Both the position numbers and the translations under genes were made by a program. The notes beneath the pieces are model-generated. The model saw only the letters and a program-made list of their open reading frames with translations. It made no database searches and was not told where the DNA came from. Shown one piece after another: positions 1 through 64,000 of a DNA stretch of 64,000 nucleotides. The DNA is from Eledone cirrhosa. Its lineage: Eukaryota. The stretch is from assembly GCA_964016885.1 (NCBI GenBank), contig OZ024741.1, positions 380,184,001 through 380,248,000 of the forward strand, given 5' to 3'. The first letter of the stretch is position 1, and the number at the start of each line of letters is the position of its first letter.

Positions 1-81
1 TATTATAATATATATTGAGGTTATTGTTTTGATTCTCCGTTGTATCTATATATATATACCAATGCCATATGTAAAACCTCC

Positions 82-193
82 AGTATTCCGATGATTTAAT
101 CAGAGGTTAACACTAATTTAAGGTCGAATGACGCAACTTCGAGTGATTAGCGGCCTTTAGACTCACCTGATCAATGAAACAATTGTTAATACT
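82..193 (+). ncRNA. Type I hammerhead ribozyme motif with long stem II (CCGATGA core), in a PLE-like tail
   Basis: AGTATT-CCGATGA-[TTAATCAGAGGT...ACCTGATCAA]-GAAA-CAATTG-TT-AATACT; 6-bp stem I closes the motif; homologous copy at 6785-6893. Confidence 0.65.
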
Positions 194-410
194 TGAAATA
201 AACCCTTTTTTGTACAGCCAACCATGTTATTCTTCAATCTTTCACTATTATTGCTCCAAGAATAACAACCTGCATAGGAAATCTCGCGAACTCGCTACCT
301 AACTATGGGAACCTCTTGTTGGGTCAAACAATGCCGTACGTTAAAACGATCCACAATGCAGAGTACTCACAACCTCTAACTGGATTACCTATAACGATAA
401 CTTGTTATCC

Positions 411-441
<31 letters not shown>

Positions 442-900
442 GACAAATCCAGTTCATCACCTTTAGAGAATGCTTTCTGTAGTTTGCGTTAGATAGATAG
501 GAATACATAGAGACAAAAATAGTAATACATAGATAGATACAAATCAATGTGTGTGTGTTTGTGTGTGTGTATATGTGTTTGTGTTCAAGATGCTAGTGTT
601 TTATTTCACTGTCATTTCTAGCGACACCAGTCACCACAATGTTGATAGATATATAGGTAAATAGATAGATATGAATACATAGATGCTGAAAGAATAGTAC
701 ATAAAAAGATACAACTCAATCAGTGTATGTGTGTGTATGTGTGTATGCATGTGTGTGTATATGTGTGCGCGCGCATGTTAAAAGCTAAGGCCTTATTTCA
801 AGTCATTTTTAGCAAGAGAGGTTACCACAACATAGCTCTTTGTGCGATGTACGCCAGACAGGTACGCAGACAAATCGATAAAGGGCCAAGCATAGGCCAT

Positions 901-3900
901 GTAACGAGGTACCTGGCGTTGCTCGGGAATGAAAGTGTTCCTTATATATTTGAAGAAGAAAGCAAAACATTTTGTATAGAAATGTGTTATTCTAAATGCC
1001 ATGTATTCTTCAGTTGAGGTACATGATGAAATCAATTCTGAATTCATTATACAGAAATTAATAAAAAACATTGAAAATACGACATGTATCTATGTTATGA
1101 GGGGAGATAAATTCCATCGCGTGCTGAAAGAAGTTACTTAAGAGTTTCTGGGTAAAAAACATTCTTTGTTTTCTGGTTCGGAGCATAGACAAATTAGTCT
1201 TGTAAACTACACAACTTGGAGCAACAGACGTAAAGTTTACCATGAGAAAAGAAAGGCTAATTTACGTTCAAACTACTAGATTTATTGATAGATATTGCGA
1301 AGCAAAATCGCACTAGGAATTGTATTTCAAATGGCATGTCCGTTGATTTGATTGGAATTCTTGTGATGTACACCCAGATGTACACCCAGTGATGATGGTA
1401 GCTTCAATATCAATTTGTGATAATGTCTTCACAATCAATCTTGTCCCATTGCGTAAGTTAGGAGGATCTAAATTTCTTAGAAGCATTATTAGGACGCCAA
1501 ACTTCAGGAAAACTTTCTGTGGGGGAGTTCGAAGTGGCTCAAGAGAATTACGAAACGCTGTAGGTAGTGGATAGCTTGATTTTCATCAAGGACTAAATCA
1601 ACTGATTCGTACTTCTTAATTACTGTTGGAATCTAATTCATTAGCTCATGGTTAATTCTTGCTAATGTCTCAATTTTTTTAAACAGGAATTTCACTTTCA
1701 CACAACCATTTGTGTGAATTATAATGATCAGTTAAGTTTGGAAATACCCTGTTTTTCAATTCAGCTGGTGAAACCACCATGATAGCACTATCAGCCAATT
1801 TGATATAACCATACCCATCAATCGTTACTGCCCCATTTTCTAATTGAAGGTATCGAGTTGATAACTGGTCTGTACATTGGTCTCAGTGTAATAACGATCT
1901 CGTGTTAGTATTGAAGCAGACATTCTTTACTTTACTTCATAGATACGAAGACTTAATGCATGTTTTTATTTCATCAACTCTTGTTCCTTTCGGAATGACC
2001 GATAATTTCTGTCTGAGGTCTCCTGATAAAATGATTGTAACTCCTCCCATAGATGTATTGTTGTCTATTATGTCCTGTACGTTCGTCCATTGCTCGTCTA
2101 TGTGACATGGTACATTCATCTCAAATATGATCAGGTGGCATTGGTGGAACATTTCTGCTAAACTGAGCTTTTGCTTCTGTTACAAATTGGACTGAGATTT
2201 GTGTTTAGGGATAATTTAAAAGCAGAATGAGCTGTTCATTCTCCTGAGAGAAGTGTGGCTGCAATGTCAGACGTTGCTACAGCAAGTGCATTTATTTTTT
2301 TCCGCCTTACCTTGGAGAGAAGCAATGTTGTTACGAATGCTTTACCTTTGCCACCAGAAGCATCAACAATTCTTCTTGACTGACGAAATAATTTCATAAT
2401 ATGACCAGCGTAGTTCTGAAAGAAATTTAGGTTCATGTTCATTCACAAATGTAACTAACGTTGTGATGTCATAATTTGTCTCTATTGCAAACTCTTTTGA
2501 AGTTAAACCACTTTGATTTTGGCAGTATGGAACCAGTCACTTGCAAATTCTTGCTTCCCATGACGAAACTTGATCCTGAATTTCAATCAATTGTTGATTG
2601 TAAATTTCTTCACAGAATTGAATATTGATGCCTGTGTTTGCATGCTGAACCGCGCACTTTAAGTCCCCAACCATATCCGTTTGATATTTCATCCAAAGAT
2701 GTCGGGGACTGCCAGCATAATGGCAAAAAGGTTACAGAGTTTCCTTGGAGAATGACACTGATGCTTCAGTCAATGCAAGGTCCCAATGATCATCATTTTC
2801 AAACAAACCTTTTTGATAGCATACTACCTATATGTTTCACACATTTACACCGCTCAAATCTTGGAATGATTTGGAACCACGTACTTCATGCAAAATGATC
2901 AGTTGCACCAAAAAGCCTCATTGTTACTGATGTATCTTCCTCTCTCATAGTGTACAACTTCGTCATTTTTGTTTATCTGCTGACTGACATTCTGCAAAAG
3001 AGTGTATATTGCAGCATCTAAACCTTTGTATTCATGTTTGCAAACATACTTAATAGATTTAGCAGAGTTGGAGAAATCAACATTGATATGGGCTTTGAAA
3101 TTTCTGTAAGATGACAGTGGGGTAAAATCCACCGATTGTCAATGATGAGTTTTTTCCCATTTCTCTTTCTTTTTCCGAAGTGTATCCACTCTGCCCAGGT
3201 TTTCTTCTCCTGTAATTGGAGAAGCCATCTTCCTCAATTTAGGTTTATTGCATGGGGAGGATGGATTAATTGAACCACCGGGCCTGTGAATCATCTGTGA
3301 CTTGACAATTTCATGCACCAAAGGAGATTATGCAGTCAAATCAAAATGTGGGCATGCGGCAATCCTCGTTTTTGCCATTCAATTGTGTAAGTACCACATT
3401 AGACCTTGCCTTTTTTAGGAGATCCATCAGTTTTACGACTTTAAGTCAGAACAGCCTAGCAATAATATCATGGTGATCTTTGCGTTCTTGATGATAAATT
3501 TCGCTCTTTATATCATGTCATGTTTGGTTATATATGAATGTAATGACGAGGCCTGGACGACCAGAGTGTCTGACATATGTAAGTGCATATTGGCTACGCT
3601 CATGCATATACCGTGGACTTCCTGTGACGCTTGATGGTAGAATGACACAAAGCTGTCTAATATTATCAGCTGCCAATCTTCCTTCATTACTGATTGAATC
3701 TCTGAGGTGAATGTAGTCTGATGCACGGAGATTTTCCTGGTGTGTTTTAATGTAAAGAAGCCTTTCTCCTTCAATTTTTACATACATATCTACTGCAAAT
3801 TGATGAAGAATATTGAAGTCTTGCTCTATTAATATGAATAGGTAAGCATAGAATTACATGCAGCGTACTGTTTTTGCCAGTGCAGGCGCTATTGCTTTAA

Positions 3901-5040
3901 GATCTGTTTGTTTGCTACCAAAGTGATATCCATCTTGGCCAAATACACAGATTAATGGATACTGGAGTGCATCATATGATCGAATGCATTTATACGCTAC
4001 AACTATTTCCCCTTCCTTGAATAACAATATCTCCCCTCCCATAATCCTCGCCAGTAATAATTGCTACTACTTCATTTGCAGCAAGGACATTTTAACGGCC
4101 TCTGTGTTCAGCAACAGGTTTTATGTCTGCATCAATAACTATATTGTATTCAGTGGGTAGTGCAGATTCCTATGTATATTAGAATGTTCTGATGTAGCTA
4201 TTGTTTGCATGCCACATATCTTGCAAATCAAAGATTAACTTTTCCTTCAGATTTTAGAAGGTTCAATGACCCTTCCAAAGCCTGCTTCTTGCAATTTGTC
4301 ACAAAATATAACGGCAAAAATTGTGGATTTTTGCCTTCAGTTGGCAACCAAGATCCAATACGATGGTATACTTCATCTTGAACATTAATAGTTGGCTTGA
4401 ATTTCCTTGTAATGTTTTTCAAGAAGTACATTGTCTTTGATTTTTTTCCCGAAGGCAATGCCTTCAAAGAATCTAGGAGTGTACCAAACCTCGTTAGAAC
4501 AACCGTTCCTCCGCCACAACACAGTGAGGGTTTCTCTTTTCCATTTCTTTTCTTTACAAAAACTGCACTCTTTTGACATTGCACCAATACCAATCAATTT
4601 CTATGTAGAATAATCATGCTTTGTATTATAGTTGAATGCTGATCTTTTCCAAGTCCCATTAAAAGGTGCTACACTTTTGTCAAACATATTCAACCTATCT
4701 TGATAAAGACGCTTACGTCTCTCCTCTGAAGAGTGTCACATTGACAACTCTGGCAGCTTGTATTTGTCTTGCATACTTTAAACAGTTTTCTCTTTTTGTT
4801 CTTACTATTTTTCCTTGCCTCTTGTGACTCATTGACCCTACGTGCAGCAGCCCTCCTTCCGTCGTTTTCATGTCTTTGCTGTCGACGTGCAAGAGACTCC
4901 AGTGACCTTGCTCTGGCTACCTGTACTTGCTTTTGCTTCACTGTAAAATACAGTTTTCTGCATGTCTTCCCTCTCTTCTTGCTTCGACACAAACGTCTTA
5001 AGAGCTTGTGGATAGTGAGAACATTTTTCTCCTTGGCATT
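901..5040 (-). mobile_element. Degenerate autonomous-type Helitron (Rep-Pif1 helicase pseudogene)
   Basis: Fragments in order: IGAMSKECSFC, RSYDALQYPL, MYVKIEGERLLYIKTHQENLR..TGSPRYMHER, KAHINVDFSNSAKSIKYVCK, DASGGKGKAF..ATSDIAATLL, LSGDLRQKLSV, HGKLYVCCS; 3' hairpin CCCGAGCAACGCCAGGTA at ~909-927; many stops and frameshifts; 5' end not located. Confidence 0.92.
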
Positions 5041-5786
5041 TTTTTTGGAAATTGAAAATGGGATTAAAGGAAAAATAAGTGAAAGTTAGATGAATAACTT
5101 CACACTAACACACTCACACACTCACACACACATACAAACACACACACACATAAGGAACGGCAACGATTCTCTTCGTCAAACATTTAGAATTATAAATTCG
5201 CGTTCGTTTGTTTTGGAATTACGAAATAATTTTTCATGAGTGAGTGAATGAGTGCTGAGAGAGAGAGAGAGTGAGATAGAGAGAAGAATGAGAGAAGTAG
5301 CTCTCTTTCTTTTTCTGCCCTCACTTATTCTCCTCTCCTCCCTCTCACTTCATTGATCACTGCTACGATAGCAAAACGTTGTCTCTCACACACGTACGTA
5401 TCTTCACTGACACAACACACACATACAGTATATCTCTCTCCCAATATCTCCCTCTCTTTGTGTTGGGTCTCTTTCAATTTGTTCTACTCCGAAACAAACT
5501 GTTCTCTCTCTCTCTCTGGTTTTCTCTTGCACACACACTTATTCTCTCTCACCCTCTGCAACTTTTCCTCACTTTTAGTATTTGTGTGTGTATCTCTCCC
5601 TTTCTAACCCCACACTCACGTTCTTTTCTATATACATGTATACATGTTTGCCTAAACAAACTCTTCGCTGGGAGAATGACTATATATATATAATTACATA
5701 TACTTATATATACCAACATATTATACTTTCTTTTCTGTATACATGTTTGCCTGTGTATATAAACAAATTTTTCGCTGGGAGAATGA

Positions 5787-5839
<53 letters not shown>

Positions 5840-6148
5840 CATATTCTTATAAATACAAAAATATTGAATATATTGTTTACATTCGAGTCGTTATATACAC
5901 CGGTATTTACATTTGAATTAATATCATTGTTATTATATATATTTGTGTGTATAAATATGACCACACAAATGCCGATAAACTCACACACACACACACACAC
6001 ATACGTTCACACAAACATACATACACATACACTCGCACAGAGCATGGAAAAGTTTGGAACTGTGTTGGCAGTTCTTGTATTTTTTCACCATCAGTCTTTC
6101 TCCCTTTTACACAAACACTCATTCACACTCTCTATATATATTATATAA

Positions 6149-6151
<3 letters not shown>

Positions 6152-6240
<89 letters not shown>
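6152..6240. repeat. (CT)n microsatellite
   Basis: Pure CT dinucleotide run. Confidence 0.95.
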
Positions 6241-6244
<4 letters not shown>

Positions 6245-6296
6245 ACTATATATAACCCCTCTCCCTCTATATATTATAAGCCCCGCTATATATATA

Positions 6297-6634
6297 TCTT
6301 TGTATATATAAAAGCGAGGATGTGTGTGTATCTGTGTACAACTTTTACAATTACCAACCGAATTTGACCGAATTTTCTGTGCACGTTGCACAGGTCGGTG
6401 AGATGGTCACATCACAAAAATGTTTCCATTCGACCCTGTTTGAGCAATAAAATATCGATATCAAAATTATCGGTAGCAAAATTGATATAAGGGAGATAAC
6501 CAACTTTATTGACAATCCTTATAAGGAGACTGCTTATTTTGACAGGTTGGGGGACACCTAATGTTCTTTTACCTCCTAGCTGTATATTCTTAGCATAATT
6601 GCAAACCCCGAGCAACGCCGGGTAAATCTGCTAG
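6297..6634 (+). mobile_element. Non-autonomous Helitron
   Basis: A|TC 5' start (TCTTTGTATATATAAAAG), 3' hairpin CCCGAGCAACGCCGGG then CTAG|T; no TSD. Confidence 0.85.
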
Positions 6635-6784
6635 TATATTATAAACTCCTGTCTCTCTCCTTTCCAAATGTTGCAATGGTATTTGAATTTTTTTCGACGT
6701 ACATATTCTCACGTCGTTTACCAACCCCACTTCCATTGGTGAACTGACACACGGACTTATGGATATGATTCGACTTATATATAT

Positions 6785-6893
6785 ATATCTGAGGATTTGA
6801 TCAGAGGTAAACACTGTATTTAAGGTCGAGTGACGCAACTTTGAGTGATTAGCGGCCTCTAGACTCACCTGATCAATGAAACAATTGTTAATA
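6785..6893 (+). ncRNA. Hammerhead motif, second copy of the 82-193 family
   Basis: CTGAGGA-TTTGATCAG...CTGATCAAT-GAAA-CAATTG-TT; 6789-6950 aligns with 88-248. Confidence 0.6.
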
Positions 6894-6973
6894 ATTTAAA
6901 TAAAGCCCCTTGTTTTACAGCCGACCGTGTTACTCTTCAACCTTTCACTATATATATATATATATATATATAT

Positions 6974-7442
6974 GGTAAATTTCTTTAAGTCGTTTGGAAG
7001 CCTCGACAATGCAGATGGGTAAATGTCCGGGTAACAACATCCGGTGGTGGAGAGAGAGATGTAAGTGGGTGTACGTTGAGATGCGTGGCATGTATAAGAC
7101 TGCAACGTGCAGAGGAATGAATGAATGAGCGTAAAGGATAAAAATAAAAATAACAACACGAGAAAGAGTTACCTCGGGAGAGATTTAATTGTCCCTATAT
7201 ATTTCGGATTCACATCCATCAACTGGGGTTTGTTTCCGGAGGGGGGGGGGTTGTCTGTCGGAAAGGTGCGAAACAGTCTTATACACGCCACGCATCTCAA
7301 CGTACACCCACTTACACTCTCTCTCCACCACCGGATCTTGTTACCCGGAGATTTACCTATCTGCATTGTCGAGGCTTCCAAACGACTTAAAGAAATTTAC
7401 CTTATTATTCCACAATGCTTCAAGCAAACTTCAATACTCTCC
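6974..7442. repeat. Element with ~128-bp inverted arms between (TA)n tracts
   Basis: 6974-7102 is the reverse complement of 7274-7401 with few mismatches. Confidence 0.85.
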
Positions 7443-7589
7443 TATATATATAATACTATTTATAGTTATGTATATAGTATAAACAACTATAAACAGAAAG
7501 GTCAGTAATTTCTTAATAACCTTATTACCAGTAAGAGAAATAGCTCAGTGTCTGAACATCAGTTGTTTTACAGAGCAGTTAAATCAATA

Positions 7590-8342
7590 AATTACAGAAT
7601 TATCAAAGTTGTGTTCAAATGATTTAATAGCTGACAATCGTTTCTTCCAAATGCTCGGTTGGATTCATCGGAATATTATCAATGTTTGCACATATATTTA
7701 GCCTCCTATTCAACTGAACAATAATATAGATACATATAAATTAATGCTCTGAGCAACAGTTTCGTATTTATAGGATGGAATGGATGTGACATATATTTTA
7801 CGAGAATTGTACAATAATTGTACAAATATTCAAATTAAAATTCAAATTCAAATTAAATTAAAATCAAAAGCACGGAGTGGAATACATGCAACAGTTAAAA
7901 CACGGGAACAGTCCAAATATTAAAAAGGCATTGAGGAAGCAGTTTTGAGAAAGGAAGAGTGCGATAAAAATTCATTTGCAAGCGTGTGGATAGTGTGACT
8001 GCGTAAGTCATATACATGAGAAGGAGACAAGCAAAGCTATTATGCACATATAGATGAATAAATACTGCAGTTAAAGCAAATATGTTAATGTATTAGAGTC
8101 TATGGTGGATGTTGGATGTTGATGGTGTTCGAATTTATGTGTGTTGAGAAACATCCAGTTTTTGCAGACTTTTCCATGACATATGTTGATATAAACTTTA
8201 GTTGGTTTTTATATTGAGTGTTTTAAGTTAGTTATATGTGGAAACATTGATACTGGTCCGATGATCCCAAACTAGAATTTGGAAGAAACGATTGTCAGCT
8301 ATTAAATGATTTGAACACAACTTTGATAATTGTATAATTTAA

Positions 8343-8345
<3 letters not shown>
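7590..8345. mobile_element. PLE-like non-coding element with inverted ends, each carrying a CCGATGA hammerhead-like motif
   Basis: 7598-7652 is inverted at 8278-8330; motif CCGATGA-(T)CCAA..TTGGAA-GAAA-CGATTG-TC at ~7630-7675 (-) and ~8255-8300 (+); 7590-8080 homologous to 56060-56490 in reverse. Confidence 0.65.
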
Positions 8346-8411
<66 letters not shown>

Positions 8412-8856
8412 CGGCTCCTGAATTGTAGAGCTAACTCTGTTGAAAGGACTTGACTGCTGTTTCTAGTTGTCGATAACCCTATTCACGCCACTGGGACGAA
8501 GCTGGTATGATGTGTGTATTTTTAGCAGATACACCACGTGTTACTGGCCAGTCACTGATTTGAACTTAATGCGTAAACACAGATGGCTGGACTTCTTCCT
8601 TGTTGAAAATCCAAGTATCGGTCTCCGTGGTTTACCATTCGATTAATTGGTGGTGGAATATATTTCTTTAATGGAATATATACAGGGAAGATTAATGATA
8701 ATATAAGGTATCTACTTTTGAAGTTCTAGTTAACTTTATTTAGTTACCTACCTAGCTATGTGTGCTTACACACTTGTAAAAATGATCCCTTGTGATTGTT
8801 TCATATGTTTATTTATATGTTAATCAATTTCTAGTTGTTATATATATATATATATG

Positions 8857-9240
8857 CTAGCCGACTTACCCGCCCCTTGGTGCGTTTCACACGTTTCTTT
8901 GTAGGAAATTATGATTGATTTTAAATCAGTGATATAATTTATGGAGACAAACTTCATTAGGGTGTCTTAATATTATTGACATTTGCTTAAATTGTGTGAA
9001 TAGGCATCATTTCTTGTCATTTACATATGGTTTAAATGTCATACAAATCGAAGGAAAACATTTTCAGCGGGGGCTATTGTCCCTGGGAACCCTTTGATTA
9101 AAATGAAATATGCTTATCCAAGTACCCTGGGCAATCTAGTTTCAGAATATATATGGTTATGATGGTCTATCTCCAATACCATAGGAGGAGTTCGTGAACA
9201 AACAAACAAACAGACAGGAACTACAACTTTATATATATAC
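8857..9240 (-). mobile_element. Non-autonomous Helitron-like element
   Basis: Minus strand starts TATATATAAAGTTG and ends in a GC-rich segment plus GGCTAG; related inverted partial copies at 9286-9670. Confidence 0.55.
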
Positions 9241-11329
9241 TTGTTACAACATATATTGTTCCATTTATTGGCCAAACCGATCGGAAATTGTTTTCCCTTT
9301 GATTTATATGAAATTTAAACGATAGGTAAATGAGAAGATATGATGCCTATTCACAATGTTTCAGCAAATTTCAATAATAGTAAAATACCATAGAGAAAGT
9401 TTTGGCCAATAAATGGAACAAGATTTCACGAACTCCTCCTATGGTTTTGTAGATAGACCCCATAACCATATATATTCTGAAACTACATTTCCCAGGGTAC
9501 TTGGGTAAGTATATTTCATTTTAATCAAAGGGTTCTCCGGGGGCACAAAACCCACGCTGAAAACCCCCACTAAAATTGTTTTCCCTTCGAATTATATGAA
9601 ATTTAAACCATAGGTAAACGAAAAGATATGATGCCTATTCACAAACTTTCAGCAGATTTCAATAATCTATTCATCTTCTAAATCTCATGTTACCTTTTGA
9701 TGAAGGATTTGTGCCCTGATCTTATGACATTTCCCTACTCTATCAAGCGTTAAACAAATATATTTCATCACTGTACTGTGTCATTTGCTTAGTTATTTCT
9801 GTTTAGTTTTGCATATATGTATATATGTGTCGAAAACATCTATTGAGTTATACTTTATCTGCCGAATATAGATATCTACATTCTGTTTATGTAGACTGAG
9901 TAGTTAAACTTCTGTCTATGGGCTTTTAATAGTTACAGTTTACTCCAAAGTTTTGTCAGCTTCTCAAAATAGTATATATGAGATGATATATATATATATA
10001 TATATATGTAAAAGGTAAACAGAAATAACAACACAATCGGTGCCGACACAGTAAATTGGAAAAGGTGATGCCACCACAAGAAGCACCAGGTCAATATTGT
10101 AAAGTGGTCATGTTGGTGACACAAAGGTTGTTGTTATGGTGACACACAACAGAAAGCATCCTGTTCACAGTGTCAATTGGTCATGTTGGTGCCGACAAAA
10201 AGTGCACAGCCAACACTATAAAATGGTCGTTTGGTGTCATGATAAAAGCATCAGGTTCATGCTGTAAATTTGGTTGGTATTAGGAAGAGCAACAAGCAAT
10301 GGAAACTGAGCCAGATATAGTTCTGTATCAGCAAGTCATGGTCAGCTAATTGGACTTGTCTCACAACAGGACAACTCATCTAACTCATGCTAGTATGGAA
10401 AATATGTCAAATCGTGATGATATATGTGTGTGTGCGTGTATAACGGTAACTCTGTTTTTGTCAGATTCAGAAAACTCAATATATACATAATACATATATT
10501 TTCAGACAAATTAATAAACTAAAAGAGATCATTCATTTGGCATGAACACCTTTCAATCTACATGTTTCTAGTCAAAAAAAATATATTGTTCAGATTCCTA
10601 GATATACACATTTCTAATCAATAATTTTAACAGAAATACAATAAAACCATTGAATACCAAACTGTTTGAAACCATTCTATTTCTGTGATGCAAAGCTGTT
10701 TATTTAAAAGTGTTCTTATTTACCTAGAAAAACTTCCATCATAATTGTATGTAATAACCTTTGTTAAGCTACTTTCTAAACAATAGCTGAATAATGAGAC
10801 AATTAGTTATATTACGAAATCCTCCAAAGCTTTTATTTTTTCAAACTTATTCGAAAATCAGATTAAGTGTCTTTCATTTGAAATATGGTAACAAAAGTGT
10901 AAAAACTTTGTATTCTACTACACACAATTTTACACATAGAATAGTATCTTCAAGCACAGTCAAATTAAAACACAATCATCCAAGCAATGTGAGTTACTTA
11001 CAGAATTGCAAATGCAATGATAGTAGCCTATGTGCCCCCCCCCCCACCCCCCAGAACAATGTCTAATTAAAGAATTGGTATAAAGAATACTGAGAATACT
11101 GATTCATGTTCTTCAACTCTAAACTGTTTTAACAAAACTTTCTACCAACATAAATTTGTAATTCAAACATAACACTAGAAAGTCTATTATCATTATATTG
11201 TGGAATTAAGATATTAACTGTGTTTATGTTAACTTTATTAGAATTACATTTGGCTAAATGGGACAGCTAGTTGTTGGGTTGTTACTCAAGATGCTTTCAC
11301 AACCAATTGTCACCACTAGTCTCTATTTT

Positions 11330-12100
11330 TCTTCACGTGTAGAAGGGTTACAGTGTTGTGACCAGTACAGACATTGATCAGGATTTTCTTTTCCTCTTCT
11401 TCACCCTGCCCTGACTTTGTCCTGAATGTTGGTTTTAAATAAGGAGTTTTTGGTGGAATACATAACCATACCAGGCAAACTTTCATCTTTTCAGCATCAC
11501 AAGCATTGTTTTCTGCCTGCCAGTATATACTTTAATTTGCTGCATCATAAAGCTGTTAGTTTTGTGCTTCATGTATGGGATGAGTAGTAACATTCTGAAG
11601 CACATTTAAGCACACCAAATAAGTTTAATTCTTAAATGATCAAGTCCATTGAATTGTAAACAGATTTCAAATACATTCTATCTCTTTTTTTTTCTTCTTC
11701 AGGAAGTAGCTGCATACTGCTGGATACAACTCTCTTCAACCCACTTCTATTTCTTTCCATTTCACAGAAAATGGATTTTAGCCATAGAGTTGAGTAGTTA
11801 ATGCTGCCATTCTTACTGGATGCTGATTAGGTGCTCTGTCAATTTAACATTTTTATTAACTTGTTTTATCTAAGGTGGTAGTCTTCTAGACTAATGAAAC
11901 AGTCTTCTCGGTGACATTTGGCTTGGCTACCTAATATTTGTTGTATACACTCCATTGGCAAGTTACATGTTATCTTCATGATAATACTACTTCATCACAG
12001 GTGCAGAGAATTGTTACTATCTGTAACAGGCTAGCAACAATGTAATAGCTTCTATGTTGTCATGTCCCATAGGTGTAACTGCAAACAGATTAAGCATTGC
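11330..12100 (-). mobile_element. Highly degenerate RTE-clade LINE fragment
   Basis: Minus-strand WYGYV..KTNIQDKVRAG*RRGK resembles the RTE C-terminal WYGHV..KTILQG.V.G.RRRG. Confidence 0.4.
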
Positions 12101-12543
12101 TTAATAATGAGTAAGAAATTAACTATAGAAAGTTCCATAGAGATGTGAAGGATTTTTTTCAATACAGCATACATACTCTAAACCCTATATAATTATGTGT
12201 AATGGGTAGATATTTACATAATTGAAAGATATGTAGTTGTTGTTATTTAGCCCCACTTCAGTCATGACCAAACAGCCAAAACATCAAAGCTCTTCCAGCA
12301 ATAACTATTCTGCATTATTCTCATTGTGAATCACTCACTGCAATATTCAATTCATCATTTTTTTTTTTAAACATGATAACTGAAATAAGTTTTAAGTAGT
12401 TATTTCCAGTAGTTAAATTAACTATATTGGATTTTTTTTTTTTTACTTAATTTTCTTGTTTAATCTGTTAAAACCAACAGCTGGAATCCCTCACGAATCT
12501 AATCATACTTTCTATAGAATGAAGGACATTTTCAAAATTGCAT

Positions 12544-12692
12544 TCCTCTTCCTCCTCCTCTCCTCCACCCCTCCTCCTATCCTCCACCCCTCCTCCTCCT
12601 CCTCCGCCCCTTCTCCTCCTCCTCCTCCTCCTCCTCCTCCTCCTCCTCTTTTTTCTTCTTTGTCTTCTTCTTCTTCTTCTTCTTCTTCTTCT
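12544..12692. repeat. (CCT)n/(CTT)n polypyrimidine trinucleotide tract
   Basis: Visible repeat; accounts for the poly-E/G/P/S ORFs. Confidence 0.9.
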
Positions 12693-12779
12693 CCCACTTA
12701 TTCCAGAAAAGTTTGGGGAGCCAGAGACGTGAAACATTATTTCCACTGGGTCCTGTCAGAAGCAACCATTTCCAACTGA

Positions 12780-13130
12780 TCCAGGTGGATACCCAAGTGA
12801 GACCAGACAAGCTCATGTTATCCAATTGGTTTTGCCCGTCAAATTTGTCCAGCGATTATTTCCTGTGACATTCTAACCAAATGCCCATAGTTTCGCATCT
12901 GCGATCTCTCAATTTGGAGAAGTAGTGGCTCTACATAGAGTAAATCTCTTATCTCTGAGCTACACACTCCAAGACCCTTCAAGATTCCTATTTCAGCTGC
13001 TTGTGTGGAACTCCATTCACATGTTGAGTGCACTGTGTAGGCTTCTTTTTGCAGCCCTGATTTGCATTCCAGCCATGCAGCACTCAGCATCAAACCTATC
13101 AAGTGCATGTCAGAGATCTGCAAGATAATG
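12780..13130 (-). mobile_element. Degenerate RTE-clade (Rex3/Expander-like) LINE fragment
   Basis: IRDLLYVEPLLLQIERSQMRNYGHLVRM matches the RTE C-terminal motif VEPLLL.IE.SQLRW.GHL.RM. Confidence 0.65.
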
Positions 13131-13779
13131 GGTCACATGTGGCAGATAATGAGATGGCCAGCAGATATGATGGTTAGTTGTGATATAAGCTGTCAGATGA
13201 ATAAGCAACCCTGGACTAACAGTGGTAATCTACTAGGGGAGATTGAGCAATGGGTGACACCTGTATCTCTGAATAAAACTCTCATAACCCAGTGATGTAG
13301 ATATGATGAGGAAAATAAAGGCCACCTCTAAAAAGGTCTAGTCTTCGCAGATTTGAAAAAGTACCAGATTGGTGACTGGCATGAATAAGATGATCAAAAC
13401 TGCAATATGGTAAGAGGTAAGGTAAAGAAAATGTACTCTTCATATACAAAATGATCGGCCACTATAGGGGTTAAACTATAACAACAACAATAAAGAAACA
13501 GGTCTGCACATTCTTCTAACTGCAAAATCTTCAGGATTGCAGCAAGATAAACATCCAAAAATAAGTAATTTAATATATGGTGTTAAATATCGATCCTCCT
13601 TTGGAAAGTAGCTGTTGGTATTGTTTTCTGATATTGATGATGACAAATGTTTAATCATAAGTGAACCCTAACTTAGCAAACTTATAATCAAAGACGTTTC
13701 AGCAAGGAGATGCTGTGTGATACAAGGTGTGATAATCCTGTATTTATGAATTACATGTAGAACACATTTTTGCAAGCAG

Positions 13780-13895
13780 AGTGGACTGGAGCATAATGAA
13801 ATAAAGTGCCTTACTCAAGGATACATGGTGACACCAGAATTCGAACTAATACTTTGCAGTTATAGGCCAAAGACCTCTAACCACTAAGCCACCTG
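13780..13895 (-). mobile_element. tRNA-derived SINE fragment
   Basis: Minus strand TGGCTTAGTGG A-box and GTTCGAATTC B-box; similar to 40545-40702. Confidence 0.6.
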
Positions 13896-14519
13896 TAGGC
13901 ACAGTAGCTCTGTATACACTCATTTCGGGGGGTGGTTTTAAACAGGCATTTAATTACTGGAACTTGATTGCATCTAAATTTCTTTCTATTCTAGCAATTT
14001 TATCATAAGTAAAATTAGAATGGGAAATAAAGTGTATAATGAATAAGATTCATTCAAGATCAAAATAATTTAATTTATATCTTTAGTCAGTAAGAGAAAT
14101 TCATCGTCCCATGTGTCCGAACAGAAATTTTAATGGAATTCATTTTGCCTTAAACCATAATTGAAAATGTAATGATGATTATAGTGATAAAAATGATAAT
14201 ATAAACAAAAATATAGCAAACATTAATAGAAAAGAACAAGAAGAAAACTACAAATGAAATGATTCTCTTAATTCTCCGAATCAATTAAATATATTGCTAC
14301 AGTTGAAATTACAGAAGTCTTCAGAAATATCAAGTAACTACAAATATAATATAATTTTATTTTTTTCAAACAGAAATGTTCTAACCAAACATGCTAACTA
14401 AACACGTAGTATATACTGAAACAACCACATCCATTTAAATGAATAAATGTATGTATGCCAGAAGGTGCTATTACATTAGAAAGAGCCATAGTAATATATA
14501 TCTATACATAAATATATAA

Positions 14520-16619
<2,100 letters not shown>

Positions 16620-16636
16620 TATATATATATATATAC

Positions 16637-16880
16637 ATTATATTAATAAATGGAAACTATATTTATAAAACCATAATTATTTTATTATATATATTTCAAA
16701 GCAACCAAAGCAGCCTTGAAATATACATAATAAAATAATTATGGTTTTATAAATATAGTTTCCATTTATTAATATAATGAATATTTATCCAGTAATATGT
16801 TGAGTGCTTTATATATATGTTATACACTTTTAAGCTTGTTAGAATCCCAACAAATTAAATATAACTTCTGCATGTATATA
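16637..16880 (+). repeat. Near-identical duplicate of 14757-15000, including the internal hairpin
   Basis: TATTAATAAATGGAAACTATATTTAT...CCCAACAAATTAAATATAACTT occurs at both loci. Confidence 0.85.
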
Positions 16881-16924
<44 letters not shown>

Positions 16925-16925
<1 letters not shown>

Positions 16926-17274
16926 CATCATCATCATCGTTTAACGTCTATCTTCCACGCTAGCATGGGTTTAGACGGGAATTGTCCCACTTGAGGCCAG
17001 ATTGCGTGTCTTGCTCGTATAGGACTATCTGGCAGGTTTTCTACGGCTGGATGCCCTTCCTAACACCAACCTCGTTTAAAAAGGCACCCAGCACTCACTC
17101 TAAATGAGGTTGGTGTTAGGAAGGGCATCCAGCTGTAGAAATCAAGCCAGAATCAGTTCCCGTTTGAGCAAGACACGGTCAGCCGACTGGACACTGCCCA
17201 CAACAGGACAACTCGTCTAACCCATGCTAGCGTGGAAGAACGGACGTAAAACGGTGATTATGAGATGATGATGA

Positions 17275-17279
<5 letters not shown>
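16925..17279. mobile_element. Two RTE-type 3' tails arranged head to head
   Basis: GGCTGGATGCCCTTCCTAACACCAACC (minus copy) and GGTTGGTGTTAGGAAGGGCATCCAGC (plus copy), each ending in (GAT)n. Confidence 0.8.
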
Positions 17280-17326
<47 letters not shown>

Positions 17327-17755
17327 TTGTGTGAGTGTGTATAATTAATTTCATTCATAATATGCTGTAATACATTATTATATATTTCTGTGGTGTTCAT
17401 GATTATTTAATGCTGTCATCGCCCAATCACCAACACAAATTCACCAAACACCATATTCTATATTATGGTTGTTGTGCAACATTTCTAAACAATAACGTGT
17501 TCAGAAATGTGTCTTACAGCAGATTATGAATAAAGTGAATTATGAATATCTACATCTGGCTTTCACAATTATCATTATTGTCCATGTACTCCACCATGTG
17601 CTACCAAACCACATTTGAAAGGATACACATGACATTGAGTGCTTAAACCTAATTGCATCTAGTTTACTGATTGGAGTGTTTCATACACAACCCTAGTTAC
17701 TTAACCTAGTTAACATCTTAAAACAAATATATGTATATATGTGTGTGTGTGTATA

Positions 17756-17958
17756 GGAAAAGATTCATGATGCCGACAGCTGAGCTCCAGCTGTTTCGAC
17801 AGCAAGATCTGAACATACTCCAGATCTAGCTCTCAAAATAGCCGGAGCTCAGCCATTGGTGTCCTGACTCTTTCCGTATTACCTACTCTACTACCCTAAG
17901 TATTGAGTACACTGGTTCGTTATGGTCCACCTAGTATCTTACCACACCCTCTTTGTTT
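17756..17958. mobile_element. Short TA-flanked element containing a ~45-bp hairpin
   Basis: Imperfect stem at 17769-17863; termini shared with 25877-25937 and 26620-26672 (TCCACCTRGTATCTTACCACACCCTCTTTGTT). Confidence 0.6.
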
Positions 17959-18309
17959 TATATACATATATATATATACTTATATATATATGTATACATA
18001 TATGTATACATATATTAAAGTGGTCATACCTGTACCATGATAGGAAGCTATGCAGTATTAGAGCAATCAGTAAATGTCCAGTTTGTATTGTCTCGCACTA
18101 TATCAAAGTTCTTCTTCCATCATCCAAACATCCACCACTGCAAAACCAGATGCAGCATAGCCAATCCAACTACTTCATTTTACTAAATGCTGAGTAGTTT
18201 CTGTTTTGCTTTCTGTTTTATTCTTATTCTCATATGCATATCTGTGATTAAAATTGTACTTAAAAATGTAAATATACACACAGAGTTGGTCCACCCTAGC
18301 TGAGAACTG

Positions 18310-18565
18310 TGATGCCTAGCATCTCACCATCAACCATGCTGTCTTCCCCTTTGAAAACACCCACAGGAACAACAGCAAGGACAAAAGGCACAGAATGAAG
18401 AACCAGAACACCAAGTCATCAATCCCTGACCAGACTTCAGCCACAACTGCTGCAGCTATGCCTGCCTGTCCTGCTTTGGCCAGAACACCCACCTGTTTGC
18501 CTGCAGTTGACATGGACCAACCTCTTCATAATCTTCATTCACAAAGCCAAGCTATGATGATGATA
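18310..18565 (+). mobile_element. Degenerate LINE 3' end
   Basis: C/H remnant (ACLSCFGQNTHLFACS*) followed by a (TGA)n tail. Confidence 0.35.
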
Positions 18566-20861
18566 CATACAAATACATCCACTTTTATAAATCTCTAATT
18601 TTGTCTTTCTTTCCCTCTAACCTGCATTTCTCAGACTCTTTCAACCTCCCTCTCTCTTTCTCTCCTTCTTTGTCCTTCCAATCCATTATTTTAATATAAC
18701 AATATGTTCTACTCATATTCTCTTAATGTAGCAGCAACATCTAATAACGCTGGGAATTTAAAATGTTTTCCACAGAGACATTAAATGGAATGGTAGAAGA
18801 AGCCATATTTAATTCAAGTAAAACAAAACATCTTTTATTGTATTTTTTCAAATATATATCAAGCATACGTATTGTTTATCCAGCGAAAGTGAGCATAATT
18901 TATAGAATGCATTCATTGCATAAGCACATGTATTTCTATTTGTCTCTATAAGTGTGCATATGTTTTTTTCTCCTCCTACTCTCCTTCTCTTTTTAGCATA
19001 TCTCTAGTAAGGCATAACTTTCTGTGATACGATTACATCTCTAGCAGGGTTTGACTAGAATGAATATGTGAAGTACCATGGTTATGGTCAGGTGTCTATC
19101 TTACAATAGAAGGGTTTATCTTTATCCTTAATTAGATGAGAAAATATTGCAATTACGTACACAATAGGCAGAGATTCCGATATTGATGATGTTCTAAGTC
19201 TCCTTAGTAGTAAAATGTATTTCATCCAACCCATGTTAGCATGGAGAAACGGACATAAAAACAATGATGATGATTTCATCCGACTCATACAAATTCATAA
19301 TGCAATAGCAACTAGATTACACATGAATTAATGAATTGCTCACAATAGATATAATAAGATAAAAATATAGTTGATAATATATGTACCAGTCGATGAATTA
19401 CGTACTGGGGCTGGTTTAATCAGCTTGGCTGGTTAAGAAGATAGTTTCCCCTTCATGGGAACTAGGGTCTGTTGCACTATCAGGTAGTTTCTTTTCCAAC
19501 AGCTTTGGTATGTTTCTTCTATCAGGATATTTGTTTTACTACAAAAATCTTTCGTCAACAAAAGGGTTCTGAGAGAACTTGAGTAAGTTTGGAAATGGCA
19601 TGGGCGCTCATCAGATAGATTGTTTTTGTCATTTATTTTGTCATGTTGATTCAACTTGAAAATGAAGTTAACAGAATTTTCAGCCACTTATGTGTTAATT
19701 TACTGAGTAGGTATTTCAGGCAGTTGAACAACAATGCTCATTTTTTAAATAGATGGAGAATCCAGCAAAGCCACAGTCCATAGACTAAAACCAATAAAAT
19801 ATTGTATGTCATTTATAGAAACTAAGAAAATTGCTTTCACTCTGATTAAATAATGATTGCTAGCATTAACAAAAGTCCATTCTGGTACAAAGACACATAA
19901 AGTGTACATTCTACTGAAAGCACACTGCTATATGATTGGTATTTACTATATCAACTTTTCCCTTCCCAGTTGAGTGAAATGTGAAGTTGAAATTAGTTTT
20001 ATTAAAATTTAGAAGATTAAAGTGTAAAGCTAAATGCTATATGAATTCTAGTCTGGCCCTTCATTGATTTAGGCCAAATAGATTGTCTGGTTTAATAACA
20101 CTAGTTGGCCTGTTGGTGAGTTTAGCTGAATTCACTCAGATGCAAATGCGTGGTCCAAAGTGTCTTCTCAAACGATATCACCCTTCATTTTTTCCACCTT
20201 CCTTGGAACCTCTGTAAAATATAATATACCTTCAGCCTCCTACTTTAAAGAAATGCTTAATAACTGAATGGATATGCCTCACTTCACATATTCTATTAGA
20301 TCATGTCTGTTGTTTTATATGAAAATACTTAGAAAACAATGATCAAAATATGTTTTCAATGTGATGCAGTTATATTCTAATGAATCAAGGTTAATGTAAA
20401 TCCTTGAGTTTAATCATTGCAGTTGAAAGCAATGATGACAACAATGCAGAAAGGATAACATGAAATCAAATCATTCCAAATAAAATTCAAAAACAGAATG
20501 TATTCACTGCTTCTCAGAAATAAATGGCACTCTTAAAAATGATCTTAGCCTGCCAGTAACACATACAAATGTTGAACATATTATTTTATTTTTATACTAG
20601 CAGTTTTATTATTACATCATTCCAGCTATGGCCATTCCATTTCATTTTCAGACCTGTCTAACACTATGCTACCTAACAAGTGCTTCCACTTTTAAGATAG
20701 TAATATGTTTTTTTAGAAGATGTTGGTGGCTCTTATTTTTAGTATGCGTAATGACCATGTAAAGGCAGCCAAATTATTATGAACACAGATATACATCTGC
20801 TGCTACGTATGCATCCATACCATAATGATAAAAACATATTTCTATATTTGTAAAACCAATA

Positions 20862-21074
20862 CTAGAAACATTCTGTCAAATAGTCTTTTGTAAATTTATT
20901 ATAATCTTTCTGTGAACATTTGTTGCAAACCTGAACTCTGTCACATTTTAATACAATTCGAGTTTGACATTTCATTGCTTTTTGTGTAACAAATTTGCAC
21001 CATCGATCCATCAGGATCGATTCTTTTAATATAGCTAGGAACAAGCTATGGCTAGAAGAATACAATACTTTTTT
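20862..21074 (-). CDS. Candidate host exon of unknown protein
   Basis: Acceptor-like TTTTCATTAAATTCCAG followed by a 70-codon open frame (KKVLYSSSHSLFLAILKES...TECF*); no homology recognised. Confidence 0.2.
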   Translation of the reverse strand, partial: KKVLYSSSHSLFLAILKESILMDRWCKFVTQKAMKCQTRIVLKCDRVQVCNKCSQKDYNKFTKDYLTECF

Positions 21075-21479
21075 CTGGAATTTAATGAAAACATATAACC
21101 AATAATCATCAATTGTACCGTTGTGTTGGTCAATGAAATAATATAAAACGTAAACACAGATCTTATAGAATTGATAGAAGCTCTCAATGAGAGGTTATCT
21201 ATTGAAGAGTTGCATAAGTTAATACAACAAAATAACTAGAATGTGCCAAATGACATATATGCAGACTCAGTGACACCTGAAATAATTCTCACCACTGAAT
21301 TTCAATTTAATAGCAAGTACAAGTTTTTACATCCCATGATCACATAACTTTCCATGTATGAGTATAACAGTGGAGTGTAAAATTCAAACTCCAGTACTAA
21401 AGCCATAGAATGTTATCTCAGATAAAATGAAATACACAAGCTTAAATCAAAAATAGAACAATCAAAACAGTGTCAGTCA

Positions 21480-21680
21480 CACCTCTTTATCTGGCTAGTA
21501 ACGTTTCTAACTGTGAAAGCAATGTATACACATGCATTGCTAAGGCCTGGTGTCTCATCGAAAAATTATATCTAGAGTGGAAATCTAGAATTCTAGACAA
21601 CATGAAAAGGAGCTTCTTTAAAAAAACTGGCTACCTCCATTCTATTGTATGGCTGTTCAATATGAACCCTAACAAGCTAA
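21480..21680 (+). mobile_element. Degenerate RTE-clade LINE fragment
   Basis: YLASNVS..ESNV..CIAKAW...L...WKS...DNMKRSFF and SI.LYGCS motifs. Confidence 0.55.
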
Positions 21681-23529
21681 GAGTGGCTTTGAATCTCCAC
21701 ATATATGGACATATAATCATACCTTCATGTAAACATCCATCCATTTCCCAACAAATTCATACATCACGAATTGTATATTTGCACACATCTAAATAAATGC
21801 CACTATAGATAATCCCATACAGATGCTACATGATGTTTCTATGATGCTAACCATATTAGGGATAATCATGGGAGTATAAGATCCCAGAGAAATGTACCTC
21901 TCCCAAAATACACGTATACACAATTAAATGTATACAAAGAGAAAGTTGTACCAACACTGAAATACTATCATCCTTAAATGCACACACATACAGTGTAGTG
22001 TTTAGCAATTTACCACTGCAGATAAGTTCACATTCACATAAATGGTAATTCACAACATAGCTGATTGCGCGCACCTGCCTATTTGAATAGAATCAGTTCA
22101 ATGTGATTACGTTTCATACAGTTTAAAGGAAAGGGTGTAAATGCCAATGGATGGTAGCATGAGATTGTAGAATATGGGCCACCTACATGCAGAGAAGGTA
22201 TGCAAACTATCAATAGCTGTCTAATATATATTGGAACTGTATCCCCTAGTCAAATTTTTATACCTCGGTTATAGAGATATCCAAGGTTTGGAAACTACTG
22301 AAGGTGTTACATATTATAATACCCACATGGACCTTCCTATATCAAGAAGAATATATATACACACACATATGAATTACATACGTACATATATACACACGCA
22401 CATATATACTCTAGCGCTCACGTACATACTTATGCTAACACATTCATTCCCTTATACATAGAGACACAGGCTAAGACATACTCGTATAAATGTATCCCCA
22501 AATATGCATATCCATCTAATTACCTCTAAAATGAAAAATATGATCACTGCTAAGATCAGAAAAGAAATAGTAAAATTAGGGGACCAGATGAACCACTAAG
22601 AGGAACCGTACATCTTATTGAAGAATGAATAAGAGAGGCGATGTGGACTATTTCTTACTAATTTGTTTTATTTATTCATATATTGATACAATAAGACTAT
22701 GAGAGATATAATCGACAAGATGTCTTATTGCCGTTGCGTGGAATTATCTAGAATTTCTCTATGAAGTTTACAGCTAGATTTGGATGCAATTTGATTAGTT
22801 AAATACCTTGTTAAGGAAGTAGTGTGCTTCAGCTTATTATTTCTAAATGCGTTCTAGTGAGAATTATAACAGGTCTTAAATGGCTTAGCCTTGGCCCTGG
22901 TATGGGAACTAGTAGAGTGTTGCGTTTTTACAGTATTTTTATATACTATGTTGTTAGTGGTATCCCAACAGTTCCAGTTTATGTTAGAGAAAGGAGTAGT
23001 GCTTACTGGAGGGTTTAAGGTGTTCACACTGCTGTCTCTAAATTGATTCATTTGAAGTATTATCTATGTTAGTGGAATTCGTAGTAGATAGATAATGTAA
23101 TGAATCAGTGATGTTCGTAGATTATTTCTATTTGGAAATGCACTATGATGAGCCATGTTAGTGGTGGTAGAAAAAGATAACTATCTTTATTCATTAATGT
23201 AAGGTATGTGTGGTCGGGTGGGAAATGACTATCTAGAATATCAAAGAAAATTTTAGGTATCTTAGATGTCACATAAAGGTTGTGAGGTGGATTAAACTAC
23301 GTAACTTTCCGTCTGCTTGTGTTAGTCTTTCTAGTGGAATTACTATTGTTCTTATTCTGGGGATTTCGTGTTGAGCAGTTATTGGTTGTCATTTTAAGGT
23401 TGCTATTTTCAAAGTTGCAATTAGGTGATTTGGTTTGATATATTGAATTGTTATTTATATGCATGCGAAACCTCATGTTAGGTGTGGGGAGCAAACCTGG
23501 ATATTTTATAGTTATGGTATTTTATGTTC

Positions 23530-23675
23530 TATGTTCAAATCCAGTCTAGGCTAGCTTTTCCTTTCACCCTTTCGAGTCGATAAAATAAAGTACCAGTAAT
23601 GCACTGGGGTCGGTTTAATCGATGTTTCCCTTCCAGAACTAGTTGGCCTTGTGCCTCAATCAGAAATCATTATTT
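23530..23675 (+). mobile_element. SINE fragment
   Basis: GTTCAAATCC B-box then CCTTTCACCC..GTCGATAAAATAAAGTACCAG central domain. Confidence 0.75.
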
Positions 23676-23726
23676 AAGGGTATATAGTATATATAAGGGT
23701 ATATAAGGGTATATAAGGGTATATAA

Positions 23727-23918
23727 GGGCGGTGGATTGGCAGTATCGGTAGAGGGTCGGACGCCATGTTTTCCAGCATAGGTACGTCCCTTTACGATCT
23801 GAGTTCAAATCCCGCCAAGGTTGACTTTGCCTTTCATCCTTACGGGGTCGATAAAATAAAGTACCAGTAATGCACTGGGTAATTGCTGGCCTTGTGCCTA
23901 AAGTAGAAACAATTATTT
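23727..23918 (+). mobile_element. Full-length tRNA-derived SINE
   Basis: A-box TGGCAGTATCGG, B-box GTTCAAATCC, central GCCTTTCATCC..GGGGTCGATAAAATAAAGTACCAG (Meta-domain-like, from recall); flanked by TAAGGGTATA repeats. Confidence 0.85.
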
Positions 23919-25829
23919 AAGGGTATATATTAGAGCTTTTTATTTTATTTCCAGGTATAGATTCATGAGTTTTTAATGAGTATATTATATTTGCCAGCTT
24001 ATTGGTTTTCATATTTTTACCTGGACCTTTACTACACTGCCTACAACTATCATTGCTTAGTTTACTACTGTGTGTTACGATATTAGTATTATTTAATAAG
24101 TGTGTAGAATTCCTATCTGGGATGTAAATAATCGTACTTCCATATACTGATCTAGATATTTCATCATTACAATACCACGCAGTAGAGTTAAATATATCGT
24201 TATTAGCTGATAGCCAACAGATATCTTGGATAGTTGAAGAGTCTATTTACGTATGATAGGGATTCACCTGGCCTATGGTAGGGGTGCTTTAGGCCACCAT
24301 TATGTTCAAATATGGTGCCCAGAAAATTCACCACCTTATGATTAGTGAGTCCAACAATTTTGAAGAAACTATGTAATTATTTATTGTGGTTTTCTATCAT
24401 TGGGCGGTTATATTTTCTTACGTTGAATAGAATGTTGCCTCGTTATAAGCAGTCTTGCAGGGCAGGGATTTCCTCTTTAGATTCAGGTAATAGGTATACG
24501 CCAACTAAATCTGTGACTTGTGCAGAGTAGTTACTGGAATCCGTGGTAATATCAAAATGGTGGGGCCGGTTGTCTCTAGTCTACAAGGAACCATTGAACT
24601 CTATTTGTGTACTATGAGAATAATGTATTTTTCATGTTTTTTTAATTTAAATGGTGAAAGGCGTGGCAAAATGTAAAGTTTTATTTAAGATAGTAGAAGA
24701 CATGGATACGTAATAGTTATTGAATTATATGAACTTAAGCTTTTCTTTACTATCAATATTTTAAAAATGTTTATAACCACATCCATGTTGCCCCAATAAT
24801 GCTTTTAATTCTGGGAAAATCTTATCTAATATTGTTTGGCTAATCTTGCTTATATTTGAAGTAGAGGGGACGATTGATCTCATAGAAGGGATTTCATGGA
24901 AGTTGGATTTATGATTCTTAAGCGTAAATCTTGGTGGTTTGTAGGACTTGGTATATTTCTCAATTTCTAAATCACTAACAATCAATTTTCCTTTCCTACT
25001 AATGGCCGCAGCTGTTTTTCTATGTGGTTTTGTTACAGTGTTTTATCAGTTCATTTAGTATAAGTTCAAATAGCAAGTTTTAAATGTTTTTAGTTTTATC
25101 AGCCAAAAGATATATGCAATTCTGGTTTCTAATATTCTAGTATCAAGAGAGTTCAAGAAAAGAGTTAGGGCATCTCGAATTCTTATTAAATGTAATGCTT
25201 TTTATAATCCTAAATCGGTCTTGTTCAAACGAGTGGAACAAAATGTTGTAAGGGGGTTACGATAGCTCCTGAAGACGTATTTCTCCTTAGTGATTAGATG
25301 TTTATTGTTTCTTCTGACGTGGTGAAAGGTTCTCCACCTTATTCACTTTATGAAAGAATTTGTACTCTCCATGAGTTGCTTTAGGTAGAACTTCCTGACC
25401 GGAATTGGAATTGATGAGTGATACTGGTAATTTGTTTAAACTATATAGGCAAATTACGATATAAAGATCGACAAAGAAGTGTTTAAATAGTAAAGATAGA
25501 ACTATACAAACAATTTTCGAAGGAAAGTAGACAATTATCAGAGAATATGTATTTACGACATCTTTAAATGATTAGCGCAATGGATTTAAATAATTTATAG
25601 GTCTGAAAGGAAAGAAGTTATTAGTGAGGGAGATATGGAGGTTGTGGGGATAAATACAGAGCAAATATAAACAAGAACATTAATGGAATAATCAACTTTT
25701 TCTCATTCAAAAACCATAATTATTCTCTTACATATGTTTCGAAGATGTGCATCAACATTTTTGAAATGTTGGGAAATGATCCTTGTCTATATATATATGA
25801 GTTAGCTTGCCATAGTTATATCATTTCAA

Positions 25830-25876
<47 letters not shown>

Positions 25877-25954
25877 GGAAAATGTATGACCCTGACGGCA
25901 GAGCTCAAGCCGTTTCGACGGCTATTTCTGGACTAGTATATATATATATATACC

Positions 25955-26600
25955 TTTATGTTATTGTTGTTTCAGCAACATGAGCACACTATACATAAGT
26001 GGGTCCGTTGAATTCTCGTATGTAGTGTATAATTTTGATGTTAAACTATGGTCATGTGACATATTAAAATGGGTAGGAACCAGGGTTAGAGCATCATCAT
26101 TAAGTTTATTCATGTGTGACATGCATTTCGCTATTGATCAGCTCAAGGTCCGATGGGTATCGATCTGGCCCGACTCAGTAATCAAACGCTCATCAAACTC
26201 TAGGTTCGTTAATGATGGAAGATATTCGTGCACAGATTTTTAAAAAATCTCATCTCTCTTCCATTTGGGGTGTTCTGTCACTCGTTGTTCTGGTGGTTTT
26301 TATTGTTTAAGGGGGATAAGGTATGACAATAAAAAAGGGGACGAGAAAAAAGGGAGGAAATGATTCGAGAGAAGAAGAAAAAGGGAAGTCAGGTGCAAAA
26401 TTTGATATTAACATTTAGGGGAAGTGATATAATGCACAACATGAAAACGTAAAAAGAGGTAGAAAATAAAATAAACCAAGACAAAACAGAATAAAATCAA
26501 GCTAAAAAGAATAATAGAAATAAAAATGAAATATTGAACTGATCAATAGGAAAACACAGGTCATAGCCGAATAAACTTAATGATGATACTCTGACACCTC
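25955..26600 (-). mobile_element. PLE-like tail with hammerhead-like motif and inverted copy, nested in the 17756-type element
   Basis: Minus strand TTGATGA-GC..GC-GAAA-TGCATG-TC at 26114-26200; 26085-26146 inverted at 26533-26595. Confidence 0.55.
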
Positions 26601-26690
26601 GTTCCTACTTATATATATTAAGTACTCTGGTGCGTTTTGGTCCACCTGGTATCTTACCACACCCTCTTTGTTATATATATATATGTATAA

Positions 26691-26817
<127 letters not shown>

Positions 26818-26852
26818 ACACGGGTGTGTATGATTGTATATAGAAGATTATA

Positions 26853-27131
26853 TTAATAAAAGGAATTCCAACTTTGTCTGATTTACTCGTTTTATTTACA
26901 ATCCTTTAAAATGTATAATGGAATTAGAATGAAATAGTATGATAGAATATTAAATGTTAAGTGTTAATTTAACAAGTATTTTCATGCTTTCGCAACCTTC
27001 AGGTTCATAATGTGTGGTGACAGTCAAGTTTGCAATTTTCAGTTGCCATACTATTCCACTCTAAGACCATTATAACTTTTAAAGGATTGTAAATAAAACA
27101 TGTAAATCAGACAAAGTTGGAATTCCTTTTA

Positions 27132-27135
<4 letters not shown>
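26853..27135. repeat. ~280-bp element with ~55-bp terminal inverted repeats
   Basis: TAATAAAAGGAATTCCAACTTTGTCTGATTTAC..ATCCTTTAA and its reverse complement at 27078-27135; decayed CTGAAAA..GAAA core inside on the minus strand. Confidence 0.8.
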
Positions 27136-27205
<70 letters not shown>

Positions 27206-27269
27206 TGCATATATATATGTATATATATATATATATATACACACACGCATATATATATATATATATATA

Positions 27270-28815
27270 GAAAGGATGAATATAAAATGAAAGTGCTTTT
27301 TTTAAAAAGGAATTTATTAGGTATTGACATATGTTTCTGTAACAGACGGAATACCTATGTATCGCTGCTTGCGTAATCATATAATGTTAGCAAGTATTCG
27401 ATAGCAAATGTATAATCAGTTGTCACTTCTTCAGAGATTTTGGATAAATTGGATAAAATCAGAAAAATTGAAGTATTTATATTAGTAATAGAGGAAGAAA
27501 AAGAGGGGACAGTATATGACAGATGGTAAATCAATTTACCTCTAAACAAGTATATAATGGGTTTCTAATGAGAATACCATGAGTAAATGGTTCATTTTGT
27601 CTAAATAAGAATTTTTGGGAGTGACAATTTTAATCTCTACTTGACCAATTGGACAGTGGACAGGACTGGTCATTTGGTGTAGTAGTATTAATTATAAAGT
27701 GTCAATTGGGGAAGGGGGAGATTTCGATTGCTACTGAATAACATCAATGCTAGTAGCCAGCTGGTATATGCATTAGGGAATTGAATCAAGAAATCAGAAA
27801 TCTCATTTTATCTATAGCAGTTTATATTAAAAGGTAAATAATAGAAGAGTTGATATAATTAAGACTAATACAGAATGTTAATATCTATTTTGACAATCAA
27901 ACGGAGATAGAGACAGGCGTTCAATCCTGGTAGTATTTATAATATGAAAATGTAGATTTTAAGCGATGGTTACAGTATAACGATCGCTCTATTCTGTTAT
28001 TTAATAAAATGTTTTTGGATTTCATAATACAAAATAATTCTACATTACATAATTTACAAAATTCCTGTCCATGGGATAATAGGGGGGGCAACCGTTATTA
28101 TATCCCATTTTAGGTGAAATTGTTGGTTATGTTCACGCAGCTGCCAAGCCTTGTCTGCGAGTGTTGTTACATAACGCTGGTTTTCATGTTTTATCGAGTA
28201 ACGATGTCTATAAAGGCCTGATTTGAAGGAGGTGGCTGTAGATCCCACATAGTACCACTTCTGTCTATCCGATTCGATAGTACATTTGTATATGATGTTG
28301 CGTTCAAGACACTGATTGTTCAACGGACACATTCCTGGTTGGACACAGTTGCAATTATAATTTTGCGTTGTTGTATTGTCATGGATGGGTTGATGAGGTT
28401 GCTTATGTAGGACAGGATATTGTTTGTTGTTTTGTGATGTTATAGCTAATGTTTTACGTGTATTGTTATGTGTTGGAAGGCGTTTATACAACCGTTTTGC
28501 GTTAAGCTTTTTTATATGTTGTTCAATATTAGGGGCGGTTGAATATGAAAGTCGAATAGTGTTAGGGTTTAAGATTTTATTATATTTATGTGATGTTGGA
28601 AAGTGTTTTTTAACTAATCGAAAGAATTTTGAGGGTAGATTGGTTTTAATAGAGTTATTATAGACCGGGTTGTACCAAATATACTCCTTACATCGCATTC
28701 TGTTTGGTGGTGTGCGACTATTATTGTGTCTATTGCGGTAGTGTATGTATGGTGGTGATTCTGTGCTATTTCTACTCCTATGGGATTTATTTTGGGTGTT
28801 TTGGTGATCTTCGAC
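27270..28815 (-). mobile_element. 5'-truncated Nematis-like Penelope-like element (GIY-YIG domain and 3' UTR)
   Basis: ORF 28054-28698: IWYNP..KHFP..IRLSYS, CNC..CPL..QCL..NIIYKC..YVGST..FK, TTL..AWQL..KWDI; HHR-like CTGAAGA..GAAA-CATATG-TC at 27326-27434; both ends in (TA)n. Confidence 0.85.
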
Positions 28816-28819
28816 TATA

Positions 28820-28896
<77 letters not shown>

Positions 28897-28903
<7 letters not shown>

Positions 28904-29748
28904 ATAAATTAACGGAGCCATAGGCCCACGCCATTTCCTGTAAATAATGTGCTCAAAGGAGAAGAAATCCTGAGCTCTTTAAAATACAATATGTTGAAAA
29001 GGTAACACACTAGAGAGAGATATACAGTGCGCTATCAATAAAACAGGGAAAAACCACCAGTGTATGGAATCTATAACGTATGAAAGGCAGACTATAGACA
29101 CGATAATTAAAAATATAAATTAAAGCGTAAATAAATACCTCTATAACACGTACAAATCCAAAGAGATCTGTTTCACCAGTAAGTTGTTGACAGAAATGGA
29201 ATAAACTCGGTTCCTCTGCGTGTGTAAGGCAATACATTTCAGACAGCACTAAGAGAATTTTAAAAGTGACTGTCCAGCTACACATGGGAGAGAGAAGTCA
29301 CAGCGTGTTTAAGGGCAGTGAACCAGTGGCCTCTGAGGGACGAGCTGCTAGAAAGGGCAGCCCAAAACCACTCAGAGAAGTGTGCTCAACCAAACAGATA
29401 TAGGAAAGACTGTTATAAGGAGCGAAATATCACGATAAATTAAGGGAGCCATAGGCCCTCGCCATTCCCTGTAAATAATGTGCTCAAAGGAGAAGAAATC
29501 CTGAGCTATTTAAAATACAATATGTTGAAAATGTAACACACCAGAGAGAGATATACATTACTCTTTGGTTATGCACGTGTGTTATATAGATATAGAGGTA
29601 TTTATTTACGCTTTAATTTATAATTTTAATTATCGTGTCTATAGTCTGCCTTTCATAGGTTATAGATTCCATACACTGGTGGTTTTTTTTCCCTGTTTTA
29701 TTGATAGCGCACTGTATATCTCTCTCTGGTGTATTACCTTTTCAACAT

Positions 29749-29755
<7 letters not shown>
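28897..29755. repeat. Element with direct plus inverted partial repeats (pLTR-like)
   Basis: 28897-29027 repeated at 29427-29557; 28985-29145 inverted at 29590-29755; TA-flanked. Confidence 0.8.
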
Positions 29756-29831
<76 letters not shown>

Positions 29832-31917
29832 GTGTGTGCCTGTGTTAATTCATTCATATATACATATTACCACAAATGTGATTTGAATGTATGACATAGC
29901 CATGAATTGTCTCTGAATAGGAATTGTTAGATTTCAGAACGACCCATGCAAACAAAAGAAACAATGACATAAATAATCAAAACAACTATAAAACTTATGA
30001 ATAGATATATGGAACTTAATCAGGAAAAAGGATAGCAATGGCCAAGATAAAGCCATATTTTAGAAAATGTTATGTTGATCTTCAAATGCAACTAGAGAGA
30101 TAAGAATATAAGAAGTGATATATAATTGATGTAACTAAAAGAATTGATGCTGTGCATACTTCAGAATGAATGAATATGTTCAGAAAATTACATATCATCA
30201 AGTGACACTGTGTTATGTCTGTAGCAAATACACATATTTTTCAAAGAAACACATTTTATATTTTTAAATTGAGATACTGGTAATTAAAGCAATAATGAAA
30301 TTGTACTTTACAATATTGTATATGTTATGTGGTTCCATGCAATTCTTCCCACGTAAATTTCTGCTTCAGATTTAAATGGTTATTTTGAACATCTGGAATG
30401 GTCTGAAATATTTCACATATTTCTTTCTTGTTGTAGTTAGACCAGATTGAGCAGACTCAATATCATAGTCGTTTCAGCCTTAGCTATTTCATCATTTTAT
30501 GCATACACCACCAAACATTTTTAAGACCTATTGCAATGTCATGATTGGCATACAATAAAACCTCTAGACTGCAACTCCAAAAACTGGCTGAACCAGTAAT
30601 TATTGAACAATGTAATTATTGTTCAAAAGTTGAAGACTGAACAGAGAGATTAAGAGCAGATTGCTGAAGGCCAACAGCATCAGCCACCAGATTATTCCAT
30701 TCTTGAAACACCGAAACATTTTCATGAAAACTCAAGCTGATCATCTCATCCTCCATTGCCCCACTTAGAAACCTGGACCCTGAATAGGCTATGTCTAGCA
30801 TCATGTGCAGCTGAGGAAAAGCTATCAAAATGATCAGAAAATGTAGGACAAGGATCTGAGAGATCAGAAAATGGTGGAAGAAACACCAATCCATCGTCAT
30901 ATGGAGTGAACCTCCATTGGTTTTGACAATCAATGTTACAGTTGTTTGATCGATGGAACAACCTCCTTTTGAAATTAACATGCACATTTAATGTAATTGT
31001 CAAGGAGATTCAGCTTGACACGGTGTGACAATAGTGGTCCTTTGAATTACAGGTACAAATAGCGATACAATCATCATAGACAACAACATGTTTGGATACA
31101 TCATAATAATGTCAACCCACCAAACAGCTCATCGTCTATATAGCACAATTATGACTGGTACCAAAACCAAAAGCTGATCTAGAAAATAGTGGACTGATAG
31201 AAACAAGGAATTTCTCATATCACATGTCCCCACGCTAGGACAAGCATTCCAACTCACAGTACAATAGGTTTTTTCTTTTAGCAATGTTCACATTAGTAGA
31301 AGTGAAAAAAAGAAAGAACACAGTGGAGCTAAGATTATATTAGCGAATGAATCATTCCATTTTTTTGGAATGAGAAAAGGATGTTATTTGAAAGATAATT
31401 GGCTTCTGTTTACAGCAGAACAAACATTAACTTAAGGAAGGTCTCAATTCATTTCTTTCATATAATCTCACTGTGTCAAAAGTAAACTGAAACAAATAAA
31501 CAGTGCTACTTAACAAACACATCCACAACAGCAAAAGGAACACCAATAAAATCATTCAACGCTGTAAGAAAACAATCTATGTTTTCTTTCCAGATGTTTT
31601 TGCTTTACATTTTTTTTTAATTGAGTTTTAGCAGCATCCAATATAATACCATTGTTGACAACACTAATATTAAACAAAAATTCTAATAAAAAATGTATTA
31701 AAGAGTTGAAAGGAAAAACATTTTTCAGATGAAGATCAATTTTAGTTGTTGATCAGAAAATATAGATTTGTTGTAGGAAAACAATTTTTAGTATATTTAA
31801 ATCTCTTTTTTATATACTAAAATATTAAATTTAGGCATTCTGTTAGAAATTTAAACACTATTTACTATTACTGCAATACATTCTATTAATTTATCACAAT
31901 GTAACACACCAATGTTG

Positions 31918-31973
<56 letters not shown>

Positions 31974-32199
31974 TCCCTCTCTCTCACTTTGCATATATAT
32001 ATAATTGTTAGACAACAAGAGAAACCAACCTTAATAAATATTCAGGCCTTCGCCTGGGTAGAATGAAATGCCCAGCACAAATTAGTTATTACTGACATCA
32101 AAATAAACTGAAGACAGAATAAGGCATCCAAGAAAATATGGAGACGGTTGGGCTGGACGGTAAAGATTTTCTTGGTTAAATACAGCTTTGGAAATGCCC

Positions 32200-32560
32200 T
32201 ACAGGATGACAAATTAGATGCATATAGCGTAGTGGACAAATCAAAATTCTTACACAACAACATTTTAAGACTTGCAGCTAGAGTAAAGTGCCAGCCAGAC
32301 AGAGAATAAACTTGTGGTGGAACAGCACAGTAGATACAGCCATTAAATCAAAGAGACAGGCATGGAAAGACTGGAAAAATAGGAGTAGTAGAGGCTGATA
32401 CCAAGTAGCTAAGAAAGAAGCTAGCGATAGGTATACAGAGCTCAGAAAGAAGTTGAAGAAAGTAAATTTGCCAGAGACGTGAAGTGTTCCATATTACAAG
32501 GTAGTGTGTTAGTGTGTATTGGGATATTGTTGGTTAATAAATGTGGATACCATATAAACA
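32200..32560 (+). mobile_element. Degenerate RTE LINE fragment (EN-RT linker)
   Basis: WWNSTVDTAIKSKRQAWKDWKN..YQVAKKEA. Confidence 0.6.
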
Positions 32561-33936
32561 ATTAATTGAAAATAATTAAATTTCATTAAAATAATATATG
32601 TTACTAGTTTGACTACAAAGTGATACTTTAATGTTCACTCAAATCAGGTGCTGGTGGCCTGAATGGATATATAAGCAGGGAGTCTAGGGCAATGGGTGAA
32701 TGATCAAAGTGGGAGAAAATGGCATCAAGATTTAATGAATATCTCAGATTAACATTAATCTAAAACATTCTAGCGATGGGGTGTCAAAAGCCGAAGGCAG
32801 CAACAGATATACATGTTGAGAAAATATATAAAAATAAAAATGAAATGGAAACTACAACAAAAATAACATTCAGCTCTTGTTTACAAATCTGTATTATCCA
32901 TAACGCTGTCAAACCTGAGACTAGTTGCTCATCAATTTTTGTTTTGTTCTATTGAGGTGATACATTGCTGTGTCTAGAGGGGCTTAAACACCTAAATGCT
33001 TAAGAGCCCATTCACAGTTATTATAGCACACTCTGCTCCATATATTTTTAAAATATTAGTCATTCCACTATGAAAGAATTGCATGTTGTTTGGGCCAAAT
33101 ATTACAGAACCTTAGATCATTGATATTTCTTATCTTTTGTTATGTTTCTGTTAGTCTTTATGCCTTCCCTTACCATAATTGTAATGAAATACACTACCTT
33201 TGTGCTTCAATTAATTTTGAAAATCATGAATAATTTAGAGGAATTGAATCAAATAATTAACTTGTTCATTAAGTTGATATTGGAAGATTATTTAACAAAA
33301 AATTATTTAAAACAACTTTATGTGAAGTTTCGATGTAAATATGAATATTTTAAAGTTGGGAATTTTGTATCATAAAACCAGTGCAATTTCAGGCAGTTTG
33401 TTATCAAATAGGTTATAATGCTGCTACAATTGATACATTCTATTTCCCTTCTTTCTTAGCTTTACCTATGCCTAGGAATCCTTTAGCTATCGTTAGGATT
33501 AGACACCCTCAGCCTAAGTCGCTTATTAATTTGCCTTTCTCTAGCTGAATCTTTAATCAAAGCTCTTCCTTATTCCTTATCATGTTGAATTAGACATACC
33601 TAGTCCCTTCTATATACATTACACCAACCTTGATCATTTGAGATATATAAAGGAAGGAAAGCTATGTCTTGGTAGGAATCTAAAAAAGGTATTGTCTTTT
33701 ATTTTGTGCATGTTTAATATCATTAGACAGCAGGATTTTTCAGAGGATGAAGATATAGTATATATAGATAAAACCACAAAAGGGGGACAGGTGTACACTC
33801 ATTGAAAACAGCACAATGTGTGCATATGTATATATGTATAACACACACTTGAATACACACACATATATATATATGTATATAATAGGCACACTTGGTCACA
33901 CACATACACACATATATATATATATATAGAGAGAGA

Positions 33937-34773
33937 GAGATTACAATAATCAAAGTTCAGTTTAAATCATTTATTTGCTTACAATTGTTTCCCCCAAACC
34001 GAGGTTTAGATTCTTCGGAGCAACTATTTAGTGATCTATAACATACTTGACCTCCTTTTCAACACAAGAGACATATAAAAACATATGCATATATTGACCC
34101 ACAGTGGGATGACATCCATCATAATGATATAGCATGGCAATTTACATATAAGGGTTAAAGGATAAAAATAAAAGTAAAAATAAAAATAAAAATAAAAATG
34201 AAACATTGGCAGTTTATGAAGATAAAGCAAGGGGAAAGTTTAGAGTATTCAGTGTATGAAACAATCTCACGTTTAGCATGCACGCGTATCTTATTTATAC
34301 AGGATTAGAGTGCGGCAGATTGTTACGTGTAGGATCAGGCAGTTAAAGCAGGCAATCAATAGTATTATGTGGGTTGTATTGTTTAATCATTTACACCTGT
34401 ATGATATATAATCCCGAATGTAGAGAAACATCAAAATATCAAAAATATCAAACTTATTATAAAACATATTATAACATAGGCAAAACAGTACCACTGTCTT
34501 CGCGCACACCACCACTCACATAATCCATGAAACGCAATAAATAGACTACAGGTCTATCACACAATCCACGATGATTCAGCATAGAACCAAGTTGTAAACC
34601 ATATCTTGTCGATTCTTAATTAATAGATCATGTTATTTAGTTTTGTGAGATGATATTATATTCCGGAAGTGTGTGTGTGACCAAGGGGAGTTAATGCGTA
34701 AGGGGAGGTAACTAGCTGATTTTCATAGTGAAATTTATTATCCTAAATTACAGTATTTGATTATTGTAATCTC
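33937..34773 (-). mobile_element. PLE-like tail with short inverted termini and a CCGAAGA hammerhead
   Basis: GAGATTACAATAATCAAA inverted at both ends; minus strand TTGCT-CCGAAGA-stem II-GAAA-CAATTG-TA-AGCAA at 33975-34023. Confidence 0.65.
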
Positions 34774-35041
34774 TATATAACTGCTCTGTAAAACAACCGA
34801 TGTTATTACATTGAGCTATTTATCTTACTGGTAATAAGATAGTAATGAATGACTATCTTTCACTATTTGGGGTTTATATAAAAAATATATAACCATAAAA
34901 GGTTTTATTTTATACATAACCATAAATAGTATCCTTAATACTATATATATATATATATGTATATAATAGGCACCCTTGGTCACACACATACACACATATA
35001 TATATATATATATATGTATGTATATAATAGGCACACTTGGT

Positions 35042-35122
<81 letters not shown>

Positions 35123-36032
35123 GGAACACTTGGTCAAAAACATACACGCACATATATATATATGTATATAATAGGCATCAACTGGTTAGACGAGTAAGAC
35201 CATCACTGAGAATTAATATAATTAATATATTTATCAGTGATTCTGAGCCCTAAGTAGCTTTTAAATCCTGCTAAAGATTTGCAAGATTTGCTGCATAAAA
35301 TACATGGAAATTTACTCCTATCTTTCAGCTCTTCAGTCTGATCCACACCATGATTATATATTTTTGAATGACTTATATATTCTGGAGTATTTAAAAATTA
35401 TCTGCCACATTTTGAACTGACTGCAATGAATTGGTCATATCGGACTTTTGGCATTTCTGTATACTTATGTAGGTGACTTCTAGAGCCAGTTTTGGGATGT
35501 ATATGCAGCCACATATATTGCATAAAAACTGAGGTACATGGTCTAAACATGCTGGCCTTTCTTAGCTGTACACTTTATGCTTGCCCATTCCAAAACAGTT
35601 TCCTGAAAACATCTTACACCATTAAATATGTGGGTTTACCACTTGTTTCTAACTAATGCCATGACTTCCAAGCAAGATGGCTCAATTTTGCACTGTAAGG
35701 ATGTATGTATGTTTGTACATATGTATGTGTGTGTATGTGAATATATTATTGTTTTCCTCCTATATCTTTTCTTTAATGAAGATGCTGAAAAGTGATGCTT
35801 CTTTGATTTTATCCATTGCAGCAATATCATTTTATTTGTTACTATTTTTGAAACAGGAAGAACTGTGCCTATAACCAGTTTTCAATCCTATATGACTGGT
35901 GCAGTATGAGAGCGAATTATCTTTTAATCAGATACCTTGCTAGGCTTTTTGGCAACAGAATAGTTTCAGTTTATTTCATCGAAAGAGTAAGCTCTTCATG
36001 TTAAAATCGAAGGCTAATTTCATCTAACTTAC

Positions 36033-36203
36033 AAGAACCAGAATGGCCTGCTCTCACACTGGCTTCCATAAAGTTTCAGACTCACAAATCTCATGCAAAA
36101 ATGTTGATCAATCCAAAGACATAGTAGAGAATACTTGCACAAAATGTTGCACAACTGATTCATACCGGTGTCAAATATGAAGATGAATATGTTTGCTTTC
36201 CTG
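36033..36203 (-). CDS. Candidate internal host exon
   Basis: TTTACTGTTCAG acceptor, open frame RKANIFIFIFDTG...RPFWF, GTAAGT donor; no homology recognised. Confidence 0.25.
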
Positions 36204-37794
36204 CTGAACAGTAAAGATCTATATACAACCACACTGCTATCTGAACTATGAAATGTTTTACTAATTGAACAGTGAAAAGAAAAGAAAAAGAGAGGATAAG
36301 TTGTTGGAGACAAGACGCTTTAAAAACGTCTGACATAGAATTATTGGTAGAGAGGTAAATCTAAAATATTCATAATATCAAAATATTGTCTTCATGCGTA
36401 AAATTCTGTGAACTATTTTCTCTCTTTTACTTGACAGCTGATTAGAAAGCAGAAGCAAATAAATATCTAGCACTTTCACATTACTGAAGAAAGAAACTAC
36501 ATTTGTGTAATTTGTATTACAATTATGTCTTAAATACAGGCATGATTTATGACAATCTTTTCCAAAGATTACTATTATGAGGTTGAGAAATAATAAAGTG
36601 TAAATTGTCACACTTAAAGGATTTATGTTGTCCCTTATACAGTGTAGACTAAATATAAAAATTTTAGAGGGTGTTGTACTTTGCTGCAGAGGTTAAAAAT
36701 CAAAGTAGTATTGATTCTCCATATTTGCATCGAAGAACAGCATAAATAAATGGAGAACAATAGTATAAAATGTTGGAAGGACACAGTAATACTCACACAC
36801 ATCCTTAAAGATTTTAATCAGCACTCCATGAATAAATTAAGCATAAGACAATTAATTAAAAACGCTTCATATTTTACACATTTCCTTCATGAACAGGAAA
36901 AAAAACCCAACCAGTTGGATTTCTTTCAGTCCTTATATTGTTATCTTGTTAGCAAGCGAGTAACCGCCTTAATCTTGTCATTACTATAATTTTAATGAAA
37001 TACACTGTATTTACATTAATTAATGAAGAATTTTGAGGGATTTACTAAATGCTTTAATTATTTTCTAATTAACGTGGTCTTTTTAATGTAACTTAAAATT
37101 ATGTTGAAAGGTTTTAATTTAAATAGGAACCCTTTTGAATGTTTGGTTTTGTTTCATAGAATCAATGGAGATTTAGGTTGGGTTGGTTTCAAAAGGATTA
37201 AGTATTCACAACAGAAACATTGTATATATATAGCAATGATTAACAAAGACTGTATCTGTCCTTTGTTTAATTTATTCAGTGTGCTGGCAAAAATACATGG
37301 ATTTATTTTATAGTGCAATATCGCATAAAAGAATTTAAAAAAACAAATCACTGTTAATACAACAGTGATTTATTGGAACTAGCTGCCAAGAAAGCCTTAT
37401 TTACACAAATTGGTTTACCTGATTTATTCAAACCATAAATAATAGGGGCAACATATTCAATGCTCCCATATAAAGTTAACAATGATACTCTGTTGTTGAT
37501 AAGAATTGAAAATGGTCCAATTGTTCCTTAATTTTCTCTTCAAGAAATGATTATATAACAGACAAGAAGATTACATTTGTTCTATACTTCATTTACACAT
37601 GCAGAGCTGAATAAAATCTGTAAATTTTTCCATACAACAGTATAGCATCAATAGCAAAACGCTAGTGATGTGTCAGTAATTTCAGCTTCAAATTCATGCT
37701 CAAATCAGCTTGGCACTTTCATTCACACAGCACCAATAAGCTGTTTTACTAATATATCTATGTTAATTCACCCAACTATAATTTGTCTATGTGT

Positions 37795-38060
37795 AAAAGT
37801 ATGTGGCTTAGTGTTTAACATGTTGGGCTTGCAATTAGGAGGTTGTGGGTTTCATTCTCTGACCAGGTGGTGCATTGTGTCCTTGAACAAGACACTTTAT
37901 TTTATGTTGCTGCAGTTTACTCAGCTGTAGAAATGGTATGCATGGCCGACTGCTGGTTGTCCACAAACAATCTTGGCCCGACTTTGGAGGGGAACTTTCT
38001 ATATGCAAATCCCATGGCTATTTATGTCTGAAGAGGGTCTTTACTCTTTACCCTATTTTA
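37795..38060 (+). mobile_element. tRNA-derived SINE (CORE/V-like central domain)
   Basis: TGGCTTAGTG A-box; GTGTCCTTGAACAAGACACTTT..CTCAGCTGTAGAAATG. Confidence 0.7.
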
Positions 38061-38735
38061 CATATCTATTTGAACTCAGCAGATGAGAATCAGAATAAAT
38101 ACCAAAAGACATGCTGTCCAACTCTCATACAAAATTGCCAATTTGCTGCCTTACAACAAACTTTGTAATATGAATCAATAAGAACTGAACGTAACAAGAT
38201 TCAGAAGAAATTACAAGTAAAGGTCATCATAGCTGTCTTATCTGAATGGCTACCATTTGGTATTGTATAAAGGATGGTCAATTTATTTCTTTTAAGTTTA
38301 AAAGTATGCGGCATTACAATAACCATATGTACATTTGCAGAAAATATTTATATTGTGTTACAGTTTTATGCTTACAGAAATTATAACATATGAACACTAA
38401 TTTTGGGATATAGTCTGTTATATTAACCTAGGTTAATTTGAACAATTTACTTACTAAACTTTTTTTATAGCTAAAGGGCTGCTTCTTGGCGTTTAGGCTA
38501 TGACCAAAGTAGAATTATCAATTTGAAAAACTATAAACACCAAAATAGTATACATTTTTTATATATATGCACAGAATACTAAATGTTTCTCTAACGTTAT
38601 ATACATATTTTTTTAATTTGAATTATTGAATCCATTAAGCTTTTTCACTGAGAAATATATTCATCATACCTATTGTATATGTTATGATACATTAAATTAG
38701 TATATATATATATAATATATATTTATTCCGACCTT

Positions 38736-39214
38736 ACACACTTACACCTCTCTAAGACAATGTCACTTGACCGAGATCTTTGGCGCCACGCAGTAATACA
38801 GAAACCTCGCCTTGCCTAAGTACAAAGCGAAACCTACAGTCAGTAGGCACCTCTTAATTAAATATACACACCCCTCCCACTACCCCAACTCCCCCACCCC
38901 CATCAACACCACCCTTTCTCTGTAAAGTTATGTTGGTATCACAACATCCAGTCCTAAATGATGTTGCGTAGGTGTCACGGCAAAAGAACACACAGTCCAC
39001 GCTGTAATGTGGCCGTGTAGGTAACACGGTAAAAACCTCCCAGTTCCACACTGTAAACGTGGTTGGTGTTAGGAAGGGCATCCAGCCGTAAAAACCTGCC
39101 AGACAATCCCATACGAGCGAGATGACCAATCATGCCTCAAGTGGTACAATTCCCGTCTAAACCCATGCTAGCGTGGAAGATAGATGTTAAATGATGATGA
39201 TGATGATGATGATG
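38736..39214 (+). mobile_element. RTE LINE 3' end
   Basis: Reverse-complement match to 15150-15630; (GAT)n tail. Confidence 0.9.
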
Positions 39215-39835
39215 AATATACTTATAACATATATATATATAATATATAATATATATATATACTATAATGTAAACCTTTTTTCAGTTGCAGGAAAGATCCA
39301 TAGGTGTGGTTGATACATTCTGCTACCTAGGTGAGTTAATTAGCAGTGGAGGAGGTTTGTTGAGTGTATAATAGCTTGAATAAGGATAGGGTGGAAGGTG
39401 TTTAGAGTACAACTCCCACTGCTGACAATAAAATGTTTCTCCCTGCACACAAACGGAAGGCTGTGTGAAGCCTATGTGTGGTGTACGATGCTTCATGGTA
39501 TGAAACATGAGCAGTGACTGCTGAGAGTATGTGTAGACTAGAGAGCAATTAAGTAACCATGTTTTGTTGGATGTGCAATGTAAATGTGAGAGAAAGGCAG
39601 AGCTTGACTGAGCTGAGGGAGAAGCTGGTTTTAAGAGGAATTTAAGATGGTGTGAAGAAGAGACGGCTACATTGGAATGAAAATGTGATGTGCATGGACA
39701 ATGACCGATGGGTGAAGAAGTATCAGGAAATCCCAGTGGAAGGAAGCTGCAGTAGAGAACAGAAAGAAAGTCCTGGGCAGAGGTTGTGGGAGCTGATCAC
39801 AAATCACTAAGACTCGCAGAGGAGATGAGGAAGGA

Positions 39836-41010
<1,175 letters not shown>

Positions 41011-41015
<5 letters not shown>

Positions 41016-42230
41016 GTTCTATTTAAATTGTTGGGATAAAACAAGCAAATATTTTTATAACTGATATAAAGCACTCAACAAATAATTGGACTAAAAATAC
41101 GATATTAACAAATGGAAATTATATTTATAAAACCATATTTATTTCATTATACATATTTCAAGGACACAAAGTTACATTATGGTGTGCTTTCATCAGATAA
41201 AATATAATATAGACCAGTTTTATAAATAAATATTGACATACACTTAAAGAATGCAACCATTAGTGTTGGAAGCTCCCGGATAGTGGAGTTATATCTTTAA
41301 TTATACTATTAGGTAAGTTAGTATTGGATATTTTTAAATAAGCCGTTGGGTTACGGAGAAAAAGAAAAAGAGAGAGAGAGAAGAACAGGAGAGAGAAAAA
41401 AAGAGAGAGAACAAAGAAAGAGAAAAAAGAAAAGAGAGAGAGTGGAGAAAGAGAAAGGAGAGAGAGCGAAAACTCTAAGTGATAGGTTGTTGAGTTATCT
41501 TAACATTTGAGATGAAATGAATAAATAAAATTGGAAATGTAAATAATCATGAATGGAAGATAGATATATAATATGAGAAATTTAACCATTGTTTAAATAT
41601 GATTAAATGTTTAGTTAATCAATTAAAATATTGAGATCAATACATTAAAAATTGAGATCTATATATTAAGAAATCTATATATTATTATTAAGACTATATA
41701 TTATTAAAAATCTATATATTATTAGAAGAATATAACACATATACACAGGCAAATATACATACTTATAAATATATATACACACGTATAAACATTTATACAT
41801 ATCTATCTACGTATATAATATATACATACAATATATAAAGTATTTTTTTATTTAAGATATAGGAATATTATAAAATCAGAGAAAATCAGTTCTATGTAAT
41901 ATCAAAGCAGCGTGAAGGAAAATTACGTTATTTAGTTATATAAATGTTACAATTATTAAGATATTAACGGAAATTTTATGTTATACACACTTTATGTTAT
42001 TATACAATTTTTTTTAATATAAGTTTTATATTTAATAAGATTACCTGTTGTGTAGTTATGACTGTTATTATATATGTTTATTTGTCACGAACCTTAGGAT
42101 AATGCTTATAAATAAGTGCAATCAAATTGTATGGCCACATGTATTTAATTTGATTTCTACCTAACGTTGTAATAATGTGCTCTTTCATCAAATAAATTTT
42201 TATTAGCTGAAATTCTCGCAATTCGTTGGT
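41011..42230 (-). mobile_element. PLE-like 3' region with hammerhead-like motif
   Basis: 41011-41282 matches 14520-14990 in reverse; CTGATGA..GAAA core at ~41148-41196; both ends in (TA)n. Confidence 0.6.
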
Positions 42231-42364
42231 GTACATATATATATATATATAAATATCGCCCGGTCAACTGAACTCACTCGATATGCAAATTAGGCTGCTC
42301 AGCCGTTAATATGCATAAGGAAAGTATATACTTTCACACGTTCAACCATCTGGCAGGAAGGTAT

Positions 42365-42407
42365 ACGATGCTGACGATAGCTAATAAGCTTGAAACTAGT
42401 ACATCGT
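42365..42407 (+). ncRNA. Minimal type I hammerhead ribozyme
   Basis: ACGATG-CTGACGA-TAGCT AATA AGCTT-GAAA-CTAG-TA-CATCGT: perfect stem I, intact core, palindromic stem III, GUA cleavage triplet. Confidence 0.85.
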
Positions 42408-42715
42408 TCCTGTGTCAGTGTTGAACAAAAAGGTGACGTGGGTGCCTAAATACTGTACGGCTTAATTCGGGCTGTGTGTTTGTTTACAAACAAACAAACC
42501 GTGCATTATAATACATGTTCGGTAAACAGATACGTGCATATATATGTGTGTGCATGTATGTATATACATACTGCTGTACGTCTGTATACATATATGTATG
42601 TACGTATAGATACATACTTACATTAAGTGCCGTACTAAGAGTGAGAAATGAAATTTTGTTTCATTCTATTCCAAATATATATATATATTTATATATATAT
42701 ATATATATACATATA

Positions 42716-42798
<83 letters not shown>

Positions 42799-42806
<8 letters not shown>

Positions 42807-43924
42807 ATACTTTGGGAGGGTCATGTTGCCAATAAGAAACACACACACCAGCTGCTTTCACTTCAATTTATTATATATTAATAAATTTATAAATTTATAA
42901 ATTTCTGGTTGGTAGGTTGGTTCCACAACCAGATAGTTGTTTATATATAGTCATAGTTCTTTCGTCACACACTCTGTGACCTCTTCAGTGACTGGGGATT
43001 CCTTTCTTTGTTTCTGTGCCTCTCCTTTGTTCTGTCCTACGCCATTTTGTTTCTGTGTGTGTGTTGTGTGCTCAGTCTGCGCATGCGCCACATCCGGGTG
43101 TCTCTGTGTGTTTATGTTCATTTATTTATTTGTTTATTTACATGTTACTGGTTGGTTGTTTGTTCTATGTGTGTATGTGTTTTCATTTTGTCCTTAATTG
43201 TAAGTTGTGATGTTGCTATTCCACTCATATTTTCTATTTAATTTTGGTTGTAATTCTTTTATGTTTATTGCCTCTGTAATTTGTCTAAACATTGCGTCTT
43301 TTCTGTGTGTAGATTTCTATTTTTTTTTCTATGTTCTCTAATTTACGCTTGTGTTCTATCTTAGCATGTTGGTAGAGTACAGATGATTCTTTATTATCTT
43401 GACGGTCTCGCCAGTGTTCATTTATCCGTTCCCCTACACTACGAGCTGTCTCACCTATGTACATTATATTTTTGTCTCTACATTGTCCTTCAGTACATCT
43501 TATGCTATACACTACATTTCTAGTTTTACAGTTAATATGGGGGCTTATTTTACAGGTTATACATTTCTTACCTATACATGAGGGTCTTTGAAAAGGGTAT
43601 GTCTTGCTAATAAGTGTTTTTACGGAGGTACCTGGTCTTTCTACTATCTTAATATTGAGTTTATGTTTATTTGGGCCCCTTCTAAATTTGTAAGCTAATT
43701 CACCTCTAGGGGTTGTATTGATGAACATTACACTCTGGTATTTATTGCTATCATACCATGAGTTTATTCTATTAGCCTTGTTCCTAGTTCTTTCTATTCT
43801 ATTCCAAAATTTGCTCCTATACAAGGGGCAGGTCCCATTTATGTCATTATTTACCATTTTTTCCCATTTAGTTCTGGCTCCTCTATACACTCTGATTTTA
43901 TCTCTCTGATTGTAGCCAGAGAAC
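42799..43924 (-). mobile_element. Inverted copy of the 3' part of the adjacent Naiad-like PLE
   Basis: Reverse complement of 44643-45768; ORF 43285-43890 encodes the Cys-rich linker and GIY-YIG (VVYSIRC..YIGET); HHR at 42949-42993. Confidence 0.95.
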
Positions 43925-45822
43925 CTACCATTACCTCAATGGCCAAGAAAACCGACACAGATAGATGGAACGGGTGGACCAGAGCCATACGGACACCCGA
44001 AAACCACGATGAACTGAAGAAAATGATTGCACATGCGGTAGGGGCCAGCATAAAACTAACCCTTAAGGAACATATGTTCAAATTTAATGGAAAAACATAT
44101 GCCCAAGAGGAAGGAGCAGCCATTGGTGTTAGCATTGCAGGAGACATAGCTAACTTATTCATGGTATGGTGGAACAGTAGACTTAAACTTAAACTTAAAG
44201 AACAATTAGAAGACCCCTTAACCCTCATAATGTACTCCCGCTACGTAGATGATATAAACATCGTAGTTAAGACACCCCCACTAGAGAACAGTCAGGAACT
44301 AGAGAAAAACACCATGGAAAGCATCCAGCAAATAGCAAACTCCATCCACCAGAGCATTAGAGTTACTATAGACTACCCAAGTAAACACCCCAACCATCGA
44401 TTACCTGTACTAGACACAGAGCTCTGGTTAGATACCATTAACAACAAAAAACAAATCCTCCATTCCCATTATGCCAAACCCATGACTTCCAAACATCTGA
44501 TCCGCCGAAACTCGGCCATTTCGGACCATACCGGAATCAACATACTGATTGCGAATTTGGTACGGGTGATGAGAAATGTGTCCCGCATGTGCAACCCCGA
44601 AAAACTAGAGAGACACATACAACACTTCATCCACCGTATGCAGTTCTCTGGCTACAATCAGAGAGATAAAATCAGAGTGTATAGAGGAGCCAGAACCAAA
44701 TGGGAAAAAATGGTAAATAATGACATAAATGGGACCTGCCCCTTGTATAGGAGCAAATTTTGGAATAGAATAGAAAGAACTAGGAACAAGGCTAATAGAA
44801 TAAACTCATGGTATGATAGCAATAAATACCGGAGTGTAATGTTCATCAATACAACCCCTAGAGGTGAATTAGCTTACAAATTTAGAAGGGCCCTAAATAA
44901 ACATAAACTCAATATTAAGATAGTAGAAAGACCAGGTACCTCCGTAAAAAACACTTATTAGCAAGACATACCCTTTTCAAAGACCCTCATGTATAGATAA
45001 GAAATGTATAACCTGTAAAATAAGCCCCCATATTAACTGTAAAACTAGAAATGTAGTGTATAGCATAAGATGAACTGAAGGACAATGTAGAGACAAAAAT
45101 ATAATGTACATAGGTGAGACAGCTCGTAGTGTATGGGAACGGATAAATGAACACTGGCGAAACCTTCAAGATAATAAAGAATCATCTGTACTCTACCAAC
45201 ATGCTAAGATAGAACACAAGGGTAAATTAGAGAACATAGAAATAAACATAGAATCTACACACAGAAAAGACGCAACGTTTAGACAAATTACAGAGGCAAT
45301 AAACATAAAAGAATTACAACCAAAATTAAATAGAAAATATGAGTGGAACAGCAACATCACAACTTACAATTAAGGACAAAATGAAAACACACACACACAT
45401 AGAACAAACAACCAACCAGTAACATGTAAATAAACAAATAAATAAATGAACATAAACACACAGAGACACCCGGATGTGGCGCATGCGCAGACTGAGCACA
45501 CAACACACACACAGAAACAAAATGGCGTAGGACAGAACAAAGGAGAGGCACAGAAACAAAGAAAGGAATCCCCAGTCACTGAAGAGGTCACAGAGTGTGT
45601 GACGAAAGAACTATGACTATATATAAACAACTATCTGGTTGTGGAACCAACCAACAAACCAGAAATTTATAAATTTATAAATTTATAAATATATAATAAA
45701 TTGAAGTGAAAGCATCTGGTGCGTGTATTTCTTATTGGCAACATGACCCTCCCAAAGTATAACAATATCGGTTTCAACACACGATTTCAGATAAAGAATC
45801 TTGCTAAACAAATTCAGAAACG

Positions 45823-45824
<2 letters not shown>
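43925..45824 (+). mobile_element. 5'-truncated Penelope-like element, Naiad-like (RT and GIY-YIG)
   Basis: QEEGAAIGVSIAGDIANLFM, YSRYVDDI, DYPSKH..RLPVLD, YAKPMTS, YIGETARS..RINEH, RQITEA..PKLNRKYEW; +1 frameshift at the A-run ~44950; ends in (TA)n; clade assignment from motif recall. Confidence 0.92.
45574..45618 (+). ncRNA. Minimal type I hammerhead ribozyme in the PLE 3' UTR
   Basis: AGTCA-CTGAAGA-G-GTCACA GAGTG TGTGAC-GAAA-GAAC-TA-TGACT. Confidence 0.85.
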
Positions 45825-45910
<86 letters not shown>

Positions 45911-45923
45911 ATATATATATATA

Positions 45924-48184
45924 TATCATCATCATCATCATCAACTTCGTTTAACCTCCATTTTCCACGTTAGCATTGGCTAGACGGGAGTTGTCCTAAT
46001 TTGAGTCAAGGTTGGTCGGGTGACCGTGTCTCGCTCATATAGGACTATCTGGCAGGTTTTCTACTGCTGGATGCCCTTCCTAACACCAACCACATTTACA
46101 GTGTGGAACTGGGAATTTTTTACCGTGTTACCTACACGGCCACATTACAGCGTGGACAGTGAGTTTTTTGTCGTGACACCTACACAATCTCGATCTCATT
46201 ATCTCATTTATTTTGCCATTCTGAGTTCAAATCCCGCCGAGGTTAACTTTGCCTTTCATCCTTACGGGGTCGATAAAATAAAGTACCAGTAATGTACTGG
46301 GTAATTGCTGGCCTTGTGCCAAAAGTAGAAACAATTATCTCATTTATTTGGACTGGATGTTGTGGTACCAACTTTACAGAGAGAGGGTGGTGTTTGTGGG
46401 AGTGGGGGGATAAGGTAGGGATAGTGGATTGTGGTGTATATTTGGTTAAGAGGTGCCTACTGACTGTAGGTTTCGCTTTGTACATAGGCAAGGCGGATTT
46501 TCTGTATTACTGCGTAGCGCCAAAGATCTCGGTCCAGTGACATTGTCTTAGAGAGGTGCAAGTGTGTAAGGTGGGAATTTATTATATCGCCCCAGGTTTT
46601 TCTGGGTCTACCTACTCCGTAACTACCATCAATTGTGATCGCCATGCACTTTTTTATACAGCTGTCGTCTTTCATGCGCATCGCGTGGCCATACCAACGC
46701 AGTCTTCACTCAAGTAAACAGCATCTGATCCCTCTTATTCCTAATTTCTCACTTAGTTCATTTATGCTTTGCCGTTCACGTATATTACTATTACACATCC
46801 AACGGAGCATGCATGCTTCGTTCCTTTCCAGTCTGCGCAGGTCCTCTGCACGTAATCCCCATGTCTCACTGGCATGTAGCATTGAAGTTCGTATATAAGC
46901 ATCATACAATCTCCCTTTCATTTTTAGAGAGAAACCTTTTGTGGCCAACAGCGATATAAGCTCTCTGAACTGTTTCCATCCCGTTCTGACTCTGGCTACT
47001 GTACTTTCAGAACACCCTCCTCCACTGTTGATTTCGTCACTCAGGTAACGTAAAGTGTCTACCATTTCTATGGAACCATCTGGGCAATAGAAGGAGCTAG
47101 TATTTTGTGGACACTTGCTACTTATTGCACCTGAGCTTCGGCCACATATAAAGTCTACGTACTTAGATAGTTTACCTGTGATCCCACTACATCTTTTATG
47201 TACCCATACTTTGCATTTGGGACATAAAATGGAATTCCTACCTACTCCTTTCCTACACACTGAGCATGGCCAATTCTATGAGGGCATCTGTGCCCTGTTT
47301 TCCTTTCTACAAGCTAGAACTGTAGTATTAGAAAAGTTAACTTTAAGGGCTTTTGATTCTAGGCCGTGCTTCCATGTTTCGAATTTCTTCTCTAGTTCAG
47401 TCATTGATTCAGCTATGAGCTTTAGATCATCTGCATATAGGAGTTCCCATGGACAGCCGGTCTTGAACTCTTCAGTTATAGCCTGAAGGGCAATAATAAA
47501 TAGGAGGGGACTAAGGACAGAGCCTTGATGAACGCCAACTTTTACACTGAGTTCTTCACAATATTCATTGTTATTTCTAACCTTACTGACTATTTCATTA
47601 TACATAGTCTGTATAGCTCTCAAAAGCCATATATCTACACCTAGTTTTCTAAGAGCCCACCAGATAATGGAGCGGGGGACTCTGTCAAAGCTTTCTCCAG
47701 GTCTACAAAAGCTAAGTAGAGGAGTTTACTTTTAGCTAGGTACTTCTCTTGTAGTTGTCGTACAAGGAAAAGAGCGTCTGTGGTACTTTTACCTGACACA
47801 AACCCAAACCGCATTTCATCTAGATCAATTCGCTCTCTGATTAGTTGCGCTATAACTCTTTCTGTGACCTTCATGACATGGTCAACTAACTTAATGCCTC
47901 TATAGTGTCCCCTATCTAAAGAATCCCCTTTACCCTTGTAGCAGTTAATGATGTTGCTTCTCTGTCTTTCGGTATAACCCCATTCTGTATTACTTGGTTA
48001 ACTATACGGGTGACCGTAGTGTGTCCCACCATACCAGATGCCTTCAACATCTCAGCAACTATCTCCGAAGGCCCAGCTGCCTTGCCTGTCTTCATATCTT
48101 TGATTGGCATACTTATTATACTACCTTTGACTTGCACCGCTGGTCCTTCTATTGGATCGATTTGGGGCAGACTATCTTTTTGCA
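45924..48184 (-). mobile_element. 5'-truncated RTE-clade LINE with a PHD-like insert
   Basis: MKTGKAAGPS, FGFVSGKSTTDALF, AFVDLEKA, GVHQGSVLSPLLF, LLYADDL, CSVC..CPKC..VHKRC..ICGR, (GAT)n tail. Confidence 0.95.
46214..46333 (+). mobile_element. 5'-truncated SINE inserted in the RTE 3' UTR with a 16-bp TSD
   Basis: Matches 23799-23915; TSD ATTATCTCATTTATTT at 46198-46213 and 46334-46349. Confidence 0.85.
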
Positions 48185-48450
48185 TATATATATATGCAAA
48201 AGGATAGTCTGCCCCAAATCGATCCAATAGAAGGACCAGCGGTGCAAGTTAAAGGTAGTATAATAAGTATGCCAATCAAAGATATGAAGACAGGCAAGGC
48301 AGCTGGGCCTTCGGAGATAGTTGCTGAGATGTTGAAGGCATCTGGTATGGTGGGACACACTACGGTCACCCGTATAGTTAACCAAGTGATACAGAATGGG
48401 GTCATACCGAAAGACTGGGAAGCATCATCATTAACTGCTACAAGGGTAAA
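47929..48450. repeat. Fold-back duplication of the RTE 5' end around a 12-bp TA loop
   Basis: 47929-48184 is inverted at 48195-48450. Confidence 0.95.
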
Positions 48451-48600
48451 TTTGCTCCGAACGAACTACACGTGTCTGAAGGAACCTGCATCCGTAGAAT
48501 CAGCCAGATCAATACAGGGACCATGTCTCGAGCTACCTGGCGAAACAATTGTAACACGCAATAAATTGAGTCCAGATGCATCACTGATTTTTTGTTTTTT
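48449..48600 (+). mobile_element. PLE-like 3' tail with a variant hammerhead (second copy at 52530-52690, minus strand)
   Basis: CGTGT-CTGAAG-[~20 nt]-A-GCCAG..CTGGC-GAAA-CAATTG-TA-ACACG, followed by (TA)n. Confidence 0.55.
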
Positions 48601-48631
48601 AATACTATATATATATCTATATATATCTATC

Positions 48632-48670
<39 letters not shown>

Positions 48671-48825
48671 GGATATATATATATCTATATATATATAGAG
48701 AGAGAAAGAAAGAGAGAGAGAGAGAAAATTGAGGTTGGTAATGGCACATGGAATATATAAGAGACAGAATACTTTTTTGTGAAAAAACATAATTTTATAA
48801 GGTAAGGAAATAATAAAGGGTATAA

Positions 48826-48872
48826 AAATGACCGGTTTCGATGGGTCTGCAAAAGCCATCTTTTCAAATGTT
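48826..48872 (-). ncRNA. Degenerate hammerhead motif
   Basis: TTGAAAA-GATGG..CCATC-GAAA-CCGG-TC; core mutated. Confidence 0.45.
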
Positions 48873-49184
48873 GATTAATATTAAGAAAAATTAATAATAC
48901 GAAGAGTTAAAATTTGAGATTTGAAAATTCAAGTATAAAATTCATTGTGGGATTTCATAGTAGTTTTCATCTAGGTAGCAACAACAAGTTGACTGCTGTG
49001 TCCCTTTCTGGTAGTGAATGAGAAATTATTTGGGGTGTGGGTTATTTTATAAAGGTCAGATTTAGCAATGGCCAACTGGCCAGCTGCTGGTCAGTGAGGG
49101 GGTGGAAGCAATATACATACATATATCTTCCTGTGGTGGGTAGGAGAGTGGAGCGTGATAGAAAGGGATTTAGTGCACTTACAC

Positions 49185-49236
49185 CTATATATACACACAT
49201 ACCTTCATCCACACATACATACATATACATATACAT

Positions 49237-49297
<61 letters not shown>

Positions 49298-49364
49298 CAC
49301 ACATACATACACACACACATACATATACATACACATATACACACACACACACATATATACACAT

Positions 49365-49409
<45 letters not shown>

Positions 49410-49448
49410 TATATATATACACACATACATCCAGATACACACATACAT

Positions 49449-49479
<31 letters not shown>

Positions 49480-49810
49480 CAAATACACATATATATATAT
49501 ATATATATACACACACACCCACACATACATACACACACACACATATATATACATATACACATGCAAACATACACACACACACACATATATATACACATAC
49601 ACACACATATATACACACACACACACACATATATATATATACACATACGCATACATCCAGATACACACATACACACACACACACACACGCACACACAATA
49701 CATACATCAACATGCACACACATACACACACACACACACACACATATACACATACATACACCCACACACAGAGAAATGGCCTCCAAATATATATATATAT
49801 ACATACACAT
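49185..49810. repeat. Compound (CA)n/(TA)n microsatellite
   Basis: Visible low-complexity tract. Confidence 0.95.
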
Positions 49811-50229
49811 ATTTTTTCCATAATATAAGAAGTTGGGACAGTAAAATTAAAATACAAGTCATTCTGATCACATTGAGTTCTTCATGTAGATTGGGCCCCG
49901 CAACCGACAGTGGTGAATTCTGTGTGCGCATATATATATAGATATATGTGTGTGCACGTGCAGGGTTTAACATGGATGTGTTGGTCACACAAAGGCATGG
50001 TCTGTCAACGAATAAACCTGATTCTACAGAATTGGTCTCTGGTCTTTAATAGTAGTGATTCCGTGCGTATGTGTGTTTATATTTTATGACAATTCTATTG
50101 GGGTGATAACCCGTTTATATATATATGTAGGAGGTGAGTTTTATTCTAGTACAATAAAGCAATGCAGATATCGGATAAGAAGCACTATACAGTTTGTAGG
50201 ACAGGAGTATACATAATATATAAGAACAA

Positions 50230-52428
50230 AAGATGGTTAAAAGAGTTCCAGGTATTTTATTATGCGCATTTCAAAAACAAATATCATCATGCAATAATAT
50301 TTGCGTTTTCATCAGATAAAACAGGAAGACATGGTATGAAGGTTAAAAAACACTTGTGGATAGTGCAGTTTTAAATAAACATATGAAAAGTAGTTTTAGA
50401 TTGATGTGTGATATTGGGAAAAATATTTTATTTTGAGGGGGGGGGGATAAAAAAGAGGAGGAGATGAGAGTAAAAAGTGGAGAGGGAGGAGTATAATGAG
50501 GGAGGATGAGATAGGAGGAGAGATGGGTGATAGAGAGAGAGAGATAGCTTTTATAACTGAGAAAAATATATTGTTTTACATAGAGAGGTTGAAAACCGTT
50601 GGAAGATAATGTATGAATTAAAAGAATTTGAAAATTGACGAAGAGAAAAAAAGAGAATAAAATAATGTAAAGTTAAGGTTTGTATATTGAGGGGTTTAAT
50701 AATATGTGCGATGAAAAGAAAATGTTAATATGTATTAAGAATAATATTTAAGGGTTTAATAACATGTGCGATGGAAAAGAAAAAGTTAATATGTATTAAG
50801 AATGATATTTAAGGGTTTAATAATATGTGCGATGGAAAGAAAATGTTGATATGTATTATTAAAAAGAACAACAGGTAATTTAAGTAAGGATATATTGTGA
50901 GATGAGCATGAATGAGTTAGATTCTAAATTGATAATGATTTGGATATTAGCTGTATACTTTGTGGAATGTTTTGTGGAATTTATGCAAGCAGATAGAAAA
51001 CAAGTCAGTGCGTCTATTTATTATAGAATCTAAATTAGATATAATGGTAAATTTTTCATTTAGACAGAGATTGCAAATTTTGGATAGAGAACTGTTCAAA
51101 CTTAAAAGAACCAACTTAAAAGAACAAACTTAAAAGAACCAACACGGCTCTCTCAGAACTCATATGGTCCTTGAAAGACAAAAATATTAAATATAACATC
51201 TTTTTGAAGAAGGTTTCTTCTGCGTCTTCATACTTGAACAGTTCTCTATCCAAAATTTGCAATCTCTGTCTAAATGAAAAATTTACTATTATATCTAATT
51301 TAGATGCTATAATAAATAGACGCACTGACTTGTTTTCTATCTGCTTGCATAAATTCCACAAAACATTCCACAAAGTATACAGCTAATATCCAAATCTTTA
51401 TCAATTTAGAATCTTTTTCTCAAAGGCACATATATATATATACACTTCTTTAAAAATATACCCATCTTTCTACCTTATTTCAAAGGTTATTATACATTCT
51501 ATAATACTTGTTACTCATTCTATATCGCTCCTATTTATCACTTCCCTTTCTTCTCTTTTTCTTTTAACCCCTAATCTGTACCTTTTCTCACTGTTGCCTA
51601 ACATAGAATCAATTATTACATAATACAATACATTCTTACTCTATATCACCTTGTAAAAATCCTTCGTAAACAAACATTTTTTTGACGTTAGATTATTCAT
51701 CCTCAATTCATTATTTTTTTCTGCCTTTCGTCTAACTCATTCATGCTGATCTCACAATATATCCTTACTTAAATTACCTGTTGTTCTTTTTAATAATACA
51801 TATCAACATTTTCTTTCCATCGCACATATTATTAAACCCTTAAATATCATTCTTAATACATATTAACTTTTTCTTTTCCATCGCACATGTTATTAAACCC
51901 TTAAATATTATTCTTAATACATATTAACATTTTCTTTTCATCGCACATATTATTAAACCCCTCAATATACAAACCTTAACTTTACATTATTTTTTCTCTT
52001 TTTTCTCTTCGTCAATTTTCAAATTCTTTTAATTCGTACATTATCTTCCAACGGTTTTCAACCTCTCTATGTAAAACAATATATTTTTCTAAGTTATAAA
52101 AGCTATCTCTCTCTCTCTATCACCCATCTCTACTCCAATCTCATCCTTCCTCATTATACACCTCCCTCTCCACTTTTTACTCTCATCTCCTCTTTTTCAT
52201 CCTTTCCACCCCCACCCACCCCTCAAAATAAAATATTTTTCCCAATATCACACATCAATCTAAAACTACTTTTCATATGTTTATTTAAAACTGGACTATC
52301 CACAAGTGTTTTTTAACCTTCATATCATGTCTTCCTGTTTTATCTGATGAAAACGCAAATATTATTGCATGATGATATTTGTTTTTGAAATGCGCATACT
52401 AAAATACATGGAACTCTCTTAACCATCT
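50230..52428 (+). mobile_element. Nematis-like PLE 3' end (51100-52428) preceded by its own inverted copy (50230-51099)
   Basis: TALSELIWSLKDKNIKY..ICNLCLNEKFTII..C.H; arms reverse-complementary, left arm lacks ~51413-51730; three ~60-bp tandem repeats per arm; CTGATGA..GAAA-TGCG core at ~52344-52396 and ~50262-50315. Confidence 0.88.
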
Positions 52429-52449
52429 TATATATATATATAGAGAGAG

Positions 52450-52510
<61 letters not shown>

Positions 52511-52997
52511 TATATATAGATATATATATAGTAAAAAAAACGAAAAATTAGTGATGCATCTGGACTCAATTTATTGTGTGTTACAATTGTTTCGCCAGGT
52601 AGCTCGAGACATGGTCCCTGTATGGATCTGGCTGATTCTACGGCTGCAGGTTGCTTCAGACACGTATAGTTCGTTCGGAGCAAATTTTATCACTGGGGTG
52701 TTATCATCAAAAAACACCTTCAAAAAACCTCTTCCACTCTTGTCATGCTATTGGCTGTTGTTACTCCACGTCATCTTAAGTTCTGGTCACTATTTACTGC
52801 TACACGGGTCATCAGCCATTTTCTGTCCGACACACTTCAATGGAGTCATGCTGGGTTCGGTATCTCACACGTCTGTTCACACTCCAGAGTATGTACCCAC
52901 ACATACAAATACACACACACATATACACACACAGGCAGACACTAACACATGCGTGCATACACATATGTACGCATACATGCGCAGACACCCCCACCCC

Positions 52998-53051
<54 letters not shown>

Positions 53052-53119
53052 CCGTCACTTCCACAGACCCAGATACACCCACTTCTAGAAACCGAGCGCC
53101 ACAAGCCTATTATCGCCTG

Positions 53120-53363
53120 CTTAAGTCGCGCCATAGATCCGGTCCGACAGGCACGACACACACAAACATACACATATACATACACACATACGCGCGCACA
53201 CATACCTACGCACAACCTTATATACACATATATATACACATAAACACACACACATATATACATACACACATACAAATATATATATATATACACACATGCG
53301 CACACATACATACAAAATAACCATACGCACACAAAATTACATACACATATACATACACACACT

Positions 53364-53433
<70 letters not shown>

Positions 53434-55616
53434 AGAACCGTACATGCATACGCACACCCACACATATACATACATATATACATGCAGACATATATACATC
53501 TACATATACATACGCACACGGACGGCCACATGCAGACACCTGCACATATGCATATTTGCTTACACACACGTTTTCACATATACATATATAAACAAAACGG
53601 TAAATTAAAAATACATTATATAATAAAAAACACAATATACCATAAAATAACGGTAAAAAAACTTAACATATCTAGGGCGGTTAAAATTCCCGAGATCCAT
53701 GTCTGTTATTAGGGCATCGACATACGTTGTCATTGGTCTTCCTCTTCCAGTGTGTCCATGTAGCGGCTACCACAAGAGCACTGAGTTCAATGTCAACTCT
53801 GGATGTCAGTGAGCATGTCCAGCTAACCTCAGTCTCCTCTCTGTCACTTTTGAGCTGACCTCTGGGAGGCTGCCATACAGCCCTGTGTTTTTCATCCTCA
53901 GTGCATACTGATTAATGTTCAGAGCCATCCTCAGCATTCTCGTGTAGCACCCATCCACCATCTGAGTGAGTTTCTTGATCAGTGTCCAAGTCTCAGACCC
54001 GTACTGCAGCACAGACTCCACTACAGCAATGAAGAGGCGGATTTTCAGGTCTTTACGAAGGTCGGATTACCACACCTATCTCAAGCTGTGGCACGCTGCC
54101 CAGGCTTTGGTCTTCCTCTCAACCACATCATCCTCCGTATTCCCAATTTTTGCTCCCAAATACAGGAATCCCTCAGCCAATTTTAGCGGCTTCCCGCCTA
54201 CATTAGTGATCCCTTCTGGCCACTCAACATTCCCTACCAGATATTTTGTTTTAGTCTCATTCATTCTCACCCCCACACTCATCGACACAGCCTCAACCTC
54301 CCGCATCAAATTCTCTGCCTCCTTCACTGTATTTGTCCCCAAAACTATGTCGTCGGCAAATTCAGCATCTGATACCTTTTTCGCATTAACTCTCCTGCTC
54401 TGAGCCGGTGCTACAGTAAAGGCAGATACCTGGTGTTTCTCCAGTGCAAGGCGCATACAATAGTCCACTACGATGATAAAAAGGTAGGGAGCCAACGTAT
54501 CTCCCTGGAGCACTCCAGCCAGTATCTCAAAGAACTTTGTCATCGCATCAGGTGTAATGACTTGGGCTTTGGTGTTGGTATAGAGCAGTGATATCAGGTC
54601 CACTATCTTCTTGGGGATTCCATAAGCCTGTAAGATCATCATCAGGCAGTGACGGTCCACAGAATCAAATGCCTTCCTAAAGTCAATGAAAACCATGACA
54701 TAAAATATCAATATAGTATACATTATAATATATATATATGTATATATACAAGCACACACATTCATACATACATATACGGATATATACAATGGATATATGA
54801 TAAAATAATACAAATAATAGTAATAAAATGCATATATAATCCATATATAATCATCCGTACACATTCCTGCGAGATGTACATAAACATATACATGTATACA
54901 CAAATACACATACACATATATAGAGGCCCACATATGCATACACCCGCACCCACATATATATATATATATATATATACACATACACACACATACTTATACG
55001 TAGCTATACGTACATACAAACATATATATATATATACACACTCTGCCACATACGTACATACATGTACATGCATGCTCACCCACACGCTCATAAGCTCATG
55101 CATATACGTACACATGCCCATATCCACACCCCCATACACACCCACGTATATATATATATATATATATCTACATACACACACACATACATATACCTACGCA
55201 CGGGTCTACACATAAAAACACCCATATATAAACACAATAGGATAATAAAATAAAATAAATGAATTTACAATATTTTAGAATACATTATGTTGTTATTTTA
55301 CCGTTATGTTATGGTATATTGTGTTTTTTTTTTTAATTATATAACGCAATTTTAAATTACGGTTTTGTTTATATATGCATATGTGGAAACATGTGTGTGT
55401 AAGCCAATATGCATATGTGCAGGTGTCTGCATGTGGCAGTCTGTGTGCGTATGTATATGTAGATGTATATATGTCTGCATGTATATATGTATATATATGT
55501 GTGGGTGTGCGTATGCATGTACGTTTTTTTTGTATATATATATATGTGTGTGTGTATGTATGTGCGTATGTAATTTAGTGTACGTATGTGAATTTTGTAT
55601 GTATGTGTGTGCATAT

Positions 55617-55653
<37 letters not shown>

Positions 55654-55775
55654 ATGTGTGTATGAATATATGTGTGTGTATGTGTGTATATATATGTTAT
55701 ATAGGTATGTGTGCGCGCATATGTATATGTTTGCGTGGGTCGTGCCTAACGGACCGGATATATGGCGCGACTTAA
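53120..55775. repeat. Diverged inverted repeats (53120-53670 and 55285-55775) bracketing the LINE fragment
   Basis: TTAAGTCGCGCCATAGATCCGGTCCG and other unique anchors recur in reverse complement. Confidence 0.75.
53700..54695 (-). mobile_element. RTE-like LINE RT fragment (second family)
   Basis: FIDFRKAFDSV, GVLQGDTLAPYLFII, EFADDI, ESVLQYGSETWTL, RRLRLAGH. Confidence 0.9.
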
Positions 55776-56059
55776 ATAACACAGGTGTACAAAGCAAAGG
55801 TGATAGTGTATAAAAACGATTGTGGATGTAATGTGATGATTGTTTCTGTAGTTTTCAATGTGTATGTGCTGAGATGATTATCAAAGTTATTGTTATCTTT
55901 TCCATTACATATGTTAAATTATATTTTAGTTAATGTTTATACTGAATATTTTTAGTTAGTTATAGCAATGGATTGTAAAATGGTCTTATTGTATTCTTAT
56001 CCCTGGATTACAGTTGTTCTACAGCGATTTTTTCTAACGGTTTAATTTCCGGTTATTTT

Positions 56060-56489
56060 ATGTGATACATTTTGCATACAGTATTTATTTATGCGTAATA
56101 CCTTTGCTTGTTTCCTTCTTATATATGATTAACCATGTGCGCTCTCTACACGCTTGCATATGTACTGCTAATGTCCTCATTCTTCCTCAACACCTCTTTA
56201 ATTATTAGACAATTCCCTTGTATTATCTGTTGCATGTATTCCACTCTGTGCTTTTAATTTTAATTTGAATAATTGTACAATTCTTGTATAATATATGTCA
56301 CATCCATTCCAGCCTGTAAATACGAAACTGTTGTTCACAACATCAATATATATGTATCTATATGATTGTTGAGTTGAATAGGAGGTTAATTATATGTACA
56401 AACAATGGTAATGCTCCGATGACCTCTAACGAAAGTTCAGAAGTAACGATTGTGAGCAATGATTTGAACATAACTTTGATAATTGTATA

Positions 56490-56490
<1 letters not shown>
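56060..56490 (+). mobile_element. PLE-like tail homologous to 7590-8080, with a decayed CCGATGA hammerhead
   Basis: TGCT-CCGATGA..GTAA-CGATTG-TG-AGCA at ~56412-56458; a further decayed motif at ~56830-56876. Confidence 0.55.
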
Positions 56491-56526
<36 letters not shown>

Positions 56527-57014
56527 GTATGGCAAAGGTATCACATAAAATAACACAGGTATACAAAGCAGGTATACACAGGTATACAATAATATATATA
56601 TATATATTTCCCTGTGTTTTTTTTGCTTCTGATTTTTTTGCCTGTGGTTTTTGCTTTTCCTTATACCTATTACACATCAAACCACTGCTGCCTGTAATTG
56701 TGTTATTTCAAGCGAAATATCTTTTTAACTCCTGAAACTCCACATGATGCCTTTGACACTAATAACAACTCTGTACCTTAAATGTTCTAAATGACTAGGA
56801 TTTTAGTTACACGTTTTCGACATTCCTTATGCTCCGATCATTCCAGACTTCCCTCTGAAAGAAACAATTGCCAGCTTATAAATGTTCTAAACTAAAATTC
56901 GATCGTTTTAACACTTTGTATATATATATATATATATATAGTCGAGGAATCTAGAAGCAGTTTAGGTATGATACATCTTATAACTAATTATATCTAAATG
57001 TTTCTTCTCTCTTC

Positions 57015-57069
<55 letters not shown>

Positions 57070-57840
57070 GAACTTGTGGATCTGTTGTGAGGTTGAACAC
57101 AAACACACACGACCGCACAGATGAGCGATGGACTACGCCCTATGCGTTGGACTTGCAAGTGCGTTGAAAGATGTGTAACTCTAGTATACATATTATTTAT
57201 TATTAAGATGTATAAACTTGACACACTTATTATCATCTTATATTCTCTCAACTAATCACATTATGATTATATTTCTCTCTCCCGTTATCTCCCCCCATAT
57301 TTATAATATTTTTATTTAACAAAATCTGTTTTTTTACATTGTGTTTTTCCCTCTCTGATATTTGCTTATATTTTTTATATATTCTCTATATATTTTTTAT
57401 ATATTTTTTTATTTTTATTTTCATTTTTATCCTCCTTATATTTTATTTTATTCTTACTTTTATATCTTATTATAGTGAAATCTTCCCTATGCATGTTTAT
57501 ACATTATTAACTATAGCTTATTATTATTCTTATTCCATTTCTAATTACCTCATGTACTTTCTCCTCCGTTATATATATATTATATGCCCTGTGTGTGTGT
57601 GTGTGTAGCCTCTGCACACCCTCTGCACCCTACTATCAATGCCACCCCATCTATGGCTCCACTAACCACTCGAATGCCGGGAATGAATATGACCACAGCT
57701 AGTAAACAAGGACCCAGACCCCACACTCCCGCACCTAAATTAGACTTATTGTCCCCTGCTTTTGCTCTTTACTCTCTTTACTCTTTATCCTTGAATATTT
57801 GGTTGGTAGAGTCCATAACACCAATCAAACCCTTTTTATA

Positions 57841-57885
57841 GCTCTGAAGAACTCTACGGTTACGTAAGGAAGAAACATTGTAAGC
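57841..57885 (+). ncRNA. Minimal hammerhead motif
   Basis: GCT-CTGAAGA-weak stem II-GAAA-CATTG-TA-AGC. Confidence 0.6.
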
Positions 57886-58023
57886 CAATAAAAAAAAAAT
57901 GTTTGATGTTGTAGACGCTCTTCTGTTCTTTATCATATATATATATATATTTATATATATATATATATATATTACTATATATATATATATATATATATAA
58001 TGGATAAAAATCAATACAATATA

Positions 58024-58101
58024 ATTACCTCATTACCAGAGGTTTCCCGAATGAGGCGAATACGAAATAAACGACTTCATTCGTTCGTCAGACGAGGCAA
58101 T
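58024..58101 (-). ncRNA. Type I hammerhead ribozyme
   Basis: ATTGCCTCGT-CTGACGA-ACGAATGA..TCATTCGG-GAAA-CC TCT GG-TA-ATGAGGTAAT; 10-bp stem I with G-U pairs. Confidence 0.82.
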
Positions 58102-59211
58102 ATAAAACATGGGCAAATACTTATAAAAACACATCAAGAAAATCAAAAAAAGATATAGATAAATGAAATAGAAATTGAAATATATAAAAATCTATCAAGA
58201 AATATAGTTACGTGTGTGTATATGTATGTATATACGCTCCCAGATGTGCATATATGTATATGTGTACATGTACATGTATAGTGAGAAAGTGTGCGTAATT
58301 CTAAAATAGAGCAAATGTATCTATATGTCTGTATTATACAAACAGAAATGGTTACATCGTAAATATACGAATATGAAGGCGCGCGCATAAAACGCCTGGA
58401 CACTCGTACGCTTAGGTGCGGAAAGAAAGGAGGTAAGGGAGTGTAATAATTAAAAGAAAAGGGTCAGTCTCGATATATTTATAAAAATATAATAACGATA
58501 AATTAGAAAGAAAAAATTAAAGAAAACAAAAAAAAGAGGGGTATATACATACACAGACACGCGTGTCTCACAAAAGAAATGTAAAAATAATTATACTTAT
58601 ATAAACACGCGCACTTACACTTCCATACGTTCGATACGTACATACACACACACACACACACATACCTATACTCACGCATATAAACCTGTTTACATGCCCA
58701 CGTATGAAACTGAGTAAGTAAAAAAAGGGTAAGGGGGGGGGGAGAAGAAAAAAGGAACAAAACATAAAACCGAGATGTCAAAAACACGGATATAAAGACA
58801 CGTACACATACGCATAATATATACATACACACACACACAAACACCTGTACACACACACACACATACACATACACACACACATATACATACACACACATAC
58901 ACACACGCACGCGCGCGCACATACGTAGTCACTCATGTACATATATAAAAAGTATACACACATTAAGGCGTTCAGCCATATTGAAATGTGGATAAATAAG
59001 TACAAATATAAAATTGTAAGATAGGCTGCGCAAAAATAAAATAAAAATGAAAATATCTGGATTGAAAAACACAAAAGACAAGTGTAATCAGTTCGTGGAG
59101 GAAAAAGGGAAGTAAAAGAAGGGGAAGTAAAAAATAGAAAATAGGAAGTGGATCGGAGAATAAAGGGGTGGGGAATGTGAAGTAAAAATAAATAAAAGTG
59201 AAAATAAATGA

Positions 59212-59422
59212 AATTATTGACAAGGATAAAAATGAAAGTAAGTCAGAAAGGGTAATTAAAAAGAGAATAATAAGAGTTTATGGAGGATAAGTATCTGAAA
59301 GTGTGTTAAGTTTATATGAGCTGGAAAGCAGGTGTGATTTCATGTGTGGGCAACTGGTGAAAATTTCCGTCTTTTTAATTACCCTTTCTGACTTACTTTC
59401 ATTTTTATCCTTGTCAATAATT
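59212..59422. repeat. Perfect ~53-bp inverted repeat abutting the truncated Helitron
   Basis: 59212-59264 is the reverse complement of 59370-59422. Confidence 0.9.
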
Positions 59423-62400
59423 TACAAACTTTATTCAATCAACACAACAAATTAATTCGATTGTTCAGAGCTGCCCTTGATAAATGCCAAGTGATGACTA
59501 CACAATTGTAGTTAGAGCAGACAAAACACCTGTTAGCCAACATCAAAGACCAATGCACCAACAATTGATGAAGTGGCGATCTTTATTGTAGGTGAAGAAT
59601 TTAACTCGCGCGATATAATTCTTCACCGCAGAAATGGTGATGTTCAGCGAGTCTCAGAAACGCATCGGTCATACGATGGTTTGCAATATCCGATTTTATT
59701 TTGGCAAGGAGAAGATGGATATCATTTCAACATCAAACTGAGAAATCCACAAACAGATGAGGAAACGAATAAGAAAGTCAGTGCCATGAATTATTATTCA
59801 TATAGATTAATGATTCGTGAAAACGGTGAAAATCATATTTTGAAATGTCGACAATTGTTCCATCAATACATTGTCGATATGTATGCAAAAATCGAAACGG
59901 AACGACTCCTGTACATTCGATTGAATCAAACCAAGCTACGTTCAGAAGAGTACATTCATTTACGTGATGCCATTGTTAATGATGGCAATATGAATCCTAA
60001 TGAATTGGGGAAAATTATCATGCTGCCGGCTACATTCACAGGTAGGCCACGGCACATGCGGGAATACGCACAAGATGCAATGACATATGTTCGCGCATAT
60101 GGCCGTCCAGATTTTTTTTATTACATTCACATGCAATCCTACGTGGGATGAAATTAAAGAACTTTTGTTACCTGGTCAATCGTCTTCGGATCGTCATGAT
60201 ATTACAGCCCATGTGTTCAAACAAAAATTGAAATCTTTAACGGATTTAATTGTCAAACATCATGTTTTGGGAGAGACACGCTGTTGGATGTTTTCCATTG
60301 AATGGCAAAAAAGAGGATTTCCACATGCACACCTTTTTATTTGGTTAATTGAAAAAGTCACAGCAGAAATACCAGATGTCGACGTTGATCCAAACTTATT
60401 TGAAGTCGTCACTAAAAACATGATTCATGGTCCATGTGGCTTACTCAACAACAATTCACCATGCATGTCTGATGAGAAATGCACGAAACAATACCCAAGA
60501 GACTTAGTTGCCGAGACTATCACTGGCAATGACGGATATCCACTCTATCGTCGACGAGCAACTGAAGATGGCGGCAAATCCATCACTTTAAAAGTACGAA
60601 ACAATTATGTTGAAGTCGATAATCGTTGGGTTGTACCATATTCACCGTTACTCTCAAAGACGTTCAAAGCACACATCAATGTCGAGTATTGCAATTCGGT
60701 GAAAGCGATCAAGTACATTTGCAAATATATCAACAAAGGAAGCGATATGGCAGTTTTTGGAGTGTGCAATGCAAATTCATCTATCGATGAAATCGACCAA
60801 TACCAACTGGGACGCTACATTAGTAGTAATGAAGCAGTATGGAGCATTTTATCATTTCCAATCCATTATCGACATCCAACAGTTGTTCATTTGGCGGTGC
60901 ACCTTGAAAATGAACAGGGCGTATACTTCACAACTGAAAATATACGTGCAAGGGCATTGACACCACCGCCAACAACGTTAACTGCGTTTTTCTCATTGTG
61001 CAGTGAAGATGTGTTTGCAAAGACACTACTTTATTCTGAAGTGCCAACATATTACACATGGAATACATCAACTAAAAAGTTTAAACGTCGCAAACAGGGT
61101 AAAGTAGTTGAAGGACAGCCCAATTTATATTCGACCGACGCGTTAGGCCGTTTGTACACTGTTCACCCAAATAATGCAGAATGCTTTTACTTGCGATTAT
61201 TGTTAATCAACGTACGTGGACCGACATCATTCCAAGAATTGAGAACAGTAAACGGTCAAGTATGTGCCACTTATCGTGAAGCTTGCCAAAAATTAAATCT
61301 TCTTGAAAATGATGGACATTGGGACACTTCACTCGCTGATGCATCGAATACTGCTCGACCACAGCAAATACGCACGTTATTCGCAATAATATTGACAACA
61401 TGCTTCCCATCAAATCCAAAATATCTTTGGGAAAAATACAAAGACTACATGAGTGAAGACATGCTACATCGTTTGCGTGCAACAAATCAAAATCTGAATA
61501 TTCAATTCACACCAATCGTGTATAATGAAGCATTGGTTTCGATTGAGGTCATATGTTTAGCAATCGCTAACAAAACACTGGTACAATTGGGAATGCCTGC
61601 GCCGAATCGATCTGTAAACGGCATTTTCGATCGTCATTTGCAACGAGAAACAAACTTTGATGTCGCCGAATTGGGTACATTTGTTCAAACGAATCTTCTG
61701 AAATTGGTACCAGAACAACGCATAGTATATGACAAAATTATGCAGGCAATTACAAATCAAAGCGGCGGATTGTATTTTATAGATGCGCCCGGTGGTACAG
61801 GTAAAACTTTTCTCATTTCACTTATTTTGGCAACTATACGATCACAAAATAATATTGTACAGGCAATCGCATCATCTGGAATTGCGGCAACTCTTTTGGA
61901 TGGTGGCCGAACTGCACATCCAGCACTGAAATTGCCATTGAATATGCAAATCACTGAGACACCAACATGCGATAACACCAAAAATTCTGGTATAGGTAAA
62001 GTACTCCAATCATGTCAAATCATTATATGGGACGAATGTACTATGGCGCACAAAAAATCATTGGAAGCGCTTAATAATACACTAAAAGATTTGAAAGGAA
62101 ATGAACAGCTCTTCGGTGGCACACTCATTTTATTGTCTGGTGATTTTCGACACACTCTACCAGTTATACCGCGATCAACACTCGCTGATGAGCTTAATGC
62201 ATGTCTCAAATCATCAGTTTTATGGCGACACGTACAGAAATTAACTTTAAAAACCAATATGCGTGTACAACTACAAAATGATGCATCCGCTGAACGTTTC
62301 ACAAAACAATTGCTGGATATTGGGAATGGGAAAATGGTAATCGATGAATCCACAAAATGTATGACATTGCCAACAAACTTCTGTAGAATCACGGCAACCA

Positions 62401-63070
62401 GAGACGAACTGATTCACAAAGTTTTCCCAAATATCGCGCAGCATTAAAAAATCATCAGTGGCTCAATGCACGTGCTATATTAGCAGTCAAAAACAACGAT
62501 GTCAATGCCATTAATTTCAGCATTCAAAACAAAATACCAGGCGAAGCGACAACGTATAAGTCCACCGATACTGTAATGAATCAAGACAAAATTATCAATT
62601 ATCCAACTGAATTCTTGAATTCACTTGATTTGCCAGGCGTGCCACCGTACATTTTAACATTGAAAATTGGCGTGCCTATCATCCTTCTCCGAAACATCAA
62701 TCCACCACAACTTTGCAACGGTACCAGGCTTTCAGTGAAAGAGATGATGAACAATATCATCGAAGCTACAATTTTAAATGGAAAATTAAAAGGAGAAGAT
62801 GTACTGTTGTCACGCATCGCAATGATTCCGACAGATACGCCATTCGAATTCAAACGTTTGCAGTTTCCGGTGCGACTCGCCTTTGCAATGACTATCAACA
62901 AAGCACAAGGACAATCGCTACAAGTGTGTGAACTAAATTTAGAAAATCCATGCTACTCACATGGACAGCTGTATGTGGCTTGCTCACACGTCGGTAAACC
63001 TTCTGATTTATTCGTGTACGCACCAGAAGGAAAAACAAAAAACATTGTGTATCCAAAAGCACTTCAGTAA
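59423..63070 (+). pseudogene. Helitron Rep (HUH) and Pif1-family helicase, frameshifted
   Basis: FITFTCNP, IEWQKRGFPHAHL, KYICKYINKG, DAPGGTGKT, WDECTM, GDFRHTLPV, FAMTINKAQGQS, HGQLYVACS; breaks at ~60115 and ~62447. Confidence 0.95.
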
Positions 63071-63259
63071 AATAAATTAAATGTTCTTATAACGAGTTTT
63101 CTTTAAATTCATCAGTCATTCAGTCATTTAAAGATAAATGTTAAGATCTAAAAAATAGAAACTAAATTAGAGAAGTTTTTAAATAACGATAAAAATGTTA
63201 ATATTAATGTTTTCTAAATAAGCTTTTTAACACCGAGCGAAGCCGGGTAGCTCCGCTAG
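59423..63259 (+). mobile_element. 5'-truncated Helitron
   Basis: Rep-helicase reading frames; 3' hairpin CCGAGCGAAGCCGG then CTAG|T at 63256-63260, followed by (TA)n. Confidence 0.97.
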
Positions 63260-63379
<120 letters not shown>

Positions 63380-64000
63380 GCATGTGTTCCAGTTTAATTC
63401 ACCAAACCTTAAACAAGTACTATGTATATGTACAGTTCCTGTTCGTAATTTCAGTCTGATTCAATTCATATGTCATCCTATGAATAGGTTCCTGTCCTGA
63501 AAGACTAATAGAATGCAAATATGTATGTTGATTTTCAATTCTTACATAATAAACTTCATTAACTCTGCACAACTCATTCAGTATAAATCATTAGCATAGC
63601 TTTTGATAGGCATGAATTCATTTTAATTAGGACACTTTAATTAAACCAATTCAATCAAGTCTGAACAAATGGAAAAGTGTGTCTCTCCTGACTAAATTTA
63701 GGTAATATATTTATATATTCTTCAATAATTTCTGCAATATAATTTCTCTAGAACATTGTCAGAATATACATTTAAATAGTTAGAATTCCCATGACATCAA
63801 AACGCAGTCTATATACCTTAAACAAAGTTTACTTATTTTTATGAAATCAGGATGTCACTGTTTTGTCTTCTATATTTTAACTATTTAAGAGATGATGTCT
63901 TATGTTGGAAGTATTAAAACTGTTTAAATACATTTTTTAAATGTTTTTTGTATTTTATGAATTTCCTATGTAGAGTTCTATAAAAATAGAAAAAGATTGA

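Follow-up and report, generated by a model that had tools for sequence, protein, structure and literature searches.

A LINE-PLE chimera at a TA tract in the Eledone cirrhosa genome is likely a DNA repair scar

Background

In the genome of Eledone cirrhosa, a truncated LINE is followed by a short TA tract, an inverted copy of its own 5' end, the end of a Penelope-like element (PLE) and a further TA tract. The locus lies in a stretch of 64,000 nucleotides (assembly GCA_964016885.1, contig OZ024741.1, positions 380,184,001 to 380,248,000), here called the window, to which all coordinates refer. It raises the question of whether such a structure was made by retrotransposition, with new cDNA capturing the adjacent DNA, or by repair of sequences that were already in place.

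The LINE and its inverted duplicate

The left part of the locus is an older, resident, 5'-truncated LINE on the minus strand (45927..48183, with the truncated 5' end at 48183), which was 3.4% different from the majority of its closest copies. We take it to be an RTE-type element, and an intact relative with RVT_1 was found at locus L131. The terminal 255 bp of this LINE (left arm, 47929..48183, minus strand) are original LINE sequence, followed by a self-complementary (TA)6 (48184..48195) and then by the right arm (48196..48450, plus strand), in which the left arm is duplicated in inverted form. The two 255-bp arms had 7 mismatches and no gaps, confirming the inverted copy of about 255 bp around (TA)6 noted in a preliminary description of the locus.

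A 4-bp deletion and four substitutions were common to both arms and absent in all 29 of the best other LINE copies compared, and the arms were closer to each other than to those copies. A 27-mer spanning one of the shared changes matched the genome twice, once in each arm. As judged from these private variants, the right arm arose locally by inverted duplication of the left flank, as had been suggested. The shared variants also indicate that the LINE was already old by the time one part of it was locally duplicated. Each arm carried three to four further substitutions of its own, making a fold-back of the assembly unlikely.

Two other origins of the arms were considered. The shared private variants and the arm-only 27-mer ruled out that the right arm is a second, independent LINE. 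Insertion of the LINE into a resident PLE, with a fold-back of its own cDNA, was rejected because the five arm-shared changes predate the duplication and the other end of the LINE has no upstream PLE part. In L1 twin priming, the inverted segment comes from the same RNA and has no overlap with the rest. The present locus is similar in having an inversion 5' of a truncated retroelement, but here flanking DNA is duplicated; the right arm duplicates the flank locally, so the earlier view that this is no twin-priming inversion stands.

TA-centred palindromes with arms of at least 25 bp were detected at 22 of the 2,228 tracts scanned in the fetched loci (about 1.1 Mb), several of them being low-complexity false matches. 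Such palindromes are thus rare, indicating that the arm structure is not due to chance.

The PLE tail and its source

The right arm joins a PLE tail of about 150 bp (copy 1, 48448..48607, plus strand), which ends in TACTA and runs into a TA tract. The tail had been described as PLE-like and 5'-truncated, and a tandem unit at L132 identifies it as the 3' terminus of a PLE pseudo-LTR. At the junction the LINE reads GGGTAAA/GGGG, the neighbouring PLE GATAAAATTTGC and the joined sequence GGGTAAATTTGC; the AAA microhomology reported earlier (48448..48450, plus strand) was present in all three and joins the two duplicated segments. A 29-mer across the junction occurred once in the 3.0-Gb genome, even with two mismatches allowed, and therefore no LINE-tail chimera of this kind was found at unlinked loci.

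A second copy of the same PLE family (copy 2, 52535..53670, minus strand) is located 4 kb to the right on the opposite strand, in a tail-to-tail arrangement with copy 1. It differs by about 3% from the family majority and resumes past an inserted LINE to about 55290. The inserted LINE (53671-54690, RVT_1) has an apparent TATGT target duplication. A TA/GATA tract (52432..52535) lies at the 3' end of copy 2.

Compared with the family majority, copy 1 has three substitutions and a 3-nt deletion after 48538. Among 92 other aligned family copies the deletion was seen in one only, the neighbouring copy 2, which also has one of the tail's substitutions. The 24-mer containing the deletion occurred exactly twice in 3.0 Gb, in copy 1 and in copy 2. 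The interruptions of the TA tract beyond the element end are also common to both copies. In the TA-type tract beside copy 1 (48606..48727), the first ~30 nt show the interruption pattern found beside copy 2, whereas the GA end belongs to the next element. This pattern fitted 3 of 261 copy ends (the two copies here and another that matched more loosely), and 7 of the 6,950 tracts in the fetched loci. The shared deletion and the shared flanking tract indicate that copy 1 is an inverted duplicate of the copy 2 end together with its flank. Judged by these markers, the tail is a local inverted duplicate for which copy 2 would have been the template, and not an independent insertion.

The preliminary description had proposed that cDNA primed in the TA tract, which here would come from a dispersed PLE, jumped at AAA to the upstream flank and was extended along it as far as the TA site. 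Such a jump would yield the same left-arm sequence and a joint with microhomology. However, it leaves the match of tail and tract to the neighbour alone unexplained, and an L1-type insertion of new cDNA from a dispersed source is not what was found here, since the tail matches the adjacent copy only. A jump would also have needed duplex invasion on 3 nt and closure of a hairpin at the centre, while a TA snap-back would give a zero-spacer centre directly, according to the model in the available part of bioRxiv 10.1101/2024.12.14.628481. Furthermore, its template would have been the bottom strand of the left flank, which standard break processing would remove by 5' resection. With the tail and its tract being a duplicate of copy 2, and with the 24-mer in only two places, the proposal of a fresh cDNA jump is largely refuted and we regard it as highly improbable.

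Adjacent inverted copies can undergo conversion. A PLE might therefore have inserted independently beside copy 2 with a fold-back of the flank, and gene conversion across the palindrome might then have made the two copies alike. The family does target TA tracts, and flank fold-backs recur at PLE 5' ends (L007, L160 and L304). This course requires three rare events and predicts that copy 1 and copy 2 are closer to each other than the LINE arms are, whereas 8 differences in 173 positions (4.6%) were found between the copies and 7 in 255 (2.7%) between the arms. In addition, the layout is repeated at another locus, L130, and we consider insertion followed by conversion improbable.

Insertions between the two PLE copies

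The 3.8-kb spacer between copy 1 and copy 2 consists of two other PLE insertions and TA-type tracts, and nothing else. The first is a very young, 5'-truncated PLE of another family (48728..50117, minus strand), which is 0.3-0.5% off its family majority, has matches of 99-100% identity among dispersed copies and ends at its truncation in TA; for the tail and the LINE, the best matches elsewhere were 95%. By its low divergence this element clearly arrived after the event, as a later insertion into the tract, and it explains a contig match without mismatches at 48734-48899. Several copies of its family (L256-L278) have long open RT and GIY-YIG frames, and the family was likely active recently. 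The second insertion (50127..52431) is a head-to-head PLE of a third family, located between TA tracts. It is 2.2-2.8% off the majority, an age overlapping that of the event (about 1.4-2.3% per lineage).

When the two insertions were removed, the order became LINE, TA, inverted LINE, AAA, inverted PLE end, TA and PLE. Without them the locus thus consists of two back-to-back TA-centred palindromes. A search for a pre-insertion allele in four contig runs, in which repeats swamped the output, gave no listed record bridging the site. The TA tract masks any target-site duplication at the locus.

Probable fold-back repair at both ends of a break

The 400-bp insert is probably the scar of one double-strand break with fold-back synthesis at both ends. 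It is composed of 255 bp of the LINE from the left and about 150 bp of PLE copy 2 plus TA tract from the right, both inverted. The divergences of the two duplications agree with each other (Fisher p 0.43), in keeping with a single event. The insert is an inverted copy of DNA adjacent to the presumed break, with TA hairpin centres and with AAA, within the range of 0-5 nt, at the second junction; the right-hand TA centre emerges after the two spacer insertions are set aside.

In the proposed course of events, a single TA tract would at first have lain between the 5' end of the LINE and the 3' end of copy 2. A break would have occurred within this tract, made by the GIY-YIG nuclease of a PLE or arising at a TA hairpin. 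Each resected 3' end, with self-complementary TA at its tip, would then snap back and extend on its own strand, by 255 nt on the left, where (TA)6 would have been the hairpin loop and the left arm the template, and by about 150-180 nt on the right. The new strands would unwind and anneal through AAA/TTT, followed by fill-in. Later PLEs would have entered the right-hand tract, separating the arms of that palindrome by 3.8 kb. No RNA or cDNA would be required, and a hammerhead-like motif in the tail would be a passenger.

The same product could also be obtained by replication template switching (MMBIR/FoSTeS-like), in which one nascent strand copied first the left and then the right flank, inverted, at the TA tract. 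Local inverted templates and short microhomology fit such a process, but the strand would have to switch three times in order, coming back to the same tract each time, and we give this course only a very slim chance.

Several features of the locus and its relatives argue against two-sided repair. If the 50127-52431 element was already present, the right end would have needed a 2.3-kb loop. The copied lengths, 255 and 150 nt, exceed typical polymerase theta inserts of about 30 nt and equal or exceed the yeast maximum of about 150 given in the available part of PMC11724301. Loci L007, L160, L109 and L304 have no mirrored partner in the fetched DNA, which points to one-sided and possibly cDNA-coupled cases as well. 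A repair scar, and not a new retrotransposition trick, is nevertheless the likely nature of the locus.

The source family and its hammerhead-like motif

At L132, two pLTR ends of the source family are 4,390 bp apart, with ORF fragments for RT as well as a C-terminal GIY-YIG between them (motifs recognized by eye; the Pfam GIY-YIG match was weak, with E 0.02). A tandem unit with pLTRs in which GIY-YIG lies C-terminal to RT is the arrangement of an EN+ PLE, and the optional 3' tail, inverted truncated copies and TA targets are as in canonical EN+ PLEs. The Cys linker before GIY-YIG presumably places the family in the Nematis or Neptune clade.

The tail contains a predicted hammerhead-like motif (48471..48558, plus strand). 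It was compared with the minimal PLE hammerhead described in the part of PMC4209133 that we used. The motif has a 5-bp helix I (CGUGU/ACACG), GAAA, a palindromic helix III (GAAACAAUUGUA) and a GUA triplet, and helix I had 5 pairs in 76 of 99 scored family-1 copies. The core is non-canonical, being CUGAAGGA and not CUGANGA, and CUGAAGGA was found in 61 copies. A 62-nt branched insert is present, and no helix II closes the core with a G10.1-C11.1 pair. No hammerhead was found in the tail by Rfam, and fold z-scores were -0.3 to 1.3. The hammerhead label given earlier therefore holds for helix I, GAAA, helix III and GUA, but not for the core, helix II or the Rfam search. In the sister family (L151-L249) the core has decayed otherwise (CCGUCGA, CCGACGA), while helix I and the palindromic GAAACAAUUGUA were kept, which suggests a protein-binding or dimerising role, not cleavage.

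An exact 44-mer of the tail had 125 matches in the genome and the sister family 1,579. The copies analysed were fetched from most of the first 100 family-1 places listed and from some 90 places of the sister family on one contig; they comprised 268 distinct copies in about 193 clusters, a count that is approximate since one cluster over-merges about 5 insertions and L098/L099 are duplicates. The 3' end of family copies was found at one of two positions about 85 nt apart, giving a short and a long form, and in nearly all cases it ran into TA. Head-to-head self-inversions were seen in 112 of the 193 clusters. Their 5' ends peaked 103-104 nt from the core. This truncation hotspot was sharp, at CCCCAGTGA (for example 52690-52700, minus strand), and its distance from the core was equal in both sister families. 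The peak suggests that the hotspot is probably an RNA start, and many of the copies may then have arisen as run-off cDNAs about 160 or 250 nt long.

The 5' end of the tail in the window lies 94 nt from the core, about 10 nt short of the hotspot and thus near the probable 5' end of the RNA. This is the main point against two-sided repair, since the same position would be expected with an RNA template that ended there. A read-through transcript of copy 2 could have started near the hotspot, run into its TA tract and been reverse-transcribed at that same tract, with the other end folding back and AAA joining the two. The presence of two 3' ends in the source family fits this course. According to the part of PMC11167929 consulted, a PLE protein has cutting and extending activity on both strands, uses two internal RNA start sites and may be directed to AT-rich DNA in its own pLTR, and in the available part of PMC10191854, L1 insertions with upstream fold-backs of 52-220 bp made up 0.3-0.4% of cases. 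On the other hand, the daughter must land in its parent's own 3' tract within a 3-Gb genome, the mirrored PLE part at L130 passes the hotspot, and element-free one-sided fold-backs are common. We therefore regard templating by RNA in cis as rather unlikely.

Recurrence at other loci

The double palindrome was found again at L130, there with zero spacer, giving two two-sided cases in total. L130 was added by eye. Here 33 bp of flank are folded back around TA and followed, after a short slipped repeat at the junction, by a PLE end whose mirror image lies across (TA)10; the two PLE halves differ at 2 of 157 nt. Both mirrored halves have an uncommon variant, found in 4 copies compared with 64 having the usual letters, and the copied PLE part runs about 40 nt beyond the truncation hotspot of the family.

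A flank fold-back with a truncated PLE, and with no mirrored partner in the fetched DNA, was present at L007, L160 and L304 (the last outside the 268-copy set); L109 was complex. Seven automatic fold-back assignments were checked by hand: L001, L007 and L160 were clean and L109 again complex, and L200, L238 and L246 were dropped as inverted ends of other elements or noise. L300, a candidate distant partner of L109, turned out to be a sister-family copy. These one-sided PLE fold-backs may be cDNA-coupled, as at L1 sites, or may come from resected resident copies. Chance abutment was expected in about 0.06 cases by a rough density estimate, and the probability of three such cases was about 3e-5. 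Flank fold-backs at PLE 5' ends numbered 3-4 in about 194, compared with 4 in about 1,198 for L1 (p 0.02-0.06), a rate not clearly above that of L1.

The kind seen most often in the fetched loci was a one-sided TA-centred fold-back that leads directly back into TA without an intervening element (L060, L178, L217 twice, L186 and 39836-40985 in the window), indicating that fold-back does not need cDNA. The window example is a 1,150-bp palindrome with 457-bp arms (3 mismatches), a TA centre of about 250 bp and a (TA)13 end, and may be a young one-sided fold-back or an assembly fold-back. At L131:3883-5643, tail-to-tail PLE ends with 97.5% identity, a mirrored flank and a complex centre appear to be another DNA-level inverted duplication including a PLE end.

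Other structures were noted in passing. Head-to-head PLE junctions at L002, L017, L021, L023 and L106 often had, by eye, short repeated templated pieces resembling polymerase theta-type joining. A head-to-head element at 42675-45916, whose arms of 1.1 kb differ by 1.9% and whose centre gave a weak RVT_1 match, probably belongs to another PLE family. Frames for a Helitron Rep/PIF1 helicase were located at 59537-62447.

Comparison with known systems

Duplication by fold-back has been described in yeast, in fly and at human L1 sites, and the two-sided, TA-primed, genome-fixed form is a variant of it. In the available parts of the respective reports, local fold-back inverted insertions at yeast breaks were mostly <35 nt, with the maximum already given (PMC11724301), and snap-back SD-MMEJ was described in Drosophila (PMC5728401). 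As in those systems, a resected 3' end would here have folded at inverted microhomology, extended, unwound and joined through 0-5 nt. Unlike the one end that folds in yeast and fly, both ends apparently folded here, over 255 and about 150 nt, primed by (TA)n, and the product is fixed in the germline.

The L1 upstream fold-backs, as presented in the parts seen of PMC10191854 and bioRxiv 10.1101/2024.12.14.628481, likewise have a flank, a small hairpin centre and an inverted flank copy of 52-220 bp, followed by a 5'-truncated retroelement and its 3' repeat, and the latter source proposes fold-back chemistry for L1-induced breaks. The L1 case, however, involves new cDNA, poly(A) and a target duplication, whereas the element part of the present insert is an adjacent resident copied with its flank. 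The source family resembles PLEs in the available parts of PMC8557442 and PMC11167929 in its head-to-head inverted copies, two 3' ends and (TA)n targets. The inverted pseudo-LTR insertions of those PLEs are head-to-head self copies; here, by contrast, copy 1 and copy 2 face each other tail-to-tail, with foreign flank as the 5' partner. No description of two-sided fold-back at TA repeats or beside PLEs appeared in the literature surveyed, although one may exist.

Conclusions

A textbook-looking truncated retroelement with a captured flank can be a repair scar without retrotransposition. This is relevant to insertion counts and to the PLE mechanism as inferred from genomes, and the signature, back-to-back TA-centred palindromes with a microhomology joint, is open to a census. 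More tentatively, abortive cuts by PLE nucleases at (TA)n might be routinely healed by snap-back of one or two ends, with the resulting palindromes giving unusually dense long dsRNA, a possibility that we hold to be speculative. If true, there would be a germline mutational process making perfect palindromes of any adjacent DNA, and this process, jointly with the elements' own head-to-head insertions, would supply long dsRNA. In octopus, an excess of long dsRNA-forming loci and hyper-editing have been reported, according to the part of PMC5625713 available, and TA-centred palindromes may bear on both.
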